Origin: a virus
Lineage: Duplodnaviria > Caudoviricetes
DNA length: 64,000 bases
Virus record (IMG/VR): IMGVR_UViG_3300032309_000245
Coordinates: 641 to 64,640 of that record
Strand: one strand, 5' to 3'
Part shown: positions 1-64,000 of the stretch, piece by piece
How the letters are laid out: each line of letters starts with the position of its first letter
Position numbering within the stretch: position 1 is the first letter of the stretch
Translations under genes and position numbers: made by a program
Notes under the pieces: model-generated
Told to the model about the DNA's origin: nothing
What the model saw: the letters and a program-made list of their open reading frames with translations, nothing else
Database searches by the model: none

Positions 1-981
1 GTGAGTGAACGGGACAAACACCAACACCTTGTTGTCAGTCTCGTCTAGCACCTCCATCAGCGCATTGAGTCGTGGGCTGATATCAAATTCAATGACATCG
101 CCCTCGTCGGTGTACACTGCGCCGCCCGACAACTGCAACAGCTTGCTCATTTTTGCCGCCGCATTGACTGCGGTGATCTGCTCACCCGCCGCTTCGATCA
201 GCATTTGATCCTTGAGACCCTTGTAGTACCTGTTGACTTGCGGCGTCAAAGGTACGTGCCGTGTCTGGTACATCACTGACGGCAGATCAAGGCAGTCTGC
301 CTTCTTAAACCGTATCGCGGGCTGAAGTGCTGAGAAGACGTTCTTCTGAGCATCTATCTTAGGAACCCATTTGAATTGGGTGACTTGAGTCATCACCTTG
401 TCGCGCCACGCCGTGAAGTACTGCGGCACGTAATTGGGAGAAACTAACTTTGCTAATCCGTAAGCATCGAGCGGCGATTGAGAAGCTGGCGTACCTGTCA
501 GCATCCATAATCTGGTGGATGGTCGTAATACTTTCTTTAGGGTTTTCCAACGCTTGGTAGAAACGGTCTTGTACGCGTTTGCTTCATCGATGACTATGAG
601 GTCGAACCCCGAGTTGTAGATCTCGTTCCACACGATGTTCACGCCGTCGTAGTTAATCACTACAAACTCGTAGCTTCCCTTAATAATTTTCTTGCGCTTC
701 TCTGGTGTGCCGTAGGCAACCGCAACGCTTCTGTGCATAGCCGTCTTGAAGATGTCGGCTTGCCACGCGGTGATCATGATGGAGAGCGGGCAGATAATAA
801 GAACGCGATTGACCTGCTTTTTGTTCATCAGGTAATCAGCCGCCCAGATAACGGATGATGTTTTACCTGTACCTGCTTCGTTGAAGCAAAAAGCCCGACT
901 GGTTGTGGCTAAGAACTCAGCCGTTGTCTTTTGGTGTTTGAACGGGGTATACAGCCCCGGCCAATTATATTCATTTACCAT
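1..981 (-). CDS. SNF2-like (SF2) helicase, 3' part runs off the window edge
   Basis: Missing from the ORF track because it has no stop in the window. Manual translation from ATG 981 gives MVNEYNWPGLYTPFKHQ...FNEAGTGKT (Walker A)...LIVIDEAN (motif II)...WMLTGTP (motif III), open to position 1. Confidence 0.92.
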   Translation of the reverse strand, partial: MVNEYNWPGLYTPFKHQKTTAEFLATTSRAFCFNEAGTGKTSSVIWAADYLMNKKQVNRVLIICPLSIMITAWQADIFKTAMHRSVAVAYGTPEKRKKIIKGSYEFVVINYDGVNIVWNEIYNSGFDLIVIDEANAYKTVSTKRWKTLKKVLRPSTRLWMLTGTPASQSPLDAYGLAKLVSPNYVPQYFTAWRDKVMTQVTQFKWVPKIDAQKNVFSALQPAIRFKKADCLDLPSVMYQTRHVPLTPQVNRYYKGLKDQMLIEAAGEQITAVNAAAKMSKLLQLSGGAVYTDEGDVIEFDISPRLNALMEVLDETDNKVLVFVPFTH

Positions 982-1143
982 ACTGAATCTCACTGGATAA
1001 CTAAAGGTGACCCCTTACGGGGGTCAGTCGATCAGGCCAGACACGTCGAGGAGAGGTGTACAAGTAGGACGCCGCCTGATTGATGCGGTTAATTCGGGGA
1101 ACCAACAAACCCCGGCGAAGTACACTCACACCTAACTACTTCG

Positions 1144-1425
1144 CTATTTTCTTTCACGTTTACTCGTCTCCGAGACCAACGCACGTTGAGAGTTTCGTTT
1201 AAACGAACGGTTTTTGGCTGGGCTTTCCAAACGGATTCCGTCAGCATTAGAACCGCCTTTACTGAGGGCTTTAACGTGCGCAACATCTTTACCTGACCTA
1301 TCAACGCCATCATGGTCTAGCTTACGTCTAGCTCGTTGACGCTCCATCCTGTCCGGGAGTTCCCCGCGCTCTTTCTGCTGCTGGTACTCCTTTTTGTATG
1401 GCCGAGGCTTGTTCACGTAGGGCAT
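1144..1425 (-). CDS. Small basic HNH-like protein
   Basis: Likely start MPYVNKPRPYKKEY. The GKDVAHVKALSKGGSN...NRSF segment resembles a minimal HNH motif. Confidence 0.6.
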   Translation of the reverse strand: MPYVNKPRPYKKEYQQQKERGELPDRMERQRARRKLDHDGVDRSGKDVAHVKALSKGGSNADGIRLESPAKNRSFKRNSQRALVSETSKRERK

Positions 1426-1591
1426 TTTGTCTGTCTCTTTCGTCAAGGATTGCAGTGTAGATCATGCGTACCTCAACCAACGCACTTTGCGCCGCCGAGA
1501 TAGCGCCATCATAATCTTGTTCAAGCATCGCGTCATGTACATTTTGCAGAAAGAACTTTGTAGCCATGTAGGGTTCAGAATAATCAATCAT
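1328..1591 (-). CDS. Hypothetical phage protein
   Basis: Start overlaps the upstream stop (ATGA). The 3' end overlaps the HNH-like gene. Confidence 0.55.
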   Translation of the reverse strand: MIDYSEPYMATKFFLQNVHDAMLEQDYDGAISAAQSALVEVRMIYTAILDERDRQNALREQASAIQKGVPAAERARGTPGQDGASTS

Positions 1592-1836
1592 GATTTCCTC
1601 GCTAGGTTTCTAAGAATAAAATAGTGTTCGGGTTCTCTAGGCACTTCACCAACCAAAGTGTATGCCCACATAGTTCTGTTTTTGTACTTAATTTCTCGTC
1701 TGGATAATCGTTTAGCAGCGGTTAGTCTAGTAAGATAACCAGCAACAGATCTTTTGTTCAATCCTTCAATTTGAATCTCTTGAAATGCACATTCGCCCCT
1801 TCCGGCTAAAAATTTAAGTATTAGTTCTTGGCTCAA
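1588..1836 (-). CDS. Hypothetical protein, possibly winged-helix DNA-binding
   Basis: Basic 82 aa ORF coupled to both neighbours; AT-richer than its flanks. Confidence 0.55.
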   Translation of the reverse strand: MSQELILKFLAGRGECAFQEIQIEGLNKRSVAGYLTRLTAAKRLSRREIKYKNRTMWAYTLVGEVPREPEHYFILRNLARKS

Positions 1837-2207
1837 GTGTTCTTTTCCTTTAATTTAGCTTCAAGTGCAACTACCATGTCTACTACATAAGGACGGTTTG
1901 CAAAACTGATTTCTTTGACTTCCTCTGGCGTCAGCCCGACCCACTGGCGCTGTGGTGGGGTGGCGTAGAGCATGGTGCCGATTGGAATGGCATCAACATC
2001 TTCTTGTTGGTAATCGATGGCGTGTTTTTCGTCAGAAGAGATTCCTTCGCACACCCACGCCACCGGCTCTTGCTCTGGCTGCGCCAATCTATCGCGCAGT
2101 GCAGTGATAGCGGTATCAGCGGTTTTTAAAGTGTTCTTTGCAAAACAAGCGGGGCGCATAACCGTCAGCGCATCCAGCGCTTGTTGCATAAGTTCTCGGT
2201 CAGTCAT
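1833..2207 (-). CDS. Hypothetical phage protein (MTDRELMQQALDAL...EQEPVAW...WVGLT type)
   Basis: Modular motifs that I recognise as common in small early proteins of proteobacterial phages. Confidence 0.75.
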   Translation of the reverse strand: MTDRELMQQALDALTVMRPACFAKNTLKTADTAITALRDRLAQPEQEPVAWVCEGISSDEKHAIDYQQEDVDAIPIGTMLYATPPQRQWVGLTPEEVKEISFANRPYVVDMVVALEAKLKEKNT

Positions 2208-2514
2208 GATTCAACCCCCTTGCGCGGATGCCGGATGCAATATAAGTAGCGGTGTTGTTCGTGTTGTCGATCTCCCGCGCCACAAGGTCAGCCCACTCGG
2301 CGCACTCCTCCCGCTCCAACTCAACGGCTTTCTGCACCAATACCTTGATGTTGTATTCAATCGCCGCCAGAACTAGTTTTGCTGCATCGTCAGCCGGGAT
2401 ATCGGGGTTTGCCCAGATGCCGTTAGCCGATAGGCGCATCACTTCGGTTACGCCTTGGTCGCCCCAAAATTGAATTGTGTCTTTTGGCATCTCTTGTACA
2501 GAATAATTTTTCAC
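2200..2514 (-). CDS. Hypothetical phage protein (EREECA motif)
   Basis: Coupled ORF with an AVELEREECA...IRARG C-terminus of a type seen in phage small proteins. Confidence 0.7.
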   Translation of the reverse strand: MKNYSVQEMPKDTIQFWGDQGVTEVMRLSANGIWANPDIPADDAAKLVLAAIEYNIKVLVQKAVELEREECAEWADLVAREIDNTNNTATYIASGIRARGLNHD

Positions 2515-2562
2515 AATACTTTATCCTTGAACCCGCTCTGGCCTAGTCGTTTGTAGCAACTC

Positions 2563-2772
2563 TCACATTTCCAACGGAACGAATTTCCCTTGGCTGTTAT
2601 TGTTTTGTATGTGGCCGGTTTGATCCGGCACTGCTGACAATTTGGAGTGGGCTTCCCATCCTGCTGTAAATGCGTCATACATATTCCCTTCCATCGGGTG
2701 ATACCCACCCATTGGCATATTCTTGCCGTGTTTCTCATGCCACCATTTACGCCACGCTTCGCCTCTAGTCAT
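2563..2772 (-). CDS. Hypothetical protein
   Basis: AGGAGG RBS upstream of the ATG; contains a YDAFTAGWEA motif. Confidence 0.55.
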   Translation of the reverse strand: MTRGEAWRKWWHEKHGKNMPMGGYHPMEGNMYDAFTAGWEAHSKLSAVPDQTGHIQNNNSQGKFVPLEM

Positions 2773-2774
2773 GC

Positions 2775-3455
2775 TTACCTCCTGTCTTTATAGTGCTCAC
2801 AAGTGGTGACGGGACACCATCCACAGAGCGGCGTTTTGTTTGGATTCCAAACGTCCGTATCATGTGAATTTTGCAAACGCGAAAGGTCGCCGTGAAAATA
2901 AGTCCACAGGTGAGGAATATTTTCGCGCTTGTATTCTTCTTCCAAAAAACTTTCTTTGACGATGAAGAGCAGCGCCGCGTTGATGTGCTGCACTTGCGGG
3001 AAGTGAGCAAAGGTCATCAGTGCCATCAGCTTCAACTGCTTTGAGTCAGCATATTTGTTACTGCCGGTCTTGTAGTCAACGATGTGCGCTTTGTCACCGT
3101 TGATGACCAGCAGGTCAACGATGCCTCTGACCCAATAATCTTTTGAGTATTGAGCGGCGTTACCATCGCGGTCTAACGCCATTTTGTATTCGGGGTATTT
3201 GTCCCCTTCCATATCTACAAGCACATCAAGTACGGGTTTGAACTGCTGGTAGTTTTTGGCGAGGTCAGACCCGTCCTTGACGTAATTTTCTATCGCCTTA
3301 TGTACCTCGTTTCCGTAGGTCATCTCCGGCGTGGGACGTTTATGGAACCGCTTTAATACTTTTATCTCATGGTATTGCCTTGGGCAGTTTACATAATCCT
3401 TGAGCGAGGAAAACGACCACGTGTAGTTCATATCGGTTCCGTTTGTAAAGCGCAA
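2775..3455 (-). CDS. Cas4-like / RecB-family PD-(D/E)XK exonuclease
   Basis: N-terminal WSFSSLKDYVNCPR, nuclease motifs RGIVDL...IVDYKTG, and C-terminal CGWCPVTTC give the four-Cys Fe-S pattern. True start is probably MNYTWS. Confidence 0.88.
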   Translation of the reverse strand: MRFTNGTDMNYTWSFSSLKDYVNCPRQYHEIKVLKRFHKRPTPEMTYGNEVHKAIENYVKDGSDLAKNYQQFKPVLDVLVDMEGDKYPEYKMALDRDGNAAQYSKDYWVRGIVDLLVINGDKAHIVDYKTGSNKYADSKQLKLMALMTFAHFPQVQHINAALLFIVKESFLEEEYKRENIPHLWTYFHGDLSRLQNSHDTDVWNPNKTPLCGWCPVTTCEHYKDRR

Positions 3456-3464
3456 GTGGACATA

Positions 3465-5354
3465 TTAACATTCCCCGTAGCTATGCGCAACCTTTGCTTC
3501 GCAAGTAATCGGCAAATCCCGACCCCATGCGGGGGGTGTTGACATACATTCGATGATATACGCGAGCGCTTGCTCTTGCTCCGATTCCGGTACTACGCAC
3601 ACCGCCGCGTCATGGACAGTTAGCACGACACGATAGCGACGCTGAATAGCCAGCATCTGTTCGCCCACGACTATTCTTGCCAACGCTTGAACTACGTTCT
3701 CAACTACCGTACCACCCCATAGTGGAATCTCTCCCCGGCGGGACTTGTAGACATAGTGCGACTTGTTCTCGTCCGTCTTTTTTTCAAGTTCTGGGTAACG
3801 GATGTACAGCCCGTTGGGTAACCTGATACCAGTTTTATCGACCTTGACCACGCCATGCTCGCCGTAGTCGAACGGTATGCTCTCGTTGTCCCACGTGTAT
3901 AAACCGTCGAGCATCTTGTCGCCCTCTCGCCATAGCTTGACGATCTCTTTGTTCTTGTCCCGGTAGATCTTGACGATTCGTTTGGATTCCTCGTCGTCGA
4001 TCTTGACGCTGATGGGCTGCGCCGTGGCTAATGTGTGTTGCAACTTAGGCGCGCCTGTGCCGTACCCTAGCCCAAGGATGCAGGTCTTGCCAACGAACCG
4101 CTCTTCGGGGTTGGCTTTGGTGATGGGCGTGTTGTAGACCTCTGTAGCGAAGATCGAGTACACATCTTCGCCTTTGGCAAATTGATTTACTACGTCATCC
4201 TGACCAGCCAGCCACGCGAGTATCCGCGCCTCAATCTGAGAAGAGTCACAGTTGATGACCACATAATTATCTGGCGGACAGATAGCGTTCTTGAGTGTCT
4301 TCTTGGTTTTATCTCTTGACGGAAGGTTCTGGAAGTTCACCTTGTCCGTACCCGACCACCGGCCTGTATGCGCTCCGTAGTACTTCAACGGTATGGGGAT
4401 GCGCCCTCGGTTGCGCTTGGCAACGTCTAAGAATCTTTGGCATCTTGTCTCTTCAAGAGTAGACTTGGTATCGAGCCTGACTGCGCACAACATCTGAACA
4501 TCTTCACTCTCGTGCTCTAGTAGTGCAAGAAAGCCCTCGTCCTTTTTCGCCAGCGCGAGCGTAGGTTTGCCCGTCGTTGGGCTTATCTTCATCGGCGGGT
4601 CGATGCCGAACATCGTCTTGAGGATCTCTGCGAACTGTTTGTTGCTATGCAACTTCTTTGGGACTTCCTTGTAATCGATTGCTGCATCGTGTCCCCCAAG
4701 CGCCGCGTACACCTTGCCATACATGATGACTCTCTCATACGTGATCTCGGTCAACCTTTGCTCAAGCATCGCGTCGTCCACGGTCAGCACAGGCTCCGTA
4801 AACATGCGGATCGTCATGTCGATCAGATCTAGTTCTGATTGAGGGAAGTCTTTAGCCAACAGCCCCCACAACTTGTAGGTCAGGTCTACGTCGTTGACGC
4901 AGTAGCGCCCGTATTGGTCAAGTTCTTCTTTGGTGAAGTCAACCCTGCGCTTGCCCTCGGCAGCTACTACCTCGTCACCCTTAACTCCGATGCCATACTG
5001 CAGTGCTAGTGCTGCGAGTGAACCACCCGCGTCCACCCCGTGGATCGCCCGCGCCATGCACAACGTATCGCGCAACGCTTTGGGCTTGATGCCATATATC
5101 CAACTGAGGATCGCACCATCGAACAGCGTGTTGTGGCAGAGGACTGTACTATCGTCCCACGGTAGGGTGGACAAGTATTTAGCGATCTCGTCTTTGGTTC
5201 CTGTAACCCACTTGGCCTCCCCCCCGTCAAACTTGACAGCGACTCCAACTACCTCAAAGCGTTTATCACGTATGTATTCCTCTGTTGTTTGGTGCTTGAA
5301 CCCAAGTTTGATCTTGGAGTCGTAGTAGGTCTCAAAGTCTAAAGTTATAAACAT
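3465..5354 (-). CDS. polA: DNA polymerase family A with 3'-5' exonuclease
   Basis: Exo I LDFET, HNTLFD, TGRWSG..NFQNLP, motif A DSSQIEAR, motif B RFVGKTCILGLGYG, motif C TVHD. Confidence 0.96.
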   Translation of the reverse strand: MFITLDFETYYDSKIKLGFKHQTTEEYIRDKRFEVVGVAVKFDGGEAKWVTGTKDEIAKYLSTLPWDDSTVLCHNTLFDGAILSWIYGIKPKALRDTLCMARAIHGVDAGGSLAALALQYGIGVKGDEVVAAEGKRRVDFTKEELDQYGRYCVNDVDLTYKLWGLLAKDFPQSELDLIDMTIRMFTEPVLTVDDAMLEQRLTEITYERVIMYGKVYAALGGHDAAIDYKEVPKKLHSNKQFAEILKTMFGIDPPMKISPTTGKPTLALAKKDEGFLALLEHESEDVQMLCAVRLDTKSTLEETRCQRFLDVAKRNRGRIPIPLKYYGAHTGRWSGTDKVNFQNLPSRDKTKKTLKNAICPPDNYVVINCDSSQIEARILAWLAGQDDVVNQFAKGEDVYSIFATEVYNTPITKANPEERFVGKTCILGLGYGTGAPKLQHTLATAQPISVKIDDEESKRIVKIYRDKNKEIVKLWREGDKMLDGLYTWDNESIPFDYGEHGVVKVDKTGIRLPNGLYIRYPELEKKTDENKSHYVYKSRRGEIPLWGGTVVENVVQALARIVVGEQMLAIQRRYRVVLTVHDAAVCVVPESEQEQALAYIIECMSTPPAWGRDLPITCEAKVAHSYGEC

Positions 5355-5377
5355 TAGATAACGGCTAGTACAGTCAC

Positions 5378-5412
5378 AAAAAAGGGGAGTACGGTGAACC
5401 GCACCCCCCGGT
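5378..5412 (-). terminator. Possible intrinsic terminator or attenuator upstream of polA
   Basis: Imperfect GC-rich stem followed by a T-tract on the minus strand. Confidence 0.45.
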
Positions 5413-5414
5413 CG

Positions 5415-5930
5415 TTAGACTAAATCGCGTCCGTCAGTATGATTGCTGATGGCTCGCTCAAGATACCAACGGGCCTTCTCCAGATCTTGGAGTTTATTCC
5501 CTTTGTGCTCCGCGCGAGTGACGTACTTGATCACGTTACCCAAGTTATAGTCCAGCCCCTTCGCCTCAATAAAGTCGATGGTCTCGATCCCGCCGACCTT
5601 GTAGTACGGTGGATGATTAACCGCGTCGGATTGTTCCTTCGGCAAGTTCTCGCGCAAGAACGCCGGAATAAACGTAACCTCAGCCTCTGGTGGAAGAGTA
5701 TCTTCTGCGCCAGCGCCCTCTACTGCTGCTTTGATGTCAGCCTTCGGGATGAGCGAACGCGCCTTGCCGCGCAAAACGTATGCGTAGGGTTTTTTGACTT
5801 TCATCTTAGCAATGAAATCATCTACCGACATAAACGGGTCTTTCTTGAGTAACCTAACTGCTCGATCAACATTAGTGATTTTGGTAGCCACTTTATTCCC
5901 CTTCTGGAATGGGCGATTTAACGGACACAA
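5415..5930 (-). CDS. DUF3310 / SaV-like (T7 gp1.7-related) protein with N-terminal extension
   Basis: C-terminal VNHPPYY..GGIETIDFI...GNVIKYVTRAEHKGNKLQDLEKARWYL signature. True start is probably the GTG near 5891. Confidence 0.85.
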   Translation of the reverse strand: MCPLNRPFQKGNKVATKITNVDRAVRLLKKDPFMSVDDFIAKMKVKKPYAYVLRGKARSLIPKADIKAAVEGAGAEDTLPPEAEVTFIPAFLRENLPKEQSDAVNHPPYYKVGGIETIDFIEAKGLDYNLGNVIKYVTRAEHKGNKLQDLEKARWYLERAISNHTDGRDLV

Positions 5931-6093
5931 TACCTTTCCCGGTACGTGCTTCTAACATGGAATCTGCGATACGAAACGCGGTGTAGGCTCCGTCATTGCG
6001 ACCGTAGTCTTTGAATGAACCATTCATTAACATACCTAACATAGCAAACCCCGCGTATAAATCTCGCAGAGACTCCAATTCTTTATCATCCAT
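5893..6093 (-). CDS. Hypothetical phage protein (LRDxxAxxAM...ADxMLEAR type)
   Basis: Recognisable small phage protein motif; coupled to the VRR-NUC gene. Confidence 0.75.
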   Translation of the reverse strand: MDDKELESLRDLYAGFAMLGMLMNGSFKDYGRNDGAYTAFRIADSMLEARTGKGIVSVKSPIPEGE

Positions 6094-6394
6094 TACTAAA
6101 CTCCTTCAACTGTTTGATTAACTCACGAAGATACTGTAGGTCTGAAGCGTTCTCGTTAATGATAGCGGTGTAGCCCCCGCTCGTTTCGATGTCCTTCAAG
6201 TTCTTCTTCTGCAACTCGGTAGGCTTACCTCCATTCGCCTTAGCTTCTATCCCTAAAAACCGTCCGTTAACACAACATAGAAAGTCCGGTATACCTGAGT
6301 TACCGAACCCTGTACCTATGGGCATCGCGTAGTAAACTCCTTCCTCTTTTAGGATGGCTTTTATTTTCATCTTAACTTTTCCTTCTGGTGTCAC
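6086..6394 (-). CDS. VRR-NUC domain nuclease / Holliday junction resolvase
   Basis: TPEGKVK...GIPDFL...FLGIEAKA...PTELQ signature. Confidence 0.88.
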   Translation of the reverse strand: MTPEGKVKMKIKAILKEEGVYYAMPIGTGFGNSGIPDFLCCVNGRFLGIEAKANGGKPTELQKKNLKDIETSGGYTAIINENASDLQYLRELIKQLKEFSNG

Positions 6395-6752
6395 CTTTCA
6401 TATCCTCTAAATCTTCTTTCGGAAGTACAACACAAAAATACGAATCCGACGCTCGCCAACCAATGTCATGCAAATCTACGGGGCCATGATTCACGTACAG
6501 TTCGTTCTTTAGAAGTTCTCCATCTTTGACAACGTACTGTTCGCTTGCAAGAATCATAGCCATGCGCATCTTAATCAAGTCGGGAAGCGTTCTGTCCGAA
6601 TAGGTTCTCGTGAAGTTGTCACCTACATACACGATGTAAGTTCCGTTTTCACGTATGAGTGGAACTCTAATTAACGCCCAATTGGTTGAGTGAACAATTG
6701 GGCTTAGATGTGCAAATCTCACGGGCATGGGATCATCATCCACTGCTCGCAA
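6372..6752 (-). CDS. Hypothetical protein
   Basis: 126 aa ORF in operon context; the start is uncertain. Confidence 0.6.
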   Translation of the reverse strand: MRAVDDDPMPVRFAHLSPIVHSTNWALIRVPLIRENGTYIVYVGDNFTRTYSDRTLPDLIKMRMAMILASEQYVVKDGELLKNELYVNHGPVDLHDIGWRASDSYFCVVLPKEDLEDMKGDTRRKS

Positions 6753-7669
6753 TAATGCGTAATACTAGACGGGTAGTAATACGCAACGTCCAAGTCGCTA
6801 TCGTACTCGTCGCATCTTGGCATGAACGGTGTGATCATAGTGTTGTAGCCTTCTTCCTTGGCGACCTTTGCCATAGTCAAAATGGAAACCAAGTCCGGGT
6901 AAGTTTCGTAGATAGTATCTTTAGTGATGCGATGGAAGTCCTGCACGATGGAGTTCTGCCACATACCATTGCCGTCTTTGACCCGCTTGACCTTACCGAC
7001 AATACAATGCCCACGGATGTCTGCTGCGATCAGATAGAACGGGTTATCGAATATTCTCGTGACTTCTTTCTTCCTCTCAGTCAGATTAAAATCGATCTCG
7101 TTGTATTTGTCAAGTGCCTTTTGACATTTACTTCTGTCCACGTTTGAGTGGTCTCCAAGCAGTAACGCTTTCAGTAAACTATGAAGTTCTTCTCCGTCAA
7201 ACAAATCTGTTGATTTATAAGTCTTACCGAAATGCCCTTCCACCTGAACCTTCAAGCCATCTATCGCGCGCCTAAGTTTTTTATCTACGGTGTCATCGGG
7301 AATAGCGCGATTCTTTTTCAACGCACCCATCAGCGAAGATAGTTTGTGACTAGTCCACGTGGAACGGTGCATTTCATCCTTGCCGCGTTCTTTGCTTGCG
7401 TGGGGCGAGTAGTACGCGTAATGCGTTTTCCCATCCTCCTCCCACGTATACACATGGCCCTGCGCGAACCCCTGTTGATTGACAAGGTTGAAGCTGGTGC
7501 GGTCATACGTTTGGCTCACCCTCTGATACCCTTGCGTGTGATCTAGAACTTTTAATCCGTAGTGGAAGTTCAACTCACGTATGAGGGGGAGCGTCGCCGC
7601 ATCGTTGGTGATTGCGGTAATGAGCGAGTCCGTAGCGAACTCGCCGTAGATGTATTTGTGTACAGACAT
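6719..7669 (-). CDS. Hypothetical protein (316 aa)
   Basis: Long ORF with a GAGGAG RBS immediately downstream of the vWA gene. Confidence 0.8.
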   Translation of the reverse strand: MSVHKYIYGEFATDSLITAITNDAATLPLIRELNFHYGLKVLDHTQGYQRVSQTYDRTSFNLVNQQGFAQGHVYTWEEDGKTHYAYYSPHASKERGKDEMHRSTWTSHKLSSLMGALKKNRAIPDDTVDKKLRRAIDGLKVQVEGHFGKTYKSTDLFDGEELHSLLKALLLGDHSNVDRSKCQKALDKYNEIDFNLTERKKEVTRIFDNPFYLIAADIRGHCIVGKVKRVKDGNGMWQNSIVQDFHRITKDTIYETYPDLVSILTMAKVAKEEGYNTMITPFMPRCDEYDSDLDVAYYYPSSITHYCEQWMMIPCP

Positions 7670-7678
7670 TTCTACTCC

Positions 7679-8986
7679 TCAGTCGTTGTTGATCATTACT
7701 TTCTTGCCCACCGGGGGGTGGAACGATCTACTCTCCGTTACCATCCAGAGGGTTGGAGGGATAACGTCCCACGTGAACGAAGACTCAACGTAGCCGTCAG
7801 TGAAAACAATCACACAGTCTGCGTTAATTCTCTCTCTGACGATGTAGTTACTAACGCAACCAACCCGAGTGCCGCCGCCACCCACAGGCTTGAGCATATC
7901 TGCCAGTCCCATGTAGTTGCCCTCGAAGATCTGCTCGCCATGAACTTCCGTGTCCCACCACAGAACGCGAACTTTTTCCGGTTCGCACAGATCACAGATA
8001 GATGCCAGTTCTGTCGCAAACCCCGTAAGAATTTCACCAGAGATAGACCCCGACGTATCGATGGCGACCACTACCTCGCCGACAGTCTCGTTCTCGATGC
8101 TCGGCAGATACAGATCGTTGACCAACTGACGCTTGTTCAGCCGACGCCACGTGAACTCGTCCTTGCCACGGATCGATGACGACACGATATCGCGCAACGC
8201 ATCTTTCCAATCTACCTTTGGCGTAAGAAGATCACTGATAGCGCGTGGCATTTGTGCGCCCATCCGCCCAGCTAGTAATCCACCCTCACGTAGAGCTTTA
8301 TCAATCGCCTCGCCCATCTTCTTGATCTCGTCAGGCTCCATGCCCTCTACTAACTTTTCAAAGTCATGCTCGTCGAACCCACCGTCAGGAATTTCCTTCA
8401 ACTCGTTACCGTTGATTTTTATCTTTCCTGACCCTTCGTCTTGACCATCAGCAGGCTCATCCTCTGAGCCACCACCCGGAGCGGGATTCCCCTCGTCGCA
8501 TGGCTTATCTTTCTTTCCACGTGGAGGTGGGGGAGGATTCTGCTTCTTCAGATAGTCCCAGATCTGACGCATAGACCAGTCGTGGAACATCGAGTCGTAC
8601 AGCGCCCCGTCAGGCAACTCTACGATGCGCTCGTTGCCGCTACCGATTGTTCCAGTAATGTTATAGATGATGTCGTTCACAACCAGATCAGCGGCAATAT
8701 TTGCCAGCTTCCTGTTCTCCTTGAAGAAGTCGAGGTGGCGAGGGATCTGCTTGAGCGCCACGTGCAGGTTCTCGTGCAGGATCAGACCCCGACGCTTGGC
8801 AGGGTTAGTGATCTTCTCAAGGAATTGGCGGCAATACTTCTTGTTGACGCCATCGGTGTACGCCGTGAAGTTGCCATCTTCTACGGCACTCTCTCCCATC
8901 AGCATGACGCCTGAATACAGGGCAGTCTGTGGGTGCTTCATCAGCGCGATGTGCGCTTGCTTCAACAGGGTCTCTTGACTAGACAT
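7679..8986 (-). CDS. Metallopeptidase-like (HExxH) plus vWA domain protein (DUF2201-like)
   Basis: TAYTDG, LHENLH, a low-complexity linker, MIDAS IDTSGSI, GGGGT and VFTDGY. Start reassigned to MSSQET, which has a GAGGA RBS. Confidence 0.88.
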   Translation of the reverse strand: MSSQETLLKQAHIALMKHPQTALYSGVMLMGESAVEDGNFTAYTDGVNKKYCRQFLEKITNPAKRRGLILHENLHVALKQIPRHLDFFKENRKLANIAADLVVNDIIYNITGTIGSGNERIVELPDGALYDSMFHDWSMRQIWDYLKKQNPPPPPRGKKDKPCDEGNPAPGGGSEDEPADGQDEGSGKIKINGNELKEIPDGGFDEHDFEKLVEGMEPDEIKKMGEAIDKALREGGLLAGRMGAQMPRAISDLLTPKVDWKDALRDIVSSSIRGKDEFTWRRLNKRQLVNDLYLPSIENETVGEVVVAIDTSGSISGEILTGFATELASICDLCEPEKVRVLWWDTEVHGEQIFEGNYMGLADMLKPVGGGGTRVGCVSNYIVRERINADCVIVFTDGYVESSFTWDVIPPTLWMVTESRSFHPPVGKKVMINND

Positions 8987-9055
8987 ACTATCCTCTACTT
9001 GGTTAATTAACTGTCCACCCGAGGGTGGACTTACAAACACTGGGCACGAAACGCT

Positions 9056-10168
9056 TCAGAGCAACTCGTGATTGTTCTTCGCCCACTCGCCGATCTTCGC
9101 GTTGTTACGCGCGAGTTTGATCGACCGTGGGTTGCGCATCATCATGGTGAAGAACACCGCTTGAACCTCGGACGAACTGATACGCTCGACGAACTCCATG
9201 AATGAAGAGAGTTCATCCTGAGTCGCAAGCATATCGACCGCTTGGAACATCATCATCAACTGCGCGGCGATGTCATCCGGGACGGGGATACCTTTGGGGT
9301 TCTTGATAACGTCTGCAACATCTGTGAGATTCTTCTCCATGTCGCAGAACACCATCATGTCCTTGGCAGCAGCTAACCCGATAGTCCCGGCCATACCTGC
9401 TTGGAAGAAGCGAGTCGTCAACTGATCGCGCTTACGCACGATCACATCGTTCTTCGCCAGCGAACGCGGAGACACGAACGACAACACCCCATTCCCCGGC
9501 TTGAAGATGTAGGGATTATCTTTTGTGTGATCTCCTTCTCTGTATGACTGCAGGCACTTCGGGTACATAGCAACCCACGCACGGGTGACACGGGAGATGC
9601 CGTTCTTGCTCGCCCATGTCAACCACTCGTTTACCGTTGGCTTCGCCAACTCCACGATACACACACGATTACCTGCGTGAGCGAGCATCGTGTCGCCCAC
9701 ACCGTCTGACGCATTGTTGGATGTTGCAATAATCCACGATCCATCAGGCAGCGCCTTGTCGCCGACCATACGCTCCAGCAGCATCCGGGTGAAGATCACC
9801 TGCAGCAACTTGGGCGCTTTGTTCAACTCGTCGAGCATGATCACCTTCGGACGCGGGTCGCTCAGGTTGAACAACGACGCCACGTAGTACATAAGTTCTT
9901 TGGTGACATGATCAGGGATAGTCATGCCGATGTCCGACATGTCCTTGACGGGACAGTCTACGTAAATATAGTCACGACTGTCGTCAGCGTAGTGCTGACC
10001 TGCTTTGCGCCACTTGTCACCGTTGTCTTCGGCGAGCATAGCCAAGAGCGAACTCTTGCCACACCCCGGCTCGGACAGGACAACCACCGACACCTCGTCA
10101 CCGATCAGGGGGATGCCCTGACGCAGATCATCGATACTGACAACTGGACGGAAATTAAGTGCAGCCAT
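9056..10168 (-). CDS. MoxR-like AAA+ ATPase
   Basis: Walker A EPGCGKSS, Walker B IMLDELNK, IIATSN, SPRS. Adjacent to the vWA gene. Confidence 0.88.
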   Translation of the reverse strand: MAALNFRPVVSIDDLRQGIPLIGDEVSVVVLSEPGCGKSSLLAMLAEDNGDKWRKAGQHYADDSRDYIYVDCPVKDMSDIGMTIPDHVTKELMYYVASLFNLSDPRPKVIMLDELNKAPKLLQVIFTRMLLERMVGDKALPDGSWIIATSNNASDGVGDTMLAHAGNRVCIVELAKPTVNEWLTWASKNGISRVTRAWVAMYPKCLQSYREGDHTKDNPYIFKPGNGVLSFVSPRSLAKNDVIVRKRDQLTTRFFQAGMAGTIGLAAAKDMMVFCDMEKNLTDVADVIKNPKGIPVPDDIAAQLMMMFQAVDMLATQDELSSFMEFVERISSSEVQAVFFTMMMRNPRSIKLARNNAKIGEWAKNNHELL

Positions 10169-10209
10169 TTTAAATACTCCTCAATGATGTGATGGACTGT
10201 TAAATAAAC

Positions 10210-11115
10210 TCAAACACAACTGAACGAACCGAACTTCCCGAGGATGTCGTCGATATCCCCCTTCACCTGCGAGCGCACCGCGTCAGAGTCACGGATCGTA
10301 TCGGCAGATACTCCCTTGATCGCATCCTCTAGCGCAGCGCGCGCTGCTTCTAGCTCTGCGTTACCCGTAAGATTGAAACTCTTGAAGGTCTCGCACATTT
10401 CACGCGCCTTCTCAAGCGTACCCTCGTAGATCTTGCGCTTGCGGATCTTGACCTCGCCGTTCTTGCCCGTTACCTCGTCGGTGTCGCAGCAGTAAGAGAT
10501 GCTCTTCATCACCTCGATGAACCGATCCTGCTGATCTTTAAGGATGTTCTGAACGATCTCCTCGGTCTGCTTGCTGTATGTCTCGAAAAGATCATCAGCG
10601 ATGTCCTGCGCAATCTGGCAACGGAAGTCATTCATCGGTACGTCAGACACGAACAAGCGCATGTTGAACTTGCCACGTACTACCTCTTTGGTAGGGTAAT
10701 CATTACGGTCAAACATGTCGCCTTGCGTGAACGCCATGCTCGTTACGATGTTGTCGTACTCCGCAGTAAAGGCATCCACGTGCTGATCGAACGCTATCTT
10801 GTGCATGTTGTACTCGTGCTTGAACCGTTCAAGTTCAATCTGTGGTAAGTATTGATTGCCCTTGTTCCACTCGTAGGTGCGACGCTGCAGCCAGTTGTAC
10901 ACGGTCTGACGATAGTTGGAGATTGCCTTGTGCTTGGGGTGATCGGCGAGCAAGTGCTGTGTGTAGCGACCGGCAGCAGCAGAGGCATTTTTAGATGAAG
11001 TCACCTCTTGCGAGACCGCCTTGTTCTGCTTGGTCGCAGACCAGACGTTGATGTCCACGCTGACCAGCATGCCGGACGTTGCAAGAGAGATGAGATGCTT
11101 GGGTTTGTTCAACAT
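10210..11115 (-). CDS. Helical phage protein (DUF3150-like)
   Basis: Start reassigned to MLNKPKHL (GGAAGG RBS, downstream of a promoter). The NLTGNAELE...DTIRDSDAVR C-terminus resembles proteins that accompany AAA/vWA pairs. Confidence 0.7.
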   Translation of the reverse strand: MLNKPKHLISLATSGMLVSVDINVWSATKQNKAVSQEVTSSKNASAAAGRYTQHLLADHPKHKAISNYRQTVYNWLQRRTYEWNKGNQYLPQIELERFKHEYNMHKIAFDQHVDAFTAEYDNIVTSMAFTQGDMFDRNDYPTKEVVRGKFNMRLFVSDVPMNDFRCQIAQDIADDLFETYSKQTEEIVQNILKDQQDRFIEVMKSISYCCDTDEVTGKNGEVKIRKRKIYEGTLEKAREMCETFKSFNLTGNAELEAARAALEDAIKGVSADTIRDSDAVRSQVKGDIDDILGKFGSFSCV

Positions 11116-11207
11116 GATATTTACCTTCCCACGTTCACGTGGATTACTGAATAAAGACTGAGATAAAGACTGACTTAGCGCGGCGACAAAGCGCCTTGCC
11201 AACTGAC

Positions 11208-11236
11208 ATTATACTACAAGTGTACATATGGTACAA
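11208..11236 (-). promoter_or_regulatory. Sigma70-type early promoter, copy 1
   Basis: Minus strand TTGTAC-17 bp-TATAAT. Positions 11206-11241 are identical to 13084-13119 (36 bp). Confidence 0.88.
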
Positions 11237-11254
11237 GGGTTGTGGGTAACTTTT

Positions 11255-11470
11255 TTATACGGACAAAACCTCCTGTTCAACCTCTATGAGATACCCGAGC
11301 CTACGGATGCCGTCGAGCGTCGCAGGGGTGAGCGTTGAATGTCCCGCCATCTGCGCGAAGATCTTGGCTTTGTCGCACATTGGGTAGACCGTGCGATTGC
11401 CATAAATATTTCTTACCCGAACAGTGATCGTCATAGTTGTGTCTCCTAGGTCTTTGTAAATGCGGCTCAT
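11255..11470 (-). CDS. Hypothetical phage protein
   Basis: ITVRVRNIYGNRTVYPMCDKAKIFAQMAG is typical of small early proteins. A start at MTITV is possible. Confidence 0.7.
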   Translation of the reverse strand: MSRIYKDLGDTTMTITVRVRNIYGNRTVYPMCDKAKIFAQMAGHSTLTPATLDGIRRLGYLIEVEQEVLSV

Positions 11471-11472
11471 GA

Positions 11473-11682
11473 TTACACTCTCCCAAATCTGAAGTACTTG
11501 ACGATACGATCACGGAACTGCGCCTTGTGCCGCAGGAGCAGAGAGGTCTGCAGCCGCTCCATGTCCCATGAAATTACTTTGCAATTCATCGGCGCGGGTG
11601 GCTCGTACGCTGAACTAATCAGCGACGGCCCCCAGTCCTTTTTGAAAATTACTTGGCCGCTAATATCTTTGATTAACATCAT
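11473..11682 (-). CDS. Hypothetical protein
   Basis: GGAG/GAGG RBS; lies in the operon. Confidence 0.6.
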   Translation of the reverse strand: MMLIKDISGQVIFKKDWGPSLISSAYEPPAPMNCKVISWDMERLQTSLLLRHKAQFRDRIVKYFRFGRV

Positions 11683-11762
11683 CCTCTCCAGTTAAAAACA
11701 TAAATTGCCCACGCGCAGAGCGCGAACACGTACGCGCACGACACCACAACAATAAAATCCAT
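11679..11762 (-). CDS. 27-aa hydrophobic peptide (MDFIVVVSCAYVFALCAWAIYVFNWRG)
   Basis: Manual translation, below the ORF-track cutoff. Fills the intergenic gap, and its stop overlaps the next start (ATGA). Confidence 0.55.
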   Translation of the reverse strand: MDFIVVVSCAYVFALCAWAIYVFNWRG

Positions 11763-11770
11763 CAACCGTT

Positions 11771-12124
11771 TCATTTCTTCATCCTCTTCCATAAATCACG
11801 CACCCAACACGGCTCGCTCCAAGTCCTGTCGTCCGTCACGAACCCCTTATCAAACTCGACACCGTAGCGCGCCACGCGGTCGAGGTGATCATCAGCAGAT
11901 AACTTCTCTTCCGAGTAGCAGGCCCAACCGACATGCGTCACCGCTCTGACCTCATCCCACGCTCCACGCTCAGGTGGATCGAAAGGCGTGGACATGTAGT
12001 CCAATTCAACCGCAGACCCAAGTTCCGCAAACTGCAGCACGTACTCCGTTGGGAAGTCCGCTCGTCTTTTTAGTGGGGTGTTCATTACCAGTCCGTGATT
12101 ATTTGTCTTTTGATCCAGAGCCAA
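11771..12124 (-). CDS. Hypothetical protein
   Basis: ORF in the early operon; a start near MNTPLK is likely. Confidence 0.6.
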   Translation of the reverse strand: MALDQKTNNHGLVMNTPLKRRADFPTEYVLQFAELGSAVELDYMSTPFDPPERGAWDEVRAVTHVGWACYSEEKLSADDHLDRVARYGVEFDKGFVTDDRTWSEPCWVRDLWKRMKK

Positions 12125-12522
12125 TTGGTATCGTATTTACCATCGGCTTTCCACTCCGTGTCCTCGTCGTTTTCACCTATACGTGCGAACACATAGCCGA
12201 TGCACTCTCGGGTGTCCTCGTATGTTTCAATAGTGTCAGTAACCAAAAGGAGCAATTTTTCGTGGCCTTGAACGCACGGATCATTCTCGTACCATTTGTA
12301 GTGCTCCACGTGGAAGTTGATCTGCAATTTCTGCTCATCGATCTCGCATTGATCTAACGCCGCCCGGCAGCTATCGTTAGACTTGGCTTCAGCAATGAAT
12401 GTGTAGAACGTCTGTGTGTTTAGTCTATCGTCGTCGCTTGTGAACCGGATCGTGTACGCGACTGTTGATCTGTATCCCATTTGTTTTCTCCAATATTGTT
12501 TTGGCGTTATGAATGGCTTCAT
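12085..12522 (-). CDS. Hypothetical acidic protein (MGYRS...FARIGE type)
   Basis: True start is probably MGYRSTV at 12480, which has a GGAG RBS. Confidence 0.7.
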   Translation of the reverse strand: MKPFITPKQYWRKQMGYRSTVAYTIRFTSDDDRLNTQTFYTFIAEAKSNDSCRAALDQCEIDEQKLQINFHVEHYKWYENDPCVQGHEKLLLLVTDTIETYEDTRECIGYVFARIGENDEDTEWKADGKYDTNWLWIKRQIITDW

Positions 12523-12719
12523 GTATTGATTGTTTTGGGGTTGAGTTGCTTGAGCATCTCCCGGTCAAAGCACGGGAAGTAGTGGGACTTGTTCAGCGGC
12601 ACGATAGTCCGTGTGCGCTTTTTGGCCCTCATCTCCCCGCATGGGAGACAACAGTCATACTCAAGCATCCACCGCTCGGTGGAGTACTCTTCACCGCAAT
12701 CGACGCATTGTGGAGTCAT
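12519..12719 (-). CDS. DksA/TraR-like C4 zinc-finger small protein
   Basis: CVDCGEE...ER...CCLPCGE pattern. Confidence 0.6.
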   Translation of the reverse strand: MTPQCVDCGEEYSTERWMLEYDCCLPCGEMRAKKRTRTIVPLNKSHYFPCFDREMLKQLNPKTINT

Positions 12720-13000
12720 GCTGCAGAACCCCTCATAACGTCATACGCGTGCATCACCTCGTACCCTTGAACCTCGTACTTGAAGCGCTCGTTGTAGTCC
12801 GAGAGTTGATCACCAGCAATGTAGGACAGTCTGTCGAGGTGCGCTGACGCCTCGTCTGAGTACACCCCCATCACGTGGCGCTCTGTGTTGGGGTGCTCGC
12901 TGCACCAGAGAATAAATACTTGGGGGAGATCGGGACACCCCATCTCGTCCTCGGTCATCTGGCTGATCTCTTCGTGATAGAACGCTTTCATCTTGCTCAT
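12716..13000 (-). CDS. Hypothetical protein, first gene after promoter copy 2
   Basis: Start reassigned to MSKMKAF, which has a GGAGGT RBS. Confidence 0.65.
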   Translation of the reverse strand: MSKMKAFYHEEISQMTEDEMGCPDLPQVFILWCSEHPNTERHVMGVYSDEASAHLDRLSYIAGDQLSDYNERFKYEVQGYEVMHAYDVMRGSAA

Positions 13001-13085
13001 GAATTCCACCTCCACGTGGGAAACTAATTAAAGACGCAGGTCACGGCACGGGCTAAGGTGTTGAGAACTCGCCGTGCCAATTCAC

Positions 13086-13114
13086 ATTATACTACAAGTG
13101 TACATATGGTACAA
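13086..13114 (-). promoter_or_regulatory. Sigma70-type early promoter, copy 2
   Basis: TTGTAC-17 bp-TATAAT, identical to the promoter at 11208-11236. Confidence 0.88.
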
Positions 13115-13160
13115 GGGTTTGAGATAACTTTTTTTCGTGGGGCTGGCAGGGTGTTTTTGG

Positions 13161-13640
13161 AGATAGAAAATTTGGTTTCAGAAATGAAGTTTTGGGGTGG
13201 ATTTTTGTTCCATTTGTTCCATTTGTTCCAATTTTGAAACTTTACGTAAGTCTACAATTTTCGTTGAAAAAACTAGGACGATCGTTTGTAAGTGCTTGAT
13301 TTTTAATATAAAATATATACTATATTATATATAATAGTAGTAATTTAGTAGGTTTGTTCCGTTGTTCCATGTTTTTTAGGGGGAGGGGGGGTTTTGTGGT
13401 GTTTTTGGAGGAAAAGTTTTGCAGCGGCTGGGCCTGACGTGACGCCCCAGAAAAAACGCGATAAAAGGGTCACCCCCTAAAAATCGTGGAACAAATGGAA
13501 CAAACGGAACAAGCCTTTGTAATCAAAGACTTACAGCGTACTTCTCTGTTCCTACTTTAAGTATGCTTGGAACAAAAAAAGATAGAAAATTTGGTTTCAG
13601 AAATGAAGTCGGAGATACTTTATTTGGTTTCTAAAATGAA
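13161..13640. repeat. Putative replication origin: iterons, AT-rich core and flanking direct repeats
   Basis: Exact 30-bp direct repeat 13161-13190 = 13580-13609. TTGTTCC x3 (13205-13229) and x2 (13354-13368). Inverted GGAACAA x3 (13488-13512) plus 13569. AT-rich tract at about 13298-13350. No ORF. Confidence 0.7.
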
Positions 13641-13743
13641 ATTCCATCACCACGTGGAACACTATTTATCGAGCTAGCCTCGCGCACACCAAGCACGCTA
13701 AACGCGCGCGACCACAAAGAACTGGCATCAGCCTTGCGGGGCC

Positions 13744-13785
13744 AAAAAAAAGGGGCCGCTGACCTTGCGGCCAGCGACCCCCTTG
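13744..13785 (-). terminator. Intrinsic terminator ending cassette 1
   Basis: GC-rich stem followed by a T8 run on the minus strand, right after the 13797 stop. Confidence 0.75.
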
Positions 13786-13796
13786 TCGGTAATTAA

Positions 13797-14447
13797 TTAC
13801 CTATTAGACCAAGCATTTACAAACGCTTCGATTGCAATGCCTAATGCTTTACTGTCTGCCGTGGGATCACCACGACTTGCAGCCGTCTTGCATTTAGATT
13901 TTAGATCATCTAATGCTTCTGACACTCTTACATCAAACCCTTTGGTAGCGCTACGTTCACGCTTTTCACCTTTGATTTCTTTTTGTAATTGCCTTGCTTC
14001 GGCTGTTAGTTTACCTAACTTATTGCTCGCATAGGTAGAAAAATTATCACGCCATTGTTTTACTACTCTATGCTTTGCGGGTTCGGTATCTTTAAGACTA
14101 CCGAATGATTGGCTAGAGAATGACATCGCAAAATCAACCCCGATAAAAGCTCTTTCGAGTTTATCGCATAGTTTTTTCTGTTTATCATCTAAGCCGTCGA
14201 AAACAACATAGTTGCCATCGACTATGACATATTCAACCTTTGGGTTATTTTCGTTATACCGAAGCTGATAACCCGAATAAAGTGTTGCTTTATCCGTTTT
14301 ACTGATTTCTTCTGGAAACCCGACAATATTATCTAGGGCATATTTAGCCATTGTCCTGAGTGTATCACCCGTGACGGCTTGCTTATAACCCATATCCGCA
14401 ATTGACGAATAAGAAGTGTAATCAATGGAAAGGTTGGTTTGTGACAT
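13797..14447 (-). CDS. Hypothetical protein (216 aa), AT-rich cassette gene
   Basis: Has its own promoter, a GGGG RBS and a terminator; visibly lower GC than the rest of the genome. Confidence 0.8.
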   Translation of the reverse strand: MSQTNLSIDYTSYSSIADMGYKQAVTGDTLRTMAKYALDNIVGFPEEISKTDKATLYSGYQLRYNENNPKVEYVIVDGNYVVFDGLDDKQKKLCDKLERAFIGVDFAMSFSSQSFGSLKDTEPAKHRVVKQWRDNFSTYASNKLGKLTAEARQLQKEIKGEKRERSATKGFDVRVSEALDDLKSKCKTAASRGDPTADSKALGIAIEAFVNAWSNR

Positions 14448-14517
14448 TTTAATCCCCTAATAAATGGGTTGAAATAAAATATCGCAAATCGCATGTCAAG
14501 CAACTTGCGATGAATTG

Positions 14518-14559
14518 ACATTACCACAATGGGTATTAATGTAAAGTTCCACGGGGGGG
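14518..14559 (-). promoter_or_regulatory. Cassette promoter B
   Basis: Minus strand C7-GTGGAAC-TTTACA-16 bp-TAATGT with an extended TG. Confidence 0.7.
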
Positions 14560-14639
14560 TGACATGCTATATAGCGCGATTGCCCACGCCCGCACTGCAC
14601 GCACGCGACGACAAATAACTGGCATCAAAACGTGGGCGC

Positions 14640-14672
14640 AAAAAAAGGGCAGGGGCCGAAGCCCCTGCCCTT
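14640..14672 (-). terminator. Intrinsic terminator ending cassette 2
   Basis: Perfect stem AAGGGCAGGGGC-TTCG-GCCCCTGCCCTT plus T-tract on the minus strand. Confidence 0.9.
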
Positions 14673-14675
14673 AGA

Positions 14676-15143
14676 TCAATCTTCGCAGACGATCTTGTAG
14701 GTCTCTACCGTTTGGGTCTCAGTACCAACCAGCACCTTGCGGCACGTCGGACTGTCTGATCTTACGTAAGCGCAAATGCTGACTGTGATCGTGTCGTACC
14801 ACGACGGCCCGTACTTGAACTCAAACCGGAAGTCTCGGTTTAGCATGCTAGGGTACTCAGCCGTTGACATCGGTTCAAGACCGTCAACGTAGAGCAGGCT
14901 GTCCAAGATCATGGTCAACTTGCGATCAGTGAACCCGTCCAGATTCGGCAGATAGCAGTGAACCCGACCGCTAGAGCTGATGCTGACATCGCCGTCGCCA
15001 AGATCGTGTTGGAAGCACGACAAGATCTGACGGTAGACTTTCTTGTGGGCCAAAAAGTCCTTGATCTGTTTAGCGGCGCGCACCTTGTCGTAGCGCATTT
15101 TGCTGAGACCCGACGCGAGCAGTTCTGTAGGCTTGATTGCCAT
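14676..15143 (-). CDS. Hypothetical cassette protein
   Basis: Start reassigned to MAIKPTELL (GGAG RBS). C-terminus SPTCRKVLVGTE...YKIVCE. Confidence 0.8.
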   Translation of the reverse strand: MAIKPTELLASGLSKMRYDKVRAAKQIKDFLAHKKVYRQILSCFQHDLGDGDVSISSSGRVHCYLPNLDGFTDRKLTMILDSLLYVDGLEPMSTAEYPSMLNRDFRFEFKYGPSWYDTITVSICAYVRSDSPTCRKVLVGTETQTVETYKIVCED

Positions 15144-15188
15144 TTCATTCTCCAAAGTCTGCGACAGGGAATCCATCGCATTGAGTTC

Positions 15189-15231
15189 ACCTTACCCAAA
15201 CCCGTATTAAATGTAAAGTTCCACGGGGGGG
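15189..15231 (-). promoter_or_regulatory. Cassette promoter C
   Basis: C7-GTGGAAC-TTTACA-17 bp-TAAGGT. Confidence 0.7.
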
Positions 15232-15301
15232 AGACCCACGCTGGCCTGCACGCGCCACACGCGCCCGACGACAAAGAACTGGCATCAGATGTGTAGGCCA
15301 C

Positions 15302-15334
15302 AAAAAAAGGGACAGGAGCCAAAGCTCCTGCCCC
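15302..15334 (-). terminator. Intrinsic terminator ending cassette 3
   Basis: Stem CAGGAGC-TTTG-GCTCCTG, extended by GC pairs, plus T7 on the minus strand. Confidence 0.85.
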
Positions 15335-15339
15335 TCAGA

Positions 15340-15537
15340 TCACTGCACTCTTACGATCTTGCGCAACTTGCCGTATCGCGCCCAGACTTGCGTCCCTTCG
15401 GGAACGTCTCGCTTTGAAACGTATCTCCCGTGGATCAGGAAGTCCTTGCCACCATGCCAGTCCTCTTTGACCAGCATCGCGCTCTTGTAATCCCGCCCGT
15501 AGGCGGGCGTGACGTGGAGATCAGCCGTAGATTGCAT
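15340..15537 (-). CDS. Hypothetical phage protein (PAYGRDYKS type)
   Basis: GAGGAG RBS; PAYGRDYKS...DWHGGKDF motif. Confidence 0.75.
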   Translation of the reverse strand: MQSTADLHVTPAYGRDYKSAMLVKEDWHGGKDFLIHGRYVSKRDVPEGTQVWARYGKLRKIVRVQ

Positions 15538-15745
15538 AGTGCATCTCCTCTTTCATGTCACTCCAAATCTCTAGGATTTTGGAGTGAGACTCAGGCGCAA
15601 CGCCTGATACGTAAGCAGCAGCGTGCGTAGGCTCAACGCCCCACGTGCAAGCTATCAGGTGTGGACCGGCTTTATACAAGCCGCCACCGACGAGGCCTTC
15701 CTCGATCAGTTGGATTTCGTGTCCGTCGTATTCTCCGTAGTACAT
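15521..15745 (-). CDS. Hypothetical protein
   Basis: AGGAG RBS preceded by a GGGGGGC-TTCG-GCCCCCC hairpin. Confidence 0.65.
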   Translation of the reverse strand: MYYGEYDGHEIQLIEEGLVGGGLYKAGPHLIACTWGVEPTHAAAYVSGVAPESHSKILEIWSDMKEEMHYAIYG

Positions 15746-15784
15746 GCTACTCTCCTAAGTTGGGGGGCCGAAGCCCCCCGAGGG

Positions 15785-15955
15785 TTAGATCAATCGGATC
15801 GCAAGGACCAGATCAATCACAAACAACACACCGAACGCAACCCCGAGGGTTGCATCGGGGAAGATTGGCTCAGCGCGCTGAGTACGATACGCAGACCAGC
15901 CGATCTGCCCGACGCGGAAGAAGTGGATTCCTCCGACTTTGCGATATGAAACCAT
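15785..15955 (-). CDS. 56-aa protein with C-terminal transmembrane segment (MVSYRKVGGIHFFRVGQIGWS...LGVAFGVLFVIDLVLAIRLI)
   Basis: Manual translation, below the ORF-track cutoff. AGGAG RBS; first gene after promoter D. Confidence 0.75.
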   Translation of the reverse strand: MVSYRKVGGIHFFRVGQIGWSAYRTQRAEPIFPDATLGVAFGVLFVIDLVLAIRLI

Positions 15956-16002
15956 GACGGTCTCTCCTGAGTCTGCTGCGAGGGATTCGCTGCATTGAGA
16001 TC

Positions 16003-16045
16003 AACCTACCAAAACCCGTGGCAAATGTAAAGTTTTACGGGGGGG
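16003..16045 (-). promoter_or_regulatory. Cassette promoter D
   Basis: C7-GTAAAAC-TTTACA-17 bp-TAGGTT, homologous to promoters B and C. Confidence 0.65.
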
Positions 16046-16327
16046 AGCACCGAAATCGCCCCGATCCGGCCCCCCATGCCCCCCACCCCCCGGATTCCCG
16101 CGATGGGACCCGCTCCCCCTATACCCTTGAATACGCACAAATAACCACAGAATTTCCCAAATCTCACATGGTTAAACACATCGTTAGGCCCCCTTATGTA
16201 AATTTTTCTAAAAATTCTCCCAATCATATGTAAACTTACACCCCCAAAAACTCCCTTTTTCCAACTCGTCCCCACCCCTTGTTCTATAGAAATACCCCCC
16301 TTATGGGACCCAAACCTCCCCTTACTC

Positions 16328-16355
16328 TTGCATAAATATATTTTTGTGATACATT
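16328..16355 (+). promoter_or_regulatory. Promoter for the packaging/structural arm
   Basis: TTGCAT-16 bp-TACATT with an extended TG, 7 nt before the terS ATG. Confidence 0.55.
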
Positions 16356-16362
16356 TGCAGTC

Positions 16363-16932
16363 ATGACTACCATTGTTCCTCCTATCGAAGAGAACATTCC
16401 TCTTCCAGATAATGCGCGGGAAGCTTTTCCTGAGTTGACGCCTACTCAGGAATTGAACATGCGTGCGAATGTTGTGAAGCTAATGGCTGATTTGACCGGC
16501 CAAGTGCTCGCACCCACACAGGAGAACGTGGATCAAGCCAACGATTTGGCTCGTCAGATGATGGCTGACCCCAAGCACCGCCCAGAATTTGGCCGGTATC
16601 CAAATGAGACCCTTGCGTATCTCGCAGGGATGGTCGCTCAGATGAACGTATCTATCGTTGATGAGCTTTCAGACCTGAAGATGTACGTGGTCAATAGGCT
16701 GGTGATGGAGGTCGAGAACGCCAAGGACTCAAAGAATCGTATTTCTGCCCTATCTAAGCTAGGGGAAGTCGATGGCGTTGATGCGTTTAAGAAACGCAGC
16801 GAGATGACGGTCAAGGTGCAGACCATTGAAGAGGTTGAGAAAGAACTTTTGCTCACTCTAGATAGTCTAGAGTCCAAAGTAATTGATGTAGAGGCTAGAG
16901 AAATCGTAAGTAAAGATGCAACTAACTCCTGA
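16363..16932 (+). CDS. terS: Terminase small subunit (putative)
   Basis: Immediately upstream of and overlapping terL; helical, with an RISALSKLGE..GVDAF motif. Confidence 0.65.
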   Translation: MTTIVPPIEENIPLPDNAREAFPELTPTQELNMRANVVKLMADLTGQVLAPTQENVDQANDLARQMMADPKHRPEFGRYPNETLAYLAGMVAQMNVSIVDELSDLKMYVVNRLVMEVENAKDSKNRISALSKLGEVDGVDAFKKRSEMTVKVQTIEEVEKELLLTLDSLESKVIDVEAREIVSKDATNS

Positions 16933-18430
16933 AAAGCTGTTTAAGTTGCGGCAGGCTCTCCCTTCTATGCCGGAGAAGCAAAAAAGGCGCACGTTAGAGC
17001 TAATTAAGACTTACGAAGCGGGTATAACTCAGACTATTGCCCGAGATTCGTTCCTAGATTTCGTAAAACATGTCTATCCGGGCTACAAAGTAGGCCCACA
17101 CCACCTGAAATTGGCTCAAATCTTCCAAGATATAGCCAAAGGGGTGAAAAAACGCGTGATTGTTAACATCGCGCCGCGACATGGTAAGTCGGAACTCATA
17201 TCCTATCTCGCCCCAGCATGGTTTTTGGGCAAACACCCCGAGAAAAAGATCATCATGTCCTCACACACTGCCGATTTGGCAGTGAATTTTGGCCGAAGAG
17301 TGCGAAACCTAGTGGGGTCAGAGAACTATCGGGATATTTTTCCTCAGATAGAACTACAGGCTGACTCTAAATCGGCCTCAAGATGGGGTACGAACTTCAA
17401 TGGTGAATATTTTGCTATTGGTGTTGGAGGTGCTCTCGCTGGTCGGGGCGCTGATTTGTTCATTATTGACGATCCACATTCTGAACAAGAAGCTAAAACC
17501 GGACGACCCGACGTTTTTCTACCTGCTTGGGAGTGGTTCCAGTCTGGGCCTCTTCAGCGGCTTATGCCGGGTGGCGCGATCATTGTTGTGATGACCAGAT
17601 GGTCCAAATTGGACCTAACGGGGCAGATCGTGTCCCAGATGAACCGGGAAGAAGGTGTAGATAAGTGGGAAGTGATTGAGTTTCCCGCGATCAAAGATAA
17701 CGATGAGGCGTTATGGCCTGAGTTTTGGCCGATTGAGGAGCTTCTTGCTAAAAAAGCGGCTCTTGATGTGCGGTATTGGAACGCCCAATACATGCAGAAC
17801 CCTACCTCTGAAGAGGGGGCGTTAATTAAGAGGGAATGGTGGAACATCTGGGATAAAGATGATCCTCCGCAGTGCGAGTTTGTGATTATGAGTCTGGACG
17901 CGGCGCAAGAGACCAATAATAGGTCTGACTATAACGCGCTCACCACTTGGGGGGTCTTTTATAATGAAGAGACCAATAATCACGCCATTATTTTGCTCAA
18001 TGCCATCAAAAAACGGATGGAGTACCCAGACCTCAAAAAGATGGTGCTAGAGGAGTACAAAGATTGGGAGCCGGACGCGTTTATGGTGGAGAAGAAGTCT
18101 AATGGCTCTCCCCTTTACCAAGAATTTAGGCGTATGGGCATCCCGTGTCAGGAGTTTACTCCGGGTAAAGGGCAGGATAAGATAGCTAGGGTAAACGCAG
18201 TAAGTGATTTATTTGCATCAGGTATTGTTCACGCGCCTGACCGTAGGTGGGCCAAAGAAGTTATTGAAGAGTGTAATGACTTCCCAAGTGGCGCTAATGA
18301 CGACCTCGTGGACAGTACGACCCTTGCACTGTTAAGATTCAGGCAGGGTGGATTTTTGCGTTTGCCGTCAGACGAGCCAGATGAAGTATTTAGCTTCTTC
18401 AAATCACGCAAACGCGCCGCTTATTACTAA
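16916..18430 (+). CDS. terL: Terminase large subunit
   Basis: APRHGKS Walker A, FIIDDPH Walker B, VMTRW, and nuclease motifs SLDAA...VEKK...NDDLVDS. Confidence 0.96.
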   Translation: MQLTPEKLFKLRQALPSMPEKQKRRTLELIKTYEAGITQTIARDSFLDFVKHVYPGYKVGPHHLKLAQIFQDIAKGVKKRVIVNIAPRHGKSELISYLAPAWFLGKHPEKKIIMSSHTADLAVNFGRRVRNLVGSENYRDIFPQIELQADSKSASRWGTNFNGEYFAIGVGGALAGRGADLFIIDDPHSEQEAKTGRPDVFLPAWEWFQSGPLQRLMPGGAIIVVMTRWSKLDLTGQIVSQMNREEGVDKWEVIEFPAIKDNDEALWPEFWPIEELLAKKAALDVRYWNAQYMQNPTSEEGALIKREWWNIWDKDDPPQCEFVIMSLDAAQETNNRSDYNALTTWGVFYNEETNNHAIILLNAIKKRMEYPDLKKMVLEEYKDWEPDAFMVEKKSNGSPLYQEFRRMGIPCQEFTPGKGQDKIARVNAVSDLFASGIVHAPDRRWAKEVIEECNDFPSGANDDLVDSTTLALLRFRQGGFLRLPSDEPDEVFSFFKSRKRAAYY

Positions 18431-18439
18431 GGACAAAGA

Positions 18440-21043
18440 ATGGATATCGCCAAGGCGTTGTATCAAGCCCCTCAAGGACTAGATCAAATAATGAGTGGGG
18501 AAGAGGAGCCTATTGAGATCCAGATCGAAGATCCTGAATCAGTGAACATCCGCATGGGCGACGTTGAAATCGATATAGAACCAGAAGAAGACGAGGACGA
18601 ATTCAGCAAAAATTTGGCTGAAGACATGGATGAAGGCGAGTTACAGAAACTTGCCGGAGACCTGATTGGTGACTTTGATACAGACATTTCAAGCCGCAAA
18701 GATTGGATTCAGACCTACGTAGACGGTCTGGAACTCTTGGGTTTGAAGATCGAAGAGCGCATGGAGCCTTGGCCCGGAGCATGTGGTGTGTATCACCCGT
18801 TGCTTGCAGAATCCGTTGTCAAGTTCCAAGCTGAAACAATGATGGAGACCTTCCCCGCTGCGGGGCCGGTCAAAACCCAAATTATTGGGAAAGAGACTCC
18901 AGAGAAGAAAAAAGCCGCAGAGCGAGTTCGTGACGACATGAACTACCAGCTTACGGACGTAATGAAGGAATATCGCCCAGAACATGAACGGATGTTGTGG
19001 GGCCTAGGGCTGGCGGGCAACGCCTTCAAGAAAGTATATTTTGATCCATCTCTAAATCGACAAGTGTCGATGTACGTGCCCGCCGAAGATGTGGTGGTCC
19101 CGTACGGCGCGTCGAGTCTTGAGTCGGCGGAGCGTGTTACCCACGTGATGCGTAAGACTGAGAACGATGTGCGGCGGCTCCAGCACGAGGGGTTCTATCG
19201 GGACGTTGACTTGGGCGAGCCTGTCCGTACGATGGACGAGGTAGAGAAGAAAATCGCTGAGAAGTTAGGGTTCCGTGCCACTGAAGATAACCGGTTCAAA
19301 CTGTTAGAGATGCAGGTAGAGCTTGACCTGCCGGGGTACGAGCACGCGGATGAAGATGACGAGAAGACTGGGATCGCCCTGCCGTATATCGTCACAATGG
19401 AGAAGAATACAAACACCATCCTAGCGATTAGAAGGAATTGGAATCCCGACGATGAAACGCAACAAAAACGCGCTCATTTCGTCCATTACCCATACATTCC
19501 GGGCTTTGGATTCTACGCATTTGGTCTTATTCATCTTATTGGCGCTTATGCTAAGTCTGGTACTAGTATTATTAGACAGCTTGTTGATGCTGGTACTCTT
19601 GCAAACCTCCCCGGCGGATTCAAAACCCGTGGACTACGCACCAAAGGAGATGACACTCCCATCTCTCCGGGAGAGTTCCGCGACGTAGACGTACCAAGCG
19701 GTACGATCAAAGATAACCTGATGACGCTCCCATACAAGGAGCCAAGTCAGACTTTGATGGCGTTGCTTCAGCAGATCATCGAAGAAGGCCGCAGATTCGC
19801 GGGTTCGGCTCAGCTTGAGATCTCGGATATGTCCGCTCAAGCTCCGGTCGGGACAACGCTTGCCATTCTAGAGCGCACTCTGAAGATGATGAGTGCTGTT
19901 CAGGCGCGTATCCACTACGCGATGAAGCAGGAGTTCAAGCTCCTCAAAGACATCATCCGTGACTACACGCCAGAAGAGTATAGCTACGAGCCAGAAGAAG
20001 GCGACCGTAAAGCCAAGCAGTCTGACTACGATATGGTGGACGTTATCCCCGTGTCGGACCCCAACGCGGCGACGATGGCTCAGAAGGTTGTTCAGTATCA
20101 GGCTGCTCTACAGCTTGCTCAGGGAGCACCTCAGTTATACGACTTGCCGCTATTGCACCGTCAGATGTTAGAGGTTCTGGGGATTAAGAATTACCAGAAG
20201 CTGGTGCCGATTGAAGATGAGATGAAGCCGCGTGATCCGATCACGGAGAACCAGAACATTCTCCGAGGTAAACCGGTCAAGGCGTTCATGTACCAAGACC
20301 ATCAGGCGCATATTCAGGTGCATATGTCGGCTACGCAAGATCCAAAAATCATGGAGATTATCGGTAAAGATCCGGCGTTGGCGCAGAAAGTTCAGGCTGC
20401 GATGTCCGCGCATATTGCGGATCACTTGGGTATGGAGTACCGCAAACAGCTTGAGCAGCGCATGGGTATGCCGCTACCTGCGTACGAGGATGATCGTGAT
20501 GAGCAGATGATGCCACCAGAAATGGAGGTTCAGGTCTCGCAGATGGCGGCGCAAGCGGCTCAGCAGTTGTCGCAGCAGAATCAGCAAGAGGCTCAGAACA
20601 AGAAGAATCAAGAGATGGCTCAAGATCCGCTCATCATGCTCCAGAAGCAGGAGTTGGAGATCAAAGCCAAAGATCTTGAGCGTAAAGCCAAGAAGGATAG
20701 CGACGATCTGCAGGCGAAAATGGCCCAACTTCAGGTTGAAGTGCAGCGGTTGCAGGCCCAGCACGAGTTGGAGCAGCAGAAGATTGATTTGCAGCATGAG
20801 GTTGAAGGGGCTAAGACTGCGCTCAAGATGTATAGCGAGCAGAGCCAGCGAGAAGCTCAGCAGGAGCAGATGGGGCACTCAGCGGGTGTTGATCTCATAA
20901 AGCACCGTAGTCAGCTAGAACATCAGCGCGAGACTGAACGTGAAAGACGCGCACACGAGTACACGAGCGCTAAAGAAGAGCGCGAGCATCAGCAGAAACA
21001 AGCTGAACAGAAACCCAAACCTAAAAATGAGAAAGCTAAATGA
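18440..21043 (+). CDS. Portal protein (P22-like, long coiled-coil C-terminus)
   Basis: Follows terL; 867 aa; FKKVYFD and GFYAFGLIH motifs; Q/E-rich barrel-like tail. Confidence 0.9.
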   Translation: MDIAKALYQAPQGLDQIMSGEEEPIEIQIEDPESVNIRMGDVEIDIEPEEDEDEFSKNLAEDMDEGELQKLAGDLIGDFDTDISSRKDWIQTYVDGLELLGLKIEERMEPWPGACGVYHPLLAESVVKFQAETMMETFPAAGPVKTQIIGKETPEKKKAAERVRDDMNYQLTDVMKEYRPEHERMLWGLGLAGNAFKKVYFDPSLNRQVSMYVPAEDVVVPYGASSLESAERVTHVMRKTENDVRRLQHEGFYRDVDLGEPVRTMDEVEKKIAEKLGFRATEDNRFKLLEMQVELDLPGYEHADEDDEKTGIALPYIVTMEKNTNTILAIRRNWNPDDETQQKRAHFVHYPYIPGFGFYAFGLIHLIGAYAKSGTSIIRQLVDAGTLANLPGGFKTRGLRTKGDDTPISPGEFRDVDVPSGTIKDNLMTLPYKEPSQTLMALLQQIIEEGRRFAGSAQLEISDMSAQAPVGTTLAILERTLKMMSAVQARIHYAMKQEFKLLKDIIRDYTPEEYSYEPEEGDRKAKQSDYDMVDVIPVSDPNAATMAQKVVQYQAALQLAQGAPQLYDLPLLHRQMLEVLGIKNYQKLVPIEDEMKPRDPITENQNILRGKPVKAFMYQDHQAHIQVHMSATQDPKIMEIIGKDPALAQKVQAAMSAHIADHLGMEYRKQLEQRMGMPLPAYEDDRDEQMMPPEMEVQVSQMAAQAAQQLSQQNQQEAQNKKNQEMAQDPLIMLQKQELEIKAKDLERKAKKDSDDLQAKMAQLQVEVQRLQAQHELEQQKIDLQHEVEGAKTALKMYSEQSQREAQQEQMGHSAGVDLIKHRSQLEHQRETERERRAHEYTSAKEEREHQQKQAEQKPKPKNEKAK

Positions 21044-21243
21044 GTTATGAGCTTCACAAGGCCATGACGCTACTGGCTAAACGAATTGACGATAAAGTCA
21101 AACATCTTGAAGAGTCGCTAGGCGCGAAAGCAGCTAGGGATTACAACGAGTACTCGGGGATGTGTGGGGAAATTACAGGTCTCCTCACCGCTAGATCCTT
21201 CATGCAAGACCTGACGCACGACATGGAAGAACTTGATGAGTGA
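21040..21243 (+). CDS. Hypothetical protein
   Basis: Coupled to the portal gene; Y...CGEITGL motif. Confidence 0.75.
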   Translation: MSYELHKAMTLLAKRIDDKVKHLEESLGAKAARDYNEYSGMCGEITGLLTARSFMQDLTHDMEELDE

Positions 21244-21583
21244 AGATAAGGCAACACAATTGCCCAAGCCTAGCGGCTACAAGATCCTTTGCGCGATCCC
21301 CGAAGCAGAGAAAGAGTTCGAGAGTGGCATCATCAAAGCTGATGAAACTATTCGATACGACGAACTGCTGACTACCGTCCTGTTTGTGGTCTCTATGGGG
21401 CCAGATTGCTACATGGACAAAGCCAAGTTCCCCACTGGACCTTGGTGTAAACAGGGTGATTTCATCCTAATCCGCCCAAACGCGGGTACACGTTTGGTGA
21501 TTCATGGGAAGGAATTCCGAATCATCAACGACGACAATGTTGAGGGGACGGTTGAAGATCCTCGCGGCATCAAACGTAAATAA
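21233..21583 (+). CDS. groES: GroES-like co-chaperonin
   Basis: PKPSGYKIL...SGII...VVSMGPDCY...GDFIL...EFRIINDDNV. Confidence 0.85.
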   Translation: MMSEDKATQLPKPSGYKILCAIPEAEKEFESGIIKADETIRYDELLTTVLFVVSMGPDCYMDKAKFPTGPWCKQGDFILIRPNAGTRLVIHGKEFRIINDDNVEGTVEDPRGIKRK

Positions 21584-21592
21584 GGACCAGCC

Positions 21593-22543
21593 ATGCCTAA
21601 ATTTGGTGACGAATACAAATTCCCTGACGAAGAAGACAAAGTTGAAATCACTGTAGAAGGTGATGAAGAGATCACGGTGGACATCGTTGATGATGCCCCC
21701 CCAGAAGATCGCAACGTCAATCCTTTGCCAGAAGCCATCAAGGAAGATCTGGAGAAAGCCGACGAGTCAGACGACTACTCCAAAAACGTAAAGCAGAAGT
21801 TTACGCAATACAAAAAAGCATGGCATGACGAACGCCGTGCTAAAGAGGCTGCACTACGTGAACAGCAGGAAGCGCTTTCTGCGGCCCAGCGGATTCTTGA
21901 TGAAAACAACAGGCTGAAGAATATTCTCCATAACGGCGAGAAGGAGTTGATATCCACATATCAGACTACCGCCGAGATGGAATTGGACAAAGCGGAGCGT
22001 AGTTACAAGGAGGCTTATGACTCCGGTGATTCCGAGAAACTGCTTGATGCCCAAAAAGAAATTGTTCGTGCCCAGATTAAACTGGATAAAGCGAAAAACT
22101 TTCAACCTACTGTACAGCCGCAGCAAACCGATGTACAGTATCAACAACCTGTCCAACAGCAGTTAGATCCAAAGGTTGCAAACTGGGTTTCAAAGAACCA
22201 ATGGTTTGTTGATCCTAATAAGCGTGCTATGCGTAGGTATGCTGAAGGGATTCATGAGGATCTTGAATCGCGTTTTGGCAGAGGGTATATTGGCACAGAT
22301 GAATACTATGCTAATATCGACAAAGAAGTAAAAGCTAGATTTCCAGAAGAATTTGGCGGATCTTCAAAAAACGAGGCAAGTCCTCGTACAAAGCCAAGTA
22401 CGGTGGTAGCGCCAGTAAAACGCAGCACTGCTCCCAAACAAGTAGTCCTGACTAAAACCGCCGCAAATATCGCCAAAAAGCTTGGCATTACTCCTCAGCA
22501 ATACGCTAAGGAATTTCTGAAATTGGAGGCCAATAATGGCTGA
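21593..22543 (+). CDS. Capsid scaffolding protein (putative)
   Basis: Acidic N-terminus, coiled coil, and C-terminal IAKKLGITPQQYAK; upstream of the capsid genes. Confidence 0.75.
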   Translation: MPKFGDEYKFPDEEDKVEITVEGDEEITVDIVDDAPPEDRNVNPLPEAIKEDLEKADESDDYSKNVKQKFTQYKKAWHDERRAKEAALREQQEALSAAQRILDENNRLKNILHNGEKELISTYQTTAEMELDKAERSYKEAYDSGDSEKLLDAQKEIVRAQIKLDKAKNFQPTVQPQQTDVQYQQPVQQQLDPKVANWVSKNQWFVDPNKRAMRRYAEGIHEDLESRFGRGYIGTDEYYANIDKEVKARFPEEFGGSSKNEASPRTKPSTVVAPVKRSTAPKQVVLTKTAANIAKKLGITPQQYAKEFLKLEANNG

Positions 22544-22985
22544 AAGCAGACTTGAACGCGAGATGACCGTTAGGACTGAGCAGGAGCGCCCCAAAAGCTG
22601 GCGACCCGCTGAGACTTTGCCGGAGCCGGATAAACAGCCGGGATACGCGTACAGATGGGTTCGCACCGCTACTTTGAATGAGCTTGACCAACGTAACATC
22701 TCGGGAAAACTCCGCGAGGGTTGGGAGCCTGTGGCAATTGAAGAACAGCCTAAATTTCGGTTTATGGTCGATCCAAATAGCCGCTTCAAAGACAACATCG
22801 AGATTGGTGGACTATTGCTTTGCAAAACCCCCACGGAATTTGTCAAACAGCGTTCGGAATACTTTGCGGACATTACCCGTAAGCAGACTGAAGCTGTAGA
22901 CAATAATCTAATGCGCCAGAGTGACCCGCGTATGCCTATTTTCCAAGAGCGGCGTTCGTCGGTGAGCTTCGGCAAAGGCACTTAA
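22536..22985 (+). CDS. Conserved head-module protein
   Basis: PGYAYRWVR...EGWEPV...GGLLLCK; sits between scaffold and capsid genes. Confidence 0.75.
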   Translation: MAESRLEREMTVRTEQERPKSWRPAETLPEPDKQPGYAYRWVRTATLNELDQRNISGKLREGWEPVAIEEQPKFRFMVDPNSRFKDNIEIGGLLLCKTPTEFVKQRSEYFADITRKQTEAVDNNLMRQSDPRMPIFQERRSSVSFGKGT

Positions 22986-23002
22986 ATCTTTTGGAGTCTT
23001 AA

Positions 23003-23827
23003 ATGGCTTATCCAGTTGTTGACGCGCCCTATGGGCTAAAGCCGATCAATTTGATCGGTGGTCAGGTTTTTGCGGGTTCCACCCGTGATTACCCGATCAC
23101 TAATGGTTACAGCACGGCAATCTTCTACGGTGATTATGTAGGTTTGTCCCGTGGTGAAATCGTCCGTCTGTCTGTGTCTACGGGCACCGCAGGTAACCAA
23201 ACCGGTATCTTTTTGGGATGCCGTTATACCAGCCCCATCACCAAACAGTTGACTTTCTCGCAATACTGGCCCGCGTCAACTGCGGCTGGTGATGCAGTAG
23301 CTATTGTTGCTGACGATCCTGATCAAGTGTTCAAGGGCGTTGTTTGCTCTGCTACTACCGCTGTTGCTTCTGGCGCTCGCGCCATGATCGGCCAAAACTT
23401 GGCTATGATCAACAACACGGGTAGCACTGCAACCGGCAATTCCAAGAACGCTATCTTGGCTCCTAGTGATACTCCCGCCACCACTTCGTCTTTGCCCGTT
23501 CGCGTGCTTGGCTTGGTGCCTGATACGTCTGTTTCTCTGGGAACTGCAACCTACACCAGCATTTCGACTGCTACTGTGACTTGTTCGGCTTTGCCGTTCG
23601 CGTTGCCAGTGGGTACTGATGTTGGCTCGATAGACTCGAACGGCAATTATGTTTCTTCGGGTTCTTTTGTTGACACCGCCGCTTCTGCCGGTGCTACCTC
23701 GTTTATTTTGAACCAAGCTCCTGTTGCTACTTTGAACTCAACTATTGTGTTCATTCAGTACCCAGAGATTCTGGTCAAGATCAACTTTGGTCAGCATCAG
23801 TATTATGCTGGCACCAGCATCGCCTAA
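23003..23827 (+). CDS. Capsid cement/decoration protein (putative)
   Basis: APYGLKP...IFYGD...DDPDQVF; beta-rich; directly upstream of the major capsid gene. Confidence 0.65.
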   Translation: MAYPVVDAPYGLKPINLIGGQVFAGSTRDYPITNGYSTAIFYGDYVGLSRGEIVRLSVSTGTAGNQTGIFLGCRYTSPITKQLTFSQYWPASTAAGDAVAIVADDPDQVFKGVVCSATTAVASGARAMIGQNLAMINNTGSTATGNSKNAILAPSDTPATTSSLPVRVLGLVPDTSVSLGTATYTSISTATVTCSALPFALPVGTDVGSIDSNGNYVSSGSFVDTAASAGATSFILNQAPVATLNSTIVFIQYPEILVKINFGQHQYYAGTSIA

Positions 23828-23840
23828 GGAGTAACTTAAA

Positions 23841-24752
23841 ATGGCAATTTCACGCGCCCAACTACTTAAGGAACTCCTGCCGGGGCTTAATGCTCTGTTT
23901 GGTTTGGAGTATTCCCGCTACGGCGAAGAGCACAAGGAAATCTACGAAATCGAGAGTTCCGAGCGTTCTTTTGAAGAAGAGACCAAGCTTTCGGGCTTCT
24001 CCGCTGCACCAGTCAAAAACGAAGGCGCTGCCATCGCTTATGACAATGCACAGGAAGCTTGGACGGCTCGCTACAACCACGAAACCATTGCTCTGGGTTT
24101 CTCGCTGACCGAAGAGGCCATCGAGGACAACCTGTACGACAGCTTGTCTGCTCGTTACACCAAAGCTCTGGCTCGTGCGATGGCTTACACCAAGCAGGTG
24201 AAAGGTGCTTCGGTTCTAAACAACGGCTTCAATTCTGCCTATCTTGGCGGCGATGCACGGCCTTTGTTTAGCACGACGCATCCGCTGGTTTCTGGTGGCA
24301 CCAACAGCAACACGCCTTCTACTCAGGCTGACCTGAACGAAACTTCGTTGGAAAACGCGGTTATTCAGATCGCTGCGTGGACGGACGAACGTGGTCTGCT
24401 GATCGCTGCTAAGCCTAAGAAGCTGGTCATCCCACCCGCGCTTCAGTTCGTTGCTACCCGTCTGTTGGAAACCAGCCTGCGCGTTGGTACGACTGACAAC
24501 GATATCAACGCTCTGAAGAACAACGGTTCGATCCCAGAAGGGTACACTCAGAACCACTTCTTGACCGATACGAACGCATGGTTCCTTACCACTGATGTTC
24601 CTAACGGCATGAAGATGTTCGAGCGTATTCCACTGTCCAATAGCATGGACGGTGACTTCGACACGGGTAACGTCCGTTATAAGTCCCGCGAGCGTTATTC
24701 GTTCGGCTGGTCTGATCCGCTTGGAATGTACGGTTCTTCCGGTTCAAGCTGA
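23841..24752 (+). CDS. Major capsid protein
   Basis: MAISRAQLLKELLPGLNALFG...PKKLVIPPAL...RERYSFGWSDP. Strong AAGGAG RBS, biased codons, followed by a terminator. Confidence 0.92.
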   Translation: MAISRAQLLKELLPGLNALFGLEYSRYGEEHKEIYEIESSERSFEEETKLSGFSAAPVKNEGAAIAYDNAQEAWTARYNHETIALGFSLTEEAIEDNLYDSLSARYTKALARAMAYTKQVKGASVLNNGFNSAYLGGDARPLFSTTHPLVSGGTNSNTPSTQADLNETSLENAVIQIAAWTDERGLLIAAKPKKLVIPPALQFVATRLLETSLRVGTTDNDINALKNNGSIPEGYTQNHFLTDTNAWFLTTDVPNGMKMFERIPLSNSMDGDFDTGNVRYKSRERYSFGWSDPLGMYGSSGSS

Positions 24753-24757
24753 TAGAA

Positions 24758-24790
24758 GAAAAGGGGGCCAAAAGCCCCCTTTTCTTTTTT
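24758..24790 (+). terminator. Intrinsic terminator after the major capsid gene
   Basis: GAAAAGGGGGC-CAAAA-GCCCCCTTTTC followed by TTTTTT. Confidence 0.9.
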
Positions 24791-24814
24791 ATATGTATGT
24801 GTTATAAAGTGGCA

Positions 24815-24893
24815 TACCTAGACCACCCGACTTGCTAACTGACTAGGCAGACTCTCCTCAAGAGATAGCAAGTTTTGATTTGAGGACTTTATT
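24815..24893 (+). ncRNA. Candidate structured 5' leader RNA (pseudoknot)
   Basis: Complementary pairs 24817-21/24843-47, 24830-37/24866-73, 24853-56/24862-65 and 24855-61/24880-86 (the last covers the RBS). Confidence 0.5.
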
Positions 24894-25376
24894 ATGGGTT
24901 TCGCTTCCCACCTTGGCCCTTGGCTGCTTGGCACTAACAAGTACACAACGGGCACGACTTCTGGCACGATCCAGAACATGGGCGCAACGATTGTTGCCCA
25001 GACTGACAGAGTTACATTTGCTGATACAACGGCGACCAATGCAGCGGTGCTCCCTGCTGGAGCTTGCATTACTGCTGTTCAGCTTGTTATTGATAGTGTT
25101 GTGTTTAACGGCACTTCGCCTACGCTGACTATTAAAAACGGCACCACGACGATTGGTACGATCACGCCTACTTCTGGTACTGGTGGTACATACGCAATGA
25201 CCGCCACCACTACGGTTGCAGATGCTGCGCTAATTACCAACGTCGGTGCTACGGATGCGATTATCACTGTTACGGTTAGCGGCACAACGGTGACGACCGG
25301 TTCTGGCACATTGATTATTGCTTATATCGTCCGTGGCTCTGACGGCGCGATGTACCCAACCAGCACCCAAAACTAA
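24894..25376 (+). CDS. Virion structural protein (Thr-rich, decoration-like)
   Basis: GAGG RBS; beta-rich; located after the capsid gene. Confidence 0.7.
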   Translation: MGFASHLGPWLLGTNKYTTGTTSGTIQNMGATIVAQTDRVTFADTTATNAAVLPAGACITAVQLVIDSVVFNGTSPTLTIKNGTTTIGTITPTSGTGGTYAMTATTTVADAALITNVGATDAIITVTVSGTTVTTGSGTLIIAYIVRGSDGAMYPTSTQN

Positions 25377-25389
25377 GTAGGGGGCTGTA

Positions 25390-25653
25390 ATGGCTAAAAC
25401 TAATTACAGTCCCACTTTCCCGATGTTTCCGGGTGGGGCTACGACCTTCACCAAGAGCGACACCATCAATCTTCCCACCCCATCAGTCATTTATGTTGGC
25501 GGGGCGGGAAGCACCGGCACGGTAAGGGTACTCACCGCACAGGGTGATGACGTTACTTTTATCGGCTTGACGGCGGGAAGTGTGGTCCCTGTACAAGTAA
25601 TCCGGGTGTTTAACACCACGACAGACGCGACCAATCTGCTGCGGATTTACTAA
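25390..25653 (+). CDS. Small virion protein
   Basis: IYVGGAG...GSVVPVQVIRV..T.T.AT motif typical of small phage structural proteins. Confidence 0.7.
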   Translation: MAKTNYSPTFPMFPGGATTFTKSDTINLPTPSVIYVGGAGSTGTVRVLTAQGDDVTFIGLTAGSVVPVQVIRVFNTTTDATNLLRIY

Positions 25654-25654
25654 A

Positions 25655-26566
25655 ATGGCCCTTGGGTTCGGGCTTGCCCTAACAAGCTACAGGAAAGCCG
25701 CTGGCGGTGGTGGCGGCACCCAGAAAGCTATTTTTGGGTATGGAGATCCCTTTACCGCAATAACTAATTTAGTTAGTAATGCAGGGGTTGTTGCAACGAA
25801 CACTACTGGCGTAGGCACGGTTAGGCGAAGATTGGCCGCTGCTGGTTATGGTAGCGATAAGGCTATTTTTGGTTATGGGCAGGACAATTCATTCAATTAT
25901 GTTTCTATCACCAACTTAGTCAGTAATACCGGCGTAGTTGCTACAGACACCACAGGCGTTGGCACTGGTAGGAGTGTTTTAGCAGCGGCTGGTTACGGCG
26001 GCGATAAGGCCATATTTGGTTATGGAGACACCGGATCAAATACTGCTATAACTAATTTGGTCAGCAACACCGGAGTAGTTGCTACAGACACCGCAGGTGT
26101 TGGTACCGCTAGACGGGAGTTAGCCGCTGCTGGTTATGGTACGGATAAAGCAATATTTGGGTATGGCACGGGGCCAACAGCAGTAACCAACTTAGTCAGC
26201 AACACTGGGGTTGTAGCAACGGATACCACTGGTGTTGGTACCGCTAGACCCGCACTAGCAGCCGCTGGATATGGCACAGATAAGGCTATTTTTGGTTACG
26301 GGTATTCTGGCGGTGCAGTGTCTATAACCAATTTAGTTAGTAACGCGGGGGTTGTTTCAACTGACACAACTGGTGTTGGCACAGCCCGATATGGCCTCGC
26401 CGCTGCCGGTTATGGTGGCGATAAAGCTATTTTCGGTTACGGAACTACTGGTTCTAATACTGCCATAACTAATCTGGTTAGTAGCACTGGGGTTGTAGCA
26501 ACGGATACTGCTGGGGTAGGTACGGCAAGGCAATACCTCGCCGCAGCAGGGTATTCCCTAACTTAA
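25655..26566 (+). CDS. Six-repeat (kelch/beta-propeller-like) protein A
   Basis: Six repeats of about 46 aa: KAIFGYG-x-TNLVSNTGVVATDTTGVGTAR-xx-LAAAGYG. Confidence 0.8.
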   Translation: MALGFGLALTSYRKAAGGGGGTQKAIFGYGDPFTAITNLVSNAGVVATNTTGVGTVRRRLAAAGYGSDKAIFGYGQDNSFNYVSITNLVSNTGVVATDTTGVGTGRSVLAAAGYGGDKAIFGYGDTGSNTAITNLVSNTGVVATDTAGVGTARRELAAAGYGTDKAIFGYGTGPTAVTNLVSNTGVVATDTTGVGTARPALAAAGYGTDKAIFGYGYSGGAVSITNLVSNAGVVSTDTTGVGTARYGLAAAGYGGDKAIFGYGTTGSNTAITNLVSSTGVVATDTAGVGTARQYLAAAGYSLT

Positions 26567-26570
26567 AGTC

Positions 26571-27506
26571 ATGGCACTAGGTTTTGGATTAGCACTGACA
26601 AGTTACCGAAAAGCCGCTGGCGGGGGTGGTGGGGGTGGCGGCACGCAGAAGGCTATATTTGGGTTTGGGTATAGTTCAAGTGTTACTGCCGTAACTAATT
26701 TAGTTAGCAGCACCGGTGTCGTTGCTACAGACACTGCTGGTGTTGGTACAGCGCGATATGGGCCAGCCGCTGCTGGTTATGGCACAGATAAAGCTATATT
26801 CGGTTATGGGTATAATGGCAGTGTTACTGTCTCAGTCACAAATTTGGTCAGTAACGCCGGGATTGTCGCAACGGATACTACTGGTGTTGGAACGGCAAGG
26901 CAGTATCTCGCCGCTGCTGGTTACGGGACCGATAAAGCTATTTTTGGGTATGGAGATACCGGAACAAATACTGCAATAACCAATCTTATTAGCAACACTG
27001 GAGTTGTTGCAACCAATACTGCCGGAGTTGGTTCGGCCAGAAATGCGCTTGCCGCATCGGGATATGGTGGTGATAAAGCCATATTTGGCTATGGAGATAC
27101 CGGTTCAAAGACTGCTGTAACCAACCTAGTCAGCAATACCGGAGTAGTTGCTACAGACACTACTGGCGTTGGTTCTGCTCGATTTAGATTAGCCGCTGCC
27201 GGTTATGGAACAGATAAAGCGATATTTGGTTATGGGGATTTGTCTTCTTTTGTTTATACATCTATAACCAATCTTGTTAGCAATACCGGCGTAGTTGCCA
27301 CTGACACCGCCGGTGTTGGTACCTCTAGGATGTATTTAGCAGCGGCGGGCTACGGTGGTGATAAGGCCATATTTGGTTATGGGTATGCTGGTTTTGCAAT
27401 TTCTAGCACTAATTTAGTTAGCAACACCGGAGTTGTTGCCACTGACACCGCCGTTGTTGGTACGGCTCGATGGTCGTTAGCCGCAGCAGGTTACTCACTT
27501 ACTTAA
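26571..27506 (+). CDS. Six-repeat (kelch/beta-propeller-like) protein B, paralog of A
   Basis: Same N-terminal leader, the same six repeats and the same C-terminus AAAGYSLT. Confidence 0.8.
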   Translation: MALGFGLALTSYRKAAGGGGGGGGTQKAIFGFGYSSSVTAVTNLVSSTGVVATDTAGVGTARYGPAAAGYGTDKAIFGYGYNGSVTVSVTNLVSNAGIVATDTTGVGTARQYLAAAGYGTDKAIFGYGDTGTNTAITNLISNTGVVATNTAGVGSARNALAASGYGGDKAIFGYGDTGSKTAVTNLVSNTGVVATDTTGVGSARFRLAAAGYGTDKAIFGYGDLSSFVYTSITNLVSNTGVVATDTAGVGTSRMYLAAAGYGGDKAIFGYGYAGFAISSTNLVSNTGVVATDTAVVGTARWSLAAAGYSLT

Positions 27507-27511
27507 AACCA

Positions 27512-28123
27512 ATGGCATCAAACTTAAATTCAGAGTTCAACTATCGCTACCAAGTTATGGGTAGCACCCCTTGGGAGAAGCTCAAGCATTTGCAGAACTT
27601 CCTTGTGGGCAGGAAACGCGCTGCCGTTCTGGAGCAGTGCTCGCAGTTGAAGCACCAAGCCAAGCTGGAAGAGTTAAAGCATCTCAAGGAAGTCCCGGCG
27701 CTGCCGCACATCATCTTGAACCTGCAAGCAGAGATTCTTGAACTTGAGTCGCACTTGGATGATCAGGCCCATGCGTTCCGGCTCAACCGCACCGAGATCG
27801 CCATACTGGAAAAACTGATTGCTGAGTTGTACGCCGAAGTGGAGCCAACCCGACTCAAGCACCCGGATGGCACCCCGTACACTGACGATGAGATGTTTGA
27901 GGCAAACGCCAACTTTGAATTCACCGTCATGATCACGCGGGAAATTCAAGCAGAGATTATTGCCAACGAACGACCCAGCCCTGCCAAGCTGCTTAATGCC
28001 ATGAGTAACCCACAAACCCTTGAAGCATTGCAGCAAGCGGGTATACTACCGAAAGAGATTGTGCCGATCACTTATCAGACTCCGGCACTGCAATTGGCTG
28101 CTCCCACTTTGATGGTGAAGTGA
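27512..28123 (+). CDS. Hypothetical coiled-coil protein
   Basis: Start reassigned to MASNLNSEF, directly after propeller B. Confidence 0.7.
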   Translation: MASNLNSEFNYRYQVMGSTPWEKLKHLQNFLVGRKRAAVLEQCSQLKHQAKLEELKHLKEVPALPHIILNLQAEILELESHLDDQAHAFRLNRTEIAILEKLIAELYAEVEPTRLKHPDGTPYTDDEMFEANANFEFTVMITREIQAEIIANERPSPAKLLNAMSNPQTLEALQQAGILPKEIVPITYQTPALQLAAPTLMVK

Positions 28124-28329
28124 TGATTGACCAAACTCCCCCTACGCCGGAGCAGCTTGCACAAGCAAGGGAATCAGCTTTGGCCGCGCAACATCCTGAC
28201 TCTTGGGTTTGGGATGAAGATGCAGTTAGTTGGGTAGCACCCGTTGCAGCACCTGCCGATGGGTTTCCTTATTTGTGGGACGAAGCGGCTAAAAGCTGGA
28301 CGCCGTTCCCAAATTACCCAAGGAACTAA
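28120..28329 (+). CDS. Trp/Pro-rich small protein (fibre-assembly-like)
   Basis: HPDSWVWDE...WVAPV..P.DG..YLWDE...W. Confidence 0.65.
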   Translation: MMIDQTPPTPEQLAQARESALAAQHPDSWVWDEDAVSWVAPVAAPADGFPYLWDEAAKSWTPFPNYPRN

Positions 28330-28330
28330 A

Positions 28331-28576
28331 ATGGCTAAGTCCCCTGCATGGCAGCGCAAAGAAGGGAAGAACCCTGCCGGTGGTTTAAACGCCAAGGGCA
28401 GGGCATCAGCCAAGGCGCAAGGCATGGATCTCAAACCTCCCCAGCCTGAAGGGGGTTCGCGCAAGAAGTCATTCTGCGCCAGAATGTCAGGCATGAAGAA
28501 GAAGTTGACTTCTGCTAAAACCGCAAACGATCCAGATTCTCGTATTAACAAGAGCCTTCGGGCATGGAAGTGCTAA
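28331..28576 (+). CDS. Small basic conserved phage protein (DUF6321-like)
   Basis: MAKSPAWQRKEGKNPAGGLNAKGRAS...RKKSFCARM...SLRAWKC; start reassigned (AAGGA RBS). Confidence 0.8.
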   Translation: MAKSPAWQRKEGKNPAGGLNAKGRASAKAQGMDLKPPQPEGGSRKKSFCARMSGMKKKLTSAKTANDPDSRINKSLRAWKC

Positions 28577-28813
28577 GTGGAAGCCCAGCTTTGGAATGTA
28601 ATTTTATCGGTTGCCACTGGTGCGATTGGCTTTATCGTGAAGAATCTGTTCGACGAATTAAAGCGTATTCAAATTCTTGTCAACCGAACACGTGAAGAGT
28701 TACCGAAAGAGTATGTAACCAGAGCGCAACTTGACGCAGATATTAGGCTTATCTTTGACAGACTTGACCGTCTTGAAGTTAAAATTGATAAGCTGATGGA
28801 AAAGCACAACTAA
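28577..28813 (+). CDS. Small membrane-anchored coiled-coil protein
   Basis: N-terminal hydrophobic helix, then LPKEYVTR...LDRLEVKIDKL. Confidence 0.7.
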   Translation: MEAQLWNVILSVATGAIGFIVKNLFDELKRIQILVNRTREELPKEYVTRAQLDADIRLIFDRLDRLEVKIDKLMEKHN

Positions 28814-28827
28814 CCAAAGGATCAATC

Positions 28828-29166
28828 ATGGCAAAGGGACGTAGAACAGCAGCATTAGCCGGACTCGCTACCGGTTTGTCGATGGACGACAACGAAAAAA
28901 GACAAACCCTAAAAAACTTGGGTTCAGCGGCGGATTTAGGTATCAGCGCCGCTACTGACTTTGTTAAAAATCCAGCTAAATTTATCAGCGAAGTAGGTGA
29001 ACCAGTAAAAAAACTTAGCCGTGAAGAAACGCAAGCGTATTATGACAGTAAAAAATCTGGCATGAAAAAAGGCGGGATGGTCAAAAAGATGGCTAAAGGC
29101 GGGTCGGCCTCTTCTCGTGGTGACGGCTGTGCTCAGCGTGGCAAGACCCGAGGGAAGTTCGTCTAA
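28828..29166 (+). CDS. Small basic KGG-motif protein
   Basis: MKKGGMVKKMAKGG...SRGDGCAQRGKTRG. Confidence 0.75.
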   Translation: MAKGRRTAALAGLATGLSMDDNEKRQTLKNLGSAADLGISAATDFVKNPAKFISEVGEPVKKLSREETQAYYDSKKSGMKKGGMVKKMAKGGSASSRGDGCAQRGKTRGKFV

Positions 29167-29570
29167 TGCCTTCCGTTAGCAAGAAGCAGCATTATTTTAT
29201 GGAAGCTGTGGCTCATAACCCAGCGTTTGCTAGAAAAGCTGGTGTTCCCCAGTCTGTTGGTAAAGAGTTTGCAGCGGCTGATAAAGGCCATAAATTTTCA
29301 AAAGGTGGTGATGTGAAAAAGAAAATGACGATGCCTATGGGCGCAGGTGCTCCTATGCGTAAGCCGATGCCTCCCGCTATGCCTGCGGGCGGTGGAATGG
29401 CTCCTCCTATGCCTCCGGGCGGTGGCGCTCCTCCGATGGGCATGAAGAAAGGCGGCGCTACAAAGAAAATGGCTTCTGGTGGTTCGGCTTCCAGCCGTGC
29501 CGATGGTATTGCTCAAAAAGGCAAAACCAAAGGTACGCAGGTTCGGATGGCTGGCGGCGGCAAGTGCTGA
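29166..29570 (+). CDS. Small basic KGG-motif protein
   Basis: MPSVSKKQH N-terminus; FSKGG, MKKGG, MASGG; SRADGIAQKGKTKG. Confidence 0.75.
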   Translation: MPSVSKKQHYFMEAVAHNPAFARKAGVPQSVGKEFAAADKGHKFSKGGDVKKKMTMPMGAGAPMRKPMPPAMPAGGGMAPPMPPGGGAPPMGMKKGGATKKMASGGSASSRADGIAQKGKTKGTQVRMAGGGKC

Positions 29571-29571
29571 G

Positions 29572-29823
29572 ATGATGCCAAGCCGTGGGATGGGCGATAT
29601 TCGCCCGTCCAAGATGCCCAAAGCCAAGACGGTTGTTCGCAAAGACAACCCGAACGACGTTGAGGTATACAAAAAAGGTGGCCCTGTTGGCTTGTACGCC
29701 AATATCCATGCTAAACAGCAACGCATCAAAGCAGGATCTGGCGAGAAGATGCGCAAGCCCGGATCTAAAGGCGCGCCTTCTAAACAAGACTTTATTAAGT
29801 CTGCTAAAACGGCGAAAAAATAA
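29572..29823 (+). CDS. Small basic KGG-motif protein
   Basis: Start reassigned to MMPSRGMG; YKKGG then GLYANIHAK...MRKPGSKGAP. Confidence 0.75.
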   Translation: MMPSRGMGDIRPSKMPKAKTVVRKDNPNDVEVYKKGGPVGLYANIHAKQQRIKAGSGEKMRKPGSKGAPSKQDFIKSAKTAKK

Positions 29824-31028
29824 TGACCAGTTACGCTCCCGGTTATGCCCCTAGCTCCCCCGGCGGTAAAGGCGGAAGCGCTCCTAGTTCTCCCGGTGGG
29901 AAAGGTGGTGGTGGCGGGTATAGTCCCGGCGCTGAACCTAGTCCAGCATATGGCGGCGGCGCTCCCACTTCCCCCGGCGGTAAAGGCGGCGGTCCTAGCA
30001 CATTCAATAGTTTTCCTGATCCCAGAATGGGACGGGGGGCTTCCCCCGGCGGAAAAGGCGGCGGTGGCTACGGCCCTGACGACCGCTTTATGCCACAACA
30101 ACAGTATCAGCAGCCGTTCCAACAGCAGTTCGGTCAACAGCAACCCCAGCGTCCGGCTTTCTTAGATAATCCTGAGTATCAAGGGTATCAAAAGCAGGCT
30201 CAAGATTTGAATAACCAACTGAACGATTACACAAAGCAGTCTCCGATATTTCAGCAGTTGCAGGATCTACAGGGCAAACTGCGCGGGTTTGAAAGTCCGC
30301 AGCAACAACAAACATCCTTGCCACCGGGGACTATGGTCGCTCTGTCACGAGAAGAAGCACAACGGCTAAATCAAGCACAACAAACACAACAGTCGCCTAA
30401 CGCAGGATATGGCGAGGTCCGCGCGGCAGTTATGCCGGAAGGTTACGCTACTACAATGCCGGTAGATGACAGCGGCATGGGGCGGGGGGAATATCAAGGC
30501 ATGTCTCAAGACGAGCGTATCCATGCACAGAAATACGGTATGCCTTCCACGCAAAACCCAAACGTACTTTACACGCCCGATCATTATCAACAACGAATGC
30601 TAGAGAACAACCGGCGGGTCATGCAACAAACGCCGCAGGAGCGGCAGCGCATTCAACAGGAACTTATGGTTAACCCGTTGAACGGGAATCAACAGCCGCG
30701 CGGAATGACTATGGACATGCCGCAACGATACGGCAGACAGCAACAACTGCCACAGTACGGCCAAAGCGGGCTTGGGATTTCGCAACTTGGCAACATGGCT
30801 AATATGCTCAGGGGTAACCCGATGCAGCGGATGCAACAGCCGCAACAGAACCAATACCAAAGCCAACTACAAGCCGCACAACAATTTAATATGCAGCGCG
30901 CTAATATGGCAAACCAACAGCAGCGGCAACTCGCGCAGCAGTATCAGCGGCAGCAATCACAAATGTCGGCACGCAAGGCTCTTGAGCAAGCGCAAGGGCA
31001 ATATGACTTTGGTTCAGGTGCGGGTTAA
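29823..31028 (+). CDS. Low-complexity G/P/Q-rich protein with SPGGKGG repeats
   Basis: 401 aa, coupled to both neighbours; four SPGGKGG repeats followed by a Q/M-rich region. Confidence 0.75.
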   Translation: MTSYAPGYAPSSPGGKGGSAPSSPGGKGGGGGYSPGAEPSPAYGGGAPTSPGGKGGGPSTFNSFPDPRMGRGASPGGKGGGGYGPDDRFMPQQQYQQPFQQQFGQQQPQRPAFLDNPEYQGYQKQAQDLNNQLNDYTKQSPIFQQLQDLQGKLRGFESPQQQQTSLPPGTMVALSREEAQRLNQAQQTQQSPNAGYGEVRAAVMPEGYATTMPVDDSGMGRGEYQGMSQDERIHAQKYGMPSTQNPNVLYTPDHYQQRMLENNRRVMQQTPQERQRIQQELMVNPLNGNQQPRGMTMDMPQRYGRQQQLPQYGQSGLGISQLGNMANMLRGNPMQRMQQPQQNQYQSQLQAAQQFNMQRANMANQQQRQLAQQYQRQQSQMSARKALEQAQGQYDFGSGAG

Positions 31029-31030
31029 CA

Positions 31031-31954
31031 ATGGCATACACTACTGGCCTTGCTACGTTTGATCTTGACCTCAATGATCTCATTGAGGAGGCGTACGAGC
31101 GCGCCGGTATTGAGGTGCGTTCTGGCTATGAGTTTCGTACGGCACGTCGCTCACTGAACCTACTAACTATTGAGTGGGCTAATAGAGGTATAAACCTCTG
31201 GACGATTCAAGAAGGCCAGATCGCACTAAACTCTGGGCAGCTTATTTATCCTCTGCCAGCAGATACGATTGACCTACTAGATCACGTTATTCGCCAAAAC
31301 ACCGCGTCATCTAGCAATCAGACCGACATCAACATCAGCAGGATTTCAGAGTCCACGTACTCCACGATCCCCAACAAGTTGACCCAAGGGCGGCCTATTC
31401 AGGTCTGGGTTAACCGGCAAACAGCTCAGACAAACGCTACAACTGTTACGCTTAGCAGCACGATAACTAGCGCTGGCACAAATATCACTGTTAGCAGTGT
31501 GTCTAATTTAACAACCACTGGGTTTGTGAAGATTGATTCAGAAACCATCAGCTACACAAATATTGTTGGCAACACTCTTACCAATTGCTGGCGGGGGCAG
31601 AACGGTACTACGGCGGCGGCGCACACGGCTGGAGCGTCGATCTACGTTCAGAACCTCCCCTGCATCAATGTTTGGCCTTCACCTGATGCTGGTGGCAATT
31701 ATACTTTTGTGTACTGGAGGCTTCGTCGCCTTCAGGATGCTGGGAATGGCGTAAACGTAGAAGACATTCCGTTCCGGCTAGTGCCTTGCATGGTAGCTGG
31801 AATGGCGTTCTATATTGCCATGAAACGCTCGGACGTTGATCCCGGTCGCGTGGCTATGTTGAAAGATGAATACGAACAGCAATGGTTGCTTGCTTCACAA
31901 GAGGATCGTGACAAAGCAGCGGATCGTTTCGTTCCTCGTCAATTGTTCTACTAA
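31031..31954 (+). CDS. Head-tail adaptor / tail tubular-like protein with an inserted beta domain
   Basis: LIEEAYER...ARRSLNLL..EWANRGINLW...WPSPD...PFRLVPCMVAG. Confidence 0.7.
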   Translation: MAYTTGLATFDLDLNDLIEEAYERAGIEVRSGYEFRTARRSLNLLTIEWANRGINLWTIQEGQIALNSGQLIYPLPADTIDLLDHVIRQNTASSSNQTDINISRISESTYSTIPNKLTQGRPIQVWVNRQTAQTNATTVTLSSTITSAGTNITVSSVSNLTTTGFVKIDSETISYTNIVGNTLTNCWRGQNGTTAAAHTAGASIYVQNLPCINVWPSPDAGGNYTFVYWRLRRLQDAGNGVNVEDIPFRLVPCMVAGMAFYIAMKRSDVDPGRVAMLKDEYEQQWLLASQEDRDKAADRFVPRQLFY

Positions 31955-31956
31955 TC

Positions 31957-32346
31957 ATGCCGTCAAAGTTTGCATCAGGCAAATATTCGATTGCGGAGTG
32001 TGACCGATGTGGGCAACGGTATAAACTCAAAGAACTGAAGAAAGAGGTCATCAAGACCAAGCTCTTCAACATTAAAGTTTGTCCCACGTGTTGGGACCCA
32101 GATCAACCTCAGTTATCTCTCGGTCTGTATCCAGTCAATGATCCGCAAGCAGTTCGTGAACCCAGACCTGATGTGAGTTATACGTTATCTGGGACTTTAA
32201 ACGATGGGTATCCCGGTGGCGGCAGTAGGATTTTTCAGTGGGGATGGAATCCAGTCGGTGGGGCTAGTGCGTTTGACACGTTACTAACTCCAAATAATTT
32301 GGTTTTGCAGGTGCAATTGGGTACAGTAACGGTTGTGGTTTCATAA
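31957..32346 (+). CDS. Zinc-finger (CxxC..CxxC) virion-module protein
   Basis: ECDRCG...VCPTCWDPDQPQL...DPQAVREPRPD. Confidence 0.75.
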   Translation: MPSKFASGKYSIAECDRCGQRYKLKELKKEVIKTKLFNIKVCPTCWDPDQPQLSLGLYPVNDPQAVREPRPDVSYTLSGTLNDGYPGGGSRIFQWGWNPVGGASAFDTLLTPNNLVLQVQLGTVTVVVS

Positions 32347-32354
32347 GGATTATC

Positions 32355-32540
32355 ATGGAAAAGTCAGATTTAGCCCAAGACAAGGCGATGATCAAAAAAG
32401 CCGTCAAGCAACATGACGCGCAAAAGCACAAGGGTAGCGGAGCTACGTCCTTGAAGCTCAAAAAGGGTGGTCCAACTACGGATGACCGCATGAAGTACGG
32501 GAAGAACATGTCCCGTGTCATGAACCAAGGTAAAAAATAA
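32355..32540 (+). CDS. Small basic KGG-motif protein
   Basis: AAGGA RBS; LKKGG motif. Confidence 0.7.
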   Translation: MEKSDLAQDKAMIKKAVKQHDAQKHKGSGATSLKLKKGGPTTDDRMKYGKNMSRVMNQGKK

Positions 32541-32809
32541 TGGCTAAGTTCAGCATGAAAAAGGGTGGCAAAGAGGTCGGCTCGGCTGATGTCTACGCAC
32601 CTCCGCACAATATGGCGGGCGGCGCAGGGACGGACTTGAGCAACAATGGCTACGGTCCCAATCCAAAACGCTCGTTGCTAGAAGATACTTCGATTGGCGT
32701 TGGTGAATTCCGTAGCAGACCATATCCAGATGTAAAAACAACTGGCATCAAAACTCGCGGCAACGGATGCGCGACTAAGGGCGTGATGGCTCGGGGACCG
32801 ATGGCGTGA
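32540..32809 (+). CDS. Small basic KGG-motif protein
   Basis: MKKGG; C-terminal TRGNGCATKG matches the RGDGCAQRG motif of the 28828 ORF. Confidence 0.7.
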   Translation: MAKFSMKKGGKEVGSADVYAPPHNMAGGAGTDLSNNGYGPNPKRSLLEDTSIGVGEFRSRPYPDVKTTGIKTRGNGCATKGVMARGPMA

Positions 32810-33468
32810 ACTATTTGGATCTTGTAACCGCTGTTCAGAACTACACGGAGAATAGCTTCGACTATTCTTCTGACCCTGTTCCGATGAATACGTTCATCAA
32901 GCAGGCGGAACAGCGCATCTACAACACGATCCAATTTCCGTCCTTGCGCAAAAACGTGACGGGGCTGACCACTACCAACAACAAGTACTTGTCTTGCCCT
33001 GCGGACTTCCTGTCTGTCTACTCGATGGCGGTATATCCAGACAACGGGGAGTACACGTACCTGCTCAACAAGGATGTTAACTTCATCCGCGAAGCGTACC
33101 CTCAGCCCACGGACACGGCCAAGCCAAAGTACTACGCGCTGTTTGGGCCGCAGTCATCGTTGCTGACCGAGTTGACCTTTATCCTTGGCCCTACGCCAGA
33201 CGCCATCTATAACGTAGAGCTACATTATTTTTATTATCCTGAGTCTATCGTCACTTCGACGACAAGCTGGCTTGGGGATAATTTTGATACGGTGCTGCTG
33301 TACGGCACGTTGGTCGAAGCCTACACGTTCATGAAGGGTGAACCGGATATGCTTCAGTTGTACGACGGCAAGTACAAAGAAGCTCTTACTCTTGCCAAAC
33401 GTCTGGGCGACGGTCTTGAGAGACAAGACGCATATCGTTCTGGTCAATACCGTGAGGCAGTGAAGTAA
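32806..33468 (+). CDS. Tail tubular protein A / head completion adaptor
   Basis: MNYLDL...FIKQAEQRI...P.DFL...GPTPD..Y.VELHY...LLYGTLVEA. Confidence 0.75.
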   Translation: MNYLDLVTAVQNYTENSFDYSSDPVPMNTFIKQAEQRIYNTIQFPSLRKNVTGLTTTNNKYLSCPADFLSVYSMAVYPDNGEYTYLLNKDVNFIREAYPQPTDTAKPKYYALFGPQSSLLTELTFILGPTPDAIYNVELHYFYYPESIVTSTTSWLGDNFDTVLLYGTLVEAYTFMKGEPDMLQLYDGKYKEALTLAKRLGDGLERQDAYRSGQYREAVK

Positions 33469-33905
33469 TGGCGTTTACCGGTAATTGGACAACCAACACG
33501 TTTCTAACCGGGCTTCCTAGCGGGACGTTCAACTTCAACACGGGCACGACGGATGTGTACAAGATTGCCTTGTATACCAACGCTGCCACGTTGGGCGCTT
33601 CCACTACCGCTTACACGAGCACGGGCGAAGTTGTTGCTGCCGGGTATACCGCTGGGGGCCAGATCCTTGTTATCAATCAAGTCCCTACGACGGGGGCAAC
33701 AGGCAGTGTTGCTTACTGGTCATTCACTAATACTTCTTGGACCGGAGCCATTACGGCTCGCGGAGCGCTAATCTATAAGTACAACGGAACCACTAACCCA
33801 GCAGTTTGCGTGCTGGACTTTGGCAACGACAAGACTTCTACTACTACATTTACTGTTCAATTCCCGGCGGCTACTAATACGTCCGCAATCATTCGTCTGG
33901 GGTAA
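33468..33905 (+). CDS. Virion structural protein
   Basis: YKIALYT...GYTAGG...TARGALIY...VLDFG.DK. Confidence 0.75.
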   Translation: MAFTGNWTTNTFLTGLPSGTFNFNTGTTDVYKIALYTNAATLGASTTAYTSTGEVVAAGYTAGGQILVINQVPTTGATGSVAYWSFTNTSWTGAITARGALIYKYNGTTNPAVCVLDFGNDKTSTTTFTVQFPAATNTSAIIRLG

Positions 33906-33907
33906 TC

Positions 33908-34426
33908 ATGGAAAACGCATTGGCATCTGGCCGCTTTCACGTTCTTTGCTATGACAAAGACGGAAACCTGAAATGGGAAGAAGGTAATAACAACTTGGTT
34001 GTTAATGCCGGTATTCAGTATATGGCTGGCGTGGCTTTAACTGGTACAACGCAAATTCTTAACGCAAGCTGGTATCTTGGGCTTGTAACGGGACCGGGGT
34101 CAGGCACTACTTTTGCCGCTGCCGACACAATGTCAAGCCATGCTGGTTGGACTGAGTTTACGGGCTACAGTCAATCAACCCGAGTTTCCCCTTCTTTTAC
34201 TGCGGCCACCAACGCAAACCCTTCGGTTGTTACCAACGCATCCCCTGCGGTGTTTAGCATTAACGCTAGTGGTACGGTTGCTGGTGCGTTCTTAACCAGC
34301 GGCAGTGCAAAATCGGGCACCTCTGGAACGCTATTTTCTGGTTCAGATTTTACCGGCGGCGACCGTACTGTTGTCAACGGCGACACTCTCAACGTAACTT
34401 ACACGTTTAGCTTAACGGCGACTTAA
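33908..34426 (+). CDS. Virion structural protein (tail fibre base-like)
   Basis: LKWEE..NNLVVN.G...GDTLNVTYTF. Confidence 0.75.
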   Translation: MENALASGRFHVLCYDKDGNLKWEEGNNNLVVNAGIQYMAGVALTGTTQILNASWYLGLVTGPGSGTTFAAADTMSSHAGWTEFTGYSQSTRVSPSFTAATNANPSVVTNASPAVFSINASGTVAGAFLTSGSAKSGTSGTLFSGSDFTGGDRTVVNGDTLNVTYTFSLTAT

Positions 34427-34428
34427 TT

Positions 34429-37400
34429 ATGGCCTTTGTTGTTGCTGATAGGGTAAAGGAAACTACCACCACAGTCGGCACAGGGGCAGTAGCTTTAGCC
34501 GGGGCGGTCACAGGGTTTCGCACCTTTGCGTCTGGTATTGGGAACAGCAATACCACTTACTACACCATTGCTCATCAGACCGCAAATGAGTGGGAAGTTG
34601 GGTTTGGCACCCTTGACTCTACCAGCGCCAACCTAGCGCGTACGACCGTCCTTGCATCGAGCAATAGCGGTTCATTAGTCACGTTCTCAGCGGGAACGAA
34701 GGACGTATTCGTCACGCAATCAGCCGCCCGGACTCTAGTCCAAGCCAGCGGCGGCACCACCACTAACGGGGTTCTCTACTACACCGGATCAGGCGTTGCC
34801 ACCGGGGGTAGTGCGCTGACGTTTGATGGGACTACGCTAAACACAACGGGCAATATCACTCTAAACGGCAGCCAAGTTCTTGCCGCTAGTAACTACAACT
34901 CTTATGCCCCCACTTTAACAGGCACCGGCGCTTCGGGTACTTGGGGTATTAACGTAACTGGAACTTCCGGATCAATTTCTGGATTTAACAATCCAACTAC
35001 TGCGGCAACAGCAAACACTATTGCTTACCGTGATAGCGGGGGTGATATTTATCAGCGCTATAGTTTCGCGGTACATTTTAATCAGTCTAGCGGCAACACG
35101 GAAAATCCTTCAATTGCAGCATTCTGGACAAACAGCGCGTCCGATAACTACAACCGCAAGTCCTCACCAGCGCACGTTATTAGCCAGCTTGGATTGCTTA
35201 CAACAAGCAACTACAACTCCTACGCCCCTACCCTGACTGGTACCGGAGCATCCGGCACTTGGAGTATTAACGTCACGGGTAGCGCAGGGTCTGCGTCAAG
35301 TGCAACTAACGCGACTAATTTATATGGTGCTGCTGGGTATATCCAATCAACAACGACCGGAACCTCATACTCAAATGCGTATCAGGTGCGAGAGGCTTTG
35401 GGCGGCAGCGGTAACACCAGTGCTATCTATACACCAAGATTAGCTTGGCATTGGAGCGGTGTTGTTGCGTCTTCGATTGGTATGGAAGCTAGTGGTCGGA
35501 TTGCAATTTTTAATAACCCCGGCACAAGTTACGAAAACCTTGTTTGTAATCAATTTCAAAGCGACCGTACATACGGGCTTACAGACATTCGCTCGCCAAT
35601 CTTCTACGATTATAATGACACGGGATATTACGTTGACCCTAACAATGTTTCTTTTTTAAATAATCTAATAGTTAATGGAGGTGCAGTTAGCAATAATAAC
35701 AACGGCTTGCGGAATGTGATGCCCACCGGAGGCTCTTATGTAACAGGTTCATCTTCTGTGTCCGGCGCTATTGTCATTACGTTGCCTCAAACTGTTTACC
35801 CAATGATTAAGTTCAGGGTTTCTGTTTATACCTACGATGGCTTGTCATTTGATATTTACTGCGGCGGACACACATCAAGTGGACTTTGGTACTACACGTT
35901 TGCGTACATGGGAACGCAAAACAGAAGTCCGCTAAATGTGAGGTTTACTTACGGTAGCGGATTAATGTATGTGTATATTGGCGAGCTTGGTTCAGTTTGG
36001 AGCTATCCGCAAGTTTTCATTACAGATGTTCAAGTTGGCTACACCAACTACGAGTACGATAGATGGGATAATGGTTGGACTATAAGTTTTAATTCGTCCA
36101 CATACAACAACATTTTATCAACTCATCTTGTTAATCCGCCACCACAGTCAACTAGTAATTACAGTGCTATTTATGCGCCTATTTTATACGACTATAATGA
36201 CACGGGGTATTACGTAGACCCTGCTAGTACATCAAATATAAACGCCATGACGGGCGTAGGAAATTGGTATACGTCAGCATATGTTGGTTCAACTGTTGTC
36301 CATATTCGCGGTGATTCGCTTGAAGATCGTACATCCGCATCTGATTCAGGAGCGGTCGTTGTTAATTACTACGGTTACCAAGTAGGCACAACATATTATC
36401 GCAACTTTATTGTATACGACGGCAAGGGTAGCCCAAGGCTAACAACTTACGGTTCAGGCAATTACACGCAAGCTACCGGCTCACTTCGTGCTCCGCTTTT
36501 TTACGACAGCGACAACACGAGCTTTTACTTAGATCCGAACAGCGGTTCTAATCTTAATACTATAACCGTTAACAATTGGATTTATAGTAATGGAGCCGTA
36601 GGCTGGTACAACAACACCTACGGTGGCGGCATCTACATGAATGATGCCACCTATGTCCGGGTGTATGCCAGCAAAGCGTTTTTGGTTGAAAACACAATCC
36701 AACACCAGACTGCTGGAGGTGTGGCCGAAGCATTTAAGGCGGTGAACACTACTTCAGCCACAACTACACAGTCAATAATTAGATTTAGCAGAACCACAGC
36801 ACCAACCGGCATTGGTAGCTTTTATGGTGGGATGGTTGATTGGATTCAAACCAAGCCAGACGCGGTAACGACTAGCACCGCGCAAATTTTTGCCCGCAAT
36901 AGTATGTTTGGTGGCATTAATAACACAATTGCTACTGGATTTTTATACCTCAAAGCAAATTCAGTAAATACTAGCAATGTTGAGTTTAATTCGGTTCAAC
37001 TTGCTTTAAACGGCAGCTATAGCGGAACCGGGTCTTTTACCGTTAGTGGTTACGATGGTGCTGTTGCCGCCGAAACTACTTGGTATACCCTAGCGCCTAC
37101 AAATCTTCGCCCACAAACAGATAACTATGCTTCGCTTGGGGTATCTTCCTTACGGTGGACGGTTGTTTATGCTACAACCGGCACAATCAACACTTCTGAC
37201 CGCACCCAAAAAGACGAAATACGCGATCTGGAAACCGCTGAAAAAGCAGTGGCGGTGCGAATCAAGTCTTTGTTTAAAGCGTTCAAGTTCAAAGACGCCA
37301 TTCAGAAGAAAGGCGACAATGCTCGCATCCACGTTGGCGTGATTGCCCAAGACGTTCGGGATGCGTTTATTGCTGAAGGGCTAGATCCAAACCGCTACGC

Positions 37401-37551
37401 GCTGTTTTGCTCTGACACGTTCAAAGTAGTGAACGATGTTCCAGTTGATCGAGACGAAGTAACCAACGAATACCCAGCAGATGCCGTGGATAAGACCGTG
37501 CTTGGCGTACGGTATGATGAACTCCTTGCTTTTGTTATCTCTGCCATATAA
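34429..37551 (+). CDS. Long tail fibre with C-terminal intramolecular chaperone (peptidase S74-like)
   Basis: N-terminal DRVKETTTT.GTG anchor, G/T/S-rich shaft, C-terminal TSDRTQKDEI...HVGVIAQD...GVRYDEL. Confidence 0.88.
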   Translation: MAFVVADRVKETTTTVGTGAVALAGAVTGFRTFASGIGNSNTTYYTIAHQTANEWEVGFGTLDSTSANLARTTVLASSNSGSLVTFSAGTKDVFVTQSAARTLVQASGGTTTNGVLYYTGSGVATGGSALTFDGTTLNTTGNITLNGSQVLAASNYNSYAPTLTGTGASGTWGINVTGTSGSISGFNNPTTAATANTIAYRDSGGDIYQRYSFAVHFNQSSGNTENPSIAAFWTNSASDNYNRKSSPAHVISQLGLLTTSNYNSYAPTLTGTGASGTWSINVTGSAGSASSATNATNLYGAAGYIQSTTTGTSYSNAYQVREALGGSGNTSAIYTPRLAWHWSGVVASSIGMEASGRIAIFNNPGTSYENLVCNQFQSDRTYGLTDIRSPIFYDYNDTGYYVDPNNVSFLNNLIVNGGAVSNNNNGLRNVMPTGGSYVTGSSSVSGAIVITLPQTVYPMIKFRVSVYTYDGLSFDIYCGGHTSSGLWYYTFAYMGTQNRSPLNVRFTYGSGLMYVYIGELGSVWSYPQVFITDVQVGYTNYEYDRWDNGWTISFNSSTYNNILSTHLVNPPPQSTSNYSAIYAPILYDYNDTGYYVDPASTSNINAMTGVGNWYTSAYVGSTVVHIRGDSLEDRTSASDSGAVVVNYYGYQVGTTYYRNFIVYDGKGSPRLTTYGSGNYTQATGSLRAPLFYDSDNTSFYLDPNSGSNLNTITVNNWIYSNGAVGWYNNTYGGGIYMNDATYVRVYASKAFLVENTIQHQTAGGVAEAFKAVNTTSATTTQSIIRFSRTTAPTGIGSFYGGMVDWIQTKPDAVTTSTAQIFARNSMFGGINNTIATGFLYLKANSVNTSNVEFNSVQLALNGSYSGTGSFTVSGYDGAVAAETTWYTLAPTNLRPQTDNYASLGVSSLRWTVVYATTGTINTSDRTQKDEIRDLETAEKAVAVRIKSLFKAFKFKDAIQKKGDNARIHVGVIAQDVRDAFIAEGLDPNRYALFCSDTFKVVNDVPVDRDEVTNEYPADAVDKTVLGVRYDELLAFVISAI

Positions 37552-37560
37552 AGGACAATC

Positions 37561-37914
37561 ATGGCAATCACTTACACATGGGCTGTTACCGGCCTAAAGA
37601 CTACGACCGAAGGGCAATACTCTGAAGTGGTTGTGCAAACGTACTGGACCAAGACCGGCACGGATGAGAACGGCAACACGGGTACGTTTGCTGGGGCTAC
37701 GCCATTTACGGCGTCTTCTGTTACTCCGGGCACGTTCGTTCCGTTCAACGAACTTACTCAAGACATCGTGCTTGGCTGGATTCAGCCGGTTGTCGTTGGG
37801 GCTTACGCTGAACACGTTGACGAACAAATCGCAAAGCAGATTGCTGCTAAGATCGACCCCGTGGTAGAACAGCCACTTCCTTGGGCACCCGCCCCTATTC
37901 CACCAACCCCGTAA
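37561..37914 (+). CDS. Tail fibre-associated protein
   Basis: ITYTW...FVPFNELTQDIVLGWI...PLPW; paralog of the 41737 ORF. Confidence 0.75.
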   Translation: MAITYTWAVTGLKTTTEGQYSEVVVQTYWTKTGTDENGNTGTFAGATPFTASSVTPGTFVPFNELTQDIVLGWIQPVVVGAYAEHVDEQIAKQIAAKIDPVVEQPLPWAPAPIPPTP

Positions 37915-37926
37915 TCGGACTCCCTA

Positions 37927-38070
37927 ATGGAAAACATCACCCTTACCCTGACCGTCAACCAGCTTAATGTCGTTATGGCCGCGCTGGGCAAAGCCCCTTA
38001 TGAAGCAGTTGCAGAGCTTATTCAGGTGCTACGCGATCAGGCTCTTCCACAAATTAACAAGCCTGAGTAG
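37927..38070 (+). CDS. 47-aa tail fibre-associated protein (MENITLTLTVNQLNVVMAALGKAPYEAVAELI...)
   Basis: Manual translation, below the ORF-track cutoff; fills the gap exactly. Confidence 0.75.
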   Translation: MENITLTLTVNQLNVVMAALGKAPYEAVAELIQVLRDQALPQINKPE

Positions 38071-38072
38071 TT

Positions 38073-39146
38073 GTGCTGTACGGCGACGGTCCATACAGTG
38101 CTGCGCCGTATTCGTCCACCGCTGCGGGTTTCTACAGCGTAAACATCTCAGAATCGGCATCGGGTGTAGATGCGGTTTCTGTTGTTGTTTCAATGTTGGT
38201 TTCCATTTCAGAAACAGCGTCTGGGGTGGATGTTCAGACTTCACGCGTAGATTTTGTTGTTACTGCGGCTGAGTCGGCTTCTGGTCTAGACTCTGTTATT
38301 GCTGGCCTATCGTTTGTTGTTTCTGTTAGCGAAACTGCATCCGGTATAGATGCAGTATCAAACCTAGCCGTTTTTGTTTCGTCCGTGTTGGAGTCAGCCT
38401 CTGGTGCAGATGCTGTTTCTTCGCTTGCTTCATTTAATAGCGCAGTATCAGAAGCATCTTCCGGAGTAGATCAAACTTCTACAATTGGCACATTCAACAT
38501 CAGCGTCTCAGAGACTGCGTCTGGGGTTGATTCAACCTCAACAGCGGCGGTCTTCCTTTCGGCTGTAACTGAAACAGCGTCTGGGCTTGATGCCATCTCC
38601 TCTCTTGTGGACTTTAGGTCCGATGTCACGGAATCTGCGTCCGGTCTAGACGCAGTATCTTCTTTAGCGATCTTTGTTTCGTCGGTTTCTGAAAGCGCGT
38701 CGGGGGCGGACTCCGTTTCCTCCACCGCTACATTAAACCTTGCGATTGACGAGTCCGCATCTGGTGCAGACGTTCAGACCTCTAGGGTTGATTTTGTTGT
38801 CTCAATTGATGAGGCGGCGTCCGGGCTTGACGCACTTACCAATGTTGGAATTTTTGGCGTACAGATTTCCGAGGCAGTGTCAGGGCTTGACACCCTGTCC
38901 AATATTGGTACATTCAACGTATCTCTTAGCGAAGCCGCAACTGGTATCGCAGCGTTTACTGCAAGGCTTTTGTGGGAGATCATTGATGACTCACAGACGG
39001 TAAGTTGGCAGCTAATAAACAACTCGCAGTCCACAACGTGGACTACAATTAACAACTCCCAGACTGTTGTCTGGCAGAACATTGGTACGGCGCAGAACCC
39101 CAACTGGGTGCTAATCAGCAACCCGCAATCACCGAACTGGAATTGA
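38073..39146 (+). CDS. Acidic 21-aa repeat fibre/rod protein
   Basis: About 14 E[ST]ASGxD repeats at a 21-aa period, then five 11-aa Trp-led repeats. Confidence 0.8.
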
Positions 39147-39147
39147 T

Positions 39148-41733
39148 ATGGCGACTTCTTTTACCTCCCTTCTAGGACTTGCTCTTCCAGTTCAAGGCGA
39201 ATTGTCTGGGGTGTGGGGCGATACGGTTAACAACTACATCACAACGTATCTTGATTCAGCGATTGCTGGGTCAAACGCTATTTCTTTGACGGCAGACACG
39301 GCGTTAACCAAACAGACAAACGCAAGTCTTACCGGATCATCGTCGCAGTACGCCATCCTAAACGTGACGCCAAACGCAAGCACATGGACGCTAACCGTCC
39401 CTGCGGCAAGCCAAGTTTACGTTGTTCACAATCTGTCGGGCACGCACACCTTTTCGTTTAAAGGATCTGGCGGGACGGCTGTTACGTTTGCTGCTAATGA
39501 AAAAGCGGTGATGGCGTGGAACGGATCGAACTTCATCAAGGTCGCGTCCAGCGCTATTTCCAACTTAACCGGAATTGTGCCAGCCGCAAACGGTGGTACG
39601 GGGGTGGCTAATAACGCGGCGAGTACGCTTACGATTGCGGGGGCGTATGGCACAACGCTTACCGTATCTGGGACAACGGCACTTACCCTGCCAACCTCTG
39701 GGACTTTGGCTACGCTTGCTGGTACAGAGACTCTAACCAACAAGACGCTTACTGCTCCCACATTAACTGCTCCCGTTCTGGGAACTCCTGCCAGCGGCAC
39801 GCTAACCAATGCAACTGGATTGCCTATATCTACGGGTGTTTCGGGTCTGGGCACGGGAGTAGCTACGTTTTTAGGAACCCCAACTAGCGCAAACTTAGCT
39901 GTGACGATTACAGATGAGACGGGTTCAGGTTCCCTAGTATTTGCAAACAGCCCCACACTTGTAACACCCGCGCTGGGCACCCCCACCGCTGCTGTACTAA
40001 CAAACGCTACTGGGTTGCCATTGTCCACCGGCGTCACAGGATTTTTGGGAGTGGGGAATGGCGGCACTGGGCTTACGGGAGGTACTTCTGGCGGTGTTCC
40101 TTATTACTCAGCAACCAACACATTAGCCTCTAGTGGGGCGTTGGGTGTAAACGGCGTGGTGTATGGAGGTGGTGCGGGGGCTGCGCCATCAACAACTTCG
40201 GCGGGTTCAACCAATCAGGTATTGTTGGGCAATACCGCATCTCCGCCTTCTTGGGGGCAAGTTAATTTAGCAACTGCCGTAACCGGCAACTTGCCGGTTA
40301 CTAATTTAAACAGTGGAACCAGCGCCTCTGCGACCACATTCTGGCGCGGTGATGGTACGTGGGGCACACCGGCGGGTTCCGGCGGAACGGTTACTGGCGT
40401 TGGAGCTACTGCACCTATTGCTTCCAGCGGGGGCACTTCCCCGGTTATTAGTATCAATGCTAATTACGGCGACACACAAAATCCATATGCCAGCAAGACG
40501 CAAAACTACGTTCTGGCTGCGCCAAACGGCACAGGCGGAGTTCCTACATTCCGGGCGCTTGTAGCGGCGGATATTCCCACGCTAAATCAAAACACGACTG
40601 GAACCGCCGCTGATTTGTCGGCTACTCTTGCAGCAAATAAAGGGGGGACGGGGGTAGCTAACAACGCAGCCAATACCATTACCTTTACTGGTGCGTACTC
40701 TCTCGGTTTGACCCTTTCCGCTAATACGGCGCTTACCCTGCCAACTTCTGGAACTTTGGTCACGCTCGCCGGGACGGAAACGCTCACTAACAAAACGCTT
40801 ACTTCTCCAACGCTAACTGCTCCCGCACTTGGCACCCCAGCGTCTGGCAATTTAATAAATTGCGGATTCCCTACGCTTAATCAGAATACTACGGGGTCCG
40901 CTGCTAGCTTATCGGCTAACCTTCCTGTAAGTAATCTCAATAGCGGGACAGGCGCTTCGGCTTCTACGTATTGGCGCGGAGATGGCACATGGGCAAGCGT
41001 GACAGCTTCCGCTGCGGGTTCTGATACGCAGATCCAATACAACAGCAGTGGGTCACTAGCAGGATCGGCTAATTTAATATTTAACGGAACCAATCTTGCT
41101 GTTGGCGCTAGTGGCATTAGTTCTTGGGGAGCTAATTATAGAGCAATTGAGTTTGGCTCTTATGGGATCACCTTATCATATTTCAATACGACGTGGCCTA
41201 CGTTAAATTTATCTTCTAACGCATATAACAACGGCACTAACTGGATATTTAAATACCCTAGTACACAGTACGCTGCTTTATATCAACAATACAACGGCGC
41301 CCACTATTGGTCCTATTCTTCCGCAACGGGTTCGTCGGGAGGGACAATATCTTTTACTTCAGCAATGACACTGACTTCTGGTGGAAACCTGCAAGTTGGT
41401 ACAACTTCAAACAATGGCAGCACGGGGAACAGCACAAGTGTAATTGGGGGCTTGTTTACAACTGCTAACGGTACGTTATCCTCAGTTGCTACCGGCTCTT
41501 CAACCAGCATGGTTTCAATTGCCCCAAGCCGCGCGTACATAGTTATGGCTTTTTGCGATACAACTAGCTCGTTCATAATTGCATCTGCGGTTGGGTATGG
41601 AACAGCCGTGCAGTTTGGAACTATTGCTAGTAGCAACATGTCTTTCTCTAATACGAATCTAACAATTTTTGTTACCCAAACTACTGGGTCCACGCAGAAC
41701 ATTAAGTATTCCGTACTCAACATTGCAGGATAA
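39148..41733 (+). CDS. Second tail fibre protein
   Basis: N-terminal LGLALP..GE.SG.WG.TVN anchor; [14 protein letters not shown] and ANGGTG fibre motifs. Confidence 0.85.
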
Positions 41734-41736
41734 ACC

Positions 41737-42054
41737 ATGACCACTTTTACTTGGGAAGTCTCCCAACTCGACTGTTATCCGCAAGCTGAAGGGCAAACGG
41801 ATGTAGTATTTACTGTTCATTGGCGCTGCGCTGGCACGAACGGAACCTATTTAGCTTCAGTTTATTCAACCTGTCTAATACCCGCGCCAACCAATTCTTT
41901 TACTCCCTACGCCAACTTAACTAGGGAGCAAGTTCTCGGGTGGATTTGGTCTAACGGCGTGGATCAAGCGGCCATTGAAGCCGCCGTTCAACAGAGAATC
42001 AACGATCAAATTACCCCTCCTGTGATCAGTCCACCGCTTCCTTGGAGTAGCTAA
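41737..42054 (+). CDS. Tail fibre-associated protein
   Basis: TFTW...FTPYANLTREQVLGWI...PLPW; paralog of the 37561 ORF. Confidence 0.75.
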   Translation: MTTFTWEVSQLDCYPQAEGQTDVVFTVHWRCAGTNGTYLASVYSTCLIPAPTNSFTPYANLTREQVLGWIWSNGVDQAAIEAAVQQRINDQITPPVISPPLPWSS

Positions 42055-42055
42055 A

Positions 42056-42361
42056 ATGACTGAAAAACTTGAAGCCAAAAGCCAGTTGATTGAGAAGACT
42101 GCCTTTGCAGTGCTTCCTATTCTTTTCACCTGCGTTGTGTACCTTATGTCTGCGTTAGACAAGATCACGCACGACGTAACGGTACTCAACGCCAAGATCA
42201 GTCTGGTGGTCACATCAGACAACAAGCAAGCTGCTAACTCTGGCGCAGAACTAGCGCGGGAAAAATTGCGGCAAGATTTGGAAAAGCAGATTCATGAGAA
42301 CCGGGAACTAATTCACTTAAACCGCGAACGTATTGTCATACTTGAACAAAAGGTGAAGTAA
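42056..42361 (+). CDS. Membrane-anchored coiled-coil protein (lysis module)
   Basis: One transmembrane helix then a coiled coil; upstream of the endolysin. Confidence 0.6.
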   Translation: MTEKLEAKSQLIEKTAFAVLPILFTCVVYLMSALDKITHDVTVLNAKISLVVTSDNKQAANSGAELAREKLRQDLEKQIHENRELIHLNRERIVILEQKVK

Positions 42362-42874
42362 ATGGCGCAGTTTGAGCCAGCATTTGAAGAAATGCTGAAG
42401 GACGAAGGCGGCTATCAACTAACCACCCTAGCGGGTGACACAGGAGGGATGACTTATGCCGGAATCGCAAGAAACCCCAACCCAACTTGGGAAGGCTGGG
42501 CCTTGGTGGATCGTAAAGAATTTGGTGGCGAGCTTACTGCGATGGTTCGTCGATTCTATAAAACTACTTTCTGGGATCGCCTCCGAGGTGACGAAATTGC
42601 GAGCCAAGAAATAGCCGCAAGTATCTTCAATTTTGGGGTCAATGCTGGCGTCGGTATGGCTGCAAAGTTGGCGCAGATTGTAGTGGGCGCTACGCCTGAC
42701 GGGGGGATCGGCCCCAAAACGGTCGAGATGCTCAACCGCTACGACCCCAAGCATTTCAAGAAAGACTACGCGTTGGCAAAAATCGCGCGATATGTTGAGA
42801 TTTGTAATAGGGACAAAGTTCAGGACCGCTTCCTTCGCGGTTGGATCAATCGCACACTGCGGGGGCTGAAATAA
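42362..42874 (+). CDS. Endolysin, glycoside hydrolase family 108
   Basis: EGGY...DTGGMTYAGI catalytic motif, DGGIGPKT, and C-terminal FLRGWINR. Confidence 0.9.
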   Translation: MAQFEPAFEEMLKDEGGYQLTTLAGDTGGMTYAGIARNPNPTWEGWALVDRKEFGGELTAMVRRFYKTTFWDRLRGDEIASQEIAASIFNFGVNAGVGMAAKLAQIVVGATPDGGIGPKTVEMLNRYDPKHFKKDYALAKIARYVEICNRDKVQDRFLRGWINRTLRGLK

Positions 42875-43311
42875 TGGACTTGATGGGAATTGGCTCAATC
42901 ATCGAGGGAGTGGGGAAAGTTGCAGGTGACCTCATCACAACGGATAAAGAACGCCTACAGATGGCACTTGAAGAGCGGAAGCTCGACTTGGAAGAAAAGA
43001 AGATTGATCAGGCAACCGACCTCGCGCAGGTGGATATCAATAAGATCGAAGCTGCAAGTTCTAGCGTATTTGTCTCTGGTTGGCGTCCTGCTGTTGGTTG
43101 GGTTGGGGTACTTGGTCTGGCTTATCAATTCCTTGGCTACCCTCTGATGCAGTGGTGTTGGGCTTTTGGGCAAGGTGTGGATATAATTCCAAAAGAGCTT
43201 CACGCGCCGCCCGACCTTGACGTTGAACAACTCATGACGCTCCTTGCGGGCCTGTTGGGTTTTGGTGGGATGCGCAGCTTCGAGAAGCATAAAGGCGTTG
43301 CGAGTAAATAA
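42874..43311 (+). CDS. Holin (3TM holin family)
   Basis: Start reassigned to MDLMGIG (TAATG overlap); GWRPAVGW...LLGFGGMRSFEK signature. Confidence 0.85.
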   Translation: MDLMGIGSIIEGVGKVAGDLITTDKERLQMALEERKLDLEEKKIDQATDLAQVDINKIEAASSSVFVSGWRPAVGWVGVLGLAYQFLGYPLMQWCWAFGQGVDIIPKELHAPPDLDVEQLMTLLAGLLGFGGMRSFEKHKGVASK

Positions 43312-45551
43312 TGCCACTCAAAAAACTGCTATTCAAACCGGGGGTTAACCGCGAGAACACGCGGTACACCAACGAAGGCGGGTACTTTGAATCTGACAAG
43401 ATTCGATTTCGCCAAGGCACACCAGAGAAAATTGGCGGTTGGAAGCAGCTATCAGGTAATATTTTCGCTGGCGTTTGCCGGTCCTTATGGACTTGGATCA
43501 CGTTAGGCTTTCAAAAGCTAACGGGAGTTGGGACTAACCTAAAGTTCTACGTTGAGAACCAAGGGTATTTTTACGACATCACGCCGATTCGTTACACCAG
43601 TACGTTAGTTAATAAATTAGAAACCGACACAGCTACAAACAGCGGCGGCTACACCACAATCGAGGTTACCGACGTTAATCTTGACCCTGATGGGAACACG
43701 TTTGCAGATGGCGATTACGTTACGCTTTATGGATCTGCCGGGAATATAACGGTTGGTGGCGTAACGATTACTTCCGGTTCGGAATATCAGCTTACTAAAA
43801 CGAGCACTACAACTTACACAATTAGTGTTTTAGGTACGGCAACATCCAACGTGACGGGTGGCGGCACCATATACGCGGTGTACCAAATCAATACTGGCTC
43901 AGCTACCGTAACTCCCGTCGCTGGATGGGGTGCTGGAACGTGGGGCACGCCTCCAGCTTATTCTCCTCCGTCGCTTGTTGGAACTTGGGGGTACGGTACG
44001 CAATCCAATACGTCTTTGCGGCTATGGAACCAGCAAAACGTATATCAAGAAGATTTGCTGTATGGCCCACGAGGTGGCCCTCTTTACTGGTGGGTGCCAA
44101 CTATTGGCTATAGCCCAAGTGCTGTAACAATAAGTTTTGGTGTCCCTGCCGTAGTAACTTCTACTATAGCTTTAGATGAATACACTCCAATTACGTTTAC
44201 CACTACTGGTTACCTACCCCCGCCGCTTTTGCCGGGGGTTATTTATTACGTAACTAACACAACGGGTGTTACATTTAATCTCGCCGCTACTGCTGGTGGA
44301 ACTCCTATAAATACCACCGCTGCGGGGTCTGGCACGCAATACATTTCCCCTCGCGGGGTTTTGTTGTCTAGTCTGTATGGCACTTTTGTTGACGACGCAA
44401 ACTTTACTGGCTGGATTCTTACGTCTGATGTGCCGTTGTACCAAAACTATATGCTTGTGTCGGACATCAATGAGTATGCAATCTGTTTTGGGACAAACCT
44501 TCCCGGCGAGACAACCCTAAATCCTATGGCCGTTCGTTGGTCAACTTCTGGGAGGGTCACGGATTGGGAGCCTAATCCAAATACTTACGCAAACGATGCT
44601 GGATTTCAGATTTTGTCCCACGGCTCAAGAATCGTAACCGCTGTACAAAGTCGGCAAGAGATTACGGTTTTTACGGATTCTTCGCTTTATTCCATGCAGT
44701 TTCTTGGTGGGGATATTGTTTGGAATTTCCAACTGCTGGGTGACAACATTTCCATCATGGGGCCAAACGCTGCGGTTGTAGCTTCAGACGCTTTGTATTG
44801 GATGGGAGTAGATAAGTTCTACCGGTACGACGGACGTATAAGTACGTTGCGTTGCGATTTACGTAATTTTATTTTTGAAAACATCAACAAAACCCAATCA
44901 GAACAAGTGTTTTGTAGCACCAACGAAGGATTTAACGAAATTTGGTGGTTCTACTGCGTCGGTTCATCTGATGTAATCACTAACTACGTTGTCTACAACT
45001 ACGCTGAAGATCTGTGGTACTACGGCACGATGGGCCGCACTGCTTGGCTAGATAGCGGGTTGAACAATTACCCCCTCGCGGCTACTTATATTAATAATTT
45101 AGTAGAGCACGAAAACGGTATTGATGATCTCTCGACCGGTACTCCTGCGGCTATTGAGGCGTACATTCTGTCGTCTGAATTTGATATTGACGATGGCGAC
45201 CGGTTCGGGTTTGTATGGCGTGTTGTGCCCGACATTACGTTTAGGCAGTCTACCGCTGCAAATCCTTCGGTTACGATGACGCTACTACCTATGCAGAATT
45301 CCGGTTCTGGATATAACAATCCGGCTTCTGTTGGTGGTCAGGCTTACGCTTCTGTTACCGGAACCAACACGGCCAATTATCAGACCATCACGGTTGGCGG
45401 CAAGGCTTACGAAATTGAACGCTTTACCGGACAAATTTACACCCGAGTGCGGGGGCGGCAAATGGCGTTTTCTGTTTGGTCTAATCAAGTCGGCACAACG
45501 TGGCAGCTTGGCGCTCCCCGTATGGATATCCGTCAGGATGGACGTAGATGA
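43311..45551 (+). CDS. Tail tubular B / P22 gp10-like tail hub protein
   Basis: KPGVNRE...RFRQG.PEKIGGW...VRWS...YWMG...EIWWFY; 746 aa, beta-rich, upstream of the ejection genes. Confidence 0.75.
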   Translation: MPLKKLLFKPGVNRENTRYTNEGGYFESDKIRFRQGTPEKIGGWKQLSGNIFAGVCRSLWTWITLGFQKLTGVGTNLKFYVENQGYFYDITPIRYTSTLVNKLETDTATNSGGYTTIEVTDVNLDPDGNTFADGDYVTLYGSAGNITVGGVTITSGSEYQLTKTSTTTYTISVLGTATSNVTGGGTIYAVYQINTGSATVTPVAGWGAGTWGTPPAYSPPSLVGTWGYGTQSNTSLRLWNQQNVYQEDLLYGPRGGPLYWWVPTIGYSPSAVTISFGVPAVVTSTIALDEYTPITFTTTGYLPPPLLPGVIYYVTNTTGVTFNLAATAGGTPINTTAAGSGTQYISPRGVLLSSLYGTFVDDANFTGWILTSDVPLYQNYMLVSDINEYAICFGTNLPGETTLNPMAVRWSTSGRVTDWEPNPNTYANDAGFQILSHGSRIVTAVQSRQEITVFTDSSLYSMQFLGGDIVWNFQLLGDNISIMGPNAAVVASDALYWMGVDKFYRYDGRISTLRCDLRNFIFENINKTQSEQVFCSTNEGFNEIWWFYCVGSSDVITNYVVYNYAEDLWYYGTMGRTAWLDSGLNNYPLAATYINNLVEHENGIDDLSTGTPAAIEAYILSSEFDIDDGDRFGFVWRVVPDITFRQSTAANPSVTMTLLPMQNSGSGYNNPASVGGQAYASVTGTNTANYQTITVGGKAYEIERFTGQIYTRVRGRQMAFSVWSNQVGTTWQLGAPRMDIRQDGRR

Positions 45552-46198
45552 GTTACGTCATTACGAGCGAAAATGTCCTTAGTCGGGTCGTCGCCCCACG
45601 TATGCCTAACGCTACGCAAGAATACGATCCGCGCTATCTTGACCAGCTTAACAACATCCTGCGGCTGTACTTCAACCAGATCGATGCAATTTTAGGGCAG
45701 TTAACTGCGTCAACTCAGGCAGCAGCTATTAACGTGCCGTATCTTGCGGTGCAGGATACCGTTAGCCATACTGTCACTGCGAACACCGCAAACGCCATGA
45801 CGTTTAATACGGTGGACTACTCTAACGACTGTTCATTAGTTTCAAACAGCCAATTTACGGTTACCTACGCTGGCATCTACAACCTCCAGTTTAGTACGCA
45901 GTTTCAGAATACAGACACTCAGCTACACGATGCAAGCATTTGGTTGCGTAAGAACGGAACGGATATTGCTGGTTCGACTGGGCTTGTTTCTGTCCCAAAC
46001 AAGCACGGGGGAGTAAACGGGCACGCTATTGTTGGGTGGAACTTCTACTTGTCACTCGCTGCTGGCGATTACATTCAGCTTTACTGGTCTACAACTAACG
46101 CTGCAATTACTATACAGGCATATCCAGTTGGCACATCTCCAACTCGACCCGCCACGGCGTCTAATGTGGCAACTTTAACTTTTGTATCGGCGCTATGA
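45548..46198 (+). CDS. Tail needle/knob-like protein with C1q/TNF-like C-terminus
   Basis: N-terminal helix LRLYFNQID; C-terminal AGIYNLQFS.Q...IWLRKNG...LAAGDYIQLYW. Confidence 0.6.
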   Translation: MSYVITSENVLSRVVAPRMPNATQEYDPRYLDQLNNILRLYFNQIDAILGQLTASTQAAAINVPYLAVQDTVSHTVTANTANAMTFNTVDYSNDCSLVSNSQFTVTYAGIYNLQFSTQFQNTDTQLHDASIWLRKNGTDIAGSTGLVSVPNKHGGVNGHAIVGWNFYLSLAAGDYIQLYWSTTNAAITIQAYPVGTSPTRPATASNVATLTFVSAL

Positions 46199-46524
46199 AA
46201 CGAATTGAACCTAACTACGTAGAGTTTGCCGAGGTCGATGACATTTGGGTCCGGGCATACAGCGTAGCTAAAGCTAATACTGTCATGTCCCAACATGTAC
46301 ACACCCATGACCATATTACTTTGGTATCAAGCGGTTCCGTTGAGGCATGGCAGGACGGTGAAAGTATCGGTGTATTTAACGCACCATCTATTGTTAAAAT
46401 ACCTGCTGGCAAAAAGCACGCATTTCTAGCACTTACGGACAACGTGGTTGTCTGTTGTTTACATAATCTTCGTGGCATCGGGCTGGATCAGCCAGAAACT
46501 AAAGAGGCTCAATCATGCCAATGA
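46195..46524 (+). CDS. Cupin-fold protein
   Basis: QHVHTHDHITLVSSG...IPAGKKHAF. Confidence 0.8.
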   Translation: MKRIEPNYVEFAEVDDIWVRAYSVAKANTVMSQHVHTHDHITLVSSGSVEAWQDGESIGVFNAPSIVKIPAGKKHAFLALTDNVVVCCLHNLRGIGLDQPETKEAQSCQ

Positions 46525-48275
46525 TGGCTATTTTTGCAGTAGAAACAGCCGCTGAAATCGCCGCCGCTGCCGAAGCCGCCGCCGCAGCCGAAGCCGCCGC
46601 TGCCACTGCCGCCGCTACTACCGCCGCTGAAACCGCCGCCGCCCAACAAGCCGCTCAAGCCGCCGCCGCTACTACTGCTGCCCAAGCGGGCGCTACTGCT
46701 GGCTCTGGGATTATGTCTGCCGCCCCCACAGCCGCTGCCGTTGCTGGACCAGAAAGTGCTATGGCGGCTCAAGCCGCACAAGGTGGAGTAGGCGCAGCCG
46801 CAGGCGCTCCCCCCGCAGGATTAGAACAACTAACTCAAGGAACATTAACTCAACCCGGCGCTGGACTGGAGCAAGCAAACTTTGCGGCAAGGGGATTGCA
46901 GCCCCCACCCGGAGGACTAGGAGAAATACCTGTGAGTGGGCCTCCCGGCGGTGCGCCTATTGTTGATGGCAGAATCCCCGGTGCGTCTGCTGCTGTCCCC
47001 CCCGGCCCTCCTCAACCCGGATCTCCCGGTATTTTTGGCGAATTAACTGGAGCAAATGCTTATACTGCAGTGGCTCCCGGAAGTGACATGCTCGTTATTC
47101 CCGGTGAAGCGGGTACCGCCGCTGCCCCTAAATCTGCATTTATGCGCGGCTTAGATAGTGCAATGCAGTTTGTCGATAAGTACCCTAAAACTTCGATGGC
47201 TGGTGCGTATCTTGGCGCGAGTGCTTTGGGGCTGCTCAATCCAAAAGACGGCAATTTTAATAGTGAGCCGTACACTGGCCCGTTAAGCAAATACAAACTG
47301 TCGGAGAACTACAAACCGGGGTCCGCTAACCCTGCCCAGTTCCAATATAAACCTCGATATGCCGAAGGCGGCATCATGCAGATGGCTCAAGGGGGTATTA
47401 CGGGCAGTGGAAATTTGAATTTGAACATACCTCTGGATCTGGGTGGTGGACAGAACAGTACGCAAGCGACCCCAGACTTTGCATTTGGCAACGAAAATTC
47501 AGGCGCAAACACCGGATATTTTGGTGGTAACAGCGGGTTGCTGCAACAATTGCGGCAGTTCAGTTCCAATTTTCAGACTAATAATTCTCAGTCTGAGTCG
47601 AACCCTATCAATGTAGGCGGTTCGGCTGGTTCGTCTGATGTGCAAAGTTCGCATGACATGCAAAATTTTGCTGCCGGTGGACCAACAGGTAACTTGTCTA
47701 GTACTTTGGAGTACTACACCAAAATGATGGAAGGCGAAAAGCCTAAGATCCCAGCACAGCATCCCACCGATTCGGGTATCTATCGTGATACTGACCCGGA
47801 CACTCGTAGCCTTGATGCGTACTCCGCTGCCCGGACTCGTCAAGGCAAAATTAATAAACGCGCTTACGTAGCGGCTCCGAAAGGCCCAGAACCGTACGCG
47901 GGTGGTCAGTTAAATGTTAATCCTCCCGGCGTTAAAGCTAATGCCGATACTCAGTATCAAGAAGCCGCAAAGGGCGGTATTATGGGGGTTAGCAATCTTG
48001 GGGGGTATGCCGCTGGTGGAAATCCACGTTTGCTAAAAGGACCGGGAGATGGAATGTCGGATAACATTCCGGCGACCATCAATGGGCGACAACCGGCTCG
48101 ATTGGCTGACGGGGAATTTGTGATTCCCGCTGATGTGGTCTCCCATCTTGGGAATGGCTCAACAGAAGCTGGAGCCAAAGTGCTTCACCAGATGATGACC
48201 AAGGTACGGCAAGAGCGTACGGGCAACCCACGCCAAGGTAAACAAATCAACCCACGTAAGTACATGCCACGATGA
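46515..48275 (+). CDS. Putative ejection/internal virion protein 1, with C-terminal GPGDG..SD...GEFV domain
   Basis: Ala-rich N-terminus, G/P linker, repeated [YMFA]AxGG motifs and a conserved-looking C-terminal domain. Confidence 0.7.
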   Translation: MPMMAIFAVETAAEIAAAAEAAAAAEAAAATAAATTAAETAAAQQAAQAAAATTAAQAGATAGSGIMSAAPTAAAVAGPESAMAAQAAQGGVGAAAGAPPAGLEQLTQGTLTQPGAGLEQANFAARGLQPPPGGLGEIPVSGPPGGAPIVDGRIPGASAAVPPGPPQPGSPGIFGELTGANAYTAVAPGSDMLVIPGEAGTAAAPKSAFMRGLDSAMQFVDKYPKTSMAGAYLGASALGLLNPKDGNFNSEPYTGPLSKYKLSENYKPGSANPAQFQYKPRYAEGGIMQMAQGGITGSGNLNLNIPLDLGGGQNSTQATPDFAFGNENSGANTGYFGGNSGLLQQLRQFSSNFQTNNSQSESNPINVGGSAGSSDVQSSHDMQNFAAGGPTGNLSSTLEYYTKMMEGEKPKIPAQHPTDSGIYRDTDPDTRSLDAYSAARTRQGKINKRAYVAAPKGPEPYAGGQLNVNPPGVKANADTQYQEAAKGGIMGVSNLGGYAAGGNPRLLKGPGDGMSDNIPATINGRQPARLADGEFVIPADVVSHLGNGSTEAGAKVLHQMMTKVRQERTGNPRQGKQINPRKYMPR

Positions 48276-48703
48276 TTCAAGTCTCAATGGTCCCAAAAAA
48301 TTTAATTGGCACATGTTGGGATGCTGTTGGGCCATATCTTGATCGTGCGGCAAAATATACTTATGGCAGATACACTGTAGACGATATCTACAACGCAATA
48401 GTAGATTACGATCATGAGCTATGGGTTGCGTTTGAAGGTAGCGAAATCAAAGGCGCAGTGGTCACTAATTTCATGCACTATCCCAAGCGTAAAGTTCTAT
48501 CTATGACTTTTTGCGGCGGTGTGGAGCTTAGTAAATGGAAAGATCCTATGCTAGACCTACTACGTCGGTACGCTAAAGACATGGGATGTGACGGGATCGA
48601 GGCCACCGCTCGTCGCGGTTGGGCTAAAATATTTCAAAACGACGGGCATAAAAGCCTATGGGCAACATTTGAACTGCCCCTCGAAGGAGTAAATCATGGG
48701 TAA
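48272..48703 (+). CDS. GNAT-fold acyltransferase-like virion assembly protein
   Basis: LWVAFE...GAVVT...FCGG...W...YAKDMGCDGIEATARRGWAK; occupies the P22 gp14 / T7 gp13 position. Confidence 0.65.
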   Translation: MIQVSMVPKNLIGTCWDAVGPYLDRAAKYTYGRYTVDDIYNAIVDYDHELWVAFEGSEIKGAVVTNFMHYPKRKVLSMTFCGGVELSKWKDPMLDLLRRYAKDMGCDGIEATARRGWAKIFQNDGHKSLWATFELPLEGVNHG

Positions 48704-51700
48704 GGGCGGCGGTGGCGGTGGTCAGACTACTTCTACGGTAACGAATAGCAATATCCCCGATTATGCTCGTGGCTATGTAGAGAACATGCTGGGCGCGACC
48801 CAGCATCAGTTGTTCAACACAACTACAGACGAACAAGGTAATACTGTTTTAGGGTCGCCCAAACCCTATCAAGCGTACGGCGGCACATATGACGCCCAAG
48901 GTAATCAGACTTCCTACGACCCAAGCAAAGGAATTGCTGGGTTTAGCCCGTTGCAACAGCAGGCCCAACAAGGGATTGCTGGTATGCAGATGCCGGGTAA
49001 CTTTGACGTTGCTACTCAATACACCGCCGACGCAATGCAGCGCGCGGCTAACGCTGGGTATAACCCAACTCAGTTTGGGATGGATCGGCTGCGGGGACAA
49101 ACTGCTCAAGGCGTTAATTTAGGTAGTGCCCCAACCGCCCAAGCACAGACCGGCGAAGCTGCTCAGCTTGGAAACGCGCCCATTTACCAAGGGCAACAAT
49201 TTAATCAGCCATCGAATGTAGGTATTGAGCGGGTAAGTGCGCCTAATTTACAAAACTTGCAGATGCAAGGCGCAAAAGATGTTGGCACGCGTAGCTTTAC
49301 TGATCCGGGCGCGCGTCAGCAATACATGGACCCCTACATGCAGGACGTTGTTGACGCCCAAATTAGGGAAGAACAGCGCGCTGCTAGTAAAGCCGAAATT
49401 GCACGAAGGGGCATAAATCGGCAAGCGGGGACATATGGTGGTTCCGCCGCAGCTTTACAAAAAGCAGAGAACGCACGTAACCTAAATACTCGAATTGGGG
49501 ATATTCGGGCTAAAGGTCTTCAGTCCGCGTATCAGTCGGGTATGGGCCAATACAATACTGAGGCACAGAATCGGCTTCAGGCAGACCTCGCTAATCAGCA
49601 AGCCCAACAGCAGACGGGGGTGCAGAATCTTAGCGCTGCATTGCAGACTCAAGGTCTTGGCGCGCAGACTGGCCTTACCGCTCAACAGCTTAATCAGGCG
49701 TCGGGGTTGCAAGCTGATCTTGCCAATCAGCAGATGGGCTACAACTCTGGATTGCAAAATGCACAACTAAGGCAACAACAGCAACTTGCTAACCAAGGGC
49801 TGCAAGGGCAGTACGGGCTACAACAAGGCCAGATGAATCAGCAGATGGCGATGGGTAACGTCGCCAATCGTCAGCAAACGGCGTTGGCTAATCAAGGGTT
49901 GCAGGGCCAGTACGGTTTGGCTCAAGGCCAGATGGGGCAAGCGAACCAGCAGTTCAACGCCCAACAGCGCCAAGCAGCTAATCTTGCTAACCAGCAGATG
50001 CGCTATAACACCCAACAAGCTGCCGAACAATCTCGTCAGTTTGGTGCTGGGTACGGCCAGCAGATGAACGCCCAGCAACTTGCTGCGGCGCAACAACTTG
50101 GTGGGTTAGGGCAGAATTATCTAAACGCCCAACAAGGACTCTACGGATTCCAGAACCAGATTGGTGGGCAACAGCAACAGCAGCAACAGCAGATCCTTAA
50201 CCAAGCTATTCAGGATTACTCTAACTCGCAACAGTACCCGCTGATGCAGTTGGGTACGATGTCCAATATGCTGCGTGGGCTGCCGATGCAAGCCGCTACC
50301 ACCAATATGTATCAGGCTGCTCCTAATGCCATCACTCAGGGTATTGGTGCGATTGGTGCATATGGTGCGCTGAACAATGCTTTTGGTTCACCGTCTGGTG
50401 GGGCCAGACCATATAAAGAAGGCGGCGCTGTTGATGGCGGCATCATGGCTTACGATGTCGGTGGCCGCGTTGAAAACACGCTAGAAGATATGGGCGTGGA
50501 TGAGTTGAAAAAGTACGCTAAAGAATCTTCTAGTCCATCCATCAAACGAATGGCCGCGCGGATGATTCAAGAAAAGTCGATGCCAGTTCCTCGCATGGCG
50601 CGCGGTGGCATCCTTGCGTTTGCTAAGTCTACTGATGAAAACAACCAAAGTTTGGTGGAATCAGATAGTGGAGTTATGAGTGAGCCTCCTTCTAGAGCCA
50701 GTATTTTAGAAGCCGCTAGAAGAAAAATCTCTGCCGCGATTGGGCAAAAGGCTCCACCTAAAATTGAGTTTGCTAGTGACCGCGCAGAGAATCCTCCTGC
50801 TCCTCCTGCTAGGCCCGCTGCTCCTACTTTACCGCCAAATTATGATTTTGATGCGGCGGAAAGGGGTGCTACCACAAGAAAAGCGGCTCCTCGTCCTATT
50901 GCCCCTGCTCCCGCCCCCGCCCCCGCCCCTGCTCCCGCTCCCACTCCCGCTACCGCCCCTGCTGGTATCGCTCAAGCTGCTGCCGCTACCGCTCCGGCTC
51001 CTCGTCCACCTGCTGGTCCACCTGCTGGTCCGGCTCTCGCTCCTACTGGTCCGGCTCCCGCTTCCGCTCCTACTGGTCCCGTCCCCGCTGGCCCTGCTCC
51101 TGCTGGTATTACTAGCGCACCTGATTATCCCGGTAGGCCAGATATACCAGACACCCCAGAACATACTGCCTACAGAGAACAAGCAGCGGCGGCTAACGCC
51201 AACGCAAATAAAACCGTGGCGCAGCATTTAGCAGATATAAAAGCCGAACAAGTAGCGGCTGGCCTTGATCCCGAAAACAGAGGGATGCAAGAGTATCGCA
51301 GCAAAATTATGGCTGAGCGTGCCAATATGGACGACGAAGCCAAACGCCAAAAGAATCTTCGCCTTGCCGAATTCTTTGCAAGCTGGGGTTCAACCCCCGG
51401 TGCTACTCTTGTAGCGGGGATGACTGCGCTTAAGAAAACCATTCCTACTCTGATCGAAGATGAGAAGGAACGCAAAAAGGCTATGCGTGAGGCCGATAAA
51501 ATTATTTATGAACTTGAACAATCTGAGCGGCTTGAGAAAAAAGGCAATATTAATGCTGCCGCAGATAGAAAGCAAAATGCGGCTAAAATCGCGGAGCCGT
51601 TTAATTCAACTTTGGCGAAACTTGCCCAAGATAAAACCACTGCATCTATTACTGCTCAAGGAGATAAGGCAAGGTTTATGTCGCAAATTTTCGGCTCTCA

Positions 51701-52181
51701 ACTTTCTGCCGAATCTAGTAGATATTCTGCGGACAAGAGTCTTGAAGGTACTACGTACGCGGCAAATGCTAATGTTCGGGCAGCGCAAATACGAGAACAA
51801 TCTGCTCATGCGGATCGTGTAGCAAATCGGCAGACTGCTGACGAAAATAGACGCTTTGGGCAATACCAAGCTGCGGCTGAACAAGAGCGTCGAGCATTAA
51901 GTCGAATTGCAACTGAAGAAAACGGTGATCAATACAAAGCCGATGTTCGGCTGTTAGAGTCTGGGGCGAATTCTACTAACCCTACGATGATAGAGATGCG
52001 GAAGCAAGCTGAAGAGCGCGTCAATGCTCGAAAAAAAGAATGGAATACTATTAGAGATAATGCCAAAAGAGATACTGAGTTAGCATACAGTCGCCTTGAA
52101 ATGCAAGGGGCGCCACCTAGAAATACTACGAATATTCCAGAAACTCCGCCCCAAGGTGCGGTCAGACTGAAGAGTAAATAA
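48696..52181 (+). CDS. Putative ejection/pilot protein 2
   Basis: MGKGGGGGG N-terminus, YMDPYMQDVV motif, Q/A/N repeats, Pro-Ala linker and coiled coil. Confidence 0.75.
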   Translation: MGKGGGGGGQTTSTVTNSNIPDYARGYVENMLGATQHQLFNTTTDEQGNTVLGSPKPYQAYGGTYDAQGNQTSYDPSKGIAGFSPLQQQAQQGIAGMQMPGNFDVATQYTADAMQRAANAGYNPTQFGMDRLRGQTAQGVNLGSAPTAQAQTGEAAQLGNAPIYQGQQFNQPSNVGIERVSAPNLQNLQMQGAKDVGTRSFTDPGARQQYMDPYMQDVVDAQIREEQRAASKAEIARRGINRQAGTYGGSAAALQKAENARNLNTRIGDIRAKGLQSAYQSGMGQYNTEAQNRLQADLANQQAQQQTGVQNLSAALQTQGLGAQTGLTAQQLNQASGLQADLANQQMGYNSGLQNAQLRQQQQLANQGLQGQYGLQQGQMNQQMAMGNVANRQQTALANQGLQGQYGLAQGQMGQANQQFNAQQRQAANLANQQMRYNTQQAAEQSRQFGAGYGQQMNAQQLAAAQQLGGLGQNYLNAQQGLYGFQNQIGGQQQQQQQQILNQAIQDYSNSQQYPLMQLGTMSNMLRGLPMQAATTNMYQAAPNAITQGIGAIGAYGALNNAFGSPSGGARPYKEGGAVDGGIMAYDVGGRVENTLEDMGVDELKKYAKESSSPSIKRMAARMIQEKSMPVPRMARGGILAFAKSTDENNQSLVESDSGVMSEPPSRASILEAARRKISAAIGQKAPPKIEFASDRAENPPAPPARPAAPTLPPNYDFDAAERGATTRKAAPRPIAPAPAPAPAPAPAPTPATAPAGIAQAAAATAPAPRPPAGPPAGPALAPTGPAPASAPTGPVPAGPAPAGITSAPDYPGRPDIPDTPEHTAYREQAAAANANANKTVAQHLADIKAEQVAAGLDPENRGMQEYRSKIMAERANMDDEAKRQKNLRLAEFFASWGSTPGATLVAGMTALKKTIPTLIEDEKERKKAMREADKIIYELEQSERLEKKGNINAAADRKQNAAKIAEPFNSTLAKLAQDKTTASITAQGDKARFMSQIFGSQLSAESSRYSADKSLEGTTYAANANVRAAQIREQSAHADRVANRQTADENRRFGQYQAAAEQERRALSRIATEENGDQYKADVRLLESGANSTNPTMIEMRKQAEERVNARKKEWNTIRDNAKRDTELAYSRLEMQGAPPRNTTNIPETPPQGAVRLKSK

Positions 52182-55100
52182 TGCCTACATATGATGTTGA
52201 CGTTGGTGGCTCTACGTATGAAGTAGACGCTCCCGATGAAAATACCGCGTGGAAATGGGCTAGATCAACTCATCTGCAACAAAATAAAGCCCCTAAACCA
52301 ATAGCGACTACCCCTGCGCCAACCCCGGTCCCGGAACAACAGGGGCCGCGCGTCCTGCCGCCGGAAGATACCTCCAGTGATCTTTTCCGTGGGTTTACCA
52401 ACTACGGTCCTCAGTTACAAGAAACTTTTGGTGGTTTTCAAGTTCTGACCGGACGCCTTGCTCAGAAAGTTGGTGCTGAAGAAACTGGAACCGGCTTGAT
52501 TAAGCGCGGGGTTGAGAATCTGCAAAAAGCGGAAGCGAAAACCGTATCCAAGAAGACTGACGAATTTACCGAAGCCCTTAAAGAAGGGATCATTCCCCTG
52601 ATTACTGACTGGCTCCCATATCAGATTGGTTCGGGTGCGGCTAACTTGGCCGAAACGCTTGGTGTAATGGCAGTCGGTGCGGGTGTTGGCGCGGCTACTG
52701 GCGCGGGCGTCGGTGCGCTCCCCGGTGCGATCTCTGGTGCGGTTGCTAAAAATTTGGTCAAAAAAGGCATCATTGAAGAAGCTAAAAAGCTAAGCAAAGA
52801 TAAGGCCGAGGAATACATCCTCAAAGAAGCCAAAAAAGAACTCATTACTATGGGTAGCGTGGCTGGCATGGGGGGCCAAGCGGTCCTACATGGCGCTGGC
52901 GAAACTACAAGTCGGGCGGTGCAGGAAGCACAACGCAATAACCAGACCCCCGAAGACATCAATCTTGGACGCCTTGTCCCTGCCGCAATTGTTCATTCGG
53001 TTGCAGACTTCTTCGTTAACAAGATTGGGGTCGATGCACTCAAAGTTGGTGAGAAAGCTTCTAATTCATTAATTGCTGAAGTCGCTAAACGTATTGCCGT
53101 CACCGGTGGCAAAGAGATTCTCCCCGAAGAAATTCAGTCGGTGGCAGAGCGCTTTGGTGCAAACCTTTCGGTTGCTGATGCAGAAGCGCTAAAAGAGTAC
53201 GTCAATACCGCCGCCGCTTCGTTTGGTATGGCGGTTGTCCCCGGTGGGGTCGGGGGAGCGCGAAACTACTTTAGCAATCAGTTCGCCAAAGCCGCTAAAG
53301 AACAGGCCGAAAGAGAAGCTGCGGATAAACTCAAGCAGCAACAAACGCAACAAACGGCTCCCCCTCCAGCCGCCCCCACAACGCCAGCCGACGCAGCGGC
53401 GCAAGCAGAACTCGATAGCCTGCTGAATCTTCAGAACGCACCGCCGCCCCCACCACCGGGGGCTGCTACAACTGCGCCGGGAACCCCGCCGCCACCACCT
53501 CCGGGAACCCCTGCTGGAGAAGCCGGAACCACGCCCCCTGCGGAAACCAAACCAAAACTTCAAAACGCGCCAATCCCTAGTAAAGTAGACATTGAGGCTG
53601 ACCCAATTGCTACTGCAACGAAGTATCTTGAAGATTTGGCTTCAACTGGTGGTAGAGCAAACGCGTTGCCACTGAAGCAATTTACAAAACTTTTTGGGTT
53701 GACGGTCCAAAGTGGTGAAGGCTTTAACCAACGCGCGCTAGACGCAATTAAGCAACATCTTGCTCAACAAGGAGCACCCAATGCCCCTACAGGAACTGTC
53801 GAGACCCCAACTGGAACAAGCGCTGGCGTGGCTGGCGTCCCCGATACAGGAACCGCCACCGAAGTCGCTACCACCCCTGACACAAATGGAGTGGGCGGTA
53901 CTGAACCAAGCACTACATCAACTGATGTCGGAGAAGGAACTGAATCCACTTCAGTAGGCCCGTACGCTCATCTATCTGAGGATCAAAGAGAAGAGTTATT
54001 TAACGCGCGCATGGGTTACTACAACGACGTAGCCTCTGGAGAAGTTTCACAGAAAGCGTTGGATAGAAGGCGGGCGCGGCTGAACGAACTTGAGACTCAG
54101 TTTGATGTTTTGCTTACCGAAGCAAGTGCGGGGCTTCCATCTATATCAGGCGGAACTGACCTTGGCGGCACAAACTTTGTCTGGCATGAAATCCCTGATG
54201 ACCAGAACATAGCCGCTGAAGCTGCGAAGACTCCCAGCTATTCTATATTTAAACCGTTGGCTGGTTGGACGCAGGACTTTGCAAGGCAAGTTCGCATGGC
54301 GTTTGCTCGTCGCGTAGAAGAAAAAGAAACCGCTTCTGCCGAAGAAGAGCGTAAATCTAATTTAATTCTGTCAAATAAATTGACACTGGGGCCGTACTTT
54401 TCAAAAGGAAAAAACGCCAAAGAAACCCTTGCATCGGCTAAAACAAAATATGAAGAAGCGCGAGATATAGTTAATTCGTTAGCGGAAGAATCAAACGAAG
54501 ACCGTACTTTGTTGGTTGAAGCGCGTCAGGCGGCCAAAGCCCAACTCCCGGTAGCGCGAAAAGAACATGACGCGTTCATGGATAAGTATGATGAGCAAGC
54601 CGAACCCATCGAAGCCGAAATCGCAAAAGCGGTACGGGAAAAAAATAACGACCGCGTTAATTTGCTGGGCAAACAACTTGCGGCATTACAGCAAGCCAAA
54701 GAAGCTGCTGATCAAGCACTCAGAGAAGCGCAAAACGCATACAGAGAAGCTGCGGTTGCCGTAGAGAAACACGACGAAGAGCATGGCGGGCAAGTTTTAA
54801 TGTTGCCTGAATGGAACGATAAGGGTGATTTTGCCGCTCATTTAAAAGATGTTTACTACAGCAATGTGCGAGACATAGGTTCTATCCAAGAAAATCTACG
54901 CGCCGCTAGGATTTTGCAGCAACACTTGCGTACGCTTAGCTCTGAATATGGAAATACGGAAGGGCGCGCAGAAGAAATGCGCGTTGCCAACAATTACAAC
55001 GAAAACCGCGATACTGCTAGTCGGGCGTTTGGAGTTTATTTCCCTAAATGGGCCGACCTGTCAGAAAAAGCCCGAGAGCTTTATTCTGATTACATCGTAA

Positions 55101-58100
55101 ATCACTCTGGTCTACAGCAAGATTTGGCGTTTACAAAACTTGCTTCAAATATGGCCGCTGAAAAATACGGCAAAGACTCTAAAGAAGCCAAAAAAGTTGA
55201 GGCTGAAGTAAAGGCGCGACAAGAGCGCATTGCTGAAGAAGGTAAAAAGCAACAAAAGAAATTTCAAGAACAACGTGAAAAAATGCCGCCGCCTATTCCT
55301 CGGGTCAAAGACCATGAGAATGCTCGGGCGCAAAGGGCGTTGACTCAGCGTGCGCTCAAGGCTATCAAAGAAGGGAAGATCCAAGATCTCCTAGATGCCT
55401 TGCGTGATAAGGTAGTAAAGAACGAAACCCGCGACGGCAAACTGAACGCGGCGCTTGCCAACATATTGCATGGGCTAAATCTCAAAACCAAGATCCGAAT
55501 GGTTGAGAGTTTGACCGGCAATAACGGTGCTCGTGCCGATGGCATGTACGATCCTGTAAAGGATGAGATTCTTATTGCTAGGTACGCGTTCTTTGAAGAC
55601 ACGGTGCTGCACGAAATCGTACACGCGGCGACCGTACAAGTCCTCAACAAGTTCAACAAGGGCGGTGCGGAAAGGGCTTCTTTGACGGAAGAACAACGGC
55701 AAGCTGTCCAGCAGTTGTACGACATCATGTACGAAACCAAGGACGTTCTTGGTGAAAAATTCCCTAATGCGTACGCAAACGTGTTTGAGTTTGTGTCTTA
55801 CGGGATGACGGATCAGTCATTCAAGACTGCTCTTCAAAGTATTAAATCTCAGGGTGTTGCTGAAACAATCAACGCCGTTGCCGAAGCACAAAAGCTAGTT
55901 AGCGCAGCGCCACATAAAGTTTGGCGAGCAGCCAGAATTATCGATACCCTAATTCCAGTTAAAAACAAATGGTCTGAGTTTGTAAAAGCCGTTGCCAAAG
56001 CTGTAGGGTATACCGGCAAAGCTGCGCCGCCTCCGTTTTTGAAAGTCCTTGGTAAACAGTACCAACGGATGGAAGGTGGTGTGTACGGCGAAGAAGAGCG
56101 GATGAGTCTGCCTACTTCCGTGCAGCCTATCTTTGAAATCAACTATGTGATGGAGATTGCCAACGCGTTTGAAAGGATCATGTCGGTCCCAACCGGTGGC
56201 ATCGAGTTGCAAGAGCAACTTCTTGCCCAACCACAACAGATCCAACAAACGCCACCACGTGCCGGACCACAGCCAAAGCAAGCGCCCCCACTGCGTACTA
56301 TTGATCTTGATGATGACGCTGATTCAAACTACACGCGGTTTAGAGGAGAAAAAGTTCCGTTAACCACGGCGCTTAAAAATGCGTTTACTACCAAACAAGG
56401 GTTCGTAGCGCTAGCCACTAAGTTCGCAAACAACCGATATGCGGTCAAGGCGTGGGAGACTGCACGCGAGCGCGCCAAGTTAATTAATTTTAGCGGCCCA
56501 AATATCAACGCCATCTACACGTTGCTGACACTTGCGCCAGCGCGAGGTAGGTCTATATTTAATGAAGAGATTGCTCCAATCGCTGACGAACTTCGTGGCT
56601 CAATAGAAGAATACGCAAAAGCCATGAATACTGATGTGGACAAGGTGCTTGCCCGCTTGCACAAAATCATGGAGGTTCTGCACAACCCGGAACGTAGCAT
56701 GGTGAAGTTCTTGTTGTCGGCTCCGCTTGCTAATGATGCTAACAACAAACCTTTCATAGTTAACGGCCAGCCAGATACGGCGGCTGGTGTACGTACAGCC
56801 ATACTTAATCAGCTTAATAGAAGCCAGAGCATGACGCAGGCGCAGGCTCTTCAACTGCGGTCTACGTTAGAAAGCATCGTATTCCAGACCCAAGTGAATC
56901 CGTCTGGTCAAGTTGAGATCATGCGCGATGCGAACGGCAATCCGCTCGTTAATACAAACAACGTGGTGGCTACTGGAGAAAGCCCAGACGGTATGAAGGA
57001 GATTGATCCTTCCCATCAGACGTACAACATGACGAATCTTGATCCTGCAAGTATCAGTAGAGTCACTAGCCAATATCTCAACGACCCGCACAAGGCGTTG
57101 GTAGACAAGATCGTTGGCGATATGCGACGGCTCAATGAAAAGACTATTGAGCTAGACAAGCAGTCCAACTATTGGTCAAAGCCCGTCGATAATCGGAAGA
57201 ACTTCTACAACTTCCAAAACTACATCTCGTTCAAAGGTAAAGACTCCCATACTGAAACTGATCAGATGTTAGATTTTGAAACCATGAAAACGGGTGGCAA
57301 AGAATACCAAGAGATCGAAAGACCAATGTCTGGCCGAACAACCGCTGGTGACAATCCGGTGCTTCATGCTATGGCATATGCCACACAAGCTGCGCTACGT
57401 GCTGGCCGTAAAGATGTGACGCTTGCAATTAAGAACGCGATTGAACAGAAACTAATTAATGGAAAAGTTGGCGCTAAAGTGCCGTTTGAAGATCGAGACA
57501 AAAAGGATTTTATTGACAGTCTTAACCGCGAACGCACCGTCTTCCATTTTAATGACGATGGTAGTCTTCAGGTTCTTGAGATCTCTGACCCAACACTACG
57601 TGAGTCGATTCGCCGTACGTTCGAGTCTTCAAACACTCTTGTTACCGCAGCTAACTGGCTGACCAGCAAAGTGGGCGCGATGCACACTCGGTATAACTTT
57701 AACTTTGCGCCGATGAACTTCACGCGCGATGCGTTGACTAACGCGGGTGCGATTGGTGCGGACATGGGTCCGAAGAAAGCTGCTGAATATTTAGGCGCAA
57801 TGTCTGCCCTTGTAGCCAACGGTGGCTTGATGAAGGCGATGAAGGTCGCCATTCTGTACGACAAGACAGATGCTACAAGCCAACAAACTCTTAGAGGTCT
57901 GGCTAACTCTGACCCGTTCATTGCAAACATGGTTGAGTTCATCAAAGAGGGCGGCATGGTGTCGTACCTTCACGGGCTGACCATCAAGTCAAACTTTGAG
58001 CAACTCTACAAAGAGATCGGTCGGTCAGGGATCATCAAGAAAAAAGAACAGCTAGAGAAGTTCATCGATGTTTGGACGGACATGTTTGAATTGGCAAGCC

Positions 58101-59488
58101 GCTCTGCTGCATACAGTGTGGCTAAAGCTGACGCAACCGCTAATGGATATACTGGTGATGCAGCAAAAACAAAGGCTGCGGCGTACGCCAAAAACTTAGC
58201 CAACTTTGAGCAGGTCGGTGATTGGGGTAAAGCCCTAGGCTCCCTGTACATGTTCTTCCGCCCCTCTGCTACAGGTGCGTTGCGGGCCATCGAAGCAATT
58301 GCCCCGGCCTTCCGTACGGCAGATCGCGCTTTGTTGAGCCTAGAAGCAGAATTACCTAAAGATTACTTTACGCAAAACCCTAACGCCAAAGCTGAGTTTT
58401 TGGCTAACTACAATAAAAACCGTAAGAACGCTCAGATAATGACCGCTGGCTTGATGGGCCTTGGCGCGCTGGCATATACGATGGCGTTTATGTTCTCTGA
58501 CGATGACGATGACTTGGGGCGCAATCCGGTCGGTACGGACAATATGCAGCAGTGGACTCGCTACGCGCGGTTCCATGTCCCCAAAGTTCTCAGCGAAGAG
58601 ATTGGGCTGAAGAACCCACTGATACTCCAGATGCCGTGGGGCTTTGGGCTTGGAGCGTTCGCTGCGTCGGGCGCACAGTTGGCGGCAGCGGTTGGTGGTA
58701 AACAATCTTTTGGTGACGCACTAGCCAACATCTTCCTTCAGATCTCGTTGGACTCGTTTGTGCCGATTCCAATCTCGCGTATGCCAGCTACGGATATGCC
58801 GGGGGCGTTTGCTCTGGATTCGATTGCGCCTAGCGTACTACGCCCAGTGTTTGAGTTCGTCATCAATAAAAATGGTCTTGGACAAGAAATCTACAACGAC
58901 CAGAACCGCCGCATGGGCGACGCCTACACGGGTGGCGATCACATCCCAGAGATCTACAAGTCTGCTGCGCGATGGATGGCGAACAATACTGTTGGCGACA
59001 TCGACATCAGTCCCAACACCTTGTACTTCTTGGCTAATAGCTACTTAGATGGCGTTTCTAAATTCTTTGAAGTTGGTAACGACGCCTCGCTTCTGCTTAG
59101 TGGCAGCAAAGACTTCAAACCAAAAACCGATTTGCCGCTGTTCAGTTCGTTCTTTGGGTCACGCTCAAACGTAGACTCCCGCGAGTTCTCTGCGGTTGAA
59201 AAGAAGATTGAAGACATCGAAAAAAATATTAAGCAGTTTGATACAGATCCGTTGATGGCTGCAAAATACGATATCAAGCATCCGATGCACCGTGCTCTGG
59301 TAGACATGTACAACCATGACAAAAACCAAGAGTTACGGGACTTACGGCAGCAAGCTAAACAGATTCGGCTTAACACCGCGTTTGATCCAAAAGACCGTGA
59401 TGCGATGATCAAGATTGTTAACCTGCAACAAAACTTGGTTAAGTACAGGTTGGTTCAGATCTACAAAGCCTACGGTGTAGAACCCTAA
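52181..59488 (+). CDS. Giant internal virion/ejection protein (large polyvalent protein; zincin-like HExxH and LPD38-like C-terminus)
   Basis: 2435 aa; GMYDP...LHEIVHAAT; C-terminal NFTRD...LYMFF...MPWGFG...NKNGLG.EI region. Confidence 0.75.
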   Translation: MPTYDVDVGGSTYEVDAPDENTAWKWARSTHLQQNKAPKPIATTPAPTPVPEQQGPRVLPPEDTSSDLFRGFTNYGPQLQETFGGFQVLTGRLAQKVGAEETGTGLIKRGVENLQKAEAKTVSKKTDEFTEALKEGIIPLITDWLPYQIGSGAANLAETLGVMAVGAGVGAATGAGVGALPGAISGAVAKNLVKKGIIEEAKKLSKDKAEEYILKEAKKELITMGSVAGMGGQAVLHGAGETTSRAVQEAQRNNQTPEDINLGRLVPAAIVHSVADFFVNKIGVDALKVGEKASNSLIAEVAKRIAVTGGKEILPEEIQSVAERFGANLSVADAEALKEYVNTAAASFGMAVVPGGVGGARNYFSNQFAKAAKEQAEREAADKLKQQQTQQTAPPPAAPTTPADAAAQAELDSLLNLQNAPPPPPPGAATTAPGTPPPPPPGTPAGEAGTTPPAETKPKLQNAPIPSKVDIEADPIATATKYLEDLASTGGRANALPLKQFTKLFGLTVQSGEGFNQRALDAIKQHLAQQGAPNAPTGTVETPTGTSAGVAGVPDTGTATEVATTPDTNGVGGTEPSTTSTDVGEGTESTSVGPYAHLSEDQREELFNARMGYYNDVASGEVSQKALDRRRARLNELETQFDVLLTEASAGLPSISGGTDLGGTNFVWHEIPDDQNIAAEAAKTPSYSIFKPLAGWTQDFARQVRMAFARRVEEKETASAEEERKSNLILSNKLTLGPYFSKGKNAKETLASAKTKYEEARDIVNSLAEESNEDRTLLVEARQAAKAQLPVARKEHDAFMDKYDEQAEPIEAEIAKAVREKNNDRVNLLGKQLAALQQAKEAADQALREAQNAYREAAVAVEKHDEEHGGQVLMLPEWNDKGDFAAHLKDVYYSNVRDIGSIQENLRAARILQQHLRTLSSEYGNTEGRAEEMRVANNYNENRDTASRAFGVYFPKWADLSEKARELYSDYIVNHSGLQQDLAFTKLASNMAAEKYGKDSKEAKKVEAEVKARQERIAEEGKKQQKKFQEQREKMPPPIPRVKDHENARAQRALTQRALKAIKEGKIQDLLDALRDKVVKNETRDGKLNAALANILHGLNLKTKIRMVESLTGNNGARADGMYDPVKDEILIARYAFFEDTVLHEIVHAATVQVLNKFNKGGAERASLTEEQRQAVQQLYDIMYETKDVLGEKFPNAYANVFEFVSYGMTDQSFKTALQSIKSQGVAETINAVAEAQKLVSAAPHKVWRAARIIDTLIPVKNKWSEFVKAVAKAVGYTGKAAPPPFLKVLGKQYQRMEGGVYGEEERMSLPTSVQPIFEINYVMEIANAFERIMSVPTGGIELQEQLLAQPQQIQQTPPRAGPQPKQAPPLRTIDLDDDADSNYTRFRGEKVPLTTALKNAFTTKQGFVALATKFANNRYAVKAWETARERAKLINFSGPNINAIYTLLTLAPARGRSIFNEEIAPIADELRGSIEEYAKAMNTDVDKVLARLHKIMEVLHNPERSMVKFLLSAPLANDANNKPFIVNGQPDTAAGVRTAILNQLNRSQSMTQAQALQLRSTLESIVFQTQVNPSGQVEIMRDANGNPLVNTNNVVATGESPDGMKEIDPSHQTYNMTNLDPASISRVTSQYLNDPHKALVDKIVGDMRRLNEKTIELDKQSNYWSKPVDNRKNFYNFQNYISFKGKDSHTETDQMLDFETMKTGGKEYQEIERPMSGRTTAGDNPVLHAMAYATQAALRAGRKDVTLAIKNAIEQKLINGKVGAKVPFEDRDKKDFIDSLNRERTVFHFNDDGSLQVLEISDPTLRESIRRTFESSNTLVTAANWLTSKVGAMHTRYNFNFAPMNFTRDALTNAGAIGADMGPKKAAEYLGAMSALVANGGLMKAMKVAILYDKTDATSQQTLRGLANSDPFIANMVEFIKEGGMVSYLHGLTIKSNFEQLYKEIGRSGIIKKKEQLEKFIDVWTDMFELASRSAAYSVAKADATANGYTGDAAKTKAAAYAKNLANFEQVGDWGKALGSLYMFFRPSATGALRAIEAIAPAFRTADRALLSLEAELPKDYFTQNPNAKAEFLANYNKNRKNAQIMTAGLMGLGALAYTMAFMFSDDDDDLGRNPVGTDNMQQWTRYARFHVPKVLSEEIGLKNPLILQMPWGFGLGAFAASGAQLAAAVGGKQSFGDALANIFLQISLDSFVPIPISRMPATDMPGAFALDSIAPSVLRPVFEFVINKNGLGQEIYNDQNRRMGDAYTGGDHIPEIYKSAARWMANNTVGDIDISPNTLYFLANSYLDGVSKFFEVGNDASLLLSGSKDFKPKTDLPLFSSFFGSRSNVDSREFSAVEKKIEDIEKNIKQFDTDPLMAAKYDIKHPMHRALVDMYNHDKNQELRDLRQQAKQIRLNTAFDPKDRDAMIKIVNLQQNLVKYRLVQIYKAYGVEP

Positions 59489-59691
59489 TTTGTGCGCCAA
59501 GCACGGACACCCATGTGTCCGTCTTTGCTTGATGGGTAGACCTTAAACCGCATCCCTTCCCTTTTGGCTGCGGTTTCTATGGCGTATATCATTTGCGATG
59601 CGCGCAAGGTGGGGATAAAGAAACTATCCCCAACCCTCATTCCAATGAACGGGAAAACCCACTCAGGCTCCTTGATTAGATCCGGCGTCAA
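59485..59691 (-). CDS. Small hypothetical protein, possibly DNA-binding
   Basis: FPFIGMRVGDSFFIP...GVRAWR motif. Confidence 0.75.
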   Translation of the reverse strand: MTPDLIKEPEWVFPFIGMRVGDSFFIPTLRASQMIYAIETAAKREGMRFKVYPSSKDGHMGVRAWRTN

Positions 59692-62497
59692 ACCATTCCT
59701 CCGGGATCTGGGTCTTGAACCAATACAGGTGAGTCGGATCTACGCTGATTGAAGTTTTCCAACCCGTAGTCAGGCGACCCTTTTTGTCGTCAACCAAAAT
59801 GTTCTGCGCCTTCATCTCAAACTCAAACTCGCGTGAGCTAATCTGCCGCTCGTTGAGGTACTTCTTGAAGTCAGTTTTGGAGACCTGCAAGAGACTCTGC
59901 TCGCTGACTATGCGCCCAACAATAGAGCCTCGTGGCTCCATCGTCACCTTGCCATCCTTAATGACTAGGATGTTGCCCATGTTCTTGTTGACGTAATCAC
60001 CGATCACAGACGGGTAGTCAGTGCGGTTGATCTTGACCACGTTGTCACGAATCTCAATCATCGAACGGATGACCTCGTGGTAGATACGGTCGAGGTCTAG
60101 TTTAAAAATGTTTGCATTGTTGCCAACCGTACCCGCCGTGAAGACCGCCGCCACAAGGTTCTGGTAAAAACGGTACGTCGAGCTATCGCCAAAGTCTTTG
60201 AGGAACCGAGTGTTCCACTTGCTGATCTCTTCGATGATCCACGCATCACCTAACTTAAAAAGTTCTTTGATGAAAAGTGGTCCTGCAAACCCGTAGTTGT
60301 ATGTGAAGGTATCAAAGATCTTTGCCCCCAAAGCAGCACCGCCCTCTTCTTCAAGTACGTCAGGTTTGTGAACTAGGAACTCAATCAATCGAGCCGCCTC
60401 TCCGTCAGGGTTTGCTTTGAACTGCTCAAACTTGCTGTAGATCGACTGGTTTGTGGTAAAGATAGCAATCAGCGATGCTGACATCTCGTGCTCACGCTCA
60501 GCGTTAACCGAACTCTGCATCCTGATCTTCGCCTTGCCGTGGGATATCTTATGCACCAACTGCGACGTTGGTTTGGCTTCGCGGTTCGACACCTCGTCCA
60601 ATCCGAACGGCAGGTTCTTCAGCCCAAGGTAGCGCCCTGTCAATCCATTCTCTGTGGCGTCAAACACAGACAACTCTTTAGGGTTCCCAAACGCGCTCAA
60701 AGCTGCGTACAAAGCACCGGTCTTGCCACACCCCGACTTCCCTAAAAGGGACATTACGACGCCGGAAGTTGACGTATAGGGCATCAAAACCGTACCAAAA
60801 CCAGCCATACCAGCGAACGCATGTAGTTCAAATTGTGGTCGATTTAGCTCGTCAAACGAACTGCGCCACCTCTCGTACGTACCTTGTGGTTTGAGATATT
60901 TAGCGATGCCTTTAACGAAAGGGGAGGAGGGCGCGTCCAAAGTTTCTCCGTTGTAGTTAATCTCCTTGTTGCCGATGACGAAGCTGCGCGTTGCCCAGTT
61001 TTCGCCTGTGATTTCCTCTGTCCATCCCATCTGCATACGCATGGTTTCAGCGGTGGTATTTGTCTGCATGTATTGGCCCCACTTCACAACGTAGTCCATT
61101 AAAAGTTTAGTGTTGAGCGTTGAGGCAAGTACACCGTTGTACGCCATCATTGCTTTGAAAGTTTCCTGCGCATACACGTGCTTCAAGGGGAGAAGAAACT
61201 CCCGCATCGAGTCTCGTGGCAGCACCAGCCGCATGAGTAAACACTCGCCATCGTGAGGACTCATCATCCTCCTGACCGGGAAGAACTCATGTGGCAAGAC
61301 TAGGATTGGATCGTTTTGATGCTTAATGCCTTTTTTGTCTATGGTGGGTGCTGGTAAAAAGTAAATCCCTCCGTTATGGCCCCGAACAAACGGCATCAGG
61401 AATTCGGGGAAGTCTGGAATAGTTTTGGTATCCGGTTGCGTCCAAACTGATTCCGTCTGATCGGACGGTGGGGCAACTTTGAGTTCTCGTCCAAGGAGAA
61501 TGGGACTTGCAATCTTCCCCCTGTGCTGACATCCATCACATCCGGCAGGGTATTGGCTGATAAACCATTCGCACTTTCGAGGGGCAGGAATAGGTTGAGC
61601 TTTTTGTTCTGTTTTAGCATGGTCATATTCCGGGTGGTCTTCTGACATCAAGTGGATAGCAGTCGCACCGTCCTCACAAAACTTGGCTATCGACAGTCCG
61701 GCAAACCATAAAGGCTCCTCTATGGTCGCGGCGTTCACCAGAATATTTTTTATCTGATTACAACCGTTACCCTCAATACTTTCTGCCGCTATTTTGCTGA
61801 AATTTTTGGTGAAGTTGTCCAGCTTCAGCATCTGAAGAGTGTCTTCATCCAACCCCTTCGACGCTACTTCAAGGACGGACGCTTCGGTCTTTAACGGTTC
61901 TTCACCAAAAAACTCTTTGAACTCCTGCCAGTCGTAGAGCGGAAACTCTTCGCTAACAAATGCCGTAGGAAGCGGGGGATTGAATTTATGGTTAAAAGTT
62001 TCTGGCGCTCTCATGATCCGTGAGGCGTCTGCCGTAACCACGGGGTCAATACTGATGTGCTCCATGCAGAGGGCTTTGAATCTCTCTGCAAATACTTTCC
62101 ATTCATCAACCGGAATGTCCCGATCCATCAGCCAGTAAGCGTGTAGCCCACCACCTGAATCAACAACAATTGGATCGGGTAAACCCGTAGCGCCTATCAG
62201 CTTAAATATTGCTACGTGAGCGTCGCCTTTCTCACCGTACGCCTTGTTGTCGCCTACATCAAGATCAATAAAGAATGACTTAACGTATAAGCAATCAGCG
62301 GATTTCCTGCTGTAGCCATCAAAGGAGCCTAGGGCTACGAATACATTGAGATCTTTGCTCTTAAACTTTTCAATTTCTTCCAAAACACCGTCGAGTGTCT
62401 CTGCGTACCGGTTCTTGATGTTGCCGTGTAAATCAATCCCGCTAACACAATAGACACCCTGCGTGGGCAATGCTTTCTCGTAAAATTGTTTTAACAT
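59663..62497 (-). CDS. Primase-helicase (RepB-like AEP primase + Cys cluster + DUF927 + P-loop)
   Basis: FFIDLD, SGGGLHAYW, DASRIMRAP, C...CDGCQH, QMGW, Walker A GKSGCGKT, Walker B LDE. Confidence 0.88.
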   Translation of the reverse strand: MLKQFYEKALPTQGVYCVSGIDLHGNIKNRYAETLDGVLEEIEKFKSKDLNVFVALGSFDGYSRKSADCLYVKSFFIDLDVGDNKAYGEKGDAHVAIFKLIGATGLPDPIVVDSGGGLHAYWLMDRDIPVDEWKVFAERFKALCMEHISIDPVVTADASRIMRAPETFNHKFNPPLPTAFVSEEFPLYDWQEFKEFFGEEPLKTEASVLEVASKGLDEDTLQMLKLDNFTKNFSKIAAESIEGNGCNQIKNILVNAATIEEPLWFAGLSIAKFCEDGATAIHLMSEDHPEYDHAKTEQKAQPIPAPRKCEWFISQYPAGCDGCQHRGKIASPILLGRELKVAPPSDQTESVWTQPDTKTIPDFPEFLMPFVRGHNGGIYFLPAPTIDKKGIKHQNDPILVLPHEFFPVRRMMSPHDGECLLMRLVLPRDSMREFLLPLKHVYAQETFKAMMAYNGVLASTLNTKLLMDYVVKWGQYMQTNTTAETMRMQMGWTEEITGENWATRSFVIGNKEINYNGETLDAPSSPFVKGIAKYLKPQGTYERWRSSFDELNRPQFELHAFAGMAGFGTVLMPYTSTSGVVMSLLGKSGCGKTGALYAALSAFGNPKELSVFDATENGLTGRYLGLKNLPFGLDEVSNREAKPTSQLVHKISHGKAKIRMQSSVNAEREHEMSASLIAIFTTNQSIYSKFEQFKANPDGEAARLIEFLVHKPDVLEEEGGAALGAKIFDTFTYNYGFAGPLFIKELFKLGDAWIIEEISKWNTRFLKDFGDSSTYRFYQNLVAAVFTAGTVGNNANIFKLDLDRIYHEVIRSMIEIRDNVVKINRTDYPSVIGDYVNKNMGNILVIKDGKVTMEPRGSIVGRIVSEQSLLQVSKTDFKKYLNERQISSREFEFEMKAQNILVDDKKGRLTTGWKTSISVDPTHLYWFKTQIPEEWFDAGSNQGA

Positions 62498-62510
62498 GTC
62501 TCGCAGAGTT

Positions 62511-62536
62511 GAAAAAAGCGAGGTCGCCCTCGCTTT
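62511..62536 (-). terminator. Terminator-like hairpin upstream of the primase gene
   Basis: Minus strand AAAGCGAGG-GCGA-CCTCGCTTT followed by more T residues; a second hairpin lies at about 62546-62562. Confidence 0.6.
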
Positions 62537-62565
62537 GTTAGTACAACGGGGGTTGCCCCCCGTAA

Positions 62566-62889
62566 CTATTTTCTTCCGTTAAGTTCTCTCCCTACTACTC
62601 TTTCGAGGTAAAGTTTTGCTTCTGAAACGCTCCTTGCAGGGAGTATTTCTTTAGCCGTGTCGCTTTCAATGATGTCCGTCAAAGTCTCAACCTTCAAGAT
62701 GTTTTTCTCTCGAATTTGATTTCCGTGGAACCAATTGAAAATCGTCATCCGACTTACGTCAAGAGCATCAGCCACGTACTTGGCTGGCAGGTTAGCCTTG
62801 ACGCAAGCCAGAGCCAAAGCAACCCCCGGTTTATGGGGGTTGTCCTTGAACAGCTTAATCAAAAAGGGTTCGCTGTACGTTCTAGACAT
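62566..62889 (-). CDS. Cro/XRE-like helix-turn-helix protein
   Basis: AKYVADALDVSRMTIFNWFHG. Confidence 0.8.
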   Translation of the reverse strand: MSRTYSEPFLIKLFKDNPHKPGVALALACVKANLPAKYVADALDVSRMTIFNWFHGNQIREKNILKVETLTDIIESDTAKEILPARSVSEAKLYLERVVGRELNGRK

Positions 62890-63713
62890 TACTTCTTAGA
62901 CCACTTTTTCACCACATCCGAGATATCCTTCTCAGGAACTTCAGCGGGTTTGGCAACCGGACGCTTCTGCGGCTCAGGCTCACCCTCGCCCTCGTCGGTC
63001 TGGAACACGTTCATTTTAATCGCAGCTTCAGCCGCCGCGCTCTTCGCCTGACGCGCAATAGTCTCCAACTCAACTTCAGGCACTGCACCGGCTGGCGAGA
63101 ACAACACCTTCGGCGTTGGCGATTTAGTGTCAAACGCCATCTTGGTCACAATGCGCCCCGCCGATACGTTGTGCGACGCCAAGTGTTGTACGTACGGACG
63201 GAACGGGAACCTACCGTTATCTTCTTTCCCGAAGGTAGAAGTTGCTGGCAAGACAAGTTGCATCACATCCCCGGATGGATCGTTAGGCAACACCACTGCC
63301 GTGCGCCACGACAAGCGGCAAGCACTACCCAAACCGCCTTGGCCTGAACCCTTGACCGACATCTCGCACTCACTGCACTTCGATGCCATTGGGGTCTTGA
63401 CCTCTGGGTCAGGGGTGTTGGAGTCGCTGGCCCAACATGTAGGGCTGATCTTCTGGCCTTCCTGATACCCCGACTGGTAGTACATACGGGACGCTTGGTG
63501 AGCCATCTTCACGAAGATCACATTCATATGCCGATCTTCAATCGCACCGATCTCTTTGCCGCCAGCCATTAGACGGAACACACCACCCTTGATAGAGATG
63601 CGTTTACTACGCGAAGCACCGCCGCCGCCCGATACGGCAAGGGTATCTTCATCCAGACCGGTCTGGACAAGTGCGGGGTTACTAGCGAGAAGAGTTACTA
63701 AATCGTTTGCCAT
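62889..63713 (-). CDS. Putative ssDNA-binding / recombination protein
   Basis: RISIKGGVF...PTCWASD...C..C...ACR...; acidic C-terminal tail ending near a Trp; replication module context. Confidence 0.6.
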   Translation of the reverse strand: MANDLVTLLASNPALVQTGLDEDTLAVSGGGGASRSKRISIKGGVFRLMAGGKEIGAIEDRHMNVIFVKMAHQASRMYYQSGYQEGQKISPTCWASDSNTPDPEVKTPMASKCSECEMSVKGSGQGGLGSACRLSWRTAVVLPNDPSGDVMQLVLPATSTFGKEDNGRFPFRPYVQHLASHNVSAGRIVTKMAFDTKSPTPKVLFSPAGAVPEVELETIARQAKSAAAEAAIKMNVFQTDEGEGEPEPQKRPVAKPAEVPEKDISDVVKKWSKK

Positions 63714-63733
63714 GATAATCCTAACTGTGTTGA

Positions 63734-64000
63734 CTAATTGGAGGGTTTACGAACAACGATGCCGAATTCCCTCATTACATTCACTCCGGGTGGTAAGCCA
63801 TCACGCTCGTGCTCGGACATGAATTGCTTGAAGTTGCCCTGATGGATGCGGCGTTCCAACAGATCAACCGCGTCGTTATCCATGACGAACTTCTTGAAGT
63901 TATCCCAATCGTTCGTCGTGTAACGCTCATTAAGTTTCCTGATCACTGTGCCGCTGCCAGTACGGATGCTGCTTGCGTTGGTGTCGTTGCAGATGACCAG
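63734..64000 (-). CDS. Conserved replication-module protein, 5' part outside the window
   Basis: Frame is open to the window edge: LVICNDTNASSIRTGSGTVIRK...DWDNF...LLERRI...PPGV. Confidence 0.7.
   Translation of the reverse strand: MVICNDTNASSIRTGSGTVIRKLNERYTTNDWDNFKKFVMDNDAVDLLERRIHQGNFKQFMSEHERDGLPPGVNVMREFGIVVRKPSN

Follow-up and report, generated by a model that had tools for sequence, protein, structure and literature searches.

Does the interval between the capsid gene of a tailed phage and the start codon of the following gene encode a regulatory RNA, and how might such an RNA act? We addressed this question in the virus record IMGVR_UViG_3300032309_000245 (Caudoviricetes). The whole stretch of DNA analyzed, 64,000 nt, is called the window, and all coordinates are window positions.

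The capsid gene and its downstream neighbor

The interval is framed by the following features:

23841..24752, + strand: major capsid protein gene, 303 aa, gpT/HK97-type (phrog_371 major head protein, E 4.4e-22)
24754..24788, + strand: intrinsic terminator of the capsid transcript, 15-bp G+C-rich stem and T-run (terminator scan)
24800..24808, + strand: extended -10-like promoter element, TG-T-TATAAA; transcript start predicted from the sequence at about 24814-24817
24894..25376, + strand: downstream gene, 160 aa, probable jelly-roll capsid cement protein (predicted fold, Foldseek, synteny with DSL-LC04)

The capsid protein shares 55-70% identity with the annotated capsid proteins of DSL-LC04, Pag-Yong1, HTVC023P/027P and CRP-902. 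Its homologues in CRP-902 and an Alcaligenes phage carry a gpT-like annotation. A terminator-like hairpin followed by a T-run was seen after the capsid gene in most of 82 related loci (by eye, uncounted).

Searches of Pfam, PHROG and PDB sequences with the 160-aa downstream protein gave no match, nor did tblastn against cultured phages. An AF2 model was obtained (pLDDT 62). Its best Foldseek match was 7eel_H from the capsid asymmetric unit of Pam1 (E 3.6e-5), followed by 7dn2_1 (KHP30 capsid), 8h89_J (GP4 capsid) and 7dou_4 (trimeric cement protein of KHP40). In DSL-LC04 the gene at the syntenic place carries the annotation 'cement protein'. Judged by modeled fold and synteny, the gene probably encodes a capsid cement or decoration protein; an earlier note on this DNA had taken it for a decoration protein, with which the structural matches agree. 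The phage presumably requires its cement protein in amounts similar to those of the capsid protein. Such a demand fits an expression-boosting or stabilizing role of a leader as well as a repressing one. Further downstream, the + strand genes look like a long, tightly packed operon.

A leader RNA with two pseudoknots

The earlier note had described four complementary pairings in the interval, and all four are present in the sequence. Comparison with related loci led to the following assignment, in which SD denotes the Shine-Dalgarno sequence:

24817..24821, + strand: P1 5' strand, CCTAG; pairs with 24843-47; at or within ~3 nt of the predicted 5' end
24822..24828, + strand: linker L1/2, ACCACCC, variable (alignment A4)
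24829..24837, + strand: P2 5' strand, GACTTGCTA; pairs with 24866-74
24838, + strand: J2/3, conserved unpaired A (A in 65/68 distinct rows)
24839..24841, + strand: P3 5' strand, CTG; pairs with 24848-50; conserved helix missed in the earlier note
24843..24847, + strand: P1 3' strand, CTAGG; last 5 nt of the P3 hexaloop
24848..24850, + strand: P3 3' strand, CAG; pairs with 24839-41
24851..24852, + strand: J3/4, conserved unpaired AC (A in 68/69 rows, C in 66/69)
24855..24861, + strand: P4 5' strand, TCCTCAA, the anti-SD of the earlier note; pairs with 24880-86
24862..24865, + strand: J4/2, GAGA, includes the conserved unpaired GA before the P2 3' strand (G in 65/68, A in 68/68 rows)
24866..24874, + strand: P2 3' strand, TAGCAAGTT; pairs with 24829-37
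24875..24879, + strand: linker L2/4, TTGAT (4-7 nt in most relatives, from parsed elements)
24880..24886, + strand: P4 3' strand, TTGAGGA, contains the SD GAGGA at 24882-86; pairs with 24855-61

P2 as first proposed, ACTTGCTA (24830-37) with TAGCAAGT (24866-73), lengthens to 9 bp (24829-37/24866-74) with one G-U. The third helix had to be replaced. The pairing of TCTC (24853-56) with GAGA (24862-65) exists in the window, is unconserved in relatives and overlaps the P4 5' strand. Since the window has a 2-nt insertion in J4/2, either GA could be the conserved one. The strand order is P1-P2-P3-P1'-P3'-P4-P2'-P4'. P1 crosses P2 and P2 crosses P4, thus the topology is that of a double pseudoknot.

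Single-sequence folding of the window leader gave an MFE of -20.5 kcal/mol, indistinguishable from chance (z = 0.01 vs shuffles). The support for the fold comes from its relatives. On their evidence 24817-24886 is a genuine conserved RNA of ~70 nt with four helices and a predicted double pseudoknot.

Compensatory changes in all four helices

The alignments were built with covariance models; MAFFT alignments (A1-A3) misplaced the helices. A4 holds 69 distinct rows and was made with P1 absent from the model, A6 holds 66 rows with P2 absent. In A4, 97.1% of the cells were paired compared to 73.9% in shuffles, and 16 of 18 pairs changed on both sides. These statistics were reached by none of 500 shuffles, a test that is inflated by the shared ancestry of related sequences; slid partners were at most 57.6% paired. 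A6 was 95.8% paired and 21 of its 24 pairs changed on both sides. The earlier note had named covariation in related post-capsid leaders as a check; it shows P1, P2 and P4, the anti-SD helix, to be conserved through compensatory changes.

Individual helices were examined where they had been left out of the model. P1, unmodelled in A4, was paired to 95.7% and 97.6% in its two parts, with pair types such as CG 37/UA 31 and GC 54/AU 9/UA 3. All ten modelled pairs of P2 changed on both sides (96.4% paired in A4), and in A6, where P2 was unmodelled, 89.6% of its cells were paired. The P3 pairs in A4 were CG 69, UA 39/AU 25/CG 5 and GC 65/CG 3/AU 1; where unmodelled, P3 was 100% paired, its middle pair being UA in 38 and AU in 25 rows (A6). 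P4, which was fitted to the model in A6, was 100% paired and all six modelled pairs changed on both sides. Independently of any model, the complement of the P4 6-mer was found downstream in 69 of 70 members compared to 480 of 13,671 shuffled 6-mers (3.5%). Shuffles were chosen as the control because many P4 variants have a near-palindromic CATG/TGCA core; when 5' strands of other members were used instead, a complement was found in 1294 of 3586 comparisons.

In a second clade 97.8% of the cells were paired and 11 of 11 pairs changed on both sides; P1 was 100% paired there, with changes on both sides in 5 of 5 pairs. Among five measures of covariation, that of further pair types alone was not above shuffles in this clade (485 of 500 were as high). 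At paired positions we counted 73 G-T cells against 6 A-C cells, and the conserved structure is an RNA of the + strand. Only five unpaired bases (A, AC and GA) were conserved to at least 90%. This is a small number for a specific binding pocket.

Distribution of the motif

The covariance models found one copy on the capsid strand in 72 of 83 related sources, 71 by model R1 and one more (L003) by model R2. With R1 the window motif scored 20 bits in cmsearch, and no second copy in the window exceeded 15.3 bits. In the HTVC023P clade 25 of 80 loci matched at E <= 0.1, and the cultured Pelagibacter phage HTVC023P itself matched with 38 and 32 bits. Many lake and ocean phages, cultured SAR11 phages among them, thus have the motif. 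Each of five complete genomes carried one true copy. An apparent second copy in contig G004 was rejected; it lies in a redundant contig end with a second capsid fragment.

In Pag-Yong1 the capsid gene is followed immediately by a cement-like gene of weak similarity, yet neither R1 nor R2 matched at or near the leader of that gene. The sole match in this phage at E <= 0.1 (16.7 bits) was inside the capsid gene. With search filters off, the motif was not matched in L008, L051, L074, L076, L055 and L035. These six loci, together with L031 and L044, have no cement-like gene in the DNA examined and are therefore uninformative.

Promoter and Shine-Dalgarno position

A TG-n-TATAAA element had been pointed out in the earlier note and is present at 24800-24808. 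In 71 of 72 members a -10-like hexamer precedes P1 by 5-11 nt, with its end 8-9 nt from P1 in 53 of the 72; the mean best score of the hexamer was 5.13 compared to 3.19 at random positions. From this spacing we infer that transcripts would start 0-3 nt before P1.

At the other end, the distance from P4 to the start codon of the cement-like gene was 6-14 nt in all 63 loci compared, as expected for the structured leader of the post-capsid gene that had been proposed. By contrast, 24 of 72 loci had insertions of 469-1293 nt between capsid stop codon and motif, some of which are GIY-YIG/NUMOD3 or endonuclease VII genes. The motif travels with the downstream cement-like gene and not with the capsid gene.

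The proposal that the anti-SD strand sequesters the ribosome-binding site is supported for the window, where the SD GAGGA lies within P4; it is not supported family-wide. Only 4 of 63 members (the window, L003, L012 and L016, i.e. the window's subclade) have the whole SD within P4. In 21 of 63 it overlapped P4 by 1-2 nt and in 38 of 63 it began just after P4. No spacer separates knot and SD. Because full sequestration is limited to 4 of 63 members, simple masking of the SD cannot be the conserved mechanism. RNA subtypes and N-terminal types of the downstream protein were mixed across loci (by eye), which argues against a tight co-evolution with the cement protein as an effector.

An alternative 5' hairpin

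Linker L1/2 is complementary to the P1 5' strand in 35 of 68 members, which allows an alternative 5' hairpin, compared to 3.5% of shuffles. P1 5' strand, linker and P3 loop change together in three lineages: CCGAG/TCGG/CTCGG, CTGGG/CCAG/CCCAG and CCAGG/CCTGG/CCTGG. By eye, the window RNA lacks this hairpin. The covarying hairpin gives some support to a possible switching between two folds. Whether the knot would be a true two-state sensor, with the local 5' hairpin and the P1 pseudoknot as the switch, we consider doubtful.

A possible gate for translation initiation

The reading we favor, with somewhat better than even confidence, is a cis-acting RNA that gates translation initiation of the cement gene from its own promoter. 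The RNA would be transcribed from a sigma-70-like promoter, starting 0-3 nt before P1, and would span essentially the whole 5' leader of the cement-protein mRNA. P2 would close a junction which holds the small hairpin P3. P1 would form between the five 5'-terminal bases of the mRNA and the P3 loop, stacked on P3. P4 would join the 3' side of the junction to bases that include the SD or lie right before it, and the five conserved unpaired bases would be placed at the junction. With P1 at the 5' end and P4 at the SD, the knot would thus connect the start of the mRNA with the ribosome-binding site and act in cis. Because the fold hides the SD inside P4 in the window, it would be expected to attenuate or gate translation there; in most relatives the SD would come to lie at the margin of the fold. 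A factor acting in trans may shift the balance, and a protein or the ribosome appears a likelier candidate than a metabolite.

Pseudoknotted operators are known from the E. coli rpsO (S15) and alpha operon (S4) mRNAs and are believed to trap or exclude the 30S subunit. Their effectors are RNA-binding ribosomal proteins which recognize rRNA mimics. Similarly, the leader presents an mRNA pseudoknot that contains or abuts the ribosome-binding site, and the product is presumably an abundant structural protein. Unlike those operators, the product is a predicted jelly-roll cement fold, and there is no similarity in sequence or model. The T4 gene 32 element is a single H-type pseudoknot with an unstructured tract before the ribosome-binding site, and its effector gp32 binds nucleic acid. 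It is situated at the 5' end before a highly expressed gene and is treated as classical autogenous translational control (PMC535899; PMC10690425). The leader, in contrast, is a double pseudoknot that reaches the SD itself; the spacer between knot and SD is absent and the downstream product is a predicted cement-like jelly-roll, so that it does not resemble an operator of the gene 32 type. What the leader shares with structured cis-acting mRNA leaders in general is a covarying sense-strand structure at a fixed place between a promoter and the start of one gene family.

A plausible, though rather unlikely, alternative is a constitutive knot. It would protect and insulate the 5' terminus against 5'-end-dependent decay (RppH, RNase E, RNase J), present the SD in a fixed context and boost expression without effector or switching. 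The 5' end is predicted to be paired, given the short distance of P1 from the -10-like box, and in 38 of 63 members the SD lies free just beyond P4. Conserved unpaired bases are few, the product is likely a high-copy cement protein, and the leader has retained its own promoter after insertions. However, a simple 5' hairpin would be enough for protection, and four helices of tight geometry are left unexplained. The same applies to P4 always ending at the SD (63 of 63), to SD sequestration in the window's subclade and to the covarying alternative hairpin.

Comparison with catalogued RNAs

Does the fold belong to a known class? In a search of window positions 24000-25600 against Rfam 15 at E <= 10, the matches listed sat on the capsid terminator hairpin or outside the motif, and none of them reached half its gathering score. 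Twenty homologous loci had no match at gathering scores, and 11 loci searched at E <= 1 had three, none at the motif. The earlier note had recognized no known riboswitch or ribozyme class, and this Infernal-type search likewise found no family at the motif. We found the four-helix fold neither in Rfam 15 nor in the literature searched, a comparison outside which lie the 8,495 IMG/VR candidates of Fremin et al., 2023 (PMC10690425), whose alignments and models are in a supplementary file. The sample-number part of six contig names does not occur in the table of its supplementary file 4. A gpT-associated family, Mu-gpT-DE (RF03012; 53 positions, cut-off 49 bits), did not match at the motif in five of five records; its best scores, 16.2 and 9.6 bits, were elsewhere and on the strand opposite to the motif. 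From its name we take this family to lie downstream of the gpT-type major head gene of Mu. The likeness would then be the position by a gpT-type head gene; the difference is that the leader motif follows the downstream gene.

H-type pseudoknot translational riboswitches (preQ1-II, SAM-II, SAM-V, guanidine-III) are compact leaders in which the 3' pseudoknot strand ends at or includes the SD. The leader resembles them in that its 3' pseudoknot strand abuts or contains the SD, its helices covary and junction bases are conserved. It differs by having four helices, two crossings and a 5'-terminal strand paired into a hairpin loop; furthermore, the gene it would control is a capsid cement gene instead of a metabolic gene, and it has only five conserved unpaired bases. 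A pocket as in preQ1-II, SAM-II/V or guanidine-III was not recognized: there was no Rfam match, and conservation among unpaired bases was restricted to A, AC and GA. A small-molecule riboswitch of a new class, in which a ligand at the junction stabilizes the double pseudoknot and alters access to the SD, is a quite improbable explanation. It would account for the contact of the 3' strand with the SD in all members, for the clustering of conserved bases at the junction, for the covarying 5' hairpin that 35 of 68 members could form in place of P1 and for the compactness from predicted transcript start to SD. Yet half of the family, including the window, is without the alternative hairpin, five conserved unpaired bases are few, a virion structural protein offers no metabolic logic, and no riboswitch model of Rfam matches.

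The put RNAs of phage HK022 are cis-acting RNAs that modify RNA polymerase for antitermination. It is very unlikely that the leader acts in a put-like manner for processive antitermination through the virion-gene operon. Its place at the very 5' end of an apparently long + strand operon, directly after a promoter, and a structure conserved more than its sequence would be in line with this. However, a scan of the 14 kb downstream of the leader for strong + strand intrinsic terminators found none, and an action on the polymerase leaves the invariable contact with the SD unaccounted for.

HDV-like ribozymes and flaviviral exonuclease-resistant RNAs are ~70 nt long, with two pseudoknots, first bases that are locked in and few invariant bases. 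The strand order of HDV-like ribozymes is P1-P2-P3-P3'-P1'-(P1.1)-P4-P4'-P2'. The leader is alike in length, in having two pseudoknots and few invariant bases, and in that its predicted first bases are inside the fold; it is unlike both in strand order and in the absence of an Rfam match. In particular, its P1 3' strand is inside the P3 loop and P4 forms no local hairpin, in disagreement with the HDV-like order. A self-cleaving ribozyme or processing signal that sets the 5' end of the cement mRNA, e.g. in capsid read-through transcripts, is suggested by a nested pseudoknot of ~70 nt with few conserved bases that begins at the predicted RNA start, loosely HDV-like, but is extremely unlikely in view of the different strand order, the lack of a matching Rfam ribozyme family and a -10 box at fixed spacing that makes cleavage unnecessary.

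Implications

A new, complex four-helix fold with abundant covariation lies in front of a gene for virion assembly in a very large group of phages, of which the HTVC023P-type pelagiphages are called widespread (PMC9599517). Should the translational gate, or another effect on the fate of the mRNA, be real, the leader would show by what means phages which rely on host-type promoters adjust the ratio of a capsid accessory protein to the capsid protein. If the knot were in addition a sensor, a virion structural gene would for the first time be seen under the control of a riboswitch-like or assembly-sensing RNA, and cement synthesis would be coupled to capsid assembly or host state in phages that are among the most abundant of lakes and oceans. 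The leader is a compact natural 5' module that reaches from +1 to the SD and may also find use as an expression insulator. Cultured systems exist in HTVC023P and HTVC027P, which grow on Pelagibacter HTCC1062; a published infection transcriptome of HTVC027P is also available (PMC12753301).

Helices of the leader and their order in related phages

Every pairing listed in the earlier note was present when the window was read from 24600 to 25100. P1 joins CCTAG (24817-21) to CTAGG (24843-47). P2 joins ACTTGCTA (24830-37) to TAGCAAGT (24866-73) and lengthens to 9 bp (24829-37/24866-74), one G-U included. TCTC (24853-56), the 5' strand of the third helix in the earlier note, is complementary to GAGA (24862-65), and in P4 TCCTCAA (24855-61) pairs with TTGAGGA (24880-86). 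The Shine-Dalgarno sequence (SD) GAGGA lies within the 3' strand of P4, seven bases ahead of ATG 24894. Folded as a single sequence, this leader did not stand out from 200 shuffles (z = 0.01; MFE -20.5 kcal/mol). Therefore, the case was built on relatives. The flanking features are:

23841-24752, + strand, capsid protein gene (phrog_371)
24754-24788, + strand, capsid terminator (terminator scan)
24800-24808, + strand, TG-T-TATAAA shortly past the capsid terminator (read from sequence)

With the capsid protein as query 80 IMG/VR loci were retrieved at 86-92% identity; two cultured or named phages, DSL-LC04 and Pag-Yong1, were also found. The DNA past the capsid stop had one common layout, with differing helix sequences, in most of the loci. 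A structural parse gave the order P1 5' strand (5 nt), linker, P2 5' strand, A, P3 5' strand (3-5 nt), N, P1 3' strand, P3 3' strand, AC(N), P4 5' strand, (N)GA, P2 3' strand, linker (mostly 4-6 nt), P4 3' strand, SD and ATG. P2 is crossed by both P1 and P4, and P3 by P1, which makes the structure a double pseudoknot. P1, P2 and the anti-SD helix (P4) of the earlier note belong to it, whereas its third helix does not. The conserved P3 is CTG 24839-41/CAG 24848-50, which carries the P1 3' strand in its hexaloop. TCTC/GAGA was rejected as a knot helix, being unconserved in relatives and clashing with P4 by overlap. Five unpaired bases are at least 90% conserved: A24838, A24851, C24852 and a GA at 24862-63.

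Covariation of the helices

A covariance model of P2 and P3 (R1) yielded 71 matches in 83 sources, one per source and all on the capsid strand. In the resulting alignment (69 distinct rows) 97.1% of cells were paired versus 73.9% in shuffles, and 16/18 pairs had changes on both sides. None of 500 shuffles reached the observed values, and slid partners paired at 57.6% at most. P1, which is outside this model, was still 95.7% and 97.6% paired in its two parts, with pair types including CG 37/UA 31 and GC 54/AU 9/UA 3. Of the 66 matches to a second model of P1 and P4 (R2), L010:619 was spurious. In the R2 alignment, which is fitted to the model, P4 was 100% paired with both-side changes at 6/6 pairs. 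The helices not modelled followed: P2 was 89.6% paired (10/10 pairs with both-side changes) and P3 100%. In a model-free test of P4 the 6-mer at its fixed position had a downstream complement in 69/70 members; shuffled 6-mers had one in 480 of 13,671 trials. The cross-sequence control was high (1294/3586) because many P4 variants have a common near-palindromic core.

The shared ancestry of the relatives inflates the shuffle tests; nevertheless, given how many distinct pair types there are, and given the slide controls, chance is not a tenable explanation. The knot is real, far beyond chance, and P1, P2 and P4 covary in relatives, the check proposed in the earlier note. Paired cells contained 73 G-T versus 6 A-C, so the structure is an RNA of the + strand.

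No Rfam 15 family matched the window or its relatives, as that note had also wanted examined. RF03012 (Mu-gpT-DE) was a candidate because capsid homologues in CRP-902 and an Alcaligenes phage carry gpT-like annotations; in a direct test it was rejected, the model having no match at the motif. Full-text literature searches found no description of the motif; PMC10690425, which catalogues a large set of candidate structured RNAs from IMG/VR, may contain it. Among pseudoknotted mRNA leaders, a known general class, the RNA structure of this leader is new and uncatalogued.

The leader belongs to a likely cement gene

The motif lies 47-108 nt past the capsid stop in 48/72 loci and 469-1293 nt past it in the other 24, where a gene is inserted (0.5-1.3 kb between capsid terminator and leader). 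In 63/63 loci the distance from the end of P4 to the ATG downstream is 6-14 nt. As this distance is kept despite the insertions, the RNA belongs to the downstream gene and not to the 3' end of the capsid gene, in agreement with the earlier assignment.

Insertions occur in the related loci L005, L007, L011, L017, L029, L062 and 18 others (e.g. L017:2727-3455 and L062:3964-4821). Among six inserted ORFs scanned, one had GIY-YIG plus NUMOD3, one an endonuclease VII domain, and four had no Pfam match. In Caulobacter phage GB2A the equivalent gap contains a gene annotated as a homing endonuclease; the gap seems to be a preferred insertion site for homing endonucleases.

The downstream product of the window (160 aa) had no match in Pfam, PHROG and PDB sequence searches. 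An AlphaFold model from 14 homologues was of moderate quality (pLDDT 62). Its best Foldseek match was chain 7eel_H from the capsid asymmetric unit of cyanophage Pam1 (E 3.6e-5); further best matches were chains of the Helicobacter phage KHP30 and Ralstonia phage GP4 capsid entries and the trimeric cement protein of Helicobacter phage KHP40. The syntenic gene in DSL-LC04 is annotated 'cement protein'. Together these make the proposed role as a cement or decoration protein likely.

Two tandem paralogous genes (25655-26566 and 26571-27506; 303 and 311 aa) are made up of repeats of about 38 aa (…DKAIFGYG…TNLVSNTGVVATDT.GVGT.R..LAAAGYG…); family searches gave no informative match for them.

Transcript start and access to the Shine-Dalgarno sequence

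A -10-like hexamer (TATATT 27, TATAAA 18, others) stands 5-11 nt ahead of P1 in 71/72 loci, ending 8-9 nt ahead in 53. The mean best score was 5.13 versus 3.19 at random positions, and 34/72 loci had a -35 match of at least 4/6 bases. This placement predicts a transcript start 0-3 nt ahead of P1, in line with the promoter suggested from the window alone.

GTGG 24810-24813 lies ahead of the predicted start and could pair with CCAC 24823-24826 in the P1/P2 linker (MFE fold). Such a pairing would enclose the P1 5' strand and would require a transcript that reads through from the capsid gene. The capsid terminator (24754-24788) has a 15-bp stem, preceded by an A-run and followed by a T-run. Since it is terminator-like on both strands in sub-threshold Rfam matches, it may act bidirectionally.

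The conserved knot spans the leader. In 38/63 members the SD begins directly after P4; 21 have an overlap of 1-2 nt, and in 4 (the window, L003, L012 and L016) the SD is fully inside P4. Thus, the proposed SD masking is real in the window phage but not a conserved feature; what is conserved is a knot reaching the SD. The linker after P1 holds a complement of the P1 5' strand in 35/68 distinct members (shuffled linkers, 3.5% of trials), and in three lineages P1 5' strand, linker and P3 loop carry matched changes together. Both findings suggest that the alternation of a local 5' hairpin with the P1 pseudoknot is under selection; the window leader has no such hairpin.

The leader would tie the mRNA 5' end to the ribosome-binding site and, acting in cis, would gate or tune translation initiation, with a putative effector. 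The interpretation in the earlier note is partly supported: its observation and a structured leader reaching the SD stand, family-wide masking does not. Rival readings are a fold that constitutively protects or insulates the 5' end, a metabolite riboswitch, put-like antitermination, against which a search for strong terminators downstream found none, and a ribozyme, which is disfavored by a strand order unlike that of the HDV fold.

Extent of the family

Both models matched in HTVC023P, a cultured Pelagibacter phage, where the motif stands immediately before gp41 (32 and 38 bits). Inspection by eye showed a diverged motif in HTVC027P and in phage 023Pt_psg01 (P1 variants CTGTA/TACAG and CTATA/TATAG). 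In Pag-Yong1 no copy was detectable. With the HTVC023P capsid 80 IMG/VR loci of a second clade were retrieved; R2 matched 25 at E <= 0.1, with P1 100% and P4 95.9% paired and both-side changes at 11/11 pairs. On one of five measures, that of further pair types, the alignment was not above shuffles. Several more of the 80 carry the motif by eye. The leader, whose function is putative, occurs widely among freshwater and marine phages.

The 64,640-bp complete virus record of the window and five complete related genomes have one copy each. A second match in the 65-kb contig G004 was rejected, as it sits in a redundant contig end with a second capsid fragment. Both ends (L092, L097) carry a module of capsid gene, endonuclease-like gene, leader and cement gene, the last of differing types; G004 is probably an assembly joining two strain variants, not a true duplication.

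Other HTVC023P-clade loci have a different, simpler leader, CCCTGAC-hairpin-GACA...GACAGGAG followed by ATG, as in Roseobacter phage CRP-902 (L086:3480-3552) and past the capsid stop in L140, L143, L145, L147 and L161. It is conserved, and in CRP-902-like phages the gene behind it is of the same kind. The cement gene may thus have alternative structured leaders in different clades.
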